This document shows, piece after piece, positions 1 through 59,212 of a stretch of DNA of 59,212 bases. The DNA comes from a virus. Its lineage: Duplodnaviria > Caudoviricetes. The notes below the pieces were generated by a model, which saw only the letters and a program-made list of their open reading frames with translations, did no database searches and was not told the origin of the DNA. Location: IMG/VR virus record IMGVR_UViG_3300036791_001093, positions 1-59,212 of that record; one strand, 5' to 3'. Within the stretch, counting starts at the first letter, position 1; each line of letters starts with the position of its first letter. A program made the position numbers and the translations under genes.

Positions 1-13
1 AAGTTATATATTC

Positions 14-30
14 TGTTACACGATATAACA
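14..30. promoter_or_regulatory. 17-bp palindromic operator-like site, copy 1 (TGTTACACGATATAACA, 1 mismatch)
   Basis: Matches TGTTACA-N3-TGTAACA, seen perfectly at six other positions. Confidence 0.6.
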
Positions 31-221
31 ACTTTTGTATGGCTTAGGTCACAGCTTAACATGATTTTTGGCCTACCAGTGTGTTGGTGTATTGTATTCG
101 TGATTTTCGGCACAGTACCGGCACAAAAGTGCGGGATTGTGTCGGCGTTGTGTCAGTGGGTCACACAATAAAGGTCCTTCTCTCCCAGGGATATCCATCG
201 CTTTGTGTCGAAATGTGCAAA

Positions 222-381
222 ATCAGACAATAGAAGCGTTATAAATAGGGGTGTGCTGTGACTCAATCTAAAACGTCTTATATAAACCCCATGTGGATTA
301 AGCTATATATATATATATAGAACAACACATGGTATACGAGTAACATATATAACTGTATATATAACGCTTCTATTGTCTGAT
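222..381. repeat. 22-bp perfect inverted repeat (222-243 / 360-381) flanking an AT-rich core with (TA)8; candidate replication origin
   Basis: ATCAGACAATAGAAGCGTTATA and its reverse complement; (TA)8 at 304-319; region lacks a credible ORF. Confidence 0.7.
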
Positions 382-493
382 GACTGACACACGGCACAAA
401 CCCGCCCAAGCCCTTGGTACAGCACACAAATTCCTTGTGTGAGTCACAACCTTTGCCTGACACAACCCGTCATGCCTCGCACAACGTAATAAT

Positions 494-622
494 ATCAATG
501 ACTTAGGTTTCAGCTTGTGCCACAACCTAATACTATCAATGACTTAGGCTCAGCTTGCGCCTAACTCAGGTCTCAGTTTGCGTTAAAACCCGATAAACAT
601 CAATGACTTAGGTTTCAGCTTG
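494..622 (+). repeat. Three direct repeats ATCAATGACTTAGG(TT/C)TCAGCTTG (494, 535, 599)
   Basis: Read directly; a degenerate partial fourth copy lies near 561-582. Confidence 0.8.
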
Positions 623-655
623 CGCGAAACACATGACGCGTGCTAAAAAAACAGC

Positions 656-691
656 GAGCCTGGGTCGGCGCGGGCGCGCCGACCCAGGCTC
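656..691. terminator. Perfect 17-bp GC-rich inverted repeat with 2-nt loop; possible minus-strand terminator or cruciform
   Basis: GAGCCTGGGTCGGCGCG-GG-CGCGCCGACCCAGGCTC, preceded by an A-run (U-tract on the minus strand). Confidence 0.5.
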
Positions 692-721
692 TGACCCTGA
701 CCAGCATCTGAGGTACCGGCC

Positions 722-1435
<714 letters not shown>

Positions 1436-1443
1436 CAACAAAC

Positions 1444-1716
1444 ATGAAACAGCCAGACCCATTGACCTTCGCTGAACTGCGGCTAGCCACTTTGCTGCGC
1501 ACCCGTAACACACCGCAACAAAAGCTCGGCGAGGCGCTTGCCACCGTGGCCATTTATGCCGACGCGGTTGCCGATACCATCAGCGGCGGCAAACCGCCGG
1601 ACCTCGTGCAGACTCTCCCCACCATGGTAATTATGATCGACCGCATCGCCGCCCACGAAGGCATCGACCTTGCCGCCGCCATCCGTATCGCGATAGATCA
1701 TGAGAACTTCAGATGA
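1444..1716 (+). CDS. hypothetical protein, weakly MazG-like (helical, GIDL motif)
   Basis: 90 aa; C-terminal GIDLAAAI resembles the MazG-like C-terminus, but acidic catalytic residues are not evident. Confidence 0.5.
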   Translation: MKQPDPLTFAELRLATLLRTRNTPQQKLGEALATVAIYADAVADTISGGKPPDLVQTLPTMVIMIDRIAAHEGIDLAAAIRIAIDHENFR

Positions 1717-1844
1717 CTTTGAGCACCGTCCCAGTAATCTTCATCGCGGCACTGTGTTTCTTTGCCGGCTACATCCTCGGCCGCGCCGACGAGATTTCCA
1801 ACCCGCACCGCCGCGACCTCGACCATGACAGGGAGCTCGAATGA
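1713..1844 (+). CDS. small membrane protein (43 aa)
   Basis: ATGA overlap with the previous gene; MTLSTVPVIFIAALCFFAGYILGRADE hydrophobic helix. Confidence 0.5.
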   Translation: MTLSTVPVIFIAALCFFAGYILGRADEISNPHRRDLDHDRELE

Positions 1845-2134
1845 CCACCTTTGATCCGGAGAGTCAGGAGCTCGCCGCATCAGCGAAACGCATGATGTTG
1901 GCGGTGTTCCCGACACGATCGGCGGCCGTGGCGTGCGCAAGCACCCCAGTGGAGCCTCGCGGCGCAAGTTCGGGATGCGGGCCTTCACCAAAGAAGGCCT
2001 CCAGGACCTTGGCATGAGTCGCTGTGCATCCGATGCCAGGGAGCAGCTGGAGCCGCAGGCCTGAAGACGCAACGCCCGGACGTGGCTCAGCTGTCCGGGC
2101 GTCACCTGGCAAGCAACCTGCACAAGAGGTCACC

Positions 2135-2551
2135 ATGCCCGCCCTGAAGATACCATCACGAGACGCCTGGACCCAGGCGAAAGAGCTCCCCGCCCGTACA
2201 ATTCTCACAGAGAAATCCCCTTACGGGGTGGATGGTGGGCAGACCATGGGCCGGGACCCCCGGCAAATTGGCGCTACTGAATTTCAGAACGCTGGAATAG
2301 CTCCGACCCCCATCCTTGACGTCATCCGCGCCAGGTGCCTCGATTGCTGCGTCGAGCAGGTCGAGGAGGTACGCAAGTGTGTCGCGATCGCTTGCCCGAA
2401 CTGGCCCTACCGGATGGGGACCAACCCGTTCCGGGCCGCCAGGGAGCTTTCCGGGGAGCAGCGCCGCGCACTTGCTGCACGGCTGCAAGCTGCCAGAGCG
2501 GCGCGCGCGAGCCGGGGAGCAGCTGTGGATGAGACGCCGGAGGACCCTTGA
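2135..2551 (+). CDS. Cys-rich putative zinc-binding phage protein
   Basis: GAGG SD; motif IRARCLDCC...VRKC...CPNWPYRMG. Confidence 0.6.
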   Translation: MPALKIPSRDAWTQAKELPARTILTEKSPYGVDGGQTMGRDPRQIGATEFQNAGIAPTPILDVIRARCLDCCVEQVEEVRKCVAIACPNWPYRMGTNPFRAARELSGEQRRALAARLQAARAARASRGAAVDETPEDP

Positions 2552-2838
2552 CCTGGATGGAACTCGGACCGATCTTACAAGGCGAGCGCGCTGCATGGAT
2601 GGCCGGCTTCCTTTCCTGTCCCCCATCCCCCCCAGCCAGGAACCCTGCTGCCTCGCACGCGCGCTCGCCCCCCACATCCCCACATCCCCGCTGTCCCCCA
2701 TGCCGCCGCAAGGCGGCAGAAATCAGGCAACTCAATGCTCTGGTGGAACGGCAAGCGTGCGCTGATCGTGCTCTACCTGGCAGTGGCGGCAATGGCCGTG
2801 CTGGTCATGCTCGTTATCCTGCTTGGGAGGTAGCCAAC

Positions 2839-3021
2839 ATGAACGATCCGAGTCAGCAGCTGGTAGACGTCACCGCGCAAATCCGCCACGAGACCGACAA
2901 AGCCTATTTGCTGTTCGACGGCACTCGTGAGGCGTGGGTGCCCAAGAGCCAGGTCGAGAACAACGAAGACGGTACGTTCACAATGCCGGTATGGCTCGCT
3001 GAGGACAAGGAATTTATTTAG
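2839..3021 (+). CDS. small conserved phage protein (ETDKAYL...WVPKSQ)
   Basis: GGAGG SD; motif typical of a small phage protein family. Confidence 0.7.
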   Translation: MNDPSQQLVDVTAQIRHETDKAYLLFDGTREAWVPKSQVENNEDGTFTMPVWLAEDKEFI

Positions 3022-3275
3022 TAAACAGAGGGAAAAACATGGCAGACGAAAACATTCCCGATACACTGTGCCGGGAAATAATACCGCTGACTGGCAAGCA
3101 ATGCTGCAACAGACAATCCGTAATAAATGCAAGAAATATTACGCCGCGGGCTGAAACTCTGGCTGGAAGCCAATGGATACGAGTTTCCGCTGGAGACCGT
3201 CATACCCCAGGTAAAACCCATTAAAAAGGGCAGTTGGCGGCCTAGAAAATAGTTCAACTAAATACGAGAAACCCC

Positions 3276-3304
3276 TTGACAACTAGCAGGTATTATGGTA
3301 TAAT
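3276..3304 (+). promoter_or_regulatory. consensus sigma70 promoter TTGACA-17-TATAAT with extended -10 (TGn)
   Basis: TTGACA at 3276-3281, TATAAT at 3299-3304, upstream of the AAA operon. Confidence 0.9.
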
Positions 3305-3342
3305 GCTTATTCATGGTGGATAAGATTTGGTTTACCGAAATC

Positions 3343-3359
3343 TGTTACACGATGTAACA
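3343..3359. promoter_or_regulatory. 17-bp palindromic operator-like site, copy 2
   Basis: TGTTACACGATGTAACA between the promoter and the AAA start codon. Confidence 0.8.
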
Positions 3360-3392
3360 GAAACTCACTGAGCATGAAGAAGGAACAGTAAA

Positions 3393-4475
3393 ATGCGAAA
3401 ATTGAGCATCTCCCAGATCAAGACCACCATCAAGGAAATCGTGGTCCGGCTCGACAAGCCGGTCATTATCAAGGGCGGGTTTGGTATTGGCAAATCCCAG
3501 GGGGCCGAGCAGGCCGTCGAGGAGCTGGACAATCCCAAAGCGCTGCAATCCCTCCTGGGTAAAGACTGCCCCTACACTGGCGCGCTCATGGTGGATATCC
3601 GCCTGAGCCAGTACGACTCCGTCGATATGCGGGGCTTCCCGCAGGCCGACAAGAAGACCGGGACAGCGGTCTGGTATCCACCGGGCACCATGCCGTTCAT
3701 CGGCAACGACGCGTTCCCCGACGACAAGCTGATCGTGGTCTTTTTCGACGAGGCGCCCGATGCCAAGAACGACGTCTTTGCGGTGATGCAGCAGATACTC
3801 CTCAACCGCTGCTGCGGTGAGCACGTGCTCAAGCCCAACGTGCGCATGCTGCTGGCGGGCAACCGCGACGCCGATCAGGGACTGGCCAAGAAATTCCCCA
3901 TGCCGCTCAACAACCGTCTCACCCACGTCGAGGCGGTTAACCCTGTCGATGAGTTCTGCGTCTACGCCCAGAGCCAGGGTGTGCCTAGCGTGTTCATTGC
4001 CTTCTGGCAGTTCCGCCAGGAGCTCGTCAACACTTATGATCCCAAGAAAACCACTCCCGTGGTTGCGACTCCCAGAACCTGGTTTACCGCAGTAGAGTTC
4101 TGGCAGGACCGGCGCCTTACACCGGACATCAAGGAAGCCGCCATTATCGGCACTATCGGCGAAGGCCCGGCGATGGAGTTCCTGGCCTACGTCGATGTCT
4201 GGCAGAATCTGCCCTCCATCGACAAGATACTGGCAAACCCCAAGGGGATTCCCGTGCCGGAGGAACTATCGATCAAGTACGCCACCGCCATGCACGTCTC
4301 AGAAAAGATGACGCTCGGCAACGTCGATCGGCTCCATGTCTACCTGCGGCGCTTCACGGCGGAATTCGTGGTCATGGCATGGCAGCTTGCCGTGGCCAGG
4401 GATGCGACGCTGCCTGACTCCGATGCGTATCTTGAGTACGTAAAGGAATATCGCGTTGTATACATAAGTTCATAA
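3393..4475 (+). CDS. MoxR-like AAA+ ATPase
   Basis: Walker A GGFGIGKS, Walker B VVFFDE, AGNR sensor, LNNRL arginine finger, TPRTW. Confidence 0.9.
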
Positions 4476-4479
4476 CGCC

Positions 4480-5058
4480 ATGCCCCCTCTGATTGACATC
4501 ACCGGACAACGCTTCGGTCGGTACCTCGCCGTCAGAATTGCCGGCGAAGACAATCATGGCAAGCCGCTTTGGCTGTGCCATTGTGATTGTGGCAACAAGC
4601 GGCTCGTGCAGAGCGGTAATCTTCGCAGCGGTAAATCTCGATCATGCGGCTGTCGGAAAATTCGGCACGGACAAGCTCTTACTGACAAACGTACGCCGGA
4701 GTATGTCCTATGGAGGAACATGCTTAGTAGATGTGCTAACCCCAATCTCCCTAACTATAAAAACTACGGCGGACGCGGCATCAGAGTATGCAAACGTTGG
4801 CAATCGTTCGAGCAATTTTTTGCCGACATGGGGCCGCGGCCGTCCCCCGATCACTCGATCGATCGTATCGACAACGAAGGAAACTACCAACCAAGTAACT
4901 GCAAATGGAGTACGCGAAGCGAACAAATGTACAATAGGCGGCCGGCATCTGAGGCAACAAGGCAAAAGCGGCGCCGGCCGCATACCGAAGCGACAAAGCA
5001 GAAGATGCGGCTTGCCAAGCTCAAATATTGGCAGCTGAAAAACTGTTACATCGTGTAA
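4480..5058 (+). CDS. free-standing HNH homing endonuclease with C-terminal NUMOD3-like repeats
   Basis: [42 protein letters not shown]; tail [16 protein letters not shown]. Confidence 0.9.
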
Positions 5059-5060
5059 CA
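5044..5060. promoter_or_regulatory. 17-bp palindromic operator-like site, copy 3
   Basis: TGTTACATCGTGTAACA overlapping the HNH stop codon. Confidence 0.8.
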
Positions 5061-5083
5061 CAAACAAAGTGGAGTAACTGAAC

Positions 5084-5323
5084 ATGCCGAGTAAACACGA
5101 ACTAACTCATATCGACCGCGCACATGAGCGGTTTCTGAGTCGGCAAGTCAACAGCGCCGAAAAATTTCCCGACGCCGCAAACAGCGTAGCGCGTCAGCTG
5201 ATGGCCTTTACGTACAGATGGTACGGCGAGCGCTGCGACGAGTACGAACCGGAACCGGAATGCGCGTGCTGTAAAGCCTGGCGCATCGTCGATGCGTTTT
5301 GTGATCTGAACAAGATAAGGTGA
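5084..5323 (+). CDS. hypothetical early protein
   Basis: Preceded by the start-associated repeat; motif WYGERC...CACCKAW. Confidence 0.7.
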   Translation: MPSKHELTHIDRAHERFLSRQVNSAEKFPDAANSVARQLMAFTYRWYGERCDEYEPEPECACCKAWRIVDAFCDLNKIR

Positions 5324-5329
5324 CTGAAC

Positions 5330-5665
5330 ATGGCAAGGATCATCGAGTTCAAAATCGCAACACGCAACAACGCTGCAGACACAGCCCGCGGCATGCCCGT
5401 CATATTGCAGATCGGCGAACGAAGCATCAAGTTCGTGCTCCAGCGCGACGACTCTGGCAAAGCCAGCTGGCTGACACATTATGCCAGCGGCTACAAGTTC
5501 GGCTCGCTGAACGACGCCGCGGTCGAGCTCATGTGCGTGCAGTCGCCGTACCATCGTTACACCGGGCGCCAGCTGGCTGAGTTCCTGGTTGACAAGATGG
5601 TCGCCAAGCTTGGCGCGGACAAAGTACTGGCGTCGATCGACTCGGTGCCGGTGATCAATAACTGA
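5330..5665 (+). CDS. hypothetical early protein
   Basis: Start-associated repeat; 111 aa with LTHYASG motif. Confidence 0.75.
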   Translation: MARIIEFKIATRNNAADTARGMPVILQIGERSIKFVLQRDDSGKASWLTHYASGYKFGSLNDAAVELMCVQSPYHRYTGRQLAEFLVDKMVAKLGADKVLASIDSVPVINN

Positions 5666-5679
5666 ACGGAGTAGTGAAC

Positions 5680-5859
5680 ATGGACCTCTATCTCAAAGAA
5701 CGTGGCTGGACATGGCGCTTCGCTCCATCGAACGAGATGGAGCGATTGCATTCGCAGTCATGGCGGGAGCTCCGGCAGTTGATCAAGCTGCATGGAGCAA
5801 AGGCGCTGATTCGCGCGATCCAGTACATCGAAACCGAGAAGACTCAACGGAGTGACTGA
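5680..5859 (+). CDS. hypothetical early protein
   Basis: GGAG SD and ATG at 5680. Confidence 0.6.
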   Translation: MDLYLKERGWTWRFAPSNEMERLHSQSWRELRQLIKLHGAKALIRAIQYIETEKTQRSD

Positions 5860-5861
5860 CC

Positions 5862-6272
5862 ATGAAAAAGAAACTAACGAAGCGGCCGGTTGGCCGTCCG
5901 CCAACAGGCATAAACGAAATGATCGCAATACGCTGGTCGCCAACATTAATAGGAGCCATCGACCTCTATGCAAAACAACGAGGACTTAACCGTGGCCAGG
6001 CACTGCGTCAGATCGTCAGCGAGTACATGGTTAAATATCTGTCGCAGCCAAAGAAAAAGCCAACAAAATGCGCAACAATCAGGGCAATGCTGTTACGGCC
6101 GGAAGGAACGACCGTAGCGCAAGTGCTCAAAGTTACGGGTTGGCTGGCTGTCAGCATGCCAGCACAAGCAAAGGCAGCTGATCTCTATCTTACCAAAGAG
6201 AGAACCAATGGCGAGACGATCTATAGAGGGTATGAATTACCCTATGTATTGCCGCAAGGCTGGGCGTCATAA
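5862..6272 (+). CDS. ribbon-helix-helix plus DUF3489-like DNA-binding fusion protein
   Basis: N-terminal GRPPTG..IAIRWS..IDLYAKQRGLNRGQALRQIV (RHH-like); C-terminal TK..IRAMLLRPEGTT..TGW (DUF3489-like). Confidence 0.7.
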   Translation: MKKKLTKRPVGRPPTGINEMIAIRWSPTLIGAIDLYAKQRGLNRGQALRQIVSEYMVKYLSQPKKKPTKCATIRAMLLRPEGTTVAQVLKVTGWLAVSMPAQAKAADLYLTKERTNGETIYRGYELPYVLPQGWAS

Positions 6273-6298
6273 CTAAATCAATGAAGGAGTGACTAACC

Positions 6299-6688
6299 AT
6301 GTTCATAACCAGAGTGGGTACCCACTCACACGGTACCGAGCAGCGCACGAGCCGCGGCAGGTTTCTCCTGCTTCTCCAGCGCGAGGACGGGCCTTGTAAT
6401 GCCGCGGGTACGTTCGCCGTGGTGCGCAGAGTCGCGCTCAGGCAGATAGGTCATTTCATGATGGGCCGGGCGAACCTTAATGGCCGGTGGTGCAGCGTCT
6501 CCGGCGCCTACGGCAATGACGGCCTGCCCCTGGCGGTCGAGCGCATGCCGCCCGATGCCAAGCCGCTGCCGCCCGAGCTTTACGATGCCTGGAATAAAGG
6601 CAATGGGTGGAACGGCGCGGGCAGCGAGGCGCAAGCCATGCGGACATGGGCGACAGAGACTTTCGTGAACGGAAAAAGGAGTGACTGA
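6299..6688 (+). CDS. hypothetical early protein
   Basis: Start-associated repeat; 129 aa. Confidence 0.75.
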   Translation: MFITRVGTHSHGTEQRTSRGRFLLLLQREDGPCNAAGTFAVVRRVALRQIGHFMMGRANLNGRWCSVSGAYGNDGLPLAVERMPPDAKPLPPELYDAWNKGNGWNGAGSEAQAMRTWATETFVNGKRSD

Positions 6689-6690
6689 CC

Positions 6691-6900
6691 ATGCATACGA
6701 TTACCGCAATATGCCGCGAGGACGGCTATCCTGACGTGCTGATCTACACTGTGACGGTTGCTCATCCCGGCGACTATGCACAGGTGCAGCAGGCAATCCA
6801 GCACGAGCGTAAAGCCGATCTCGGCGATGTGGCTGGCGAAATAGAAGTTCTGTTCTGCTTCATGGGTGATATCTCGCCTTGTGTCGATTTCAGGGAGTGA
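6691..6900 (+). CDS. hypothetical early protein
   Basis: Start-associated repeat; 69 aa. Confidence 0.7.
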   Translation: MHTITAICREDGYPDVLIYTVTVAHPGDYAQVQQAIQHERKADLGDVAGEIEVLFCFMGDISPCVDFRE

Positions 6901-6906
6901 CTGACC

Positions 6907-8058
6907 ATGAAGCTTACCATCTTCGAGACGGCGCGCACCGGGCTCGTTAAGGTCAAGGCACTGATGTTCTTTGCGTCGGCCTTGCTGCAGACTCGATTCA
7001 TCGAAGACCTGACTTGCCCAACAGCTTGGACCGACATGACGGTCATCGGCTACAACCCGGTTTTCATCGAGGGCCTAGACGTGCCAACCGCCAAGTTCGT
7101 AGTTATCCACGAACTTATGCACATCCTGCTTAAGCACGGATTGCGGCGCGGTAGCCGCGACCACGATGCATGGAACGAGGCTTGCGACTTCGCTATTAAC
7201 ATCATGCTGTACGATCTGGGCTTCAAGATTTGGAGATGGGCGCTCATCGATCCGAAATATCGTGGTATGACCGCGGAGCAGATTTATGCTGCGCGCGAAC
7301 AACAGCAACAAAAGGGACAAGGCGGCAAGCCGAGTCAACAGAATCAGCAGAGTCAGCAGTCCACCCAGAGCGGCCAAGGGGGATTGAGTGGCGACCTGCG
7401 GCCTGTGCCTGCGGCGACGCCCGCGCAGGCAGCGGCGATCGAGCACGAGATCAACAAGACTTTGGCGCGTGCCAGCGCCATCGCCCGTGCGCATGGCGTC
7501 ATGCCCGGTGAACTCGCGGCGATCATCGGCGCGACCTATGATGAACCCGTGCCGTGGGAATTGGTGCTGCAGGATTTCCTGACTGCGTGCATTGCGCAGG
7601 ACGAGAACTGGTCTAAGCGCAATCGCCGGTACTCCGACGTCATCCTACCCTCGCACAAAGGTTCGGGCATGGACGAGCTCACCATCATCGCGGATAGTTC
7701 TGGGTCGATGTTCAGTAAGGCGATCTTCGAACGCATCGCGGTTGCGGTCAATCACATCGTCACTGTCATCAAGCCGATGGTGGTGCGCGTGGTGTGGGCC
7801 GACGATGCAGAGTGCTCCAACATCGACATCTTCGAAGAGGGCAATGAGGTCGTGCTGCATCCCAGAGGAGGCGGCGGTACGGACATGAGGAAGCCTCTTG
7901 CGTTCGTCGAGTCGTACGACCCGGAGGTCGTCCTGCTGTTGACTGATGCCTATACCCCGTGGCCTGAAGTGGACACGCCCTACCCGCTGATCATCGGGTG
8001 CACGACCGACGCGCCATGTCCTGAGTGGGCGCGCACGGTGCGAATCCAGGTGCAATAA
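6907..8058 (+). CDS. HEXXH metallopeptidase-like plus vWA domain protein (DUF2201-like)
   Basis: HELMH, WNEACDFAIN, Q/G linker, MIDAS DSSGSM, GGGGTD, LTD. Confidence 0.9.
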   Translation: MKLTIFETARTGLVKVKALMFFASALLQTRFIEDLTCPTAWTDMTVIGYNPVFIEGLDVPTAKFVVIHELMHILLKHGLRRGSRDHDAWNEACDFAINIMLYDLGFKIWRWALIDPKYRGMTAEQIYAAREQQQQKGQGGKPSQQNQQSQQSTQSGQGGLSGDLRPVPAATPAQAAAIEHEINKTLARASAIARAHGVMPGELAAIIGATYDEPVPWELVLQDFLTACIAQDENWSKRNRRYSDVILPSHKGSGMDELTIIADSSGSMFSKAIFERIAVAVNHIVTVIKPMVVRVVWADDAECSNIDIFEEGNEVVLHPRGGGGTDMRKPLAFVESYDPEVVLLLTDAYTPWPEVDTPYPLIIGCTTDAPCPEWARTVRIQVQ

Positions 8059-8062
8059 AAGG

Positions 8063-8079
8063 TGTTACATGATGTAACA
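8063..8079. promoter_or_regulatory. 17-bp palindromic operator-like site, copy 4
   Basis: TGTTACATGATGTAACA just after the vWA gene stop. Confidence 0.8.
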
Positions 8080-8103
8080 CAAACCGCGAAGGAGTGACTG
8101 AAC

Positions 8104-8253
8104 ATGTTAGCAGGTGTAATCATCGGCATTGTTGCCATGTTTGTTCTGTGTATGGCTGGCTTCGAACGGACAGCGCTGTCTATAATGTTTCCGTTTGTTG
8201 CGCCCATCTTACTGTACGATTGGTACAAGCGAGGAGGACGCTTGACTGATTGA
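8104..8253 (+). CDS. small membrane protein (49 aa)
   Basis: Start-associated repeat; MLAGVIIGIVAMFVLCMAG hydrophobic. Confidence 0.6.
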   Translation: MLAGVIIGIVAMFVLCMAGFERTALSIMFPFVAPILLYDWYKRGGRLTD

Positions 8254-8292
8254 TAACTCAACACTAAACTAAAACTAAAGGAGTAACTGAAC

Positions 8293-9138
8293 ATGGGTCT
8301 CTCGCAAAAGTGCATGCTAGTAAACCTCCACATATCCAGGTGGAATGGCTACAAGATTGATCAGCGCGCAAGTAGTGCCCTGATCAGGGAAGCCAGCGCC
8401 CAGGCCGGCTCGGCGATCGTCTCTAAACGAGTCGTGCCTAAAGAGGCGTTCGCGGATATCGTCACCGCGTACAATGCGCTCAAAGCACATCGCGACCAGC
8501 ATACGCTGCCCTGGTCGGACAAGGGACCTCGTATTATGACCCGGAACATCTTCGAACTGTTCATGTCGGGGTATGGCGATCTGGAACGTCAGTTCAATGC
8601 TGCCGTAAAAGAGTTCATCGAGGTCAGGTATCCGCAGGCGCGCGACCAGGCGTCGTTCCGTTTGGGGACTCTGTTCCAGCCGGCGGACTATCCGGCGGCC
8701 GAGGACTTGCGTCAGAAATTCCGGGTCGACCTGGACATCGACGGCATAACCGAGCCGGATGATTTCCGCGTGACTCTCCCCGAGAAAGAGCTCAATGCGC
8801 TCAGAGTCAACATGGAAGAGAGTATCAAGCGCCGACTCGGTGAGGCCATGAAAGATGTGTGGCTGCGCATCGTGGACTTGCTTGAGCACTACATAGAGAA
8901 GATGGCTGACAGCGAAGCGATCTTCCGGGACTCCACGGTGAACAACCTGGTCAACCTGATGGGGATACTCCCCGGATTGAACGTGACAGGCGATCCGAAA
9001 CTCAGGGAAATCCGTCAGCGGATCATGACGACAATCGGCAGTTATGAGGCCGATGATCTGCGCAAACAGGACGATCTGCGTGCCGCTGCGGCACAAGAGG
9101 CAAAAGAAATCTTGCAAACCGTGAAAGAGGAATTGTAA
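8293..9138 (+). CDS. DUF3150-like helical phage protein
   Basis: LVNLHISRW, TLPWSDKGPR, LGTLF...DYP, FRDSTV, LNVTGDP motifs; typically found with AAA/vWA genes. Confidence 0.7.
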   Translation: MGLSQKCMLVNLHISRWNGYKIDQRASSALIREASAQAGSAIVSKRVVPKEAFADIVTAYNALKAHRDQHTLPWSDKGPRIMTRNIFELFMSGYGDLERQFNAAVKEFIEVRYPQARDQASFRLGTLFQPADYPAAEDLRQKFRVDLDIDGITEPDDFRVTLPEKELNALRVNMEESIKRRLGEAMKDVWLRIVDLLEHYIEKMADSEAIFRDSTVNNLVNLMGILPGLNVTGDPKLREIRQRIMTTIGSYEADDLRKQDDLRAAAAQEAKEILQTVKEEL

Positions 9139-9147
9139 CTGCTTGCG

Positions 9148-9168
9148 CCAGCGCATTCGGTGCGCTGG
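9148..9168 (+). terminator. intergenic stem-loop CCAGCGCA-N5-TGCGCTGG
   Basis: 8-bp stem after the 9138 stop; no U-tract. Confidence 0.35.
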
Positions 9169-9195
9169 TACTAACCTACAAAGGAGTTACCTACC

Positions 9196-9516
9196 ATGTC
9201 TTTGAAAGAGAAACTGATCACGCAGCCGATCCTCTCGGGAGGACCGTCGTTTGCGTCCAGCGATCGGGCAAACCTATTAGAGGTTCTCCAGCGCGCACGC
9301 CGCATCGAAACCAGGCTGACACGTCTTCTGGAGACAGAGGGCATCCAGACAGGCATCCAGCGCCCGTGGTGGATGGACGGCCAAGTGATGATCCCGTCGC
9401 CGACGGTCACGGTAGACGCTATTCTCAAAGCTATTCCCGAGGGCTGGTCGAACCCGGTAGAGATTGTCCTCAAGGAGGATCAGAGGCTCACGGTCATGTG
9501 CCGCATCGTGCCGTAG
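9196..9516 (+). CDS. hypothetical protein
   Basis: Variant start-associated repeat; RRIETRLT motif. Confidence 0.7.
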   Translation: MSLKEKLITQPILSGGPSFASSDRANLLEVLQRARRIETRLTRLLETEGIQTGIQRPWWMDGQVMIPSPTVTVDAILKAIPEGWSNPVEIVLKEDQRLTVMCRIVP

Positions 9517-9558
9517 CCTCACGTCTTTAGTAATTTACTTAAACAGGAGTGACTTACC

Positions 9559-10272
9559 ATGGCCTTCCATGTTCGCTGCAACTTCAATCGTATCCAGTCT
9601 TATGCCCAGGCCTTGACGGCCTGGGAATATGGCGTGATCTTCCGCAACGCGCCAGCGCTGCGCGGGCTGGTCAATAAACGCAAGAAACATCTTACGGTTA
9701 GACAAACAGAGTCAGGGGATATCGTCCTGCAGCTGTACGGTCATGACACCGTGACCTGGCACAAAGACAACTCGGTGACTATTCGCGCACATCCTACACG
9801 ATCGACAATCGTGTTTGCTAACCATTGTACGCCCATGAGTATGTTCGTGGGGATGTGCGGCGGATACTTCTCCGTTACAGTTGACGGACGTACTTACAAA
9901 GTGGAGGACTGGATTAGATTCCGGCAGCGCGATAATACCTGGAAGGCAGATCAGATCACGCCATGGTCTATCCCTGCCGTCAACCGCGAGCGCGCCCGGC
10001 AAGCGCTCGACGAAACGGGTTACAAAGAGTTCCGAGTTTGGTTCCAGGTTTATGTGCAGATGGCTGTAGTATCGCAGGATGTTAATCCACTCATCAGGTA
10101 CAGGACTGGTACTGAAGTTGTTGATCTGTTGCGTCAGCGTAAATGGCGCGAGTTGGCCATGTGTTTCCAGAACTCCTGGGGACGCCCCGATCAGGCGTTG
10201 GACGCCGTACGACAGGCGATCTACCACGAATATAATTGCATGGAGCACAAGTCTGTGCCGTTCCTGGGGTGA
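9559..10272 (+). CDS. hypothetical protein
   Basis: Start-associated repeat; 237 aa. Confidence 0.75.
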   Translation: MAFHVRCNFNRIQSYAQALTAWEYGVIFRNAPALRGLVNKRKKHLTVRQTESGDIVLQLYGHDTVTWHKDNSVTIRAHPTRSTIVFANHCTPMSMFVGMCGGYFSVTVDGRTYKVEDWIRFRQRDNTWKADQITPWSIPAVNRERARQALDETGYKEFRVWFQVYVQMAVVSQDVNPLIRYRTGTEVVDLLRQRKWRELAMCFQNSWGRPDQALDAVRQAIYHEYNCMEHKSVPFLG

Positions 10273-10277
10273 TCGAA

Positions 10278-12974
10278 ATGAGAATCGCGGCCTTCGATAT
10301 AGAAACTAGCGGCGAGCTCCATGAGCATGCCCTTCAGCCTTGGCGCGTGCGTCAGGGCAAAGCCTGGTTGACGAGCTTGGCCTGGGTGTGGCGCCAGGAC
10401 GGTAAGACCCTCCATGATGGGGGGTTATTGTCCTCCCCATTGGAAACGACTCAGATGATCCGCGCCATGCTGGCGTGGGCGATCGAGAATGAGTCCATAC
10501 TGGTGGGGTGGAACGTCGTTTTCGACATTGCATGGCTCTATGCCTACGGCGAAAAGGACGCTGCCATCCTTGGGCTTCTTGACAAGGTCCGTTTTCTCGA
10601 TGCGATGCTGCTGTGGCGGCATTTAGATATCGAACCGGACTATGACCACAACCAGCACAGCTACAGCCTCAAGACGGCGGTGCCATTGTTCTTTCCGCAA
10701 TATGCCGGGTACGAAGCTGATATCGACTACCACGGAACGGACCCCGAGCAGCTTGCAAGACTCCATGAGTACAACATCAAGGACTGCGTCTTCACGCTGC
10801 GGCTGGCCTGGAAGTTCTGGAAGGGGTTAACTCACTCTCAACAGATCGTAGCCATAACCGAGGCCGCTTCGTTCAAGATGATCGCCCGCGCCAATCTGGA
10901 GGGGCTCACCGTAGACACGCTGGAGGCCGGCAATCTTTCCGCGTGCCTCAAGCAGGTCGCGGCCGCCAGGCTGGAAAGCCTGGCGCCACATGGCATCACC
11001 GAGAAGATCGTACGCTCGCCCAAGCAACTGGGTGAAGTTCTTTATGACCAGTGGAAACTCCCTGTGCACAACCTCACTCCTTCCGGCGCTCGATCTACTG
11101 ACAAGGTCAGTCTGCACCGGCTGGCGCTCAGGGACATCCGCGTCAAGCAGATCAAGGAATACCGCGAGGCGCTGAACAACGATACCAAGTTCGCACAGGC
11201 CCCTCTCAAATCATGCGCCTACAACGGCGACAGCCGTTCGCATCCGCAGATGAAGGTGTTCGGTACGTACAGCGGACGATGCACCTACGGTTCCAAGCAG
11301 GGCAAGAACAAAGGCACGCGGCAAATCGGATTCGCGCTGCATCAAGAGAAGCGTGATCCGGTGTTCCGCCGGATCATCGTGCCGCCGCCGGGGTTCACCT
11401 TGATGGAGTTCGACGCCGCCGGCCAGGAGTATCGCTGGATGGCAATCGCTTCTCGCGATGGGACCATGCTCAAGTTGTGCCAGCCAGGTCAGGACCCACA
11501 TGCCTACATGGGCTCAAGGATCGACCGCACACTTACTTACAAGCAGATTCAGGAGAATGCCAAGGTCATCGGATCGCCGGAGGCCAACGCACGTCAATGC
11601 GGTAAGGTTGTGAATTTGTGCGTCGCTAGAGATACCAAGATATTGACCGATCGTGGGTATGTCGCTATACAGAATGTCAAGTGCGATGATCTGGTTTGGG
11701 ATGGTGTCGAGTTTGTTACCCATAGTGGTGTTGTCTGTAGTGGCTATCGACCAGTTATCTCCTATCAAGGATTAACAGCAACACCAGAACATGGAGTGTT
11801 AGTTGATGGCGAGTGGGTCTCGCTTGAGGAAGCCGCCGCGCATGGTTGGACCATCTCATCCGAATTGGGCGCGGGATGGGCGGGTAAAGCGTGGGCAGCG
11901 TTTTGGATCGTGGATGGTGTTATCCAGCGTACCGTTCGAGAAAAGTGGCGCGCTCTATGTACGAGCACGTTGTGCCTGTGGCATCGAGCGAGAAGCCAAT
12001 CTTCGTTTCATGGAGACTGGACGATCAACGCAATGCAAAGCATGCGCTTCACGACAAGTGAATGCACGACGGGGGCGGTTTATTGTCCGCAGCGTAACAG
12101 ACAAGCGTTTACAAAAACGGGTCAACGCTTGGTTTCAGAGATGCAACAATCCGAAGGATCAAAGCTATCACAACTACGGCGGACGTGGGATCGAATGTCG
12201 ATTTGGTTCGGTTCGCGAAGCTATAGAGTGGGTCAAGAAACATCTACCGCATCCGACATATTTGAGACTCGACATCGGCCGGATCAACAACGATGGGTAT
12301 TACGAGCCCGGCAACCTGCGCTTAGAGACACGCTCGCAAAACCTACTAAACAGACGCAAGCGTATGTCTATGACATCGTGAACTGTGGACCACGATCCAG
12401 GTTCGCCGCCAATGGACTTATCGTACACAACTCTAGCCAATACCGAGTTGGTTCCAAGAAGCTTCAGCAGATTGCTGAGGTTGACTACGGCATTCGGCTG
12501 TCGCTTGAAGAGGCGCAGCGCATTCAGAAAGTTTACCTGGCGGCTTATCCAGGGCTTCAGCGATATTGGGCCAACCAAATTCAGTCGGCAGAAGCCAATG
12601 GATACGTTGAGACTATCGCTGGCCGCCGGGTCAAGCTGACTGGTTGGCGGGATGGTCATTGGAGTTGGCAGGTAGAAAGTACGGCGATCAACTATCGCAT
12701 CCAGGGAACAGGGGCTGACCAGAAATATCTCGCCCTGCGCTGTGTGCGGGAGTATCTCAATACGATCGGCGCAAGATTTGCGTGGGACCTGCACGATGGG
12801 CTCTATTTCTATGTGCCTACACCAAGGGTGGAAGAGGCGGCGCACGAGATCAAAGACATCTTCGATAACCTCCCTTACGAGGCTGTCTGGCGTTTCAAGC
12901 CGCCGATCCCGATGCCATGGGACTGCAAGGTAGGCCCCAGCTGGGGCGGTCTGAGACCATTCGAGTTTAGTTGA
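10278..12974 (+). CDS. polA: family A DNA polymerase (3'-5' exonuclease plus polymerase), intein-containing
   Basis: ExoI FDIETSG, ExoII GWNVVFD, TYSGR, motif A EFDAAGQEYR, motif B KVVNL/SSQY, NYRIQGTGAD, motif C LHDG. Confidence 0.95.
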   Translation: MRIAAFDIETSGELHEHALQPWRVRQGKAWLTSLAWVWRQDGKTLHDGGLLSSPLETTQMIRAMLAWAIENESILVGWNVVFDIAWLYAYGEKDAAILGLLDKVRFLDAMLLWRHLDIEPDYDHNQHSYSLKTAVPLFFPQYAGYEADIDYHGTDPEQLARLHEYNIKDCVFTLRLAWKFWKGLTHSQQIVAITEAASFKMIARANLEGLTVDTLEAGNLSACLKQVAAARLESLAPHGITEKIVRSPKQLGEVLYDQWKLPVHNLTPSGARSTDKVSLHRLALRDIRVKQIKEYREALNNDTKFAQAPLKSCAYNGDSRSHPQMKVFGTYSGRCTYGSKQGKNKGTRQIGFALHQEKRDPVFRRIIVPPPGFTLMEFDAAGQEYRWMAIASRDGTMLKLCQPGQDPHAYMGSRIDRTLTYKQIQENAKVIGSPEANARQCGKVVNLCVARDTKILTDRGYVAIQNVKCDDLVWDGVEFVTHSGVVCSGYRPVISYQGLTATPEHGVLVDGEWVSLEEAAAHGWTISSELGAGWAGKAWAAFWIVDGVIQRTVREKWRALCTSTLCLWHRARSQSSFHGDWTINAMQSMRFTTSECTTGAVYCPQRNRQAFTKTGQRLVSEMQQSEGSKLSQLRRTWDRMSIWFGSRSYRVGQETSTASDIFETRHRPDQQRWVLRARQPALRDTLAKPTKQTQAYVYDIVNCGPRSRFAANGLIVHNSSQYRVGSKKLQQIAEVDYGIRLSLEEAQRIQKVYLAAYPGLQRYWANQIQSAEANGYVETIAGRRVKLTGWRDGHWSWQVESTAINYRIQGTGADQKYLALRCVREYLNTIGARFAWDLHDGLYFYVPTPRVEEAAHEIKDIFDNLPYEAVWRFKPPIPMPWDCKVGPSWGGLRPFEFS
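11619..12431 (+). mobile_element. intein (271 aa) inserted in polymerase motif B
   Basis: Begins CVARDTKILT, block B TPEH, ends VYDIVN..FAANGLIVHN followed by +1 Ser. Confidence 0.95.
11842..12381 (+). CDS. HNH homing endonuclease encoded in the +1 frame inside the intein
   Basis: GAGGA SD at 11826, ATG at 11842; GQRFG, CACG, CKAC, RCNNP, YHNYGGRGI, IGRINNDGYYEPGNLR; same family as 4480-5058. Confidence 0.85.
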   Translation: MVGPSHPNWARDGRVKRGQRFGSWMVLSSVPFEKSGALYVRARCACGIEREANLRFMETGRSTQCKACASRQVNARRGRFIVRSVTDKRLQKRVNAWFQRCNNPKDQSYHNYGGRGIECRFGSVREAIEWVKKHLPHPTYLRLDIGRINNDGYYEPGNLRLETRSQNLLNRRKRMSMTS

Positions 12975-13026
12975 CCGCGAAAGGAAGGTGATGCCTATTG
13001 GACACGGCCCGACCGATTTTAATAGA

Positions 13027-13056
13027 TCGCCCCCACCACCATGGTGGTGGGGGCGA
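13027..13056. repeat. perfect 30-bp palindrome
   Basis: TCGCCCCCACCACCA|TGGTGGTGGGGGCGA. Confidence 0.9.
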
Positions 13057-13075
13057 CGCAAAGGGACTAACCATC

Positions 13076-13612
13076 ATGCGCTATCATGCAATTTATGCCG
13101 ACCCGCCGTGGTCGTTCCGCACCTGGAGCGCGCGGGGCCGCGGCCGGGCAGCGGAGCGTCACTACAGGTCACACTCCACACTCGACACGATCAAGAGGCT
13201 GCCGATCCAAAACCTCGCTGCCAAGGACTGCGCGTTATTCCTGTGGGCAACCTGGCCCAACCTTGACGATGCCCGCGAGGTTATCGCATCGTGGGGATTC
13301 ACCTACAAGACCTGCGCGTTCCTGTGGGTAAAACAAACCAAGCGCGGTAACGGGTTGCACTTTGGTTTGGGGTACTGGACTCGTGCTAACTCCGAGCCGT
13401 GCCTGCTTGCGACTTGCGGCAAGCCCAAACGGCTTCATGCTGATGTCCCGCAGATTATTCTTGAGCCTGTGCGCGAGCATAGCCGCAAGCCTGACTGCGT
13501 ACGTCAGCGGATCGAGAGACTTGTTGCTGGGCCGCGTATCGAATTATATGCCCGCAATTCCGATCATCTTGGGTGGGATTTCTGGGGAGACGAGATAGAG
13601 AGGTTCCAATGA
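13076..13612 (+). CDS. MT-A70 family N6-adenine methyltransferase
   Basis: IYADPPW, LFLWAT, WGFTYKT, WVK, GYWTRANSE, HSRKP, IELYAR, WGDE. Confidence 0.92.
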   Translation: MRYHAIYADPPWSFRTWSARGRGRAAERHYRSHSTLDTIKRLPIQNLAAKDCALFLWATWPNLDDAREVIASWGFTYKTCAFLWVKQTKRGNGLHFGLGYWTRANSEPCLLATCGKPKRLHADVPQIILEPVREHSRKPDCVRQRIERLVAGPRIELYARNSDHLGWDFWGDEIERFQ

Positions 13613-14004
13613 CTAAGCAAATATGTAGACCCTACGGAGCAATGTATTCCGATGGAGCTTATGACAGGTTCATCGCTCAAGGCTGGAAATATATCTCGAC
13701 TGCTTATTGTCTGCACTGGATCAGTACAGGGCGTCGTTGTCGCTGCCTTGGCGGCGATCGGGCCTTTTCATGGATGGATCATGTTTCAGGTTATACCCGT
13801 GAAGGCAAGGACGGGATGGAGCGGCTTCTTCTATGTCAACCATATTTTCTCAACGATCCTGAGACGCTGATCGCAGCGGCTGAAGAATTCAATCTGGAAG
13901 TCGCTATCAGTGGTCGTGGATGGTATGGCCACGGCACCGTGACCATTGAACTGCGACCTCGTGAGGTTCCCAATGACCAGCTATCTGATCAACACCAGGA
14001 CTGA
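13609..14004 (+). CDS. hypothetical protein
   Basis: ATGA coupling; motifs WMDH, QPY, SGRGWY. Confidence 0.7.
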   Translation: MTKQICRPYGAMYSDGAYDRFIAQGWKYISTAYCLHWISTGRRCRCLGGDRAFSWMDHVSGYTREGKDGMERLLLCQPYFLNDPETLIAAAEEFNLEVAISGRGWYGHGTVTIELRPREVPNDQLSDQHQD

Positions 14005-14161
14005 CCGCAAGTTCGAGATCATCGCGATCGACCGCAAGAAGAACGTGCTCACGCTGCGTGGCGAGACCGGCGGCGTGTTCGAGGAACCTTACGACAAACA
14101 GCACCTGAAAGAACTGGGTTACACTTACGTGCAGAAAGACGAGTCACAAGATGCCGAATAG
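13973..14161 (+). CDS. small hypothetical protein
   Basis: GAGG SD; 62 aa. Confidence 0.65.
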   Translation: MTSYLINTRTDRKFEIIAIDRKKNVLTLRGETGGVFEEPYDKQHLKELGYTYVQKDESQDAE

Positions 14162-14429
14162 CCCGGCCGTGCCAGGATCAAAACTGTTACACGATGTAAC
14201 ACCCCGGCCAAATGGAAAGGACGAGGGACTCGATCCGAAGATTACCAGGATGGTCGAGTTCCTCGATCGGGCGATCCGGACCCAGGACCCGACTGTTGGC
14301 GTTGTCGTGGCCGCTTTTGGCGTTTTGCTTGGAACTAAAGTCCTGAGCCATGAGCACCTCGAACGCATGGTCAACGATCTATCGATGGCAACCCGCGTCG
14401 GTTTCTATCTCAGCCGCAAGGACAAATGA
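14151..14429 (+). CDS. hypothetical protein
   Basis: 92 aa in the operon; contains palindrome copy 5. Confidence 0.6.
   Translation: MPNSPAVPGSKLLHDVTPRPNGKDEGLDPKITRMVEFLDRAIRTQDPTVGVVVAAFGVLLGTKVLSHEHLERMVNDLSMATRVGFYLSRKDK
14185..14201. promoter_or_regulatory. 17-bp palindromic site, copy 5 (intragenic)
   Basis: TGTTACACGATGTAACA. Confidence 0.7.
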
Positions 14430-14430
14430 A

Positions 14431-15000
14431 ATGTCGTTGAAGCATATCATGTTGGATATCGAAACATGGGGGACATCTCCCTACTCGGTCATCATCATGA
14501 TCGGGGCATGCGTGTTCGACCCATATGCTTCCCAGCCGGACGAGATCATCGCGGACCGCTTCGAGGTCGCGATTGACCCAGCCAGCTCTGCTGGCTTGCG
14601 TACTGATGCCAAGGCTGTGCTGTGGTGGATGGACGGCGCGCGCGACGAGGCCCGGCGTATCTGGCTGGGCAAACCCAAACTATCGCTGTACGCGGCGCTG
14701 GATGGCTTTACCGACTGGCTGCTGTCGCACTCTGTCGGTGACGTTCAATGCGGCAACCTGCGCATCTGGGGCAATGGCAGCGACTTCGATAATGTCCTTT
14801 TGCAGCACGCCTATGAAGTCGCCTCGCGCGAAGTGCCATGGAGCTTCCGGCATAACCGGTGCTTTCGCACCTTGCGCAACCTATTAACGTTCGAGGAAGG
14901 TCACTACCTGGGCACGGCGCATACCGCCTTGGCTGATGCCGAGAACCAGGCGATCCGCGCCAACCAGATCGTCCGCCTTCTTGGAATGAGACTGACATGA
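14431..15000 (+). CDS. DEDDh 3'-5' exonuclease (Rv2179c/ExoVIII N-terminal-like)
   Basis: MLDIETWG, WGNGSDFDN, RCFRTL, HTALADA. Confidence 0.9.
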   Translation: MSLKHIMLDIETWGTSPYSVIIMIGACVFDPYASQPDEIIADRFEVAIDPASSAGLRTDAKAVLWWMDGARDEARRIWLGKPKLSLYAALDGFTDWLLSHSVGDVQCGNLRIWGNGSDFDNVLLQHAYEVASREVPWSFRHNRCFRTLRNLLTFEEGHYLGTAHTALADAENQAIRANQIVRLLGMRLT

Positions 15001-15674
15001 AACCTCTGCCTTGGAGCCCGAGCGCGCTGGATACGTTCCGGAACTGCCCCGAGCAGTACCATCACCGTTACGTGCTCAAGGACTTACCGCCCGAGGAAAA
15101 GTCTGCGGAACAGATTTATGGGGAGTCGGTGCATGAGGCCTTTGCCGATCGGCAAAGGCCGAAGCGTACAAGGCTGCCAAGCAACCTGTATGAGGCGCAT
15201 GAACCATTCATGCGCATCCTGGATGTCCAGCCAGGAAGGTTGTTCGTCGAGCATAAGGTAGCGCTTGCAAAGGATTTAGCGCCCTGTGATTGGGACGACG
15301 AGGCCGTGTGGTGCCGCATGATCATCGACTACCTGCGAGTCGACGCAAGGAGTCGCTATGCGTGGATCGTGGATTACAAAACCGGAAGACCCCATAGAAA
15401 ATTCAACCAGCTGGTTATCTACGCGCTGTGGACATTCCAGGAATTCGGTTATGTCGACTCGATCGAGGTCACGTTTTACTGGACGAAGAGTGGCCTGACA
15501 ACCAATAAGACCTGGTCCCGCGACCAGGTGCCTGAGCTTTGGAACGAACTGGTTGGCGACCTGCGCCAGTACAAGGAAGCGTATCGTTCCGATACGTGGC
15601 AGATGCGCCCCTCGGGTCTTTGCAATGGATGGTGCCCAGTTATTGGATGTAAATATTGGAGGCCTAAAAGATGA
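14997..15674 (+). CDS. PD-(D/E)XK (Cas4/RecB-like) exonuclease
   Basis: WSPSAL..CP, IDYL..VDYKTG, QL..YA, C-terminal CxxCP..C. Confidence 0.9.
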   Translation: MKPLPWSPSALDTFRNCPEQYHHRYVLKDLPPEEKSAEQIYGESVHEAFADRQRPKRTRLPSNLYEAHEPFMRILDVQPGRLFVEHKVALAKDLAPCDWDDEAVWCRMIIDYLRVDARSRYAWIVDYKTGRPHRKFNQLVIYALWTFQEFGYVDSIEVTFYWTKSGLTTNKTWSRDQVPELWNELVGDLRQYKEAYRSDTWQMRPSGLCNGWCPVIGCKYWRPKR

Positions 15675-16141
15675 ACCTGCGCATGTACGCGATCTGGATT
15701 TTCACCGGCCGCGACTGCGCACGGCGGGAGATCAGAATGATGAGAAAACCAAAGCCCAGCGACCAGACTGAAGCCTACATCAAGAAGCAAGTCCGAGAAA
15801 TCCTTAAGGATACCGGCTGGAAATTCTGGATGCCGAGCGCTGGCATCTATGGCCGCAATGGTGTGAGTGATTTTCTCGCTGTAAAAAAGCCGTGGCTGTT
15901 CATGGCGATCGAAACCAAGTACGACGATGTGCCGACCGTACCTCAGCTTGAGTTCCTTGGAGACATTCACGATGCAGGACACTATGCGTTCCTGGTGGAC
16001 GAGACCAATGTCGAGGTATTACGTGAGGTGCTTCTATCCAACTTTCTCGATCCACGGCGGCATCCAAACTATAATCTTCTCATGACATGGAGAATCGCGA
16101 ACACTCCCATCGACATTCGAATACGCAAGCCCAGCATATAA
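15671..16141 (+). CDS. VRR-NUC family nuclease / Holliday junction resolvase (start may be 15737)
   Basis: TEAYIKKQV, GVSDFL, AIETK, PT..Q. Confidence 0.85.
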   Translation: MNLRMYAIWIFTGRDCARREIRMMRKPKPSDQTEAYIKKQVREILKDTGWKFWMPSAGIYGRNGVSDFLAVKKPWLFMAIETKYDDVPTVPQLEFLGDIHDAGHYAFLVDETNVEVLREVLLSNFLDPRRHPNYNLLMTWRIANTPIDIRIRKPSI

Positions 16142-16156
16142 ACAAAGGAAACCAGC

Positions 16157-16303
16157 ATGGTGATCACTACGTGGCTATGTGATTTCTGTGGTTGGCTCAA
16201 CGACAATAACCCCGGACCGTGCCGGAAATGCGGCGGTCGAAAGAAAGTGACTGACCATGCTGATCCATCAACCAACCAGAAGCGTCGTATTAAAAGTACG
16301 TGA
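16157..16303 (+). CDS. 48-aa RanBP2-type zinc-finger microprotein (absent from the ORF track)
   Basis: AAGGA SD; WLCDFCGWLNDNNPGPCRKC = W-x-C-x2-C-x3-N-x6-C-x2-C. Confidence 0.6.
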   Translation: MVITTWLCDFCGWLNDNNPGPCRKCGGRKKVTDHADPSTNQKRRIKST

Positions 16304-17813
16304 TCCAGCAAAGGTGCTGGCAGCGTTCCCGGGACTAAGCCGCCCGATCGATGCCGACGAAGGCAACGTTCAGATCAAGCACACGTTGGAGACGACGTTC
16401 AAACTTAACGAGTTTGGAATCAACGTGCCTTCGCCGATCCTTTACCAGTATAACTGGCCTGGCAAGTACACACCCTTTGAGCATCAAAGGCCAATGGCGG
16501 ACTTTCATATCCGTAATCCCAAGAACCTGAATCTCTCGGAGATGGGCGTCGGCAAAAGCTTCGCAGTGTTGTGGGCAGCCGACTATCTCATGCAGCTCAA
16601 ACAAGTAACCAAGGCACTTATTCTTGCTCCGCTCTCCATCCTGGAGACCGTCTGGCAGCAGGACATTTTCGACGTGCTGATGCATCGCTCATGCGTGATC
16701 ACTCATGGCGACCGCGAGTATCGACTTAAGGCGATGTCAATGGATGTGGATTTCTACATCGCCAACCATAATATGATTGCTCATAAAGAAGTCGCGACGG
16801 CGGTACGCCGGCGTAAGGACATCGACCTTATCATCCTCGACGAGGCGTCTTTCTTTCGCAACAGCCGGAATTTAACTTACAAGTTCTTTGCTTGGGCGAC
16901 TGAGAACAAGAAGCGGGTGTGGCTGCTGACTGGTACGCCGTGTCCCAATGCGCCGACCGATGCCTGGGCGCTTGCCCGCTTGGTGTGCCCGGCGCGCGTG
17001 CCCAGGTTCTTTGGTGCGTTCCAGCGCATGACCATGCGGCAGGTGAGTGAGTACAAATGGCGGCCCGTAAACGGTTCCGACAAAATCGTCTTCGACGCCT
17101 TGCAGCCGGCATGGCGCATCCGCAAGAAGGACTGTCTGAGCCTGCCGCCTCTGACTGTCACCAACCGCCGGACCCAGCTCACGGCGGATCAGAAATCAGC
17201 CTACAAGATCATGCAGGATCATATGATCCTGCAGCGTAAGACGACAAAGATTACCGCAGTGAATGCTGCGGATGCCATCAACAAGCTCAGGCAGATTTGC
17301 TGCGGTGCTGTGAAGATATCCGAGGGTCTCTACGAGACCCTCGATCATTCGATCAGGTTGAAGGAGCTGATTTCCGTAATCAATCAGGCCGCAGCCAAGG
17401 TGATCGTGGTGGTTCCTTTCAAGGGGATCATTCGTGCATTGGAAAGTGAGTTACAAAAGCTTTTCACGCTTGCCGTCCTCAACGGCGACGTGCCCATCAG
17501 GCAGCGCAACCGGATCATTCGTGAATTCAAATCCGGACCTGATCCTCGTCTGTTGCTGTGCCATCCCAAAGTCATGAGTCATGGATTGAATCTGACAGAG
17601 GCTGACACGACGGTTTTCTATGCGCCGATCTACAGTCACGATGATTACGCACAAGTAATCGAACGGTTCAATCGTGCAGGGCAGACCAACAAAATGACGG
17701 TGGTTCGCATATTTGCAAACTCACTGGAGTCTGATATATATGCACTATTGGATAATCGTGCGTTGAACCAGGATAGTATATTACGACTCTACGAGAAGGT
17801 GTGTGGTAACTAA
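16257..17813 (+). CDS. SNF2-family (SF2) helicase
   Basis: EMGVGKS, ILDEA, LTGTP, HGLNLT, Q..ER..RAGQ. Confidence 0.93.
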   Translation: MLIHQPTRSVVLKVRDPAKVLAAFPGLSRPIDADEGNVQIKHTLETTFKLNEFGINVPSPILYQYNWPGKYTPFEHQRPMADFHIRNPKNLNLSEMGVGKSFAVLWAADYLMQLKQVTKALILAPLSILETVWQQDIFDVLMHRSCVITHGDREYRLKAMSMDVDFYIANHNMIAHKEVATAVRRRKDIDLIILDEASFFRNSRNLTYKFFAWATENKKRVWLLTGTPCPNAPTDAWALARLVCPARVPRFFGAFQRMTMRQVSEYKWRPVNGSDKIVFDALQPAWRIRKKDCLSLPPLTVTNRRTQLTADQKSAYKIMQDHMILQRKTTKITAVNAADAINKLRQICCGAVKISEGLYETLDHSIRLKELISVINQAAAKVIVVVPFKGIIRALESELQKLFTLAVLNGDVPIRQRNRIIREFKSGPDPRLLLCHPKVMSHGLNLTEADTTVFYAPIYSHDDYAQVIERFNRAGQTNKMTVVRIFANSLESDIYALLDNRALNQDSILRLYEKVCGN

Positions 17814-17848
17814 CTGAACCAAAGGAAGAAAGAAGGAAAGGTAAGCAC

Positions 17849-18247
17849 ATGACTGACCAACCGAAGCTTGACAAGATAACGGCAACGTACATCAAGATCA
17901 GAGACAAGCGCACAGCTTTGAAGCGGGAATACGAGGCCGAAGACCAGAAGCTGAAAGATCAGCTTGAAACTCTTGATGGTTTCTTGCTGGGAACGCTGCG
18001 CGATCTAGGTGTCGAAAGCCTGAAAACAAAACACGGAACAGTGTACCAATCTGTCTCGGTCAAACCGAGCTGTGGAGACTGGAACGGCTTCTATGCCTGG
18101 ATAGCGGAGCACGAGGCATTCGACGCGCTCGAACGCCGCGTCAAGAAATCCTTCATTGTAAATTATATGGAGGATAACTCCGGCGAATTACCGCCGGGGA
18201 TAACTGTGCTGCAAGAATACACGATCACAGTTCGACGTAGTTCCTAA
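17849..18247 (+). CDS. conserved coiled-coil phage replication-module protein
   Basis: YIKIRD, SLKTKHGT, DW..FY, LERRV, LPPG; sits between helicase and SSB. Confidence 0.75.
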   Translation: MTDQPKLDKITATYIKIRDKRTALKREYEAEDQKLKDQLETLDGFLLGTLRDLGVESLKTKHGTVYQSVSVKPSCGDWNGFYAWIAEHEAFDALERRVKKSFIVNYMEDNSGELPPGITVLQEYTITVRRSS

Positions 18248-18259
18248 GATATACTCATA

Positions 18260-18290
18260 GGGTCCTTGGAAAGGTTCCAGCCAGGGACCC
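18260..18290 (+). terminator. intergenic stem-loop GGGTCCTTGG...CCAGGGACCC
   Basis: 10-bp stem including a G:U pair; no clear U-tract. Confidence 0.35.
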
Positions 18291-18326
18291 TCATTCGATC
18301 ATGGAACAAGCAAGAAGGAACTTAGC

Positions 18327-19514
18327 ATGGCTACTACCAACAACTCCATGACTCTCTTCGACCCGGCGCAATTGCCGGCACATGTCAAGGCGGCACAGGC
18401 GGCCGGGACCACCAACATTGTGACCCGCGGTCAGGTCAACAGCCTGACATTTCCAGGTAAAGTCTGGACCGTCACCATTGACGGCACGGAGCGGCCGCTA
18501 ATGCGGGTAAATCGTGATGGCGAGGAGGAGCTCGTCCAGGTCTTCGACGCAGTGGTCATTGCCTACAACGAGAACCGTGGGCGTGCCTACTACGGCGGCG
18601 CCGCCTATGATCAGGCACAGAAGCGCGCGCCGGTCTGCTGGTCCAATGACGGGATCACATCGAGCCCCAACGCGACCGAGCGGCAATCGGAAAAGTGCAA
18701 CGTCTGTCCGCAGTCCGTCAAGGGTTCGCGACAAACAGACCAAGGAAAAGCGGCCATGGCGTGCGCCCAGCACCGCAACCTCGCGGTCATTCCAAGGAGC
18801 CGCGACCTCGCCACGGCCCCGGTGCTGCGGTTGAAGATTCCGCAGACCAGCGACTTCGACGGTCTGAACAAGGAGGCTCAGGCCAAGCAGATGTTCGCCT
18901 TCACGAACTATCTGAACTTTCTCAAGTCGAAGCAGGTGCCCTTCACTTACAGCCTGACCACCAAGATCAGGTTCGACAACACCAAGCCCTTCCCCAAGCT
19001 GTGGTTCTCGCCCGGCCGGTGGCTGAGTGAGGAAGAGACGGCGGCCTGCGCAGAAATAGCTGCGTCGGATAATCTCGAAGACATGCTCAAGACCGACTTC
19101 AGCGGCTTCGGCAATGCACCGCGGCCGCCGGGAGTCACCGAAGAGGATGAAGCGGAGACTACGGAAATCGCAGAGCCTGCTGGCGAAGAGGAAGACACCA
19201 TAGAGCTGACGCCGCCCACATCATCCAAGCCAGCACCCGTTGCGGCGCTCGCCAAGCCTGCGCCTGCACCGGCGACGCCGGCGCTGGTACCTGCTGCGGC
19301 TATACCTATTTCTGCCAAGGCCAGGGCGGCCCAGAAGAAAGCCGAGGCCGCAGCTGCTGCCGCCGCGGCGCGCAAAGCTGCCGCTCTGGCGGACGAAGAC
19401 GAGGAAGAAGAGCCCGCTGTCGCTATTACATCGGGCCGGTCTTCTGCTTCTGTTCCTGCCGCTGTCGCACCACCGCAGCTCGATACTATCCTGACGGACT
19501 GGGACGACGAGTGA
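18327..19514 (+). CDS. putative single-stranded DNA-binding / annealing protein
   Basis: P.CWSNDG..P, C..CP...GS, AC motifs; Ala/Pro linker and acidic aromatic C-terminus DWDDE. Confidence 0.7.
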   Translation: MATTNNSMTLFDPAQLPAHVKAAQAAGTTNIVTRGQVNSLTFPGKVWTVTIDGTERPLMRVNRDGEEELVQVFDAVVIAYNENRGRAYYGGAAYDQAQKRAPVCWSNDGITSSPNATERQSEKCNVCPQSVKGSRQTDQGKAAMACAQHRNLAVIPRSRDLATAPVLRLKIPQTSDFDGLNKEAQAKQMFAFTNYLNFLKSKQVPFTYSLTTKIRFDNTKPFPKLWFSPGRWLSEEETAACAEIAASDNLEDMLKTDFSGFGNAPRPPGVTEEDEAETTEIAEPAGEEEDTIELTPPTSSKPAPVAALAKPAPAPATPALVPAAAIPISAKARAAQKKAEAAAAAAAARKAAALADEDEEEEPAVAITSGRSSASVPAAVAPPQLDTILTDWDDE

Positions 19515-19543
19515 ACTGACTCTCTTCTCGTTTTTCCGTTTTC

Positions 19544-19577
19544 CACACCCTCGACTCGCACAAGGAGTCGGGGGTGT
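19544..19577 (+). terminator. stem-loop after the SSB-like gene
   Basis: CACCCTCGACTC...GAGTCGGGGGTG. Confidence 0.45.
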
Positions 19578-19620
19578 TGTAGCCTCTGGCCCCATCAGAC
19601 CTACGAAGGGCAATGCCACC

Positions 19621-19944
19621 ATGACTGACCAGGATACTTATGACAAGCTCGTCGCCGAAACATGGGAAACCATCACCGAGCTCGGCAAGAAAAAAGGCGG
19701 CGAATATTCCGGTGACCGCGATCGCTTGGAGAATTTCCGCCGCAACGGCGAGCGCTTGGGCCTGCCGATGGAGGTCATCTGGGCGATCTACGCCACCAAG
19801 CATTGGGATGCCATCACCCAGTATTGCGCTGATGTCCTCGCCGGCAAAAATCGTCCTCGCATGGAGAGTCTCAGCGGTCGGTGCGATGATCTTATCGTAT
19901 ATCTTATGCTTTTTAAAGCTATGCTGCAGGAGCGTGACCTATGA
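19621..19944 (+). CDS. nucleotide-modification-associated (DUF1599/Nmad1-like) helical protein
   Basis: KKGGEYS..D.LENF, KH, E....R.DDLIVY. Confidence 0.65.
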   Translation: MTDQDTYDKLVAETWETITELGKKKGGEYSGDRDRLENFRRNGERLGLPMEVIWAIYATKHWDAITQYCADVLAGKNRPRMESLSGRCDDLIVYLMLFKAMLQERDL

Positions 19945-22829
19945 ACACGCGCAGATTCCTGAGTATCGTATGGCCGCAGCGCGGTCCCTACTGCATCGCC
20001 ACTCCGTGGGTGCGCCCTGATGGCAAGAAAGTCTACGCGCATCGTGGGTGTGACACCCTAGATGATGCGATAATCCATATTTTAAAAAACAAACGATCTA
20101 AAGACTTATATTTTGCACCGCATACGCTGAAAGTGGCACGTGAAGAAAATCCCCAAACTGGAAAGCTCCAGACTTTCCGGACACACGCAAACATGAAGGA
20201 AGCCAGCACCTTCTTTTTTGATATCGACCCAGGTGAGCATTATCCGACCCAAGATGATATCCTTAATGTATTAGAACAATTTTTGTTTGAGACCTGCCTG
20301 CCGGCTCCGTTCGTTGTGAGCTCAGGTTACGGTATACACGTTTACTGGGTCATTGATGTGCCCATTGAGTCCTTGGCCTGGCGCGAGCCCGCAACTCGTC
20401 TCTTTTGGTTGGCCCAGCAGCACGAGCTGCACGTCGACCCCTCCCGCACCACAGACCAGAGTAGCGTGCTGCGTGTCCCTGGCACGCTCAATTTCAAGGA
20501 CCCGGATCACCCGCGCGAAGTCACACTTCTCGCCGAGGGCGTGGTGACTACAGAGTTCCTGGCTCAGCTCGATCGGCTGACCGAGGACTACACCCCCGAC
20601 ACCACAGCGCCCGGTGCGAGGACACGTACGCTGGAGCTACACCCTGTTGCCTGGGACGGCCGCCGGCCGCCGGCCGACGAGGTCGCCACCGTGTGCGAGC
20701 ACATGAGGACCTTCCGGGACAGCCAGGGGAACGTGCGTGAGCCGCTCTGGCACGTCGGCATCGGCACGATTAAGCATTGCGACGACGGTGCTACTGCAGC
20801 GCAAGAATGGTCGAGTGGCTACCCTGGCTACACCGAAAGCGAGACTCAGGCCAAGCTCGACGCCTGGACTCTACCTCCGCCGGGGTGCGAAAAAATCAGC
20901 CATAACAGCAACGATCCGACGGTCTGCGAGCGCTGTCCGTACAGGGACCTCGCCAAGAACCCCGTCCTCATAGCCAATCTGGTCTATGAAAAGACGCACC
21001 AGCCAGGCCCAAAAGTGTTACATGATGTAACACCATCAGTGGAGCCGCTATGCCTTCCACCGGCACCCTACACACTGGACATGACCTACGGGATTATAGC
21101 AAAGAAAGAAGGTTTGATCTGCGAGTTGCCTATGTTCCCAATACAGTGGGTTACAGCAACTTCCAACGAGAACTGTCTTTCGCACTGGTACGTCAAGTCT
21201 CCACGCGATGGCTGGAGAATAATCGAAATCCTGAATGAGGGTTTGGAGCTGAGAAATCTCGCATCAACTCTTCGCAACAAAAACATCATCGTCCTTCCAA
21301 AGCAGATCAAGCATATGCATACGTTTATGCAAGCGTATCTTAAAGAGTTGCGAAGATATACGAACGATCTCCGCCAGTATGATTACGTTGGGTGGGAAGC
21401 CCCTGTTCAAGAACCAACTAAAATCGAGACGCCAGTAGAACTTAGGAACCCAGAGTACTTTATCTTATACGGTCGAAAAATCTCCGTCGCAGATGGCTCG
21501 ATCACACCCTGCGTAATGACAAAGAATACGCAGTTGGATAACATGAGCCGTGTAGGTAGCCTGAGCCAACAAGTCCAGCTCATGAATTTTTACAATGCTC
21601 CAGAGTACATGGCGCAACAGTTTGCCATTTGCGCTTCACTGGCGACTCCATTTTTCTACAACTCAACTCTGCATGGCATGCTGGTTTGTCTGACCGGAGA
21701 AACTGGCTCATCGAAGAGCACTGGCGTGTACTTTGCCGCCAGCCTGTGGGGGCATCCCAAGTACTATCCTATTAGCGGGCTGCGATCGAACAGCACTGAC
21801 AAAGGGCGTTATGAACGCGGCGCAATTGCTCGTAACCTGCCCTTTATTGTTGACGAGATTACACTGTTCGAAGATGCGGTAGCGCACGAGATCGCTCTTT
21901 CGGCCAGCCAACCAGGATCATATATCAGCCTGACATCCAAGCGGGATTTCCGTAATTCTCGTGGGGGGTACAAATCAAATCTGACCATTTGCACTAGTAA
22001 CAAGTCATTGGTGCAAATGGTTAACGCCAACAGTTCCGGCGGACAAGCTGGCATCATGCGTGTCTTTGAGATCAAGGTAAACAGGAATGCGATTCGCACA
22101 AAGGCCGAAGCGGACGATGCCATGCGGCGGCTCATTATGAACTATGGTTGGATCGGTGAAGATTTCCTATGTCGTTGCTTGCCCCACGTTAAAGGCGTGG
22201 GCGACAAGTTCCTCGAAATTCAGCAGCAATTCGAGACTGACATCAACGCCAGCCAGGAAGAGCGCTTCGCGACCGGCTGTGCCGCTACTGGCCTGCTGGG
22301 AGCAAAGCTGGGCTACAAGCTAGGGTATTTCCCATTCAGCTATAAGCTTATGCGGGAATGGCTGATCGACGTACAGATACCTGCTATGCGAAACACAGCT
22401 AAAGCCGAACGCGAGCACATGTCGCCAGAAACTATTCTCAACGAGTACCTGGAGGAGATCAATCCGAATATCTGTCGCGTCGATAAGAACACCAGGAATG
22501 AACCTGAGATATTATACGCACCACCTCAGGTCCCGTTTTACGCACGGTACGAGATATCCAGGGCAATGCTGTATGTACGCACTGGGCCATTCAGAGATCA
22601 TTGCAACAAGCACAGCCACGATTATAACAACATACTCGATCACCTCGTGACGAACGGGCTTATCACGAAAACGAACGTCAGAAAGCGCATGCGGGCAGAA
22701 AATAAGAATTTCAGCAATCCGATCTCGTGCTTCATCGTTCCGGTAAAGTCAACGTCACCGATCGCCGTACCGAGCGCGCTGAAGCCTGACGACGACATGA
22801 AGATCGTCGAGTTCAAGAAAAAACCCTAA
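19941..22829 (+). CDS. AEP/RepB-like primase fused to a DUF927-like P-loop domain
   Basis: FFDID, SSGYGIHVYW, VLRVPGTLN, EPLW, Cys cluster, GETGSSKST, IVDE. Confidence 0.9.
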   Translation: MNTRRFLSIVWPQRGPYCIATPWVRPDGKKVYAHRGCDTLDDAIIHILKNKRSKDLYFAPHTLKVAREENPQTGKLQTFRTHANMKEASTFFFDIDPGEHYPTQDDILNVLEQFLFETCLPAPFVVSSGYGIHVYWVIDVPIESLAWREPATRLFWLAQQHELHVDPSRTTDQSSVLRVPGTLNFKDPDHPREVTLLAEGVVTTEFLAQLDRLTEDYTPDTTAPGARTRTLELHPVAWDGRRPPADEVATVCEHMRTFRDSQGNVREPLWHVGIGTIKHCDDGATAAQEWSSGYPGYTESETQAKLDAWTLPPPGCEKISHNSNDPTVCERCPYRDLAKNPVLIANLVYEKTHQPGPKVLHDVTPSVEPLCLPPAPYTLDMTYGIIAKKEGLICELPMFPIQWVTATSNENCLSHWYVKSPRDGWRIIEILNEGLELRNLASTLRNKNIIVLPKQIKHMHTFMQAYLKELRRYTNDLRQYDYVGWEAPVQEPTKIETPVELRNPEYFILYGRKISVADGSITPCVMTKNTQLDNMSRVGSLSQQVQLMNFYNAPEYMAQQFAICASLATPFFYNSTLHGMLVCLTGETGSSKSTGVYFAASLWGHPKYYPISGLRSNSTDKGRYERGAIARNLPFIVDEITLFEDAVAHEIALSASQPGSYISLTSKRDFRNSRGGYKSNLTICTSNKSLVQMVNANSSGGQAGIMRVFEIKVNRNAIRTKAEADDAMRRLIMNYGWIGEDFLCRCLPHVKGVGDKFLEIQQQFETDINASQEERFATGCAATGLLGAKLGYKLGYFPFSYKLMREWLIDVQIPAMRNTAKAEREHMSPETILNEYLEEINPNICRVDKNTRNEPEILYAPPQVPFYARYEISRAMLYVRTGPFRDHCNKHSHDYNNILDHLVTNGLITKTNVRKRMRAENKNFSNPISCFIVPVKSTSPIAVPSALKPDDDMKIVEFKKKP
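21016..21032. promoter_or_regulatory. 17-bp palindromic site, copy 6 (intragenic, in the primase linker)
   Basis: TGTTACATGATGTAACA. Confidence 0.7.
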
Positions 22830-24019
22830 CGGGCGCCACGCCTCAACCCCATCTGCTGCGCCCCCCGGGCGTTCAATGCCGCAATCTTGCCGCGGCCCAT
22901 CATGTCGGCCGCGGCCTTGTTGAGCACAGCCTCGTGCGGTGCCAGCATGGCCGGCACTTTGTCGACTGTCCCCGATCCCTGCCCTGGCACCGCGGTCGCA
23001 CCGAACAGGTAGCCGGCGCCGAACGGGTAGCCGGGCGCCGAGTGCGCATTACGGTCCATCACGCTTGCCGCGCCCCGGGCGAAGCCAGGAGAACCAGGAG
23101 GCGGCGCGGCTGGTGCCGCGGCTCCCGGCATCATGGGCGGGCCACCGTCGCCCGGAGCTGCCTGCGGACCCACAGCGCCGCCCCCCATCTGGCCGGCCTG
23201 TGATGCAGCCAGAAGCGCCGGCAGGATTGCTTCGAGCCCCTTAGGTGGACCACCGGCCTTGGCATTCTTGCCATTCTTGCCGCCCTTGCCTCCTTTGCCA
23301 GGGGGCGCCTTGACGTTGGCGGAGCCTTTTCGGAGCGGCATCACATCCTCGGTACCGGCTTGATAGGCGTTATCTTGATAGATAGGGACCCCATAGGTTG
23401 TCCCAGGATCATTGATACCCCTATGAATTGTGACTGGCCGTTGAGGACCTATCGGTAAGACTGGTTGGTTCGGGTCCAATGGCCGGTTTGATAAATTTGA
23501 CCGTGGTAAGCCCTGAAGCGGCCGGCTCGGGTTCAATAGTGGATCAACCGAAGGTCTGTACGTATAAGGGGTTATGGGTGCGGGCATAATTTGCCGTGAC
23601 GACGGAGCTGCGAGCGGGTTTGTGGGTGGTGACGGAGTTGTGGGTGCAGCCTGCTGTGACGGAGTTGTGGGTGCAGCATATTGCGCACCGCCCATAGACG
23701 GTGGTGTAACGGACGGCGCTCCTCCTCCTGGATACGCTTGCGGTAGTAGCTGTTTTGCCCGCAACTGGTCATATGTCGATCCCAACTCTTGATCGCTGGG
23801 TGCTCGAAATGCTTGTTCAGTAAGTCCCTCCTGGCGGGTTTTGAAAGCCATAGCTCCATGCAGCTCTCGCAGCGCCGCAGCATTTGTCGCAACCTGACCA
23901 CCTTCCTCCCTGGCTTTATAAGCTTCAGCGACATTTCGCTGGTACTCACCCTCAGCTTGCTTGCCTAAAATCGAATACTTCTGGCCAAGCCAATAAGCCA
24001 TATCCGGAGGCGGTGGCAT
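22826..24019 (-). CDS. putative internal virion protein, Pro/Gly-rich
   Basis: C-terminal D.VPAMLAPHEAVLN..A...G...LN motif common in tape-measure/ejection proteins. Confidence 0.65.
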   Translation of the reverse strand: MPPPPDMAYWLGQKYSILGKQAEGEYQRNVAEAYKAREEGGQVATNAAALRELHGAMAFKTRQEGLTEQAFRAPSDQELGSTYDQLRAKQLLPQAYPGGGAPSVTPPSMGGAQYAAPTTPSQQAAPTTPSPPTNPLAAPSSRQIMPAPITPYTYRPSVDPLLNPSRPLQGLPRSNLSNRPLDPNQPVLPIGPQRPVTIHRGINDPGTTYGVPIYQDNAYQAGTEDVMPLRKGSANVKAPPGKGGKGGKNGKNAKAGGPPKGLEAILPALLAASQAGQMGGGAVGPQAAPGDGGPPMMPGAAAPAAPPPGSPGFARGAASVMDRNAHSAPGYPFGAGYLFGATAVPGQGSGTVDKVPAMLAPHEAVLNKAAADMMGRGKIAALNARGAQQMGLRRGAR

Positions 24020-24028
24020 GATGTGCTC

Positions 24029-26053
24029 CTACACATTTTGGTTATAGTTGGTATTGGTATTGTCAGATGTTGAGTTGATTATTTCATTCACGTTACTGGT
24101 TTGAGTAGTGGTATTGTTGCTGGTGCTGGTGCTGTCGCTGGTACTTGTATTAACAGTGTCACTGAAACTGTTGCTATTACTCGTACTGCGATTGGTATTG
24201 TCACTGGTGCTTTCGCTCTTGCTATAATTGGTGCTTTGGCTGGTGCTGAGATTAGTATTGAAACCTTCACTCGTACTCTCGCTCGACGACCACTGCGATG
24301 AGTTGTGCCAACTTATGGCGCCCAGCGCAGCAGCACCCAGCTGGGCACAGACCTGAGCTCCCACCTTCGAAGCATCGAGGCTCAAACCGCGCGCGGCAAT
24401 ATAAAGGTCGCCGTTGGCCTTAGCAGCCGATACTGCGATCTGAGTGATCTGCGCGTGCTCGTTCACCACTGCTTCCCATTGACTGGTCAGCACTTGATTA
24501 TAGCTTTGGATGGCCGCCACTTGGGCCTTGAAGACCTCTGCGGTTGCGGTGTTGAACAGAGATGCAGCCTGGGCCTGGCCAACCATCCCTTTGATGGCGC
24601 TGTCGTAACCGGCTAATTGAACTTGATAAGCTTGCACCTGGCTCTGAAAGACAGCTACCCGAGCGTTGATCTGGGCAACGTTGGCATTGACCTCGGCGGT
24701 ATATGCATCGACCGAAGTCTTAAACGCCTGCTCGATCGTCGCCTGGGCCTCGACACTCGCTTTGTAGCCCTCGACCTCGGCCGTGTAGGCATTGATCCGC
24801 CCGACGAATGCCTGGATTTCAGCGCCGTAGATGTCGACCTTGATCTTCTCGACATTGGCCTGAGTCTGAATGATCTCAACCTGAGTCTTATAGATTTGAA
24901 GAACAGCTTCGGCCGCCTGGACTTCGACCTCGTACTGTTTGACCAGCGCCGTGTTGATCTCAGCTTTGGTCCGCTCGTACTCGATCTGCGCCTGGGTTAC
25001 CTGAACCTGCGCCATGATCCCCTTGATCTGGGTATCGTAGACCAGCGCTTGGGTTTTGTACGCCTCCAGGGAAGCCGTGTACGCCTGCACCGCCGCATTG
25101 TAGAGAGCTATCCCCGCCTCGGTCGCATATTTCGCAGCCTCGAACGCACGCTGCGCCGTCTGGTTGGCATACTCGATCAGCCGTCCTTCGAGCGCTGTAG
25201 CAGCCTCACGCGCCTTGACGATGTTCTCCAGCTGGAGCTCAGCCTGCTTGGTCATGATCTCGCGTGACAGGCCGGCGATCGTATAATTTGTCTCGGTTTG
25301 TATTTTGATCCTGGCATCAACGAACACGCCGGGCGGGAACGCATATCCCAGCACCTCCATACGATTGAGCTCGGCCAGCGCCGCGGCCTGCTGGCGGTAC
25401 TCGCGCTCGCGGCCAGCATCCCAAAGGGCTTGCTGGACCTGCTTGTTAAGCGTTGTGTACTCGCCGGTGGTGATCGCCAGGTCGAGGTCAGCCTCAAGGT
25501 CTGTTAGAAGCTGCGACGTATAGAGCGCGCCCGGTGTGTAGTTGAACGGTCCCGGCACCGCAGCAGTAAGCGCAGGCACGGTCGCATTGAACGGCGGGAT
25601 CACGATCGTCGGGAAATTCACCGTGTCGAGACTCATCAACGACGGCGGGCTCGGAAGCGTGACTGCGACGGTCGGATAGGTGAAGTCCAGGTTGGTAACG
25701 GGCGCGTCGGGCGGGACGCCCGTGAACGGAGGTGGCGCGGTGCCGAACGACAGTGTTGGCGCGGTGCCGGTAAAGGGGCCGATGACCAGGCCCGACACAT
25801 CCACAGCTCCGGAAAAAGGCGGCGGCTGTCCTGGAACGGTCCAGGTCACCTGCTGCAGGGCGGGTCCCGGCACCTGAGCCGGTACTGGCGGCGTGGCAAC
25901 GGTCGGGAAGCTCACATTGATCGTCGGCGCCGCAAGCTGCCCGGCCTGCGCTTCGAGCTGGGCGATGTAGCTCTCGGCAAGCTGCACGAGCTGCGTCGAC
26001 TCCCGGAACATCTGGTACGGGTCACCCCAGACCTGCGGCGGTATGTACGGCAT
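24029..26053 (-). CDS. virion structural protein with long coiled coil and Ser/Thr/Asn-rich C-terminus
   Basis: 674 aa; Pro-rich N-terminus, Y.A.V.AY repeats. Confidence 0.75.
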   Translation of the reverse strand: MPYIPPQVWGDPYQMFRESTQLVQLAESYIAQLEAQAGQLAAPTINVSFPTVATPPVPAQVPGPALQQVTWTVPGQPPPFSGAVDVSGLVIGPFTGTAPTLSFGTAPPPFTGVPPDAPVTNLDFTYPTVAVTLPSPPSLMSLDTVNFPTIVIPPFNATVPALTAAVPGPFNYTPGALYTSQLLTDLEADLDLAITTGEYTTLNKQVQQALWDAGREREYRQQAAALAELNRMEVLGYAFPPGVFVDARIKIQTETNYTIAGLSREIMTKQAELQLENIVKAREAATALEGRLIEYANQTAQRAFEAAKYATEAGIALYNAAVQAYTASLEAYKTQALVYDTQIKGIMAQVQVTQAQIEYERTKAEINTALVKQYEVEVQAAEAVLQIYKTQVEIIQTQANVEKIKVDIYGAEIQAFVGRINAYTAEVEGYKASVEAQATIEQAFKTSVDAYTAEVNANVAQINARVAVFQSQVQAYQVQLAGYDSAIKGMVGQAQAASLFNTATAEVFKAQVAAIQSYNQVLTSQWEAVVNEHAQITQIAVSAAKANGDLYIAARGLSLDASKVGAQVCAQLGAAALGAISWHNSSQWSSSESTSEGFNTNLSTSQSTNYSKSESTSDNTNRSTSNSNSFSDTVNTSTSDSTSTSNNTTTQTSNVNEIINSTSDNTNTNYNQNV

Positions 26054-26055
26054 GC

Positions 26056-27585
26056 CTAGCTCCCTTGAGGTCCACCCAGGTTAGGGTCCGGAAAGTATGC
26101 CTTGATCTTCCCGGTCTTGACAAACTTGCCTTTGAGGCTCCCCAGGTTCCGTCCCAGCATCCAGTTCAGGCTGGCCTTCGTAAGGTCAACAGCGGGCTTA
26201 CCCAGAACTTTGTTCACGCTGCCGACAGTAGTGAGATCGAACACCCCTGCCGGAGGAGCATAAGCCGGCGTATCAGCGCCAGTCTCCCAGGTCGGCGGAT
26301 CGCCAGCAGCCGTCTTGGCGACGGGGATCATGATCGGTGTCGGGTTGACCGGCCGCTGGACACCGGTCTTGCCCGGAGCGGTAATGAACAAGCGGCGGTT
26401 CGTCTCTATGCCGGTGTCGAGCGTGACACCAGTCCACATCATGAACTCAGCCATCTCGGCTTTGAATATATTATCAACATATTTACTGTGGGCCGGCATC
26501 CCCATGGTGCCAGAAGGCACGCTTGGATTATCTAGCGAGTATGTGGGTATAGGCAAAGTATTATCATTTTGAGACGTACCTGCGACCAGATACGCACTAT
26601 CGGTAATCACATCATTGTCACCATTACCTGTCCAGTTTTCAGATAGCTCGTTCTTGATATAATTCTTGTCGTCAAGAGCGATCCAGAGCTTCACCGCGCT
26701 ATCGACGTAGTTTCCCACCGGCGGAACAAATTCCCCAATAGTACCATGTGACGCGATCGAACCAGTAAGATCGACGGAGATCAACACATGATGCCATTGG
26801 TCTGGAGTAACGTTGATGATACTACTTTTGATCGAACCAGTTCGATCCAGTTGTCCTGGAACTTCTGTGGTAATAGTCTGTGGCGCAGTGCCGCCTGTAC
26901 CAGGGCTTTGTGGCGGCGATGGTGTTGTATTATCGAATCCGTGACCGTTATCGACGTCATTGCTGCATTCGATAATTAGGCATACACAACACAAAACATC
27001 ACAACCGAACGCCTTCTGCCCATCTATGCAGCCTCCACTGATTACTCCAGTAGCACCCTGTCCTGGCGTGATGCTACTTGGCTCAAATACCCAGTTTGAT
27101 ACTGCTGGCGTCTTATTGGATTCAAAATTCACGTACAACGTACCATCACTATTCACCCCAATGACTGTAGGATTAGTAGGTTTTCCAGGTCCAGTTATAG
27201 TCGTCTTTCTAGTATGGCCGTTGTATATAGGAGAAGAGGTGAAAGGCGTTCCGACACACTCATAGGTAAATGTAATAAGAGAGGTCGTACAACAGAATGG
27301 TCCTATTGTACCCGTACATTCCGCGTCGATATTAACGAGCCCACCCTGATAGTTCGTCCCACTGCTTCCAGTAAATGTCAAGACGTGATCATCTATTTCA
27401 GTATTAGTTTCACTATCTCCATGCCCTTCTTGCCCCATGACCACAAGCGGCACGATCCCAGCTAATGGCGTGTCATCGCCAGAAGTAGCGTTTGCTTTGT
27501 CAAGTGACTCTTGTGGCACCCGAAACCAGAATGAGATTACTGCCTTATCAAATCCAGCAATATTTTCCATGGATAGGTAGCTCAT
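26056..27585 (-). CDS. putative tail protein with LamG/concanavalin-like motifs
   Basis: ISFWFR, WHHVLISVD, MAEFMMW; Cys-rich insert. Confidence 0.65.
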   Translation of the reverse strand: MSYLSMENIAGFDKAVISFWFRVPQESLDKANATSGDDTPLAGIVPLVVMGQEGHGDSETNTEIDDHVLTFTGSSGTNYQGGLVNIDAECTGTIGPFCCTTSLITFTYECVGTPFTSSPIYNGHTRKTTITGPGKPTNPTVIGVNSDGTLYVNFESNKTPAVSNWVFEPSSITPGQGATGVISGGCIDGQKAFGCDVLCCVCLIIECSNDVDNGHGFDNTTPSPPQSPGTGGTAPQTITTEVPGQLDRTGSIKSSIINVTPDQWHHVLISVDLTGSIASHGTIGEFVPPVGNYVDSAVKLWIALDDKNYIKNELSENWTGNGDNDVITDSAYLVAGTSQNDNTLPIPTYSLDNPSVPSGTMGMPAHSKYVDNIFKAEMAEFMMWTGVTLDTGIETNRRLFITAPGKTGVQRPVNPTPIMIPVAKTAAGDPPTWETGADTPAYAPPAGVFDLTTVGSVNKVLGKPAVDLTKASLNWMLGRNLGSLKGKFVKTGKIKAYFPDPNLGGPQGS

Positions 27586-27590
27586 GGTAC

Positions 27591-27848
27591 TTATTCATCT
27601 CTCATGATGAACTGCACCATCTCCGCGGATGCAATACTCTCGGGTTGCGGGCTAATAGGTGGGTTAGTAACTGCACCAACTTTTGTTTTGAATGTGATTG
27701 ATTTTAATTTCGAAAAATCTGTGACAACAGTCCCGAATAATTCTTTCATGATACGCATCTGACATTGACGATCGCCGCTATCAAACGCGTCTTTGAGTTC
27801 CTTCAGTAACCTGGCGCGGTCTTCACAACTGAGACAAGTCATGATCAA
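27591..27848 (-). CDS. hypothetical protein
   Basis: Coupled to neighbouring genes; N-terminal CxxC. Confidence 0.55.
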   Translation of the reverse strand: MIMTCLSCEDRARLLKELKDAFDSGDRQCQMRIMKELFGTVVTDFSKLKSITFKTKVGAVTNPPISPQPESIASAEMVQFIMRDE

Positions 27849-28324
27849 GATGCTCCATCAAAGAACTCAACTGCCAAGCCCATTGGTATATCTAGGGTCA
27901 GGAAGTCAGGCTGCCCAGGTTCTGGCTTCTTCTTCTCTTCTTCTGGCAGTGCCGGTATTTCTGCCTCTGGTACTGCCGGCGGTATTGGTACTTTTAACTC
28001 TTCCAGTGCCTCTAGAGGCGGCTGCGCCTCAGGCTGAACGTGGTAATGCAGCCGCTCAAGGTCCTGCACGTGCGTATAATAAACATCCACACCATCCAGC
28101 GGAAGCCTGGCCGTGTGAACGTCCTTGTCTCCAAGCTCGATCTGCTGTCGCTGTACCGCTACGAACCGGTTGATGGCTGTCTGCTGCGATCGGACCATCT
28201 GCTCGGCGAGCGCGTAGGCGTTAATTCCAGCCCCCACCTTGGACGTGTCGATATCTCGGCTGAGCATCAGTGGCACCTGACCCGCTTGACCGAATCGCAC
28301 CCAGGCAGGGGGCTTCTGGGGCAT
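27845..28324 (-). CDS. hypothetical (virion) protein
   Basis: 159 aa in the late operon. Confidence 0.65.
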   Translation of the reverse strand: MPQKPPAWVRFGQAGQVPLMLSRDIDTSKVGAGINAYALAEQMVRSQQTAINRFVAVQRQQIELGDKDVHTARLPLDGVDVYYTHVQDLERLHYHVQPEAQPPLEALEELKVPIPPAVPEAEIPALPEEEKKKPEPGQPDFLTLDIPMGLAVEFFDGAS

Positions 28325-28326
28325 AG

Positions 28327-30093
28327 CTACACCCGCCGGCCGCTCGTCATCGGGATGAACTCGATCGAGTCGAGGTCCCAGTCCTGGCCCTCGGTCACGA
28401 GGTCGAACGCCATGTAAGTCGTGCGTATACCCTTGCCGATCCGGACCTTGGTCGTCATCAGGTTAGGCTGCGCCTTGAGCTCGTAGACATATTCACGCCC
28501 GTCCCCAGAAAGCAGCTTCAGATAGAATCTCCCGCCGCCGCGGATCGCGACATATGCGCCCTTGATGCCGAATAGCTTCTTCTCGTTAAGCTGAAGATAC
28601 CCACTCATCAGCTCGGAAACGATCGAGGCACCATTGTCAGTATCGCCAACCAGCTCATAGAGCCCGCCGGAGCCAGCCGCGATGTACCGATCGCCCAACA
28701 ATGCAAATGACCTAAAATTATAGTTCATATACTCAGTAACCGCATTGGTCCTGGTATTCACCGCCCAGGCCGTCGTCGTCCCGGAAGGGCTTATATAGAG
28801 CGCAGTAATCGTTACGTCATCAAGCAGCGGGTCACCCTTGTAGAGCATGTTTACCAGCTGGCTCGGGCTCAGCTGGAGGTTCCCTATAATCTTTAAAACC
28901 AACTTGTTGGTGAAAGCCGGATGAACAGTAAGCAGCTGTGCCAAAGCGTTGCTGGTGATGAACTGATGGCCCGGACCAACAGGATGTATATTGAATAGCT
29001 GCGTTAATACCTGAGCGGTGACCCGTGCGAGAATATCCTTAACGATTATCTGGCCAACAAGTCCGAAGTGATACGTGAGCACTGGCGATGATGTTGATGC
29101 CACCAAGAATCTCTGCAGCAGCTTCAAGCCAAACGCACCGAGCTGCGATGGATGCAGGGTGAGGTTCTGCTGCAGCGTCAATGCACGAGTAATGCTGAAC
29201 CCATCAGCAAACTTAAACAACTGCGTCAGCACCGTAGCATACTTTGCCAACACAGACGCGGCGGCATGAACGCTAAACGCTTGCACCAGCGCCCGCCCCC
29301 AGGTGAACTTCTCCAGCGCGGAAAATGCCACCGTCAAATTCTGCACTAGGACCTTAATTACGTTATGACCTGGAACCGGCGAGGGATGAATGAAAATCGG
29401 ATTAGTGGCAACCCAGTGATACCGCGTTATCTCCCCGCTGCTGTGAGATGCAACAACACGATCTCTAAGTATAAACCCAAATTTAGTACTCGTAAGCGTC
29501 GGTGTTAGGCTCAGAATAAAATTCTGCAACGCACTAATATGATAAACATTCGAATGTACCATGGCGCTGCTGCTGGTCATATTTTGCAGCAGGCCAATAT
29601 GAGAAGTACCCGTCGTTGTCATGGCTTCGCTGCTACGAATATTTTGCAGCATGCCCATGACGTGAACACCTGGCGCGTCGCTGGCCCCGACCGCAATCAT
29701 CGAAGCGGCGCCGTCCATCTGACCACGAGCAACCGGCAGCAAAGGTACGAGCATCGACGCGGCGCCATCCATCGCGGCCGTGCCGCTAGCATGAGTCATG
29801 CCGGTGAATGCTACGTGAGCTTGGCCATCCATCTCGGCCATGCCCACGCCCCTGATGGCACCGGCGAAGGCTACCTGAGCCTGACCGTCCATCTGCGCTG
29901 CGCCAGGATGTAGAACGTCGCCAGCGAATGACACCTGGGCCTGGCCATCCATCCGGCCGGCAGCCAGAGGCAACGCCGTTTCCTGGATGACCGCAGTGTT
30001 GGTAACGTAAGTTTTTTGTGATGTCGTCTCAGCGATAATTACCGAGCCAACACCAGCACGCTGCGAGGAGATGGCATAAGTGGTCTTGGCCAC
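28327..30093 (-). CDS. virion/tail structural protein
   Basis: N-terminal MDGQAQV repeats; conserved-looking C-terminus AWAVNT..AVTEY.NYNF.S...GKG...RRV. Confidence 0.75.
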   Translation of the reverse strand: MAKTTYAISSQRAGVGSVIIAETTSQKTYVTNTAVIQETALPLAAGRMDGQAQVSFAGDVLHPGAAQMDGQAQVAFAGAIRGVGMAEMDGQAHVAFTGMTHASGTAAMDGAASMLVPLLPVARGQMDGAASMIAVGASDAPGVHVMGMLQNIRSSEAMTTTGTSHIGLLQNMTSSSAMVHSNVYHISALQNFILSLTPTLTSTKFGFILRDRVVASHSSGEITRYHWVATNPIFIHPSPVPGHNVIKVLVQNLTVAFSALEKFTWGRALVQAFSVHAAASVLAKYATVLTQLFKFADGFSITRALTLQQNLTLHPSQLGAFGLKLLQRFLVASTSSPVLTYHFGLVGQIIVKDILARVTAQVLTQLFNIHPVGPGHQFITSNALAQLLTVHPAFTNKLVLKIIGNLQLSPSQLVNMLYKGDPLLDDVTITALYISPSGTTTAWAVNTRTNAVTEYMNYNFRSFALLGDRYIAAGSGGLYELVGDTDNGASIVSELMSGYLQLNEKKLFGIKGAYVAIRGGGRFYLKLLSGDGREYVYELKAQPNLMTTKVRIGKGIRTTYMAFDLVTEGQDWDLDSIEFIPMTSGRRV

Positions 30094-30097
30094 GGCT

Positions 30098-32185
30098 TTA
30101 CGTCACCGTGATCTGGGGATTGCACCAGGTCATGATCGATGGCTTGCCTAACCGAACGAGGCCGCGCACACGACCAGCAACTTGCGGGGTGAAGGTGACC
30201 TGAAGCTTCTGTGCGTTAGCGGGCACGACGCTTGGTAATCCCGCGGTAAAACCTGACGGTACCGTACCTATAAACGCGCTACTGCCGATATTCAATGTAG
30301 CCTGAGAGTTGCTCGATACTCCATAAAAAAACGCGTAGAGCGAGCCTGTTAGAGAGCTAGTGCTGTATCCTCCGGTCCCCGTTCCTGGATCAGCGGTGCC
30401 GCTTCCGTTCCAGTTTCCACTCGGTGCGACTCGGAACCAAATCAAGGCGTTCGTCATGTCTAACGCCACGCCGATTACATCGGCGTTAGCGCGTGCGCCT
30501 AAACCACTTCCCTGGGTCACGCCGTTGATTACAATGGAGCCGGATTGAGCTAACTTGCCAACTTGTAAAGTTCCGCTTGTCGTCATGTTCGCCGTGGCGG
30601 ATGCAACACCCACCGCATTGCCGCCGGCGCCTGTCCAACTGTTCATCGTGAACTCAAAGTAATATTTTCCTGAGCCATATGAACTGTTGCTCCGAGTTGC
30701 TGCGGTGGCAGCACCTAAGCTGATCGCGGTTAGAAAATTATTGCTGAAGGTGAAAAAAGTACTAACGGCGCCCACTAAATCACTTGGATTCCAGAACGTT
30801 GGTACCAGGCCCCACGTCGCTGTTGATGTCGATAATGCCGATCCTGCTGTCAACACTGTTGCCGGCAGACTGGAGATGAAGCTCGCGACCGACGAACCTG
30901 ACGTGCTCATGTATTCCAGTAGCAGCGAGATATCATCGTTGTTGAGCGAAGCTGAGGACATAACCTCCACTGTGGCGGTGTGCGACGACCCGGTCAGCGT
31001 ATTCTCCACGTCGAGCCAGAAACTGCCCAGCGGGAACGCGAATTTGTCGTTGTTCGCGTTTGAGGCCAGCCTGAGGCTGTAGTTACCGATGTCGTCCTGT
31101 GCGCCGCTTGTCAGGTAGGTGGTGCGATCGGTCGTTATGTCTCCTGCTGCCGTGTGACGTTCGTTAAGGACGTTGGTGCCATCCCAGCAGTTGACTAATT
31201 CAATCTCATCATGGGCTGGCGAGGCTGTATTCGATGCCAAATTAAAGCGCGCGACAGAGCCATTAATTTTACAACTATCAAGCAAAACTTTTGAAAACAC
31301 AGCGGCACCAGCGCTATTAAGCAGGATTCCAGTGATAGCGCTCAAGTCAACACCACGACAAGTTGCAAGCATTCCGTAAGAAGCACTCGAATTAAACAAA
31401 TTACCAGGCAAAGTCCCCCCCACAATAGCCGATGGTGTATTAATCCAAAGCAAATCGAAGGAACCGCCCGAAGCTGTTATGCCCTGACTAGTATTACCGA
31501 ACTGAACAGTGCAATTATCCCAAATAACTTTAGCAACGTTACCCGCTGCAATTCTCGATGCGGAATTAGAACCCAACACAAAAGCACAATATTTGAAATA
31601 AGCCTCCTTAGTACCAGAAGAATTGAAATTGAGATTGCTCCCTGCTGAAAAAGTAACGCCCTGCCAAAACAAATTGCAGTAAGCGTCTATCGTGAGAACA
31701 TTGCCCGGAGTGCTGATCGACGCCCCATTTTGCAAATCAGCCGCAACCGGAGGTACGGAGCCAGCTCGGTTGACCGAGAGAAATTGCTGCAGCCCAAAAG
31801 CCGCCGATCCCGTGTTGGTTGATATGGCAAATGTAGCGTTTATAGAATCGCTGTGATCACTCGACAAAAATACCCGATCACCGACAACGGCACGGGTCCC
31901 TATGTTGGTGATACTGTAAAGCGACCCGGCTGCTGCCGCCCAACCATAGGCTGATTGTCCAGTCACATTGGTAAATGTTGCGCCCCCCGATGTAGAGGTG
32001 CCGTTGTTAGCCGTGTTCCATGATGGCTCGGTGCTGGACGTTCCTGCTGTTATACAACGAAAAACCCACGATGTATTAAACGTAGGCGCAGTCGGTTTTA
32101 CTAAATCCCCAATATTATAAGCATGGCTGGCAACGAAGGCTGCAACGCCAGCGTAGGCTGCAGATGAGACGTACCAGTCTGCCAT
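30098..32185 (-). CDS. tail fibre / receptor-binding protein with SPRY-like domain
   Basis: N-terminal AYNIGDLV..FRCITAGTS..EPSW module; GKYYFEF..DVIGVALDM..IWFR SPRY-like motifs. Confidence 0.75.
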   Translation of the reverse strand: MADWYVSSAAYAGVAAFVASHAYNIGDLVKPTAPTFNTSWVFRCITAGTSSTEPSWNTANNGTSTSGGATFTNVTGQSAYGWAAAAGSLYSITNIGTRAVVGDRVFLSSDHSDSINATFAISTNTGSAAFGLQQFLSVNRAGSVPPVAADLQNGASISTPGNVLTIDAYCNLFWQGVTFSAGSNLNFNSSGTKEAYFKYCAFVLGSNSASRIAAGNVAKVIWDNCTVQFGNTSQGITASGGSFDLLWINTPSAIVGGTLPGNLFNSSASYGMLATCRGVDLSAITGILLNSAGAAVFSKVLLDSCKINGSVARFNLASNTASPAHDEIELVNCWDGTNVLNERHTAAGDITTDRTTYLTSGAQDDIGNYSLRLASNANNDKFAFPLGSFWLDVENTLTGSSHTATVEVMSSASLNNDDISLLLEYMSTSGSSVASFISSLPATVLTAGSALSTSTATWGLVPTFWNPSDLVGAVSTFFTFSNNFLTAISLGAATAATRSNSSYGSGKYYFEFTMNSWTGAGGNAVGVASATANMTTSGTLQVGKLAQSGSIVINGVTQGSGLGARANADVIGVALDMTNALIWFRVAPSGNWNGSGTADPGTGTGGYSTSSLTGSLYAFFYGVSSNSQATLNIGSSAFIGTVPSGFTAGLPSVVPANAQKLQVTFTPQVAGRVRGLVRLGKPSIMTWCNPQITVT

Positions 32186-32186
32186 G

Positions 32187-32621
32187 TCAGCTCTCGGTCA
32201 CCGTCGTACCCACGGTAAGCTGCGGCGCTGTACCGGTCGATACCGCAAGACTTGGCGTGATCGGCCCGCGATAGAGGATTTTCCCGGTTCCCGTCGACAC
32301 CGTACCGAACGCCGCAAAGGTCTCCGTCTCACTGCCACCAGTAGCGGTCGGGAAGACCACCGACGCCGTCAGCGTCACGCTCGACCCTGACACTGTAAAC
32401 CCGGCGGAAGTTCTGGCGACCGCTTGCCTGGCGTAGCTCGTGTAAGCCGCCTCGCTGGTGGTTTGATTGCCGCCCACACCAGGATCGGCAGTGTGGAGCG
32501 ACGCATAGAAATTCGTCAGCGGGCTCGACGCTGCATTGTCCGCGATATTGGCGATCGCGGTCCCGTTAAAAATCAGCTTGAGAAGATCATTGTCGAACGT
32601 ATTTGCCTTCCCGCCGGCCAT
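32187..32621 (-). CDS. phage tail-associated protein
   Basis: LLKLIFN...SLHTADPG...E..Y.SYARQAV.R...FP.ATGG motif family. Confidence 0.8.
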   Translation of the reverse strand: MAGGKANTFDNDLLKLIFNGTAIANIADNAASSPLTNFYASLHTADPGVGGNQTTSEAAYTSYARQAVARTSAGFTVSGSSVTLTASVVFPTATGGSETETFAAFGTVSTGTGKILYRGPITPSLAVSTGTAPQLTVGTTVTES

Positions 32622-32637
32622 CGCGCGCTCCTATCTC

Positions 32638-33204
32638 TTAGGCAGATGCCGCCGTGAAGGTATAAGTCAGCTGCAGAATATCTGAGCTAACCACCGACTT
32701 GGACGAGCCGAACTGCGCGCCCGAGAACAACGTGCCGCTCGTGCCATTGATCGTCGAGGACGAGATCAAGAAGGCACCGTAAACCGTCAAGGATGCGTTG
32801 AACGTGAACGATGCCTGAGTCGCCGAATTGGTAATCGACTGACTCGCAGGAGGAGCGGAGCTCCAGGCTTGCCGTACCCCGGCCGTGTACTGCGTCACCT
32901 CGCCGGAATTCGTCGCGATCGTCGCCGCCGTATCACTCGCCAGAATCGTATAGTTGTTGGAAAACAATGCGATGAACCACGCCGTTGTCACCGCTTGAGC
33001 ACCGAGCGCGGCTCCCAGGAGGTAGTTGAGCCCCTGGTTGACAACGATGTTGTCACACGCGAATTCGTCGATCACCCGCTTGTTCCGGATGATCTTGCCA
33101 AGAAAGCGCCCGCCGCCAATGATCTGTCCAGCTCTGGGCACCAGCAATTGCCGATCAGGAACCAGCAGCTGCACGCGAGGAACCATTGGCGACATTGCGA
33201 GCAT
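32638..33204 (-). CDS. virion structural protein
   Basis: AAGGAG SD; NIVVNQGLNYLL, YGAFL, GTLFS, D.LQLTY. Confidence 0.8.
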   Translation of the reverse strand: MLAMSPMVPRVQLLVPDRQLLVPRAGQIIGGGRFLGKIIRNKRVIDEFACDNIVVNQGLNYLLGAALGAQAVTTAWFIALFSNNYTILASDTAATIATNSGEVTQYTAGVRQAWSSAPPASQSITNSATQASFTFNASLTVYGAFLISSSTINGTSGTLFSGAQFGSSKSVVSSDILQLTYTFTAASA

Positions 33205-33229
33205 TGAAGACACTCCTTAAGGTTGCGTC

Positions 33230-33577
33230 ATGAGCATCTGGCAGAGCGGGACTTTTTACATCGGCGAGACCTGGATCATCTCCGGTCATGTCCGGGATGC
33301 CAACGGCATCATCGTCGACCTCACCGGCGCCACCATACAATTGCGCATCACACTGGGCAATTCGGTGATCTTCGACCTGACCGGCACGATCCTCCAACCG
33401 CCGACCGCGGGCGCCTACCTGTTCGAGATCGCCCCGAATCAGCAAACAGGACTAACCCTAACCACTTACCGGTACGAGGTCCGGTCCACCGTCGCCGACG
33501 GCACTGTCAGCGTTCAGAACGTCGGCGAGATCACAGTCGTCCCCTCCAAATTCGTGAATTTCCCGGTGCCCGCCTGA
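33230..33577 (+). CDS. Ig-like/BppU N-terminal-like small protein
   Basis: GETW, VDLTGATI, YRYEV, G.ITV beta-sandwich pattern. Confidence 0.7.
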   Translation: MSIWQSGTFYIGETWIISGHVRDANGIIVDLTGATIQLRITLGNSVIFDLTGTILQPPTAGAYLFEIAPNQQTGLTLTTYRYEVRSTVADGTVSVQNVGEITVVPSKFVNFPVPA

Positions 33578-33587
33578 AGGAGGCATC

Positions 33588-33866
33588 GTGCCGGACCCAA
33601 ATGACGACAATGATGACGATGACGAACTAAAGCTGCCGGCGCAGCGCCGTGGTTTGAACGATCATGAGACGCTGATGCTGATGCTCACAAGGGTCCGCGA
33701 TCACACCAAGCGCATTCGGACGATCGAGAAGAAGCAGGGCGACATGGACGCGCTGCTGAACAAAGTGCTTGGCGGTGTTGCGATCGTAACCGGCGTTGCT
33801 GTGTTTCTTGGCTGGCTGCTATCCGTGTTCGGCGAACATATCGCGCACATCTTCGGCAGGGGGTGA
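33588..33866 (+). CDS. holin-like membrane protein
   Basis: AAGGAGG SD; coiled coil plus a single C-terminal TM helix; in the block with the endolysin. Confidence 0.55.
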   Translation: MPDPNDDNDDDDELKLPAQRRGLNDHETLMLMLTRVRDHTKRIRTIEKKQGDMDALLNKVLGGVAIVTGVAVFLGWLLSVFGEHIAHIFGRG

Positions 33867-33873
33867 ATGGCGC

Positions 33874-33972
33874 ATGGTAGGAGCGTATCGGGGCTTCTCT
33901 TCTAGTTGTCTTGTACAGCTGTTGATTATCCTCCTCCTGCTGCTTGTACTCCATCTCGTGGGCTGGTTTTGA
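33874..33972 (+). CDS. small membrane peptide (32 aa)
   Basis: MVGAYRGFSSSCLVQLLIILLLLLVLHLVGWF; its stop overlaps the TTG start of the GT2 gene. Confidence 0.45.
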   Translation: MVGAYRGFSSSCLVQLLIILLLLLVLHLVGWF

Positions 33973-35168
33973 ACCCGCTCGATCTTGTCTTTGCTCTAGG
34001 CAGCACCGAGCTGCTGATCTTCCTGTGGCTCTCGGTGCTGCTCGACGTACCGCGGTATCTGCTCGCCGCGATCGTGCTCGGGCTACTCGATCCCGGCGCC
34101 GAGCGCGGCGCACGGGGCGCGGTGACGGTAAGCGGGATCATCGCTTGTCACAACGACAGCCCCACACTGGCTGGCGCCATAGCCTCAATGCAGGCCAATG
34201 GCGTCGACGACATTGTGGTGGTCAATGACAGCTCGACCGACGCCACGCGCGCTGTGGCGGAAGCTGCTGGCGCGATTGTCGTTGACCTGCCCATCCGTAC
34301 TGGCAAGCCACTGGCTATCAACCATGGACTTCCCTACGCGCGCGGCGAAGCCATTCTGATCGGGGACGCCGATACGGTGTTCCTGCCGGGCTCAGTCGCA
34401 GCCGCACTGGCTTACCTGGAGCCTGACATTGGCGGTGTGGGGTTCCGGCTCTTTGTAGAGAACGAATCAGCAACCCTGACCTCCCGGTTCCAGGCGATCG
34501 AGTATGGCGTCACCTTTGCCGTCGGGCGCCGCATGGCCGATCTGTTTGGGCTGCTATCCAATGTGTCGGGCGCGGCGGGCTTGTTCCAGCGGGCGGCGCT
34601 CGACGAGGTCGGTGGGTTGGATTGCGAGGTCGCCGAGGACGCGGCGCTGGCCATGAAGCTTCGGGCCACGGGCTGGGGGCTGCGCTATGCCCACGACGCG
34701 CACGCGCTGACCACGGTGCCCGAAACGCCGGTCGGGCTGTTTTCGCAACGGCTACGCTGGGACGCATCCATCATCACGATCTGGTGGCGCAAATACGGCT
34801 GGATGCTCAATCCGTTCGATAGGCGGTTTACCGCGAGCAATCTTCTTACCAGCCTTGACGTACTGGTGTTCTCGGCGCTGCTGCCGATGATCTGGCTGCC
34901 CTATGTGTCGTGGCTGGCAATGCGGGCTGGCATGGAGGCGCTGACGCTGCTTGGCGCGGTGATGGCGGTTCTGATCGCGATTGATGTTGTCGTGCTATTG
35001 TTGGTGCAGACGCCGCTGCGACTGCTGCCTTACGTGCCATTTTACGCCGTCATGCAGATCGCAGTCATGCGTCCGTTGCGAGTATTTGCAATGGTGGCCG
35101 AGTTGGCATTCAGCATCTCGCACCGCGACGACTACATCCCGGAATCGGAACGGTGGAGGCTTACATGA
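33969..35168 (+). CDS. processive GT2 glycosyltransferase (PgaC/IcaA/HasA/NodC-like polysaccharide synthase)
   Basis: VNDSSTD, GK..AIN, GDAD, Q.IEY, SGAAG, AED, QRLRW; TM helices at both ends. Confidence 0.9.
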   Translation: MNPLDLVFALGSTELLIFLWLSVLLDVPRYLLAAIVLGLLDPGAERGARGAVTVSGIIACHNDSPTLAGAIASMQANGVDDIVVVNDSSTDATRAVAEAAGAIVVDLPIRTGKPLAINHGLPYARGEAILIGDADTVFLPGSVAAALAYLEPDIGGVGFRLFVENESATLTSRFQAIEYGVTFAVGRRMADLFGLLSNVSGAAGLFQRAALDEVGGLDCEVAEDAALAMKLRATGWGLRYAHDAHALTTVPETPVGLFSQRLRWDASIITIWWRKYGWMLNPFDRRFTASNLLTSLDVLVFSALLPMIWLPYVSWLAMRAGMEALTLLGAVMAVLIAIDVVVLLLVQTPLRLLPYVPFYAVMQIAVMRPLRVFAMVAELAFSISHRDDYIPESERWRLT

Positions 35169-36100
35169 ATTTCCGCCGCATCTTTGCGCGCTATGCGTAC
35201 TTCATGGGGCTTCTATCATTCCTGACCTGGATCGGCAACTCGATCGCAGGCGGTTTTGCCTACAGCCAGGCAGACGGGCTGGTGGTTGGCGACTCAGGTG
35301 CGATCTCGCCCGAGTACACGGTGACGGTGCTCGATATACCGGTGCAGAACGGACAAAAGGTCAAGAAGGGTGACATCGTCGCGCGCGTGTCCTCAAGCCG
35401 CGTGGCCGAGCTGACAGCCCGGCTGAGCGCCGACTCTTCCAGCCTCGTGAGCAAAATGGCGGAGATCAGGGCCAGGGCATCGATGATCGACCAGCTTGTA
35501 GGCTCGGCCGAGGAGCGCGACCGCATTCTCACCGATAATCGCAAGGAATTGGAATCCATTCAGGGCAAAGGCTATCTGCCGCTGCTGACGGCTAACGCGG
35601 TGATTGATCAAGTGTTCAAGGGCAAGGAAGAACTTGCGATCCTAATGGCCGAAAAGGATACGATGTCGCGGCAGGTGGCACAAGTCGTCGCCGCTTCGCG
35701 CTTCACCGATCAGGCGCTCGATGACCTCGCCACGCTCTACGACGCGGGTCGGATGAAGGCACCGATGGACGGCTACATCGCGGGCATCAACGCCAGCATC
35801 GGCTCGGTCATGAACCCCGGCGATATCATCGCCGACATGGTGGGTGAACGCGCTTACGTGCTAGCCTATTTCCCAATCTCTCGGCTATACGAGCTGCACG
35901 AGGGCGAACCGATGACAGTCGAGATTGGCATCAGTAAATGGCTGCACGGGACCGTTCGCCAGATCATGCCAATCGCGGCCAAGCTGCCGAAGGAATTTCA
36001 AGGCACGCTCTCGCCTGTTGACAGGCAGCAGCTCGTGCGCATCGACTTCGACGAGGGCGTGCGCCCTCCTCCATTTTTCACTAAAGTCACGGTGCGATGA
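35165..36100 (+). CDS. HlyD-family membrane fusion / periplasmic adaptor protein
   Basis: N-terminal TM, V.NGQKVKKGD lipoyl half-motif, coiled coil, KAPMDG.I..GSV..PGD second half; ATGA-coupled to GT2. Confidence 0.85.
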   Translation: MNFRRIFARYAYFMGLLSFLTWIGNSIAGGFAYSQADGLVVGDSGAISPEYTVTVLDIPVQNGQKVKKGDIVARVSSSRVAELTARLSADSSSLVSKMAEIRARASMIDQLVGSAEERDRILTDNRKELESIQGKGYLPLLTANAVIDQVFKGKEELAILMAEKDTMSRQVAQVVAASRFTDQALDDLATLYDAGRMKAPMDGYIAGINASIGSVMNPGDIIADMVGERAYVLAYFPISRLYELHEGEPMTVEIGISKWLHGTVRQIMPIAAKLPKEFQGTLSPVDRQQLVRIDFDEGVRPPPFFTKVTVR

Positions 36101-36180
36101 GTGAGTATGCGATCTGGATCAGCATAGCTATTACGACATTCGTCGTTATAGCTATTGCTACATATCTCATAGGGAAATAA
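36097..36180 (+). CDS. small membrane peptide (27 aa)
   Basis: ATGA coupling; MSEYAIWISIAITTFVVIAIATYLIGK. Confidence 0.5.
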   Translation: MSEYAIWISIAITTFVVIAIATYLIGK

Positions 36181-36196
36181 CGAGGAGTATCGAACC

Positions 36197-36364
36197 ATGC
36201 CATGGACAATAATTCTTTCGATCTTCACGCGGCTCATGCCGGCTGCACTCCTAGCAGTTGAGACTGTGTCGCAGGACAAAGGAAAGCCAGCCAATGAAGT
36301 GATTGACGACGTAATCGCCCATCTAACGCCGGGACAACCAAACGCTCCATCACTGTCACCATGA
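36197..36364 (+). CDS. small hypothetical protein (55 aa)
   Basis: GAGGAG SD; MPWTIILSIF... Confidence 0.6.
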   Translation: MPWTIILSIFTRLMPAALLAVETVSQDKGKPANEVIDDVIAHLTPGQPNAPSLSP

Positions 36365-36534
36365 GCAATATCTTCGACGAAGTCGCCGTCGCCGAGCGCG
36401 TGACGGTCGCAATGCCCGCGATCCTTGCCGAAGCCAGGACCATAATCGCCGACCTGAAGCTCGTGCTCGATCACGCCGATCGGATCGTGACGATGATCGA
36501 GGCTGCCGTGCAACAGCCAAAGGCAGGAGAATAG
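36361..36534 (+). CDS. small hypothetical protein (57 aa)
   Basis: ATGA coupling; MSNIFDEVAV... Confidence 0.55.
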   Translation: MSNIFDEVAVAERVTVAMPAILAEARTIIADLKLVLDHADRIVTMIEAAVQQPKAGE

Positions 36535-36536
36535 GA

Positions 36537-37358
36537 ATGCCGACGTTTGCAATCAGCAAGGCTGGCTACCGGAATATGTGGGACAAGTGCCAGATATTGC
36601 CTGCCAAGCTTACGGCTGTAAATGCGGCCGCCAAGAAGATCATGGACAAGAAATCAGTCTATGAAGCAGTCGGCATCTGTCCGTGGTTCATGATCGGGGC
36701 GATCCACTACCGGGAAGCCGATTTTGATTTCAATACCTATCTCGGCAATGGCGACCCCCTCAACATATCCACGATTCATGTCCCAAGAGGACATGGTCCG
36801 TTTCCAAATTGGGAGGCCGGAGCAAAGGACGCACTCGAATATGACGGCTTCAATGAAGTCAAATTCGACAGCATCGAGCAGGTCCTTTATTCGCTAGAAG
36901 CTTACAATGGCTGGGGTTACACCAGCAAAGGCGTAAACTCGCCGTATGTGTGGGGCGGGACCAATCTCCAGGAGCCCGGCAAGTATGTGGCCGATGGAAA
37001 GTGGGATGCCAGTGTGATGGATTCGCAGCTTGGCTGTGCCGCGATCATCAAGGCGATCGCCGCGGCTGACACCGAGGTAGCCGAGTTCTGCGGTGCTGGT
37101 GCGCCGCCTGTCGTAGCAGTTACCGTTCCAGCACACATTCCGGCAACCGTCGTGACCACGACGCCAGCAACCGTGCCCGCCCCGATCGAGACACCGATCA
37201 TCGAAGAGGCAATGCTAGCGCTGGCACAGGCCCAGGTGGCGATACGGAACGGCCAACCACCGCACACAGCAATCGCGGCTGGACTGCGGGCGATCGCCGA
37301 TGCGATCGAGGGCAAATCTCTCGTCTCTAGTTCCGGGGAAACCCAGACCCGCGGATGA
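36537..37358 (+). CDS. endolysin, lysozyme-like (COG5526-type)
   Basis: IHYRE..F.TYLGNGDPL, GPF..WE, EAYNGWGY, SPYVWGGT, GKYVADG, QLG. Confidence 0.88.
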   Translation: MPTFAISKAGYRNMWDKCQILPAKLTAVNAAAKKIMDKKSVYEAVGICPWFMIGAIHYREADFDFNTYLGNGDPLNISTIHVPRGHGPFPNWEAGAKDALEYDGFNEVKFDSIEQVLYSLEAYNGWGYTSKGVNSPYVWGGTNLQEPGKYVADGKWDASVMDSQLGCAAIIKAIAAADTEVAEFCGAGAPPVVAVTVPAHIPATVVTTTPATVPAPIETPIIEEAMLALAQAQVAIRNGQPPHTAIAAGLRAIADAIEGKSLVSSSGETQTRG

Positions 37359-38439
37359 TAGTCACATCCAAATAATCTCCTATCGCTGCCGACTGCATCG
37401 GCGAACCGCCGTTCTGCAGCGCAGCGATATATTGGTTCACACCATCTTGCCGGCGGTACATCACCGCGGCACTCACCGAATCCGGAAAGATGTACTTGGG
37501 CTCGGTTATGTTGAGCGTGCGGCCGCTGTCGAACGCAATGCAGACGCCCTTGGTCGTCATGAACATGATCGACACCTCAACCTGCGTCGTTGCCGTGATC
37601 GGCACCTGCGGCGGATTAGCGAGCTCACCGGGGATATCTACCATGGAGCCAGGAACCACCCCCGAGTCCATGACCCGCTGTCGCTTCATCTCGGCGAACG
37701 TCGGCCCAGTCAGAAACCAGACACCCTCCCTTGTCCCGACATAGACGCCATCAGTCACTGTCCCGATCATGGTGATGTCGGCTTCAAACAGCTTGTACCC
37801 AGCCGTCGCGTCAACGTAATTGTAGAGAAACAGCTCAGTCGCCCATAACGTCGGACCCTGACCGAGATACAGCCGGCCATTAAAATAGCTCATGCAGGTC
37901 GCATTCGGCGGCTGTTTCAAAAGTCTTCCGGCGATCGGTGGCAGCGTCACCGTTGGGTTGACCACTGGCGAGAGCCAGAGATCAGTCGGATCACCCCATG
38001 GGCTCCAGCTGCGCTCGGGAATGTTCACCACACCACGGTCGACCGTGCCCACATAATAAACCTGATCACCCACCTGCGAGTAAGCCAGCGGCGGCGTACC
38101 GCTTGCCGGGTCCGTACCAATAAAAGTCAGCGGCTGATGAGAGTAATCAGGATTGATGATACTGAGCTCTGAGTTAACAACACCCAGAACAACTCCCTGG
38201 TACGACGTGAACAGCGAATGCACATTACCTGGAAGCTTCAACGTGTAGCCGCGCCGCCGTGACGGCTGCCCGCTGTCATCCAGGACAACATTCCGCGCAC
38301 GCACCAAATCTTTATCGCCTAATCGCTCGGGCTGAAGGGTATTTTTCAAGCCGTCCCAACTAGTCAGAATCTTGCCGGTCTCGGCTATAGCCGGCAGCTG
38401 AGCGCTGGCTTGCGGATTATTGCTGCCCAATGTTGCCAT
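37327..38439 (-). CDS. tail tubular/nozzle-like virion protein
   Basis: L..A.NV..D.SG..RRRGY N-terminal motif; beta-rich. Confidence 0.7.
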   Translation of the reverse strand: MATLGSNNPQASAQLPAIAETGKILTSWDGLKNTLQPERLGDKDLVRARNVVLDDSGQPSRRRGYTLKLPGNVHSLFTSYQGVVLGVVNSELSIINPDYSHQPLTFIGTDPASGTPPLAYSQVGDQVYYVGTVDRGVVNIPERSWSPWGDPTDLWLSPVVNPTVTLPPIAGRLLKQPPNATCMSYFNGRLYLGQGPTLWATELFLYNYVDATAGYKLFEADITMIGTVTDGVYVGTREGVWFLTGPTFAEMKRQRVMDSGVVPGSMVDIPGELANPPQVPITATTQVEVSIMFMTTKGVCIAFDSGRTLNITEPKYIFPDSVSAAVMYRRQDGVNQYIAALQNGGSPMQSAAIGDYLDVTIIRGSGFPRN

Positions 38440-41400
38440 AGCGCAACGCTCCCCGAGCGCCGATATCCCGCGGCGTCACTCCGATCGGCACACCCATGCC
38501 TTGCGCCTGCGCAGACTGGCGTATGTGATTTTCAAGTTCCCGCTGAAACCCAACCTGCGGGGGCACCATGCCAGGATGTTCTCTCTGCCAATTTTGCGCT
38601 TCACCCATCCAGGTGTTGAGCATCCCTCGATTGCCGCTCATATACGCCTGTTCTAGGTGCCGAACGATATTCGACGAATTGAGCTCGCGCATGGTTCGCA
38701 GCCCGGCTGCGTCCCGGCTGACCTCCTGGTACTCAGCCTGCTTCCCTGGGTCGATCCCAAGCGCCGTCATCGCGACATCGAACGCGCTTGGTCCAGAGAT
38801 CGGCAACTTCTGCCCCGTCAGGTTATTGACAAATCCCCGCTGGCTAAGCCGGTAAGCCTCCGCTGGTGCTTTCAAGATTTCCGGCGACATCTTGATCAGC
38901 CCGTTAAGATAATCCCCATTCGATACATCACGCACCGCAGCAGCAAAATTGAACAAATCGCCAGCCCCGGCGCCACCCATGGATTTGAGCCAGTCACGAT
39001 AAGCGTCCTCAAGCTTACGTTTCTCGAATGCGAAATTTATGGTCGACGATCCAGGTACGATCGTCGCCTCACCGAAATGCGCAAAATCCATTCCAGCCGC
39101 GCGCGGCAATCCACGAGCAATAACCTCGCCCATGTCCTTGCCAAAGGTGCCTGCCAGGAAATTCCGGTATGACGCCGTCAGATCATGGTCGTCCCGGTTA
39201 GTAACCCAGTCCATCAGCTTGTCGTAGACTGAAGCCCCCACCGATAGCAGCGGCAATCCAAGCGTGCCTGCCAACATTGCGGTCGCCGCACCATGACCAA
39301 GCAGCCACGAGGTTGCTTCGGGGCGCGTCTTTGCATCGAACAGATCACGGACCTCATTGTAGATTTTACCAGTCATCCGGATTTGCCAACCCATGAACTG
39401 GTTAACGAAAGGTGCCGCAGCGCCGAGCGTACCTCCACGCGAGGTCTGCCGCGCATTGAGGCTAGCATCCCAGTTTCCTTGGCTGTCGTTAATCGCCCGG
39501 TCGATGAACTGCTCACGTGACATTAACTGACCAGAGCGCGGTTCGATATACGGTTTGGCGTTGTAGAGATCGTGTGCAGCAAGGCCGGTAATAAGTCGCG
39601 GCATAAGCTCGGCATAGAGCCCCATGGCGTTCGCTGCCTTGAGCACTGTGCCGGTTGGCCCGCGCGCCAACGGCGAATGCTGGGTCATCTGCGTCGAGTA
39701 CATGGCCGTCCCCATGACTCCGCGCGACACCATCCCCATGACCTTATCGACCAGGTCAGGTCGAAGTCCGGCCTTCTCCAAAGCGTCACGCGTGATCCCA
39801 GCCGTGTTCCAATCCGGACCCTGAGCGATCGCCTTGATGACAGCTAGAGTATCGGGCAGTGCCCTGAACATGGCCTGCGATGCCTGACCATAACCGTGTG
39901 TCTTGCCAAGCTCCGGCAAGCTGGTCGTCATCAACTGCGACATCAGAGTCAGGAAATATGCCGGCGACGAACCAACATGGATGGTGTGCGAAACATGTCG
40001 CAACGCATCAAGTACTGTTGGCGGCACGTAGGTCGTTCTAAGCCGATCTCGCAACATCAGCTCCCCTACAGCCTGCGATGCTGCCAGCTTCGTATTCACA
40101 TCAACTGCGGGATCGTGATTGGCCGTCCTGACTTCATCCGCCATATTCCCGATTAACGCACCAGTCTCCGGCGCTGTCGTCATGCGTGCCAAACTGCGGC
40201 TCATGACCTGGGAGGCATATTGCGAACTTTCCGACATATCTTTGCTGAAACCCTGGACATTGGCTCGCCGCGCCAGTACGCGGCCGATCGAGTTTTCAGC
40301 CATCATGTTCAGCAACGTACGCTGCATGTCTGCAACCTGCTCGCCGAACGCCGCATCAACCCTAGCAGCATCTTTATCACTAAGCCCTTCAGGAGCATCC
40401 GGACGCTGTATCGCCTCAACAGCTTTTCGCATAGCCTCCGGCGCAATCGACCTGAACACCGTGGTTGCTTCGCCGGCCCCAGTACTTCCAGCTTCTGACG
40501 ACAAAAGCCCCTGCTTCTGCGCTTTTAGTACCGACTGGTACAATGCGTTCATTTCGGAAGGATTCTTCACACGTGCGTAAAGCGTATCATGCTGACCGCC
40601 TTGCATAACGGCTACATTATTGTGACCCTCACTATCTAAAAACTCAGCAAACTTAGCGAGCTTCTCCGGGTCCACGTTCCCTTCAAAATCAGTAGCCAGC
40701 TTGGCGGTGACAAAAAAATTACCGTCTCGTCCGAGATGAAAGTACGGCGCCTTCGCTGCAGCATCACGCCGTGTTGCCACTTCTTTAAGAACTGCGTTGA
40801 TACTACCAATATCAGTCTTCAACGCATTACTTCGCCTTACCAGCTCCTTCATGGTATCATCTGACATCCCGCCAGCCTTGATCGCAGCATTTGCCGTTGT
40901 CTGCTCGCCGGCCAACTGATCACGATATTTGGTCAAGCCATCGACTTTATCAGCCACCGCCTGCTTGAAGAACTTTTCAGTCTCGCGCGGATTAGTATGT
41001 ATGTCAGTACGTCGATCAAACGTGTCGAACACATTCGATGCATTTAATCCCGGGATCGTGCGCTCCAGCGTCTGTAATCTATCTGTCAGGACAGCATGGT
41101 AATCCGCCGACGATTTCGCCCGCAGTGCCTCGTAAGCAACCTTACCGGCGTTACTAAGCTGGTTCCAATTAGCAACGAGTTCTTGATACAGCTGCACCCG
41201 ACCAGGAGTATCCTGGATATCGAGAGGCGCAGGCTTCTGCGGGTCCAACCCATAGAAAGTCGCATCCAACATGACCGCGTGCAGCCGCTCTTGTTCCTCT
41301 GTCGGGAGAGCCCGCACCATATTATAACCAACTTGACTGGCCTTCAATAATGCACCTTCTCGAGCCTCCACTTTCGATAATGTATCAACATACGGCCGCA

Positions 41401-44400
41401 TTGATGGAATGACATCACCATAGAGCCGAGCAAGGCGATAACCGTCCATCCAGCCAAACGCACCATTACGAATGACATTCCGCATATTAAGACCAATGCC
41501 GGTCTTAAGCCGTTGAAACGTCGTCTCACGTATCTGATCGCCACCTGCCGCCGTGGCACCAGTCCCGTCATCCGCCCGGCGCGCGTAGCTGTCAGGTCCT
41601 ACCCAAGCATCGTTCGGATACTGCTGCTGCTCCTTCATCAAGTCATCGCCATGCGACATGATACGATCGAACGCATTATAAAGACGTGGAGAAAGCCCAA
41701 TGATACCGCGCGCCGCGTCAATAAACCGGTCCCAGAGGCTGGTGCCTTGCACAAATTGCGACTTCAAGAAATCGCGGTAAACCGAATTAGCAAACGCCTC
41801 CGCCACCATTTCATGCGCGTCGGTTATGCCGGCATGATCGCCCTTACCTTTAAGCTGGTCGTAAATACCGCGAACGGCCTGCGCCGCGGAACTATCGCCC
41901 TCAAGCGCCCGGGATAGTACCGCATGTACCATCTCGTGGACAGAAGTCGTTGTCGCATCCGCTGCATTGTAGAGTGCCGAAGTCTGCTGCTTAGGAAAGT
42001 ACTCACCTTCCTTGTCGGTAACACCATCTCTGAAAACCGACTTCGCATTCTCTGGCAAGAACGGCTTAAGCTGTGCCACGATCGCTGCTTGTTCTGGATC
42101 GACGCTATGCTCGATGATGTGATCGGCAATATCAGTCAACTTGACACCACGCTGATGCATATCCGTCACATCGGCGTCGAGCTGCGACACCGGCAAGCCG
42201 TCACGCGAAGTAATGACCCGGGCCCGTGAGTCTTCAGGTACACCCAGAGCCTCCACCTCCTGAAGTACTGCCCCCTGCCGCGTCAGATATTGACCGACCT
42301 CTTTTGGCGGCTTCCGCAAACCTCCCAAGTTATCCGCCTCAAGATCAGCCTCAGGGTTTGCTGCCAGGGCCTTGCGATAATCCTCCGGCCCATCTGCATC
42401 ACTGACAGCTTTCAGCCAGGCTTCGTGCTGCGCGATCATTGGATCATCCGGACCCAGTACTTTTTTCAATCCCTCCAACGCCCTTCGCGCCTTGGCCACA
42501 CGTTCATCGAGATCGCCTTCCGGCGCCGGCACAGCAGCCGCGCGCGGTGATGGCGTTAGGTCAGGAGATGCCGCCTCACCTTTCGGGTACGCCGCCCATT
42601 CGACTTTCGAACGTAAGTCCGTCAAATTCTTATTGACTGCATCAACGAGACCAGGATTATTTTGAGCTAGCGATGATTTCTTTATTACTTGTTCCGTCTC
42701 CGCCGAAAGCTGGCGCTTGATCGGAGAATCCGGAAGCGTACTTAGCTGCTTCACAATATCGTTGAGCACCGGTATGTGATCATCTACGGTTTTGATCGGA
42801 GCATCGGGTGCGATCTTATTTTGAAATCTCGCATTACGTAGGTCGAACTGCTGAATTTGTTTCAACAGATCGCCTTTGGTTTTACCTATTAGTGGCTCGC
42901 CGGTGTAATCCGTAACATGCGTCTTTAATTCTGCAAGCGTCATATCTGCAGGAGCTTTAACAGCAGGTTCGGTAACTCGCCGCCTGAGAAACTCTGGAAT
43001 GCCACCTGTCTCGGTTACGTCGATGGCCGTCGTAGGTGCAACTGCTGGTTCCGCAGCAGGAGGCTCGACAGCAGGAGGCGCACTTGCACGATCCTTAAAC
43101 TCATTTCTAATTGCCTTAATTGCTGCAGACTTGGATTTGAAATCCGTATCATCACCAGTATACTGACGCGCAATCTCAGCCACCTCGGGCGTCTTGACAT
43201 CGGTATCGCGCATCAATCTAGTTAGCGCATTATTAAATGCGCCTTCATCGGTACCAGCATTATTCAAAATGCGCGTATGCTCAGTAATAGCATTCTCGCC
43301 TTCAGTAGCAACCGGAGCCACTGCCGCTACCGGTGCAGTTGGAGCTACTCTACGAGCTAATTCTTCAGGTGTTTTAAAGTGGACATTAACATACGACTGA
43401 GGATCATTCGGCAACCTAATCGCGTTCTCCAACGTGCCCGGAGGAAGCGTCGCTTCCTCGGCAGTCGTTGGATGGATCGTCACCCGACCAGCTTTGGCTT
43501 CAGCCATCAAATAATCATGCATATCCTCCCTGGATGCACCGGTTGCATCCATAAGGTCCTTTATAGAAACAATATCTGTAGCTTTTGGAATTTGGTCATA
43601 AGCCGCCTTTACGACTTCCGGGGTTAGTGGGACTGCAGGTTCTGGCGGTTCTATGACGGGTACAGCGGGGACCCCACCTGCTGGAAGCTCACCAGGAGCA
43701 CCACCCACAGTAAGAGGCTCACCAGGACCCAGAACAGGAGCCGGTGCAGGTTCACGAGGTACTCCCGGTGCAGAAAGTTCAGCAGCGGGAACCGCAACAG
43801 GCTGCGCCTCTGCCGCTCGCCGCTGGAATTCTTCCCCCAACAACTCGGAAGCTCGCCGCGCTATAGGGTCTTGCGGATTAAGCTCCAAATGCGCTTGCAC
43901 ATTATTCAGGCGCATCCACAACTCGGCAGGCGGCATTTCCTGCAGCGGCGGACCTTCCCGGGTCGGAGGTGGCGGCAACAGTCTTTGCGGTGGCGGAACC
44001 GCGGCCTGCGTAGCTGCCGCCTCGGCCGCACGCCGTTGCTGCTCTTGCAAAAGCTGTCGGAGCTCTTCAACACCCGCCTGCGTCTGCGGCGGTTGTCGTT
44101 GCAAGGTATCTATGCGCCCAGCCAGCTCACCATCCGGCACACCCTGCAGCGGCGCTCCCATGGCGGGCTGATACGTCAGCTGCTTTGGCGCAAGCGCGGG
44201 GTCGATCGCCTTGGGAAGGTCCTCAGTCGGAATATCTGACGCCCGTTTACCGGCGAGCGCGCGCATGCCGCCAAACGCTCCACCCACAATCCCACCAAGC
44301 ACTCCACCGCTCAAAGCCTGCCGCGTAATGTCGGACGCCCGATCCGCAAAATCACGGTTTGGGTCGCCCATCATCTGGGTTAATGCTTCGGTGCCACCGG

Positions 44401-45109
44401 CAACAGCACCTTGCGCCGCAACAGAATGAGCAACTCCCGATAAAATCCCCTTTCCGAAATATCTCTCCAATCGCCCAGGCAACCATCCCTGCAAAACCGC
44501 TTCCGGCACTCCAAGCGCCAAAGCCTTGCCAGGAGACGTCAGCTCGCCCGTCTCGCTGATCTGCCGCTGAACGTTCTCACCGGCGGCAAAAGGAAACATC
44601 GTCGTCGCGGCACCCGCCGTAGCACGAAACACCGCAGTCCTGGCCGCAGCCGCAAGAGCCGCAGTCCTGGCCGCACCCACAAGAGCCGTAGCCCCTACCC
44701 CAACCGCGGCTTCTGGCGCCGTCGCCGCCGCAAGTGCTCCCACACTGAGAGCCGCAGCGGTCGTCGGCACCATCTGCGTAAGGCGATACGCAAGTCCAGA
44801 AGGCGAATACCAAGGCTCGGCCTCCAGATCGGCGCGAGCATATGATTGAGCGCGCGCATGCGCCTCGTCGGCAAAGTCAGAAAGCGACTGCGCGGTATCC
44901 GTGGCGCCCGCCAGCTGAGCACCGGCCTGAAGCGCCCGCGCACCTTGAGCTACGCCCTCATGCCAGGCTGATCCCAAAGCCGCAGTAAACAAATTACCCT
45001 CACCAGTCGCCGGAACATCCTGCGGCACCGGTGGTCTACTGGGCGGCGGCAAGAATGTTTGAAACGGCGTAAAATCCGCCAGCGGGAATTCAGCAGATGG
45101 ATCAGGCAT
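38417..45109 (-). CDS. giant internal virion / polyvalent protein (2230 aa) with zincin-like HEXXH domain
   Basis: Ala/Gly-rich N-terminus, Pro linkers, HEMVH..E.VAEAF, PYFHLGR.G.F (PLxRFG-like). Confidence 0.8.
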   Translation of the reverse strand: MPDPSAEFPLADFTPFQTFLPPPSRPPVPQDVPATGEGNLFTAALGSAWHEGVAQGARALQAGAQLAGATDTAQSLSDFADEAHARAQSYARADLEAEPWYSPSGLAYRLTQMVPTTAAALSVGALAAATAPEAAVGVGATALVGAARTAALAAAARTAVFRATAGAATTMFPFAAGENVQRQISETGELTSPGKALALGVPEAVLQGWLPGRLERYFGKGILSGVAHSVAAQGAVAGGTEALTQMMGDPNRDFADRASDITRQALSGGVLGGIVGGAFGGMRALAGKRASDIPTEDLPKAIDPALAPKQLTYQPAMGAPLQGVPDGELAGRIDTLQRQPPQTQAGVEELRQLLQEQQRRAAEAAATQAAVPPPQRLLPPPPTREGPPLQEMPPAELWMRLNNVQAHLELNPQDPIARRASELLGEEFQRRAAEAQPVAVPAAELSAPGVPREPAPAPVLGPGEPLTVGGAPGELPAGGVPAVPVIEPPEPAVPLTPEVVKAAYDQIPKATDIVSIKDLMDATGASREDMHDYLMAEAKAGRVTIHPTTAEEATLPPGTLENAIRLPNDPQSYVNVHFKTPEELARRVAPTAPVAAVAPVATEGENAITEHTRILNNAGTDEGAFNNALTRLMRDTDVKTPEVAEIARQYTGDDTDFKSKSAAIKAIRNEFKDRASAPPAVEPPAAEPAVAPTTAIDVTETGGIPEFLRRRVTEPAVKAPADMTLAELKTHVTDYTGEPLIGKTKGDLLKQIQQFDLRNARFQNKIAPDAPIKTVDDHIPVLNDIVKQLSTLPDSPIKRQLSAETEQVIKKSSLAQNNPGLVDAVNKNLTDLRSKVEWAAYPKGEAASPDLTPSPRAAAVPAPEGDLDERVAKARRALEGLKKVLGPDDPMIAQHEAWLKAVSDADGPEDYRKALAANPEADLEADNLGGLRKPPKEVGQYLTRQGAVLQEVEALGVPEDSRARVITSRDGLPVSQLDADVTDMHQRGVKLTDIADHIIEHSVDPEQAAIVAQLKPFLPENAKSVFRDGVTDKEGEYFPKQQTSALYNAADATTTSVHEMVHAVLSRALEGDSSAAQAVRGIYDQLKGKGDHAGITDAHEMVAEAFANSVYRDFLKSQFVQGTSLWDRFIDAARGIIGLSPRLYNAFDRIMSHGDDLMKEQQQYPNDAWVGPDSYARRADDGTGATAAGGDQIRETTFQRLKTGIGLNMRNVIRNGAFGWMDGYRLARLYGDVIPSMRPYVDTLSKVEAREGALLKASQVGYNMVRALPTEEQERLHAVMLDATFYGLDPQKPAPLDIQDTPGRVQLYQELVANWNQLSNAGKVAYEALRAKSSADYHAVLTDRLQTLERTIPGLNASNVFDTFDRRTDIHTNPRETEKFFKQAVADKVDGLTKYRDQLAGEQTTANAAIKAGGMSDDTMKELVRRSNALKTDIGSINAVLKEVATRRDAAAKAPYFHLGRDGNFFVTAKLATDFEGNVDPEKLAKFAEFLDSEGHNNVAVMQGGQHDTLYARVKNPSEMNALYQSVLKAQKQGLLSSEAGSTGAGEATTVFRSIAPEAMRKAVEAIQRPDAPEGLSDKDAARVDAAFGEQVADMQRTLLNMMAENSIGRVLARRANVQGFSKDMSESSQYASQVMSRSLARMTTAPETGALIGNMADEVRTANHDPAVDVNTKLAASQAVGELMLRDRLRTTYVPPTVLDALRHVSHTIHVGSSPAYFLTLMSQLMTTSLPELGKTHGYGQASQAMFRALPDTLAVIKAIAQGPDWNTAGITRDALEKAGLRPDLVDKVMGMVSRGVMGTAMYSTQMTQHSPLARGPTGTVLKAANAMGLYAELMPRLITGLAAHDLYNAKPYIEPRSGQLMSREQFIDRAINDSQGNWDASLNARQTSRGGTLGAAAPFVNQFMGWQIRMTGKIYNEVRDLFDAKTRPEATSWLLGHGAATAMLAGTLGLPLLSVGASVYDKLMDWVTNRDDHDLTASYRNFLAGTFGKDMGEVIARGLPRAAGMDFAHFGEATIVPGSSTINFAFEKRKLEDAYRDWLKSMGGAGAGDLFNFAAAVRDVSNGDYLNGLIKMSPEILKAPAEAYRLSQRGFVNNLTGQKLPISGPSAFDVAMTALGIDPGKQAEYQEVSRDAAGLRTMRELNSSNIVRHLEQAYMSGNRGMLNTWMGEAQNWQREHPGMVPPQVGFQRELENHIRQSAQAQGMGVPIGVTPRDIGARGALRYGNIGQQ

Positions 45110-45118
45110 CGCTCTCGC

Positions 45119-46180
45119 CTATTCTTCTGGCTGAGACGGGATTGGGTATGGTTTCCCGGTTGCTCCAACATATGCAGCCTGTGGACCCATAAGAGCATTC
45201 CACTTTTGCTGTGTCTCTTTTGTCTTCGCAGCAATTGCTGCCTTATTTTGCGCCTTCTGACCTTGGTCAGTCCGCTTTTTATCCTCATCAATTAACGCCT
45301 GAAGCTCACTGGTCGATTTATTATAATCACCCTGCAACCTGCCAAAATAATCTTTAGCCAACTGTTCCTGCGGGGTCGGAATATGTGCAAGCGCTGGACC
45401 AAAAATCATCTGTGCGGCTTTCATCGATATACCAGAGTTGGCACGAATGAATTCATCGCGTGTATACTGATGCGGCTCAAGAGCAGCATGCGCTTGCGCT
45501 GGTGAAGCACCGGTCGTAACTGCCAGTCTCGTAACTGCAGCAGGACTTTCTGCCATTTTAGGGCCAATCGTCCCCTGACCATCTGTATGCGAAATACCGT
45601 TTAATACATTTGCATGAGTTTGTGCTGCCGCCAACATGTAATTCCTAAAATTTGGGTCTTGAACTGTTTGCGAATACTTAATTGGATCAGTCTCAGCTGC
45701 AGCCAACGCATCGGGATGCGTCATCATATGCTGTTGCACCACCGGATCACTTAGCGCTTGCGATACTGCGTCACGCTGCGCAATAGCTGCAGTTGAGGCT
45801 TGATTGCCGGCAAAAAGATTTATAAACCTTTCAATATTCGATGGCGGCGCAGCAACCGTACTTACCCTAGAAAGTTTATCTTGATGCTCCGCAAATCTTG
45901 AATATGCATCGGATATTGCGCTACCAGCCTGGGCCAAGGCAACAGTGGCTGGCGACGATTGAGGATTTGCAATAGCTTCAGCGTACCGACCACCCATTAA
46001 CGCGCTATAACCAGGGCGGTCACTCTGCTGTACTACCGATGGCAGTGTCGCAAACGCTGGCGTCGGTGCACCAACGGGTCGAGGTTGTGGTAAAGGCACT
46101 GGTGCTGAAGTTAGCGGCACCGGCCCCGTATCATCCGTGCCATTAGCATAACCTGTTATGCCGCGTCTGAGCGCTACCAT
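45119..46180 (-). CDS. internal virion protein
   Basis: GAGG SD; Ala/Gln-rich; upstream of the giant virion gene. Confidence 0.65.
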   Translation of the reverse strand: MVALRRGITGYANGTDDTGPVPLTSAPVPLPQPRPVGAPTPAFATLPSVVQQSDRPGYSALMGGRYAEAIANPQSSPATVALAQAGSAISDAYSRFAEHQDKLSRVSTVAAPPSNIERFINLFAGNQASTAAIAQRDAVSQALSDPVVQQHMMTHPDALAAAETDPIKYSQTVQDPNFRNYMLAAAQTHANVLNGISHTDGQGTIGPKMAESPAAVTRLAVTTGASPAQAHAALEPHQYTRDEFIRANSGISMKAAQMIFGPALAHIPTPQEQLAKDYFGRLQGDYNKSTSELQALIDEDKKRTDQGQKAQNKAAIAAKTKETQQKWNALMGPQAAYVGATGKPYPIPSQPEE

Positions 46181-46182
46181 GG

Positions 46183-46962
46183 TCAGTACCTCTCGTACGA
46201 ATAGCCATTCCTGCCGAACGCCCATTGCAGAGGTTTGAACATCTTCGACTGAGCGTCCTTCTTCATGTCGTTGACCGCATCGTCGAACGCCGCCCGGAAC
46301 TCCTTGGCACGATCCCAGGCGCCACCGCCAGCAACATCGAGGTCGACCCCGCGCAGCGCCAGGTAAGCTGCCCAGTTCAGGAAATCCATGTGATGCTCTT
46401 CCGGAACCTCAGGAACACCATCCGGCACACTGAGGCTCAGCGGCACGAGCGGCAGCCGCGCTACCCGCATATTGACAACAATCCCTGAATAAGGCGCCAG
46501 CGGCACAGGATAAAGCCTCAATTGAGCCGCTGTGTAAGAACCAGTAACATCCTGAATCACACCTTCATCTGTTGTCCACGCCACCGGCTTACCCGGCGGC
46601 ATGCTCGAAAGCTGACTCGGATCAAAAAAGTAAGTATCTGGCTGGCGGTAAGTATCGAGGTCGCTATGCCCAGCGCGGGCCAGATCAGCCTGATCTCCAG
46701 CCATCCGTGCCGACAGCACGCTGATGATGTGAGGATCGAGCGTGTAGAATGCCTGATTGGCCACAGTCGTAAACTGGCACACCGTAGGTGTGCTCGCATC
46801 ACGGATGCACTTGGTTTGCCGGGCAAACCGGGTCTGCCCCTCGTTGATGTATCTGATCAGCCCGGTGTCCGACCACAGATAATCCGAGCTGCCCGCGACC
46901 TGATCGGAAACATCACGGAGCATATGATCGCGTAATTCGGCCAGGAGCTCGCCCGTCTGCAT
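46183..46962 (-). CDS. head-tail adaptor (tail tubular A-like)
   Basis: LWSD..L.RYINEGQ, LRLYPVP, PE.PEEHH; position after the capsid genes. Confidence 0.8.
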   Translation of the reverse strand: MQTGELLAELRDHMLRDVSDQVAGSSDYLWSDTGLIRYINEGQTRFARQTKCIRDASTPTVCQFTTVANQAFYTLDPHIISVLSARMAGDQADLARAGHSDLDTYRQPDTYFFDPSQLSSMPPGKPVAWTTDEGVIQDVTGSYTAAQLRLYPVPLAPYSGIVVNMRVARLPLVPLSLSVPDGVPEVPEEHHMDFLNWAAYLALRGVDLDVAGGGAWDRAKEFRAAFDDAVNDMKKDAQSKMFKPLQWAFGRNGYSYERY

Positions 46963-46965
46963 GGA

Positions 46966-47298
46966 TCACCCATCACCGACACGCCTATAAGGAAATCTCA
47001 GCCTGTTTCGAAACCCGGTGACCCGCTGCGTCTGCGGGTCGATGACCGGCACCGAGCTGACTGCGTCGTTCAAGACGCTCACCACCTCCTGCGGCACCTC
47101 CGCCTCGACACCGGCCATCAGCAAATACGGTCTGCCGTTGGCCGAGATGAAAAGCCCGGTCGGCGGGATCGCGGCGTCTTCTTCCAGGATAATTCTAACC
47201 CGCTTCTGGATCACTGGAGATGGCGGATCGGATAATTTAGAACGCGCATTGCGCGCCGAGCTTATTGGTTCGTTGTCTTCAGAAAGCGTTGGGCTCAT
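46966..47298 (-). CDS. conserved phage head-region protein
   Basis: SANGR.Y...GVE.EVP..V..VL.DA...RFPY. Confidence 0.75.
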   Translation of the reverse strand: MSPTLSEDNEPISSARNARSKLSDPPSPVIQKRVRIILEEDAAIPPTGLFISANGRPYLLMAGVEAEVPQEVVSVLNDAVSSVPVIDPQTQRVTGFRNRLRFPYRRVGDG

Positions 47299-47567
47299 TT
47301 TTCCTCGTCCTCTTCTTCCTCATCCTCCTCGTCACTCTCTTTGACCGCCGTGTCGAAACTGGTCTCGTAGTCGTCTTTCTTGTCCGGTATGATCTTGTCG
47401 AGATTCTTGGTGATGAATGCAATCACACCGGCCTCGTCGTCGAAAACGAACTGCCGCTCTGGAGTCTCATAGGGTCCATCAGATTTACGGTTCTTGGCAA
47501 TGATCGCCGGATCGTCCATGCAGACAACAAACCCGTTCTGCGCCCGCTCGATGCGTATGCTGTTCAT
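47295..47567 (-). CDS. hypothetical acidic protein
   Basis: GAGG SD; IRIERAQNGF motif. Confidence 0.75.
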   Translation of the reverse strand: MNSIRIERAQNGFVVCMDDPAIIAKNRKSDGPYETPERQFVFDDEAGVIAFITKNLDKIIPDKKDDYETSFDTAVKESDEEDEEEEDEEK

Positions 47568-47796
47568 TGCTCAAATCCTCGTTTACCCCGAATGTACCAG
47601 ACACCAGGCTACGAGGCACTCCCCTGAAGCCTCATACCGCTCGGACGCCCATACAGGGACATGACCGCCAAGATCGGTGACGGCGAGGATGTGACGGCCC
47701 CTACGTTCGAAATAAGCTGCGTTCGCCCGGAACCAGGATCAGTGACAATAACCGATCCTAGACCGGCCCGGCTTGCGCTGAGTGCCTGTGCTCCGC

Positions 47797-48090
47797 TCAT
47801 TTAATGACGTGCGGATAGAGCCGTACTGCCTTCGGCTTCATCCAGTCCGGCAAGGAAGACGGTAATCCGCGCTCGCACAGCCACGAATGCGAATAGCAAC
47901 GCAGCCTGACCGGAATCGATCCTGCCTGCGTGCGCGCATAGTGCAGCGAAATCAACGCTTCTTCGTTATTCTTAGGCTGCGGCAAATGCGGTGCGGCATG
48001 AAACCATAGATCGCATATCCCGACAACGTCGAGCTCGATCAGACAGCGCCGGAATGCATCAGCATCAACGGTCGGCTCACCCCTGAACAT
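47797..48090 (-). CDS. hypothetical protein
   Basis: About 97 aa; start uncertain. Confidence 0.55.
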   Translation of the reverse strand: MFRGEPTVDADAFRRCLIELDVVGICDLWFHAAPHLPQPKNNEEALISLHYARTQAGSIPVRLRCYSHSWLCERGLPSSLPDWMKPKAVRLYPHVIK

Positions 48091-48478
48091 GGAAGCAGAT
48101 ATTCTTGGCGTTACCACACACCGTGGTTGACAGGGTCACGTTGGTATTGCCGGCCGGATCGGAGCTTACCGTGATGGCGCCAGAAGTATCGAGCACCCCG
48201 GCAACCGTCCCCAGCGTGATCTTAACGCTGTTGGTCGCCGGCATGCCGTACTGCCAATGCCACGTTATCGCCCCGGTGACATCAACGATGTCAACCTGCA
48301 GCGCCTGGAACCCGCAATTGATCTGCGCAGTGTTGCCAGTGCTCGACGTGAAATTCCCATAGACATCGCACGCCTCGCCGCCAGACTGCACGCAGTTGCC
48401 GATCAGGTTGCCCGGCCCGGTATAGGTCGCCGGGAAAGCAGCGCCATGTAATGAGGTATCGATAATCTGCGTGGCCAT
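48077..48478 (-). CDS. putative capsid decoration protein
   Basis: AGGAG SD; beta-rich, downstream of MCP. Confidence 0.65.
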   Translation of the reverse strand: MATQIIDTSLHGAAFPATYTGPGNLIGNCVQSGGEACDVYGNFTSSTGNTAQINCGFQALQVDIVDVTGAITWHWQYGMPATNSVKITLGTVAGVLDTSGAITVSSDPAGNTNVTLSTTVCGNAKNICFHVQG

Positions 48479-48511
48479 TGAGAACTCCTATTGATCGTGC
48501 AACGCGAGATG

Positions 48512-48847
48512 CTACGTCGCCTTGGCCGGTGCGGGCTGAAGCGAAAGCTCAATCTTACCTTCGACAGGCGTGCCCTTCTCGATCACCTGCACCTCAGCCG
48601 TCGCTTCTGCCGGCAAGCCACTCTCGCTCGTCACGCTGGCCTTGATTGTTGCATGCCCATGGTAAGCTGCTTCCAGCTTGGCACTCGTCGGGTCCATATC
48701 GTCCGCCGTCACCGTCACAGGACCTGTGGATGTCCATGTGGAAGACGCGATCTTAACATCGGCGCCAAGCACATCCTTAAAGCTTACCTTCGCAGTTCCA
48801 GTGCCACCCACCTCCATCTGCGGGCGAGTAGGTACAGGATCGGCCAT
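48512..48847 (-). CDS. Ig-like (Big2-like) virion protein
   Basis: GAGGAG SD; TWTST..V.V...G.ATIKA pattern. Confidence 0.7.
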   Translation of the reverse strand: MADPVPTRPQMEVGGTGTAKVSFKDVLGADVKIASSTWTSTGPVTVTADDMDPTSAKLEAAYHGHATIKASVTSESGLPAEATAEVQVIEKGTPVEGKIELSLQPAPAKAT

Positions 48848-48878
48848 TTGAAATCTCCTCTTACCGTCGCTGGCATTT

Positions 48879-49946
48879 TTACGCTGTTGCACAGACCTCA
48901 AGGCGGGCCATGAACGCATCCTGCAGGATCACAGTGCCTGTGTATAGCTTCCATCCACATGTGCCGCGCTGCGCCAGCGGGTCGCCCGGCGCCGGCTTAG
49001 GATTAACAATCATTGGGGTCATCGACGACTTGCCCTTGAGCGGCACGATGCCAAAAGCGTCGCGGCCGAAGTACAGAATAGGGTACACATCCCAATTGAC
49101 ACCACCCGTCGAACGGTATGTCGTCGCACCGCTGGTAGCGGCGCCCGAGTTGATGAACGGCGCGATCACCGTCGAAGTCAGATACCGGCACTGCTCGATC
49201 GCACCAACCTCACCTTCAAACGGGCTGGTATGAGGGCCGTAGCTCGCCACCGGCACGAAGCCGGTCACGCTGCGGATATCACTCTCAAGATCAGGATGGC
49301 ATAGCGCAAAGTACGCAGCTTCCACCGACCTGGTGTTGAAGTCGGGATTGCTCGCCACGACCTGGGAAATCTTCCTGGAATTCTGCCGGTTGAGCCCGGT
49401 CGTCACCCGGCGCTGATCGGTGAGCCCGAGAGCACCGGTGACATTCGCCCTGGCCGCGACCAGGTTCTGATACCAGACGTTGGTGCCTGCTTTGAGTGTG
49501 TTGAATCGCAAGGTCTCCACCGTCACCGCTGCCTGCTCACCCAGGATATCCGTGGATTGCTGCAGCACCGGGTCGGTGTGGGTATCCTCGATCACATCGG
49601 TAATGGTGATATAGTCACCATACTGGTATAATTGAACCGTGTAATCCTGATTCGCCAGCATCGAGCCCGCGGGCGTCACACCCTCAACCAGAGGCGTCAG
49701 CGCCAGCGGAATGTAAAACGGTTGCCCAGCACCGTTCGTACCTCCAGCATCCGGACCGGCAGCGCCAGTCGCACCCTGCAGGAAGTAACGCCGGAACTTG
49801 GCAGTCTGCGTCGAGTTCGTCGGCAGCGGGTATGTTTGACCGAACTTTTCAATATGCAGATAGGGCATCGCCCGCTTGAGCATCCGCACGACGGAATAAG
49901 CCGCAACCGCGGGGGATATATCTCCGTAGGAAGTTATTGCTACCAT
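48879..49946 (-). CDS. major capsid protein, N4-gp56 family
   Basis: YGDISP, KFRRY, L.EGVTP, QYGD, HPDLE.D, GEVG, DPL.QRG..GWK. Confidence 0.93.
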   Translation of the reverse strand: MVAITSYGDISPAVAAYSVVRMLKRAMPYLHIEKFGQTYPLPTNSTQTAKFRRYFLQGATGAAGPDAGGTNGAGQPFYIPLALTPLVEGVTPAGSMLANQDYTVQLYQYGDYITITDVIEDTHTDPVLQQSTDILGEQAAVTVETLRFNTLKAGTNVWYQNLVAARANVTGALGLTDQRRVTTGLNRQNSRKISQVVASNPDFNTRSVEAAYFALCHPDLESDIRSVTGFVPVASYGPHTSPFEGEVGAIEQCRYLTSTVIAPFINSGAATSGATTYRSTGGVNWDVYPILYFGRDAFGIVPLKGKSSMTPMIVNPKPAPGDPLAQRGTCGWKLYTGTVILQDAFMARLEVCATA

Positions 49947-49961
49947 AGTCCTATCCCCTAT

Positions 49962-50447
49962 TTACACGCACGCAAACTCAGCGTGCAGTTGTTCGGCTGC
50001 GTGTTTGTACGCCATACCTGCTTCTTCAGGTAAATCAAAGAACCCAAGATGTTTTTGCCGACGTTGATAGCCAATCTTAGCCTGCCACTTCTGCTGCTGC
50101 TTATTCCAAAAAACGCCCTTAAATCCAGACTTGTTGTTGCCCTGTATCGGACGATTATACTGGTTCTGCGATCGCGTACACACTCGCAAGTTCGCCCACC
50201 GATCATCCGCCCGGTCACGGTTCACATGATCCACAGACCCAGGCATCTCCCCAGTCATATACAACACCGCCAGTCGCGAACACCGGTACATCTTATCAAA
50301 CAACCTGATTTTGATGTAACCGTCTTGATGCAGGCATCCTGCTCGGCGCCACGTCTTGATCTTACCGACTGAATTCTGCGCCCACGTAAAAACCCCGGTC
50401 TCCGGGTCATACGACAACCACTCCTTGAGCGTTGCCTGGTCCATCAC
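49962..50447 (-). CDS. HNH-AP2 homing endonuclease
   Basis: LSYDPETGVFTW, VDHVNRDRADDRWANLR, SGFKGV.W..KWQAKI..HLG.F AP2 domain. Confidence 0.9.
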   Translation of the reverse strand: MMDQATLKEWLSYDPETGVFTWAQNSVGKIKTWRRAGCLHQDGYIKIRLFDKMYRCSRLAVLYMTGEMPGSVDHVNRDRADDRWANLRVCTRSQNQYNRPIQGNNKSGFKGVFWNKQQQKWQAKIGYQRRQKHLGFFDLPEEAGMAYKHAAEQLHAEFACV

Positions 50448-51436
50448 TGCAGCCTGGCGAACTCAGCAAAGGCAGTGTCGAAATCAGCTGGAGGCGCGAC
50501 CACATTGGTCCGCTTGGTGCTCACCGGCGCAAGGCGCGCGGCCGCCTGGGCCAATGCAGGGTTCACAGGTGGTGGTGAAGGAGTCGAAGTAGCGGCTGCC
50601 GGGGCAGCGGCTGCTGGCGGCGCCTGAGCTGGCGCTGGCATGGTGTCCTGCTTGTACCGGTTGATCAAATCAACAACCTCGGCAGCCGTTCCCGATTTGA
50701 TAACATGCTCATAAGCTCCGCGCAAATACGCAGGTTGCCGGGCAGCCCAGGAAGACAGCTGGTTGGACACGGCATCATAGTCAGTAACCTGGCTCTGGAG
50801 TTCAGTAAGCTGTGACCGGTCCGCCAAGGTATCGATGGTCTGCAAATAAGGCGCCAATGATGCAGCCATGTCCTGGTACATGCGCCTCGCGGTTTGCGAC
50901 AGCATGCCCCTGATCATCGTCTCGGTGGCACGGGCTACATCAGGCCAGTCGCTGTAAAAAGTCTGCAGCTGAGTTGCTTCCTCGGCGCTAAAAAGCGGCG
51001 GTTCAGCCGGCGGCTGCTGCAACTGAGGCGGCGGCTGCGGTGGAGGTTGCGGCTGCGGAGGCGGCTGCGGCTGCTGCGGTGCTGGCTGGACCGGTGCCGG
51101 CGGCGGCTCGACCGGTTCTAGAAGCTCGGCTGGCTCGGGAGGCTCGGGAGGCTCAGCTGGTTCAGCTGGCTCGGCCACCGGTTCGGCCGGCGGCGGAGGG
51201 GAAGCGATCGGGGCAGTCTTAGGAGGTGCCGGAGCCGGCTTCTTGGGTGCCGCCGAAGGTTCTGCCTCCGCGGCCGCGGCCTCGGCGAATGCCGCATTGA
51301 ACAGGTCAGCAACAGCCGACTCTGTCGGCGGCGGCACAACAGGCGCGGGAACGGCGAGCGCGGGCGCCGGCAGCGCCGGTGACTCGGCAGCAGAGGCGGG
51401 GGGCGCAGCAGCGCTCGCGCGCGCAGGACGTGCCAT
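50444..51436 (-). CDS. capsid scaffold protein
   Basis: Pro-rich; between portal and MCP; C-terminal DFDTAFAEFA. Confidence 0.75.
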   Translation of the reverse strand: MARPARASAAAPPASAAESPALPAPALAVPAPVVPPPTESAVADLFNAAFAEAAAAEAEPSAAPKKPAPAPPKTAPIASPPPPAEPVAEPAEPAEPPEPPEPAELLEPVEPPPAPVQPAPQQPQPPPQPQPPPQPPPQLQQPPAEPPLFSAEEATQLQTFYSDWPDVARATETMIRGMLSQTARRMYQDMAASLAPYLQTIDTLADRSQLTELQSQVTDYDAVSNQLSSWAARQPAYLRGAYEHVIKSGTAAEVVDLINRYKQDTMPAPAQAPPAAAAPAAATSTPSPPPVNPALAQAAARLAPVSTKRTNVVAPPADFDTAFAEFARLQ

Positions 51437-51446
51437 GAGGTGTCTC

Positions 51447-51755
51447 CTACTCGATCATCGTGACACGGTCGCCGGAGAGCTCGGACAGAAGCCGCTCAAG
51501 CGTGCGTGCCTCGCCTTGCAGCGAAGGTACATCATTGAGGGAAGCCTTGACCAGGCGGCCCAGGCACAGCTGCAGGCGCACCACCAGGAGCTGGCGCAGC
51601 ACCATTAGCTCCGGCGCTAGCCGCGCTTGCTGCAAGCGCCGCAGCAAGTCCGCCTCCTGCTGGCGGGGCGCCGTTCCCGCTGGATGAAGCGGTTGGAGCC
51701 GCTCCGGCGCCGCCAACGTTCCCGGCGGGCGGTAGCCCGGGTCCTGCGAGCTCAT
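51447..51755 (-). CDS. small post-portal protein (LQGEAR motif), overlapping the portal C-terminus
   Basis: SD upstream of the ATG at 51755; helical. Confidence 0.6.
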   Translation of the reverse strand: MSSQDPGYRPPGTLAAPERLQPLHPAGTAPRQQEADLLRRLQQARLAPELMVLRQLLVVRLQLCLGRLVKASLNDVPSLQGEARTLERLLSELSGDRVTMIE

Positions 51756-54111
51756 TCTGCATGCCTTTCTCCAGAATGCCCAGCGCCGTATCCACCAGTT
51801 GAGCGTCGGCATTGGCGGTGTTCTTCTGACCCTGGGCGATATTCTTGAACGCGTCAGAGAGTATTTTACGCAGGTTGGCTTCCATGAGTTTGTCTTGCTG
51901 GTCCTGCTGAGTCTGCTGGACCTGGGCCTGGGCCTGCTGACGCCGTGACGCCTCGTCCTCCGTCACCAGAATATCGTCCATGTCCCTGGCCTTGATCTGG
52001 GCCTCGACGAGCTTGCGCTCGTCGACATGGATCATCTGCTCAGGCTTTAACGTTTGCACCAATGAGTCCGCCTGCATGCCGCGAAGTTCCTTGGCCATGA
52101 GAGAAGTTGCACCACGGGCAATAACATCATAGTCGCCATCGGGCGCCTGAGTCGGATTAAACACCCGGTTGAACAGCACCATGGAGTTGATCACGCTCTG
52201 GGTGAACGTATCAAATGAGCGGATAATGTCCTTAAACGGTAAGGCTGCCTCACCCCGCAGCATAGAGGCGCCCGCCGCGGTACGCAGCGGCTCGCTTGCA
52301 ACTTTCTCCATATCGCCGCCAGTTGCCGGGCCAACGAACGTCTCGCTATCGGCGAAACGAAGCCCAAGCTCGACGATCTTGAGAAGACTGTCCAGGTGCG
52401 CATCCACGGAGACGTTGCGCACCGCCGGCCATTGCGCCTCGGGCCCGGAACCTTCGCGATACCAGACTTTGTACGCAGAGATGGCAGTCAGGTCCTGATC
52501 GAGGCGCAGGAGATCAGTGTTGAGCTCGATATTGGGCCCACAGACAACACTCCCATTATCGAGCAGCATGCGCGTCGCGGCGGAAACCATCATCTGGCTG
52601 TCCCTGACAGCCTGAGGTAGTCCAAAGCCGATGGGACTCGTATCGTCCTCGTCAAAGAGAAACGTGTGGATCATCGGCGGGATAGGCACCGACGGCATCT
52701 GGTTGGAAAGTTCTTCCCACGGGTTAAGCCGCGCGCAGATGACATTGGCATCGATCATCCACACCTCTGCGTCGATGAAATCAGAGAGCTTGTCCGCAGG
52801 GACTTCCACGCCAACCTCCTGCAGGAGGCGGCCATCCACCGGGCCGTGCCACACCATGACCTCGTACTTCATCGTCTCACTTTTCATCTCGTTGACGTTG
52901 ACTTTCACGCCCATTGACCGCAGCTCCATCTCGAACTGCTGGGCGCGGTAGTTACCCAGTGCGTAACGCTGGAGATACGAGTCGATCACGTCAGGGAAAA
53001 AATCCGGCTTGGCACCTAGTTCCTTGACCTGAGTCCGACTCATGACATGGCGCACGAAATAGCCGTCCATGCCCTGCAGCGTCTTGGCGGACATGTCGGG
53101 GTAGAAATCCCAGACCGGCAAAAACTCGAAGTAGGGCTTGAAGACGGTTTGCTTGATCGGCTTGACCACTGGTGTCGGCGGCGCCTGGGGTGCAGCCGGC
53201 GGCGCCTGGGGTGCAGCCGGCGGCGGTCCTCCAGGCCCTGGCGGGGCCCCAGGCCCTGGCGTACCACCGTTCATCTGTGGTGGTGGCGCGCCCCCGTTCA
53301 TTTGCGGCATTGGTACACCACCATTCATCTGCGGACCGGGCGGCGGTAGAACCGCCGGAGGCGGCTTAAGCACCTTCCATGTCACGGTTTCCGACTTGCG
53401 CACGAAGGGTCCTCGGAGCACGCCGAGCCCATACATAATACCGCTGCGGATCACCGCGCGGTTCAAGGCCACATAGTCCAGTGCTTGATGTCCGCCAAGC
53501 TCCTGAAGCTGGTCGTCGATGAGCTTGGACAGCTTCTCCGCACGTAAGTCAGCGTAGCGGTCAAGCGCATCCATCACATAGTCGGTAAAGGCAAACGAAT
53601 CAGTCGGGTCGGGTGTGGACACACCGGCTTGTTGATCCTTTTCCTGAGCCAGTGCGATCGCATCCCGGACTTCCTGCGTGGTGATGTCCGGCCATGGCGC
53701 AGCGTGAATTTCCCAGTTGCGCTCATTGCCCTGAAACATCAGGTTCATGATGCGCGCGAGCACGCTGATGCACTTGGTCCGGGTGATCTTAGGGTAAGCC
53801 TTGGACCGGTTAGGCGACATCGCTTTTTCGACCTCGGGATCGTAAATCCCGAGATACTGGCGCTGGTTGGCCAGCCATCTCAATTCCGCAATTCGGCGAT
53901 CGCCGACATATTGCTGGAATATCTGGTTGAAGCGCTGGCCCAGAGTCCGCAGCGACTCAGAAGAGATTTTCCGGACCGGAGGGTCGTTTTCCGGGTCGGG
54001 TGCGCTCTTGGCAGGCGCGGGCGTCGGGATAGAAACCGCCGGCGGCTTGAGCGCCGGGTCGGGGTACGCCTTGGCCGTGTTCAGCGGCGGTTCTGACGTG
54101 AGAAGGGCCAT
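51532..54111 (-). CDS. portal protein
   Basis: E.RWL...RQY.G.Y, SKAYPKITR, WDFYPD.SA, G.GLP...RDSQ, RTA.GASML; after the terminase. Confidence 0.9.
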   Translation of the reverse strand: MALLTSEPPLNTAKAYPDPALKPPAVSIPTPAPAKSAPDPENDPPVRKISSESLRTLGQRFNQIFQQYVGDRRIAELRWLANQRQYLGIYDPEVEKAMSPNRSKAYPKITRTKCISVLARIMNLMFQGNERNWEIHAAPWPDITTQEVRDAIALAQEKDQQAGVSTPDPTDSFAFTDYVMDALDRYADLRAEKLSKLIDDQLQELGGHQALDYVALNRAVIRSGIMYGLGVLRGPFVRKSETVTWKVLKPPPAVLPPPGPQMNGGVPMPQMNGGAPPPQMNGGTPGPGAPPGPGGPPPAAPQAPPAAPQAPPTPVVKPIKQTVFKPYFEFLPVWDFYPDMSAKTLQGMDGYFVRHVMSRTQVKELGAKPDFFPDVIDSYLQRYALGNYRAQQFEMELRSMGVKVNVNEMKSETMKYEVMVWHGPVDGRLLQEVGVEVPADKLSDFIDAEVWMIDANVICARLNPWEELSNQMPSVPIPPMIHTFLFDEDDTSPIGFGLPQAVRDSQMMVSAATRMLLDNGSVVCGPNIELNTDLLRLDQDLTAISAYKVWYREGSGPEAQWPAVRNVSVDAHLDSLLKIVELGLRFADSETFVGPATGGDMEKVASEPLRTAAGASMLRGEAALPFKDIIRSFDTFTQSVINSMVLFNRVFNPTQAPDGDYDVIARGATSLMAKELRGMQADSLVQTLKPEQMIHVDERKLVEAQIKARDMDDILVTEDEASRRQQAQAQVQQTQQDQQDKLMEANLRKILSDAFKNIAQGQKNTANADAQLVDTALGILEKGMQNELAGPGLPPAGNVGGAGAAPTASSSGNGAPPAGGGLAAALAASAASAGANGAAPAPGGAPAAVPGPPGQGFPQ

Positions 54112-54131
54112 AATATTACCGATAGTTGCAC

Positions 54132-55712
54132 TTACCGAATATGATACGAATTACGCTCAGGTTGACGTTGCCATGGCGCGCCTTGACGCTTGGCTGCCAA
54201 AAAACCTTGTGGCAAGCCATAACGACGTTCTCTACTATTATCACGTGCAAAATAACGGCACATGTACCCGAACGCGTCGCCCGGATGGGAGTAGGCATTC
54301 TTCTCGGGATCATGCCCGCGAAGTGTCTCGCGCCTGAGATCAGCGGCGTAGCGCCAGCCACCCTTGAGCGCGCGGATCAGAATCTGGCAGCTCGGGTCAA
54401 TTTGAAGGGCTGCCCGCCCCTCGATGAGCGTGTTAGTGTAGTGATCGATGGCGTCAAGACGCAGGGGAAGACGGTTGTTGGACTCAACGTCTACTTCATA
54501 ATGCCGGCGAAACACCTTCACGACTGTCCGCTCATCGGTCTGGGTGCGGGAAGCAGCCGCCGGGTCGGCGGCAACGATGACGCGCTGGACCTGGGGAAAG
54601 CGATTGCGCAGGAGTGGCTGAAGTCGTTCCAGGACAAGACGCTCTGCACCCATGCCCTCCTGAATCAGCTCTGCGAAGACTCTTATGCGGCCGTCATAAT
54701 CCTGCTGGCCGACGATCATGGCGGAGCCGGTGATCCCCGGATCGAGGCCCACAACGAGAGGAAAGTAAGGGTTGGGCGTGAGCGTGTTAGGGAGAGCCAC
54801 GTGCAGGTCGGCACGAAAGCCGGGAACCACGGCCTTGCCAGCGATTGAGAATCCCCACTCGGCATCGACGAATTGCCGAACCCAGACTTCACTCTTGCCC
54901 GTGATGGCATCCAGGTAATACTGCTTCCCGCCGGGGAGATTCTCAAGGTTTTCAGCATCGAGTGAGAGCCCGCCCGGCTGGTGGTAGTAGGACGCGATAG
55001 GCTCCAGAGTGGGCTGAGCCCCGATGGCAACGCCTGACGCGCCCGCCCATGCCGCGACGTCTCCCTGCGTATCGGGGACCCGGGATGGTGTGGCGGCGCC
55101 CGGCAGGCGCTTGTAGCGCCGCACCGCGGGACCGTGCAGGTAGTCGTGCCACCACACATCTTCGGTGCCGGGGTTAGATGACCCCCACATCCCCCAGATG
55201 GTGACCGGTGTGCCATCGGGCTGACGGTAGCGGCCTAATCGCGCGGATAAGGCATCAACAATCGCCTTGGGGAGCTCGACGAACTCGTCGATAATCGCAA
55301 AGTTGATCTCAAGGCTCAGGACGCGGCGGACGTCGTCGGGGGTGTCGAGGGGGCGGAAGAGGACCTGGCACTCGACCATGTCGCCAGGCTGGCCGAAGCG
55401 CAGCGTGAATATCTTGTCGGTGGCGCTCCAGGTGCCGGCCACGCCGTCCTTGAACCAGTAATCCCAGGAAGCAAGAGTCGTGTCCTTGAGCATCGGCAGG
55501 GTGTTGCGGACGATGACAGCTTTCGTCCGGCGGACTCCGTCCGGAGACGGGGTCTGTTTCATCGCCATGTAGACGAGCTTGAAAAAGAGTGCCGTGGTCT
55601 TGGCGCTGCCGACCGGCCCCACGATCCAGGTGTAGAAGAGCGCCTGGTAGCGAAAGTCCTTGATGAACGCTTTGATGGTAGGCGCTGGCTTGTAATCGAG
55701 GATGCTGGTCAT
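54132..55712 (-). CDS. terL: terminase large subunit
   Basis: GPVGSAKT, IVRNT, IIDE, SNP, AENLENL, GLDPG, DPA, SHPGDA. Confidence 0.93.
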   Translation of the reverse strand: MTSILDYKPAPTIKAFIKDFRYQALFYTWIVGPVGSAKTTALFFKLVYMAMKQTPSPDGVRRTKAVIVRNTLPMLKDTTLASWDYWFKDGVAGTWSATDKIFTLRFGQPGDMVECQVLFRPLDTPDDVRRVLSLEINFAIIDEFVELPKAIVDALSARLGRYRQPDGTPVTIWGMWGSSNPGTEDVWWHDYLHGPAVRRYKRLPGAATPSRVPDTQGDVAAWAGASGVAIGAQPTLEPIASYYHQPGGLSLDAENLENLPGGKQYYLDAITGKSEVWVRQFVDAEWGFSIAGKAVVPGFRADLHVALPNTLTPNPYFPLVVGLDPGITGSAMIVGQQDYDGRIRVFAELIQEGMGAERLVLERLQPLLRNRFPQVQRVIVAADPAAASRTQTDERTVVKVFRRHYEVDVESNNRLPLRLDAIDHYTNTLIEGRAALQIDPSCQILIRALKGGWRYAADLRRETLRGHDPEKNAYSHPGDAFGYMCRYFARDNSRERRYGLPQGFLAAKRQGAPWQRQPERNSYHIR

Positions 55713-55765
55713 TCCATATATCGAAGATGGTTGGCTCCGGGTGTAACCCGGGGCTGGCCATCTAC

Positions 55766-55954
55766 CTACTTCTTGGCGGCCGGTGGGGGTTCGTCAGTTT
55801 GAGTTTTATGAAACTCAGCGCGCGTTGCGTCCACTCGCGAGTCTTGCTCCAGATATTCCTGCTCGTTGCCCTTGTTGAGGTCACCGCAATACCCGTCGCC
55901 ATATTCCCCTGATTGGGAGTTATAGTAGTCCTGCCACGGTTCTCTGACGGCCAT
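55766..55954 (-). CDS. small hypothetical protein
   Basis: GGAGG SD. Confidence 0.6.
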   Translation of the reverse strand: MAVREPWQDYYNSQSGEYGDGYCGDLNKGNEQEYLEQDSRVDATRAEFHKTQTDEPPPAAKK

Positions 55955-55963
55955 GTTCGCCTC

Positions 55964-56152
55964 CTATTGCTTTCTATCTGACTTTGCCTTTAGCGCCCCT
56001 TTACGCAGCGGAAGTTTGCTGAGGTCGCGACCCTTGTCAGCCTTGCTGAAGTCCTTACCCACTTTCCGGGAAATACCCACCCGTCTGGCAGCCTCAGGGT
56101 CGTGGGCAACCATCTCCATCAGATTGTGCTGCTTCTTGCTCGTTGAAGGCAT
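55964..56152 (-). CDS. small basic conserved phage protein
   Basis: MPSTSKKQHNLM..AH..A.RVGI...VGKDF..ADKG. Confidence 0.75.
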   Translation of the reverse strand: MPSTSKKQHNLMEMVAHDPEAARRVGISRKVGKDFSKADKGRDLSKLPLRKGALKAKSDRKQ

Positions 56153-56381
56153 TGCGGAACCCTCTCATTGGCGTGGGGGGCGCGGTCGTGGATCGAGACG
56201 GGTCTGGTGGCGGTGCTTGCACACTCACTTGCATGCTCGCTTGCTCGGCCATGTTGAGCTTATTATGCCAATGCACCGCGGCCTCGGCCGCCTGCATGCC
56301 CGAGTGCAGCACGGCGCGGTGCAGCAGCTGGCGCAGCGCCAGCAGTTCCTCCTGTGTGGCCTGGATGGTGACAGTGATCAT
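56094..56381 (-). CDS. hypothetical protein
   Basis: ORF in the late operon; coiled-coil-like. Confidence 0.55.
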   Translation of the reverse strand: MITVTIQATQEELLALRQLLHRAVLHSGMQAAEAAVHWHNKLNMAEQASMQVSVQAPPPDPSRSTTAPPTPMRGFRNAFNEQEAAQSDGDGCPRP

Positions 56382-56422
56382 CAGCCCACTCTCGCTCCCC
56401 AGCACTCGTTCAAGGCGCGTCC

Positions 56423-57823
56423 TCAGACGATCGCCGTTGTTGTGCCGCCATGGCGGAAGTTAAGATGCGTGCCGTCGTACCACATGTCGCCATCGGCCGG
56501 CGTGGCCGGCGTGGCACCCGCCGCCATGTTGAGATGCGCCGCTGCTGTCGTGCTGGCCCGGATAGACAGCACAGCGCCCGGCGCTTGCACACCAATACCG
56601 ATCAGGCCGGCCGAGACGGTGTTGCCGGTGCTGGTGTTGCCCGTGCCGTAGATGATATTGGCGATGTTGAGCTGACCGCTGGCGGTTGCCGAAGGGGCGC
56701 TCGAGTTGTAGCCAATGACGACATTGTTGGTACCGGTGGTGATGTTGTTTGCGGCAGCATAGCCAAGAGCGACGTTGTTGGAGCCGTTATTGTTCAGCAG
56801 AGCTTGATAGCCAACCGCTGTTGAATTACCCGGCGCGGTGGCTCCGACGCCCTGCATGGCATTGGCGCCGATGGCCACGTTGGTGCCACCGGTTGTGTTG
56901 GCGGTGAGAGCACCTGCACCGATCGCGACATTGTTAACCCCTGTCGTGTTCGCCGTCAGGGCCACGTTCCCCACTGCGACATTGCCCGCAGCACTGCTGT
57001 TCAGCAGGGTGCCTTGTCCGACCCCCACCGAGTTGCGCGGTGTGGTGGCCGAGGCGCCGCTCATCGAGTTGTAGCCGATCGCGACATTGCCACCCTGCGT
57101 GTAGTTATAGTTTGCCAGGGCCGCGTATCCGATGGCGACGTTCTGGCCTATCGTGGTCGCGGTTTGCAGCGCATTGGTGCCGATGGCGACGCTATAGTTG
57201 CCCGTCGTGTTGGCGGCGAGAGCGTTGGGTCCGATGGCGATGTTATCCGTTCCAGTCATCGTCAGATTGCCAGATCGCCCCAGGAACAAATCGTTGGATG
57301 CAGTGATCATCTGCAGGGCGTTGACACCGTTGTACTGATAGGCGCCGCTAGCGGCGACGTTGGGATTGCCTGATGCGATTGTAAAATTGGCAGCTTCGCC
57401 AAAAACTCCAGCATTGTCGTAAGCAACCTGCCCTGACGTGCCGCCAGTGATGGGTGTGGTACCAACAGCAATCGTTGTTGTGCCGCCAGTGCCCCCAGAT
57501 GTTTGCGAATAAATCCAGCGGGTTTGTTCACGCGGCGCGAACGGTAAGGCGAGCGCCAGGTTCCAGCCGCCGGCGGCGATGGTGTTGAGCTCGTTTTCAA
57601 GACCCTGCGGATCGTTGGCGTACCACAGCTGGTCAAGCACTTTGTACGATGCGGTCACGCCAGTTGCTCCTTGAACAAATATCCAGCGGGTCTGTTCACG
57701 TGACGCACGCGGCAGGGCGATCTGCAGGTTCAAACCGGTGGCACCAAGGCTGTTGAGCTCGGCCTCAAGCCCCGCGGGGTCGTTGGCATACCACAGCCTG
57801 TCGAGCACTTTGTAGGTGGACAT
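56423..57823 (-). CDS. fibre/adhesin-like protein: tandem DUF4177-like domains plus N.A[IV]G..AL repeats
   Basis: Duplicated YKVLD.LWYANDP.GLE.ELN...GW.L; more than 10 NVAIG-type repeats; TPADGDMWY. Confidence 0.75.
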   Translation of the reverse strand: MSTYKVLDRLWYANDPAGLEAELNSLGATGLNLQIALPRASREQTRWIFVQGATGVTASYKVLDQLWYANDPQGLENELNTIAAGGWNLALALPFAPREQTRWIYSQTSGGTGGTTTIAVGTTPITGGTSGQVAYDNAGVFGEAANFTIASGNPNVAASGAYQYNGVNALQMITASNDLFLGRSGNLTMTGTDNIAIGPNALAANTTGNYSVAIGTNALQTATTIGQNVAIGYAALANYNYTQGGNVAIGYNSMSGASATTPRNSVGVGQGTLLNSSAAGNVAVGNVALTANTTGVNNVAIGAGALTANTTGGTNVAIGANAMQGVGATAPGNSTAVGYQALLNNNGSNNVALGYAAANNITTGTNNVVIGYNSSAPSATASGQLNIANIIYGTGNTSTGNTVSAGLIGIGVQAPGAVLSIRASTTAAAHLNMAAGATPATPADGDMWYDGTHLNFRHGGTTTAIV

Positions 57824-57832
57824 CCTGGTTCC

Positions 57833-58024
57833 CTACCCTTGCGGCCGGCACGTCTTCGCCAGCAACTCAACGACTCTAGCCCATTGTGCCCGCTCGCTCA
57901 CGGTAACGTAAGCCAGAAATCCGATGAAGACCAAATTGAACACCAGCAGCGCCAGTACCATGGGCGCTGCTTTGAGTGCATCGATCGCCGACCTGGCTGT
58001 GTCGGAGACGGGGCCGGGGTTCAC
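57833..58024 (-). CDS. small membrane protein
   Basis: TM segment LALLVFNLVFIGFLAYV; start uncertain. Confidence 0.6.
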   Translation of the reverse strand: MNPGPVSDTARSAIDALKAAPMVLALLVFNLVFIGFLAYVTVSERAQWARVVELLAKTCRPQG

Positions 58025-58025
58025 T

Positions 58026-58481
58026 TCAGTCCCCGAGGTGAAGGTTGATCGTGAGGCCGACCGCGGCCAGTGCGGCGGCTCTGGTGCTGGCAGTTGCCTT
58101 CTGTTCGACACTGGCGTCAAGCCCAGCGGCGCGGACCGTAAATTTTATGAGGTCGGCTTTCACTGCGGCGGGCACTTGATCCAGGGGCTTGTGAATCAAG
58201 GCCCAGCTCGTTTTCAGTAATTCCTCGCTCTGAGCGCGCGCTTTCAATTTGAATGAGGCGCCTTCCTCCTGAAGTGTCTCGGTTGCCTGAGTGACTGCCC
58301 GCCGGAAAGCTGAGTCATTGCGAAGACGCTCGTACTCGAAGCGGCCGATGCCGTAGGCGGCGCAGATGTCCTTGACGGGCTGCTGACGCAGCGCGAGCTC
58401 CAGCGGGAGACTGGGAGGCCAGCCCAGAGTCGCCGGATCAGCAACTAAATCCATGTATTGTATAGGGCCGTTGCTATTCAT
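58026..58481 (-). CDS. putative terminase small subunit
   Basis: First gene of the late arm; HTH-like N-terminus, C-terminal INLHLG strand. Confidence 0.55.
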   Translation of the reverse strand: MNSNGPIQYMDLVADPATLGWPPSLPLELALRQQPVKDICAAYGIGRFEYERLRNDSAFRRAVTQATETLQEEGASFKLKARAQSEELLKTSWALIHKPLDQVPAAVKADLIKFTVRAAGLDASVEQKATASTRAAALAAVGLTINLHLGD

Positions 58482-58562
58482 GCGTGGGACTCTAGCACGC
58501 GGGTTGCGTGTGCTCAACTATGACATAATTTGTAGTGGTTTATTTTTTAGTAAAAAAATTTT

Positions 58563-58646
58563 TTGTACGTAATTTGTTTGGTTGGTCAGAAAACAGGAAA
58601 ATCCTTGTACGTAATTTGTTTGGTTGGCCAGAAAACAGGAAAATTC
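58563..58646. repeat. 42-bp tandem duplication (2 mismatches)
   Basis: TTGTACGTAATTTGTTTGGTTGGYCAGAAAACAGGAAAATYC x2. Confidence 0.9.
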
Positions 58647-58735
58647 TACGTTGGACCAGCAAGTTAGCAGCAGACCTCGCGCGCTGCCCCCTTCTACCGG
58701 CCGGGGTAGATGGGTAAGAATTCCTATTCCGGACC

Positions 58736-58752
58736 TGTTACATCGTGTAACA
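58736..58752. promoter_or_regulatory. 17-bp palindromic operator-like site, copy 7
   Basis: TGTTACATCGTGTAACA, 9 bp upstream of a TTGACA box. Confidence 0.8.
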
Positions 58753-58761
58753 CAAGCCGAT

Positions 58762-58789
58762 TTGACAAATCAATCAAATGGTGTACTAT
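58762..58789 (+). promoter_or_regulatory. sigma70-like promoter TTGACA-16-TACTAT
   Basis: Upstream of the rightward ORF at 58826. Confidence 0.65.
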
Positions 58790-58825
58790 GATGGCAGTTA
58801 AATGACTGAACAAAGGACCCATCCA

Positions 58826-59212
58826 ATGACTAACAACGTGACCAAACTCCAGGTACTGCCAAAGGCAAAGACGCCATCGCCACGCCGCAAGACGAAGACA
58901 GCGCTACGCCATACCATGATGACGTCGTGCGCCATTGGCGCGGTCGCCGTCACACTGACAGGCTTAAGCCTGTCTCACTTGGCCCATGGCATTGAGCTCG
59001 TTACGAGCTCGCCTAGCTGGCAAGCGTGGGCAATGGCCTGCGGCATAGACCTGGGGTTTGTCGCCCTAGAATTGGCAATGGTTACCGCAGGGGACAAGCT
59101 TCGGAAGCAAATCGCAAGATTGGCGAACCCGACAATCATCGGCACGCTGGCCGGATCGGCAACGCTCAACGCCTTCGCCTTTGCCGCTGGGGCAAGCGGC
59201 TTAGGGCAACAG
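58826..59212 (+). CDS. multi-pass membrane protein (DUF2637-like), truncated by the window end
   Basis: AAGGA SD; LSLSHLAHG..WAMACGIDLGFVALE..SATLN; no stop in the window. Confidence 0.65.
   Translation, partial: MTNNVTKLQVLPKAKTPSPRRKTKTALRHTMMTSCAIGAVAVTLTGLSLSHLAHGIELVTSSPSWQAWAMACGIDLGFVALELAMVTAGDKLRKQIARLANPTIIGTLAGSATLNAFAFAAGASGLGQQ

Follow-up and report, generated by a model that had tools for sequence, protein, structure and literature searches.

A putative two-part mobile element in a phage family-A DNA polymerase gene: an intein overprinted by an out-of-frame, PacI-like nuclease gene

Introduction

Can an intein carry its nuclease in a reading frame other than its own and, where both frames are open, which of them does selection maintain? 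Inteins are thought to be composite, with a splicing domain that was joined later by a nuclease, and direct comparative material is scarce. [quoted passage not shown] The sequence analysed, referred to here as the window, is the metagenome-assembled virus record IMGVR_UViG_3300036791_001093, positions 1–59,212 (59,212 nt). A preliminary description of the window, made from the sequence alone, proposed that an intein in the polymerase gene is overprinted by a separate HNH nuclease gene. We have compared the locus with intein-containing and intein-less relatives, with free-standing members of the nuclease family and with published systems.

Results

The polymerase gene and its intein

The polymerase ORF (10236–12974) is unbroken and encodes 912 aa according to reading-frame analysis. 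The host gene is one continuous ORF, not two ORFs split by the nuclease gene; comparison of the gene with GenBank phages by blastn gave no match. The features of the locus are collected in Table 1.

Table 1. Features of the polymerase locus and of the related free-standing gene in the window
Feature	Position	Strand	Evidence
Family-A DNA polymerase N-extein, ending ...GKVVNL in motif B	10236..11618	+	Pfam DNA_pol_A E 1.7e-40; phrog_17 E 5e-69
Class-1 intein, 271 aa, polymerase frame, in motif B	11619..12431	+	Cys1, TPEH, VYDIVNCGP...IVHN, then Ser
N-terminal splicing region, selected in the intein frame	11619..11841	+	Intein codon position 3 is the most variable phase between 11619 and ~11829; phrog_26005
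SD-like GAGGA, 11 nt before the nested ATG	11826..11830	+	Read from the sequence; unconserved in 6 close relatives; weak evidence
Nested ORF, +1 frame, 179-aa PacI-like HNH-superfamily nuclease (putative); 540-nt dual-coded stretch	11842..12381	+	phrog_374, dN/dS, wobble phase, open frames
C-terminal splicing region (blocks F and G)	12355..12431	+	Wobble phase back to intein position 3 from ~12339
DNA polymerase C-extein, starting SSQYRVG	12432..12974	+	ORF, Pfam, junction comparison with intein-less relatives
Free-standing nuclease gene, paralogous to the nested one, 192 aa	4480..5058	+	BLASTP E 4e-19, 34% identity

The intein begins with the Cys of block A (codon 11619–11621), which is invariant in all 21 aligned relatives. 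Block B (Thr-x-x-His) is formed by residues 55–58 and aligns to block B of PI-MtuI. Blocks F and G are kept in 21 of the 21 aligned inteins, with V/I/L and H/S variants; the His-Asn end falls at 12431 and the +1 extein residue is Ser. In this alignment C1, T55, H58, V269 and N271 are invariant and H270 is nearly so (at least 90%). The phrog_26005 match spans intein residues 14–73, and the first ~27 nt of the C-terminal splicing region overlap the end of the nested ORF. A profile built from 21 related inteins matches solved inteins at E values between 4e-4 and 0.1, the best being PI-MtuI (E 4e-4). The curated intein models match below their cut-offs (PF14890, E 0.093, 13 bits against 35.8; TIGR01445, E 0.016, 16.2 bits against 24.5). 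In four intein-less relatives (L002, L003, L006 and L012), GKVVNL runs uninterrupted into SSQYRVG at the exact insertion point.

Searches of the in-frame intein against Pfam, NCBIfam and PHROGs gave matches at the splicing ends only and no nuclease domain, and a Pfam nuclease match is found in none of the 21 in-frame inteins. Across 120 homologous host proteins no HNH lies in frame, apart from a 36-aa patch in one of them (P0026). This protein was considered as an in-frame nuclease intein and rejected: its 36 aa of nuclease-frame sequence are set between intein-frame stretches, and its ends are garbled. Rather than a canonical HNH intein, this patchwork is a copy that has decayed or was mis-assembled. 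The splicing motifs and the uninterrupted junctions bear out the 271-aa intein of the preliminary description (C...TPEH...HN/S), and the searches agree with its statement that the central in-frame region lacks nuclease motifs.

The nested ORF and its nuclease family

Positions 11803–12381 are open in the +1 frame, with the ATG at 11842 and a TGA at 12379–12381, giving 179 aa from the ATG. Profile search with the product gives phrog_374 ("HNH endonuclease") at E 3e-26, in keeping with the intact-looking HNH-type gene described earlier; the same phrog is matched by all 22 nested or free-standing family members. No HNH model in Pfam or NCBIfam was matched, nor was Pfam Endonuclease_7 or LAGLIDADG. 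The gene at 4480 does belong to the same family, as had been proposed (Table 1), and branches within another major clade of the family tree. Profile search with the family gave weak matches to PacI (3LDY, E 0.017) and I-HmuI (1U3E, E 0.026), in which the R, Y and N residues are in register. The closest ESM Atlas clusters consist of unnamed viral proteins (0.94–0.95); beyond these there are only weak leads to NUMOD/AP2-type clusters (0.86–0.87).

Four Cys, R100, R147, Y154 and N158 are invariant in the 22 family sequences, and N150 and N170 are nearly so. The active-site motif has Arg at the position of the HNH His, an invariant Tyr in the loop that follows, Asn residues and the four Cys. By its sequence motifs, the nested product looks like a His-Me-finger (HNH-superfamily) nuclease with a PacI-like active site. 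The ORF in the window is intact and keeps every residue that is invariant across the 22 members. It reads GRINN (Gly, Asn), as does L044, versus the acidic DRIDN in most relatives, a change by which this particular copy could be weakened.

Two open frames and the one under selection

Over the 179 codons the intein frame contains no stops and the third frame contains 8. A stop-free intein frame arose in 2 of 20,000 usage-weighted synonymous recodings (mean 8.1 stops) and in none of 20,000 uniform synonymous recodings (mean 11.7) or 20,000 codon shuffles (mean 9.4). An open overlap by chance is excluded (chance at most 1e-4). The free-standing paralogue (4480–5058) contains 13 stops in the frame that corresponds to the intein frame; for the same frame, the mean is 14.7 stops in 53 non-redundant free-standing homologues (one of which has none) and 13.7 in 28 non-redundant split-type loci (none stop-free). 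The 59 non-redundant intein-nested loci have no stops in the intein frame. Within the nested ORF, a wobble T occurs before 0 of 42 AA/AG/GA codons, as against 40 of 136 codons elsewhere. The intein frame is open solely because the nuclease avoids T-ending codons before AA, AG and GA codons, an avoidance that carries no cost to the nuclease protein. Dual open frames need little: some 40 wobble choices, with the nuclease protein unaffected.

The dN/dS ratio of the nested frame is 0.12–0.28 (13 of 21 pairs, those with unsaturated dS). Over the overlap, the intein frame gives 0.93–2.19 and the third, unused frame 1.15–2.21 (all 21 pairs). HNH codon positions 1, 2 and 3 show 0.32, 0.31 and 0.55 pairwise differences per site. 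The wobble phase follows the intein frame up to ~11829, the nested frame from there to ~12339 and the intein frame again beyond, so that both changes fall at the borders of the nested ORF; within the overlap the most variable phase of the intein frame is its own codon position 1. In a contig from a second study, six of the seven listed substitutions fall at HNH wobble positions. Within the overlap it is the nuclease frame that is under purifying selection, and the intein frame there behaves like an unused frame; at both ends of the intein, purifying selection is on the intein frame. The ~540 bp held to be dual-coding are indeed free of stops in both frames, far beyond the shuffle controls, and the purifying selection expected in the +1 frame across homologues is found. 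Taken with the recurrence of the layout described below, the wobble switch and the dN/dS values uphold the core of the preliminary description, a separate out-of-frame nuclease gene within an intein that is kept open.

Start of the nested ORF

The preliminary description assigned the nested ORF its own GAGGA Shine–Dalgarno sequence. The motif is present, 11 nt before the ATG, but it is weak and relatives do not conserve it. Between 11300 and 12700 there are no promoter-like sites and three terminator-like sites, all on the minus strand.

Related loci

The layout recurs in many diverged phages, with 59 non-redundant related loci counted. It is seen in L021 and L027–L029, and also in EBPR siphovirus 2 (gp51), Pseudomonas phage MR14 and Streptococcus phage Javan255, whose GenBank polymerase CDSs each carry such an ORF unannotated. 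Gene callers miss nested genes of this sort, a matter of practical relevance to annotation. Most related loci have the nuclease in the +1 frame, and 13 non-redundant ones have it at a +2 offset. In a further 28 non-redundant loci the arrangement is of the split type, exemplified by L095, where the polymerase is encoded by two ORFs (1544–2824 and 3364–4392) and a nuclease of the same family (2688–3488) lies between them and overlaps both.

The eight closest polymerases (71–82% N-extein identity) lack the intein and have a junction gap of 0 nt, as do 21 of the 30 loci with both exteins matched when these eight are included. The seven tabulated loci with a homologous intein, and L021, have exteins that are only 40–57% identical. 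The absence of the intein from the nearest polymerases fits a mobile element. Between loci whose flanking exteins are 46–59% identical, parts of the element are 50–84% identical. This higher conservation of the element is a hint of mobility, and slower evolution could also account for it. A scan of a genome collection with the intein alignment returned one locus, on an uncultured Roseicyclus MAG contig; the search patterns were narrow, so the scan is uninformative on rarity. The 119 proteins returned for the nested ORF did not include its own product (none was 100% identical); the window's polymerase had been found earlier (P0001).

Discussion

Our data are best explained by a mobile element of two parts, seated in motif B of the family-A DNA polymerase gene of a phage, with putative splicing, translation and cleavage; we put the probability of this reading at about 85%. 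One part would be the class-1 intein in the polymerase frame, with conserved splicing regions of ~75 aa at the N-terminus and ~25 aa at the C-terminus. Its central ~165 aa would be a mere off-frame read-through of the second part, the 179-codon +1-frame gene for the PacI-like His-Me-finger nuclease. The polymerase precursor would be translated straight through and the intein would excise itself together with the filler loop. The nuclease would be made separately, probably by internal initiation at the ATG at 11842. During co-infection, it may cut intein-less polymerase alleles near the insertion site, and repair would then copy the whole element, which constitutes homing. The arrangement may have originated when a free-standing HNH gene invaded a mini-intein.

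Several other explanations have to be weighed. An assembly or sequencing artefact, in which two compensating indels throw an in-frame HNH intein out of frame, is conceivable for a metagenome-assembled record that was compared with contigs rather than with raw reads, and would have undone the dual-frame layout of the preliminary description. We give it practically no credence: across 11486–12700, a contig built independently from the probable source run shows no differences and no gaps, the pieces from the second study differ by substitutions only, and the same frame offset is found in the 59 non-redundant loci and in isolate genomes. Moreover, ~14 stops would be expected if an ordinary family member were read off frame, and the nuclease is in frame in none of the 120 homologous host proteins. 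Equally negligible is the idea that the insert is a group I or group II intron with an HNH ORF. HNH genes are common in phage introns; however, intein blocks stand at both ends, the host frame is open, and no Rfam match at E up to 1 was found in 11300–12800. A true dual-function overlap, in which the central ~165 aa form a functional domain in frame, could draw on the alignment of this region across many host proteins (25–50% identity), but conservation of the other frame would give such similarity. It is most improbable given that the dN/dS of 0.93–2.19 matches an unused frame, that the most variable phase is codon position 1 of the intein frame itself, and that the region contains no Pfam, NCBIfam or PHROG domain.

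Two further alternatives accept the nuclease gene and differ on its expression or state. Programmed +1 ribosomal frameshifting just upstream of 11842 would yield the nuclease as a fusion to the N-extein and the N-terminal part of the intein, which would suit the unconserved SD and the prevalence of the +1 frame in related loci. Against this, five of seven close relatives have an ATG at the homologous position (it is shifted in L032, and L036 has TTG), and two of the seven (L032 and L034) have stops in the nested frame 6–8 codons upstream. In the window, a TAG (11800–11802) 13 codons upstream leaves at most 39 nt for a shift, and 13 non-redundant loci have the +2 offset. We regard frameshifting as very unlikely. 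The remaining alternative is that the nuclease is functional in the lineage while the copy in the window is a silent or dying relic, and that the intein persists by vertical descent alone. GRINN in place of the usual DRIDN and the weak SD speak for such a relic, but the ORF is intact with the four Cys, R100, R147, Y154 and N158 all kept, the variant from the second study differs mostly at HNH wobble sites (6 of 7 listed), and the intein is missing from the eight nearest polymerases. A relic is unlikely on these grounds, and the two-part element with an active nuclease is preferred.

The terms "rare" and "intermediate", used for the locus in the preliminary description, fit poorly. The layout is common in the nuclease family and occurs in deep, recoded clades, so it looks like a stable state. 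On the wider scale we lean towards a large and old class, with more than one origin, of PacI-like nucleases overprinted on phage replication-gene inteins, a stable end state and not a fleeting intermediate, in which contiguous and split-intein forms are sister states of the same element. If this holds, a single inexpensive rule, the avoidance of T-ending codons before AA, AG and GA codons, maintains the overprinting, and an unannotated nuclease gene is hidden in many phage polymerase genes in GenBank and in many of the central domains that are "unknown" in catalogued phage inteins. The one nuclease family occurs in four states: free-standing, between split-intein halves, overprinted in +1 and overprinted in +2. 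The order of events can therefore be tested by phylogeny and experiment.

Comparison with known systems

Inteins with a nuclease ORF in another frame are described in actinophages by Gosselin et al. 2025; the preliminary description was right to point to such split-frame precedents. Their hosts are the actinophage DNA polymerase, minor capsid, terminase and thymidylate synthase genes, the nuclease, whose core is at residues 1–67, is of an endonuclease VII-like type (IPR004211) and lies in "frame 3", and the origin they propose is the invasion of an intein by a free-standing HEN. The present locus resembles these in having the splicing blocks in the extein frame, a same-strand nuclease ORF between them in another frame, an in-frame read without a domain recognisable from sequence and a nuclease with free-standing phage relatives. 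It differs in the nuclease, which belongs to a PacI-like family without a Pfam model and has a C-terminal core in frame 2, and in its setting, motif B of a family-A polymerase in a soil phage. Seven of the 22 members of the nuclease family also touch phrog_1035 ("endonuclease VII"), so a distant kinship with the nucleases of Gosselin et al. 2025 is possible.

Phillips, DeSimone & Gogarten (bioRxiv 10.64898/2026.09.14.751524; Phillips et al. 2026) describe an intein in cyanobacterial dnaX whose LAGLIDADG homing endonuclease is encoded out of frame, and they cite Gorbalenya 1998, "Non-canonical inteins". The two systems share an endonuclease ORF overlapped within the intein, a sporadic distribution, and a dN/dS that is low in the endonuclease frame and raised in the overlapping extein frame; theirs is a LAGLIDADG enzyme in a +2 ORF of a cellular dnaX gene, whereas ours lies in a phage polymerase gene. 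The fractured genes with split inteins of Dassa et al. 2009 (PMC2677866) contain GIY-YIG and Vsr-like nucleases. Relatives of the present element are arranged similarly (28 non-redundant loci, such as L095); by contrast, the intein in the window is contiguous, and the nucleases of Dassa et al. are not of the HNH superfamily. The ShiLan domain of Arsenault et al. 2025 (PMC11855218) is a hidden out-of-frame HNH inside a phage methylase gene. It likewise occupies an uninterrupted host ORF and has no clear ribosome-binding site. Unlike the window intein, it lacks splicing domains, the insert remaining in the host protein.

For the nuclease itself the closest parallel is PacI, which Jablonska et al. 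2017 (PMC5714182) place in His-Me finger group 20, with no catalytic His and a loop Tyr used instead. At the level of sequence, the nested product has the same ...D-R-x-D-x(3-4)-G-Y-x-P-x-N... pattern, Arg for the catalytic His, the loop Tyr and zinc-type Cys. PacI differs in being a cellular restriction enzyme and not a homing nuclease, and the profile match has an E value of only 0.017. The literature search, limited to the main texts of openly accessible papers, yielded three papers of the Gogarten laboratory and Dassa et al. 2009 as earlier accounts, and no report of this nuclease family in family-A polymerase inteins. Out-of-frame intein nucleases as a kind are already in print (Gosselin et al. 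2025; Phillips et al. 2026). The element in the window, which has split-intein relatives, is distinguished from the described out-of-frame cases by the family of its nuclease, the frame offset and the host gene.

The polymerase intein and its nested nuclease

The 271-aa intein that the preliminary description placed in the open polymerase frame is upheld by its anatomy. The insert carries the marks of a class-1 intein, namely Cys1, TPEH at residues 55-58, and VYDIVNCGP...IVHN followed by Ser, and the GKVVNL/SSQYRVG junction, which we take to be polymerase motif B, is uninterrupted in intein-less relatives. A profile of 21 related inteins matches solved inteins, with PI-MtuI at the top (E 4e-4); scores of the window intein against curated single-sequence intein models are under their cut-offs. 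Blocks F and G share the frame of block A in 21 of 21 aligned contiguous loci (host frame open through the nuclease). The completeness of the 59,212-base record is estimated at 93%. The ORF directly after the polymerase (12998-13612) has a DPPW motif, presumably typical of N6-adenine/N4-cytosine DNA methyltransferases.

Features of the window and of three GenBank phage polymerases
Feature	Position	Size	Remarks
Family-A DNA polymerase	10236-12974	912 aa	Pfam DNA_pol_A, E 1.7e-40; phrog_17, E 5e-69
Class-1 intein	11619-12431	271 aa	Insert between ...GKVVNL and SSQYRVG...
Nested nuclease ORF	11842-12381	179 aa	ATG at 11842; +1 frame open 11803-12381; phrog_374 match
Free-standing paralogue	4480-5058		Adjoins 360-aa ORF (3393-4475); other major clade of family
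EBPR siphovirus 2 gp51 (L189)		Polymerase CDS 1046 aa	Intein and unannotated nested nuclease, +2
Pseudomonas phage MR14 (L190)		Polymerase CDS 1080 aa	Intein and unannotated nested nuclease, +2
Streptococcus phage Javan255 (L191)		Polymerase CDS 961 aa	Intein and unannotated nested nuclease, +1

An independently built contig from the probable source run spans 11486-12700 with 0 differences and 0 gaps relative to the window. Short contigs of a second study span 11719-11903 and 12112-12261 and show substitutions only; of the 7 differences listed for the second of these pieces, 6 are at nuclease wobble positions (phases assigned by hand). At this level, which compares contigs and not raw reads, no compensating indels are seen. 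The nested layout is no artefact.

The nested product gave no match in Pfam and NCBIfam scans. In PHROG it matches phrog_374 (annotated as HNH endonuclease, E 3e-26) and phrog_8790 (annotated as restriction endonuclease, E 6e-12), and it shares 34% identity with the free-standing paralogue (E 4e-19), as expected from the earlier claim of an HNH nuclease akin to that gene. Four Cys, R100, R147, Y154, and N158 are invariant across 22 aligned family members. The family-profile stretch ...DRIDN-G-Y-P-N... aligns to PacI (E 0.017) and I-HmuI (E 0.026), with Arg in place of the catalytic His of I-HmuI; PacI, according to Jablonska 2017 (PMC5714182), is without that His and uses a loop Tyr instead. 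From these sequence-level features, the nested protein is read as a putative PacI-like His-Me-finger nuclease. The window copy has GRINN, as does one other member, and most relatives have DRIDN. Seven of the 22 sequences also match phrog_1035 'endonuclease VII' (best E 2e-6), which hints at a possible distant link to the out-of-frame homing endonucleases (HENs) of actinophages.

Dual openness and selection by frame

Both frames are open. The stretch of 179 nested codons contains 8 stops in the third frame and none in the intein frame, the latter in agreement with the preliminary description. With the nuclease protein fixed and synonymous codons redrawn, the mean number of intein-frame stops was 8.1 (usage-weighted) or 11.7 (uniform), and with codons shuffled 9.4; a stop-free intein frame came up in 2, 0, and 0 of 20,000 trials, respectively. 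The equivalent frame of the free-standing paralogue has 13 stops. At the +1 offset, an intein-frame stop requires a nuclease codon ending in T followed by one starting with AA, AG, or GA. Before such codons, the wobble position is T at 0 of 42 places in the nested gene (40 of 136 elsewhere in it) and at 13 of 54 places in the paralogue.

Selection is frame-specific. Among the window and six related viral loci (L030, L031, L032, L034, L035, and L036), per-site differences at nuclease codon positions 1, 2, and 3 are 0.32, 0.31, and 0.55. The nuclease-frame dN/dS (Nei-Gojobori; 13 of 21 pairs with unsaturated dS) is 0.12-0.28, as against 0.93-2.19 for the overlap DNA in the intein frame and 1.15-2.21 in the unused frame, which is the purifying selection predicted for the +1 frame. 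Along the gap-free alignment of L030 and L031 with the window, variation is highest at intein position 3 between 11619 and about 11829, moves to nuclease position 3 up to about 12339, and then returns to intein position 3; the switch points match the limits of the nested ORF.

Layouts among relatives

The layout is repeated in three viral loci retrieved with the nested protein. A search with the in-frame intein as query gave 160 host proteins, which are polymerases along with some helicases; among the 120 listed, none has an in-frame nuclease save for a patch in P0026, a homologous polymerase fragment (544 aa). There, 36 aa of the nuclease frame lie in the host frame between off-frame stretches, and the ends are garbled; P0026 is either degenerating or misassembled with indels.

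The window and 80 viral loci hold 95 intein instances: 37 contiguous with a +1 nuclease, 7 contiguous with a +2 nuclease, 44 with a stop in the host frame some 320 nt after the intein begins and the nuclease ORF next in +1, 6 without nuclease, and 1 mis-pairing. The window and 160 loci yielded 164 nuclease regions with 130 codons or more, of which 140 were left once near-duplicates had been taken out. Zero intein-frame stops are found in 59 intein-associated regions (46 in +1, 13 in +2); 28 interrupted regions have a mean of 13.7 stops, and 53 without an upstream intein match a mean of 14.7 (zero in 1 of 53). As the contiguous class is defined by zero stops, the bimodality is the informative result. 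With 59 non-redundant zero-stop loci, the layout is commoner than the 'rare' originally proposed.

The interrupted type is complete in locus L095, where a nuclease ORF (2688-3488) overlaps both polymerase ORFs (1544-2824 and 3364-4392). In L050, L064, L082, and others too, a split intein divides a family-A polymerase gene into two ORFs, and a nuclease ORF of the same family lies between them and overlaps both; with L095, this type comprises 28 non-redundant loci. In the three GenBank phages (Table), the nested frames are open for 253-264 codons under continuous polymerase CDSs, and the search gave further matches under other polymerase CDSs.

In L076 (2501-3253; 3740 onward) and L104 (2501-3277; 3812 onward), a single host ORF holds a pair of inteins, and a separate +1 nuclease ORF is nested in each of them. 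An extra conserved C-terminal nuclease module of about 60 aa is present in L034 (2721-3443), L035 (2721-3416), L036 (2736-3416), and L021 (4589 onward); these inteins are 323-332 aa long, so that both frames stay open over some 700 dual-coding nt.

Evolution and mobility

The four layouts cluster strongly, with 8 changes versus 67 for shuffled labels, on a rapidly built maximum-likelihood tree that comprises 134 non-redundant nucleases, is rooted at the midpoint, and has SH-aLRT values as its sole support. The supported window clade has 52 rows: 27 split, 23 contiguous +1, and 2 'free', a label meaning nothing more than no upstream match to three intein queries. Another contiguous +1 group, of 20, is placed among the free-standing nucleases; the window's paralogue is in this same major clade. 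The contiguous +2 cases, 12 on the tree, make up a single separate group (12-13 non-redundant inteins with zero intein-frame stops; L046, L062, L063, L090, L091, L102, L106, and others). The overprinted state is thus deep and is found in two or three separate clades at least, so a stable architecture fits better than a transient one. Of the two-part element and evolutionary intermediate first proposed, the nested gene is borne out by frame-specific selection; transience fits less well.

The distribution is sporadic. The insert is absent from the eight closest polymerases (N-extein identity 71-82%), and loci with a homologous intein at the same site (L021 confirmed) have exteins only 40-57% identical. 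When such same-site loci are compared, identity is mostly higher in the splicing ends (50-84%) and the nuclease (53-72%) than in the flanking exteins (46-59%). Distribution and similarity contrast together fit horizontal spread of the element; loss combined with slow evolution could instead account for them.

Proposed mechanism and comparison with known systems

The observation is confirmed, and its interpretation as a separate nuclease gene nested in an intein is supported by sequence comparison; translation, splicing, cleavage, and fold are predicted. Ribosomes would continue in the polymerase frame across the overlap, and the two ends of the intein would fold into a Hint domain that cuts itself out along with the filler loop. 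The nuclease would come from a minority of initiation events at the ATG; it would cut empty alleles, the element then being copied by repair. Least secure in this scheme is the initiation signal. The GAGGA claimed as the nuclease's own Shine-Dalgarno is present 11 nt upstream of the ATG and is unconserved in relatives. Five of seven close relatives have ATG at the homologous position; the ATG start of L032 is displaced, and L036 starts with TTG. A search around the nested ORF found no promoter-like site. The same question is discussed for the ShiLan element by Arsenault 2025 (PMC11855218).

The L095 layout is that of the 'fractured gene' of Dassa et al. 2009 (PMC2677866), with an HNH-superfamily gene in L095. 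A full-text literature search did not find the PacI-like family as an out-of-frame intein nuclease, nor the +1 offset for such nucleases, family-A polymerase motif B as host site, a contiguous-split link within a single nuclease family, or the wobble-T rule; the supplementary tables of the 2025 actinophage preprint might list related cases. The actinophage precedents mentioned earlier are real: the preprint of Gosselin, Arsenault and Gogarten (2025) describes actinophage inteins with the HEN in another frame or on the opposite strand, the out-of-frame ones being endonuclease VII-like and in 'frame 3', and proposes that free-standing HENs invaded inteins. The preprint of Phillips et al. 2026 (bioRxiv 10.64898/2026.09.14.751524), which credits Gorbalenya 1998, reports an out-of-frame LAGLIDADG gene in a cyanobacterial dnaX intein, with a dN/dS contrast of the same kind as in the window intein. 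Because of these two reports, out-of-frame intein HENs are already a described kind, and the window case is a variant of them.
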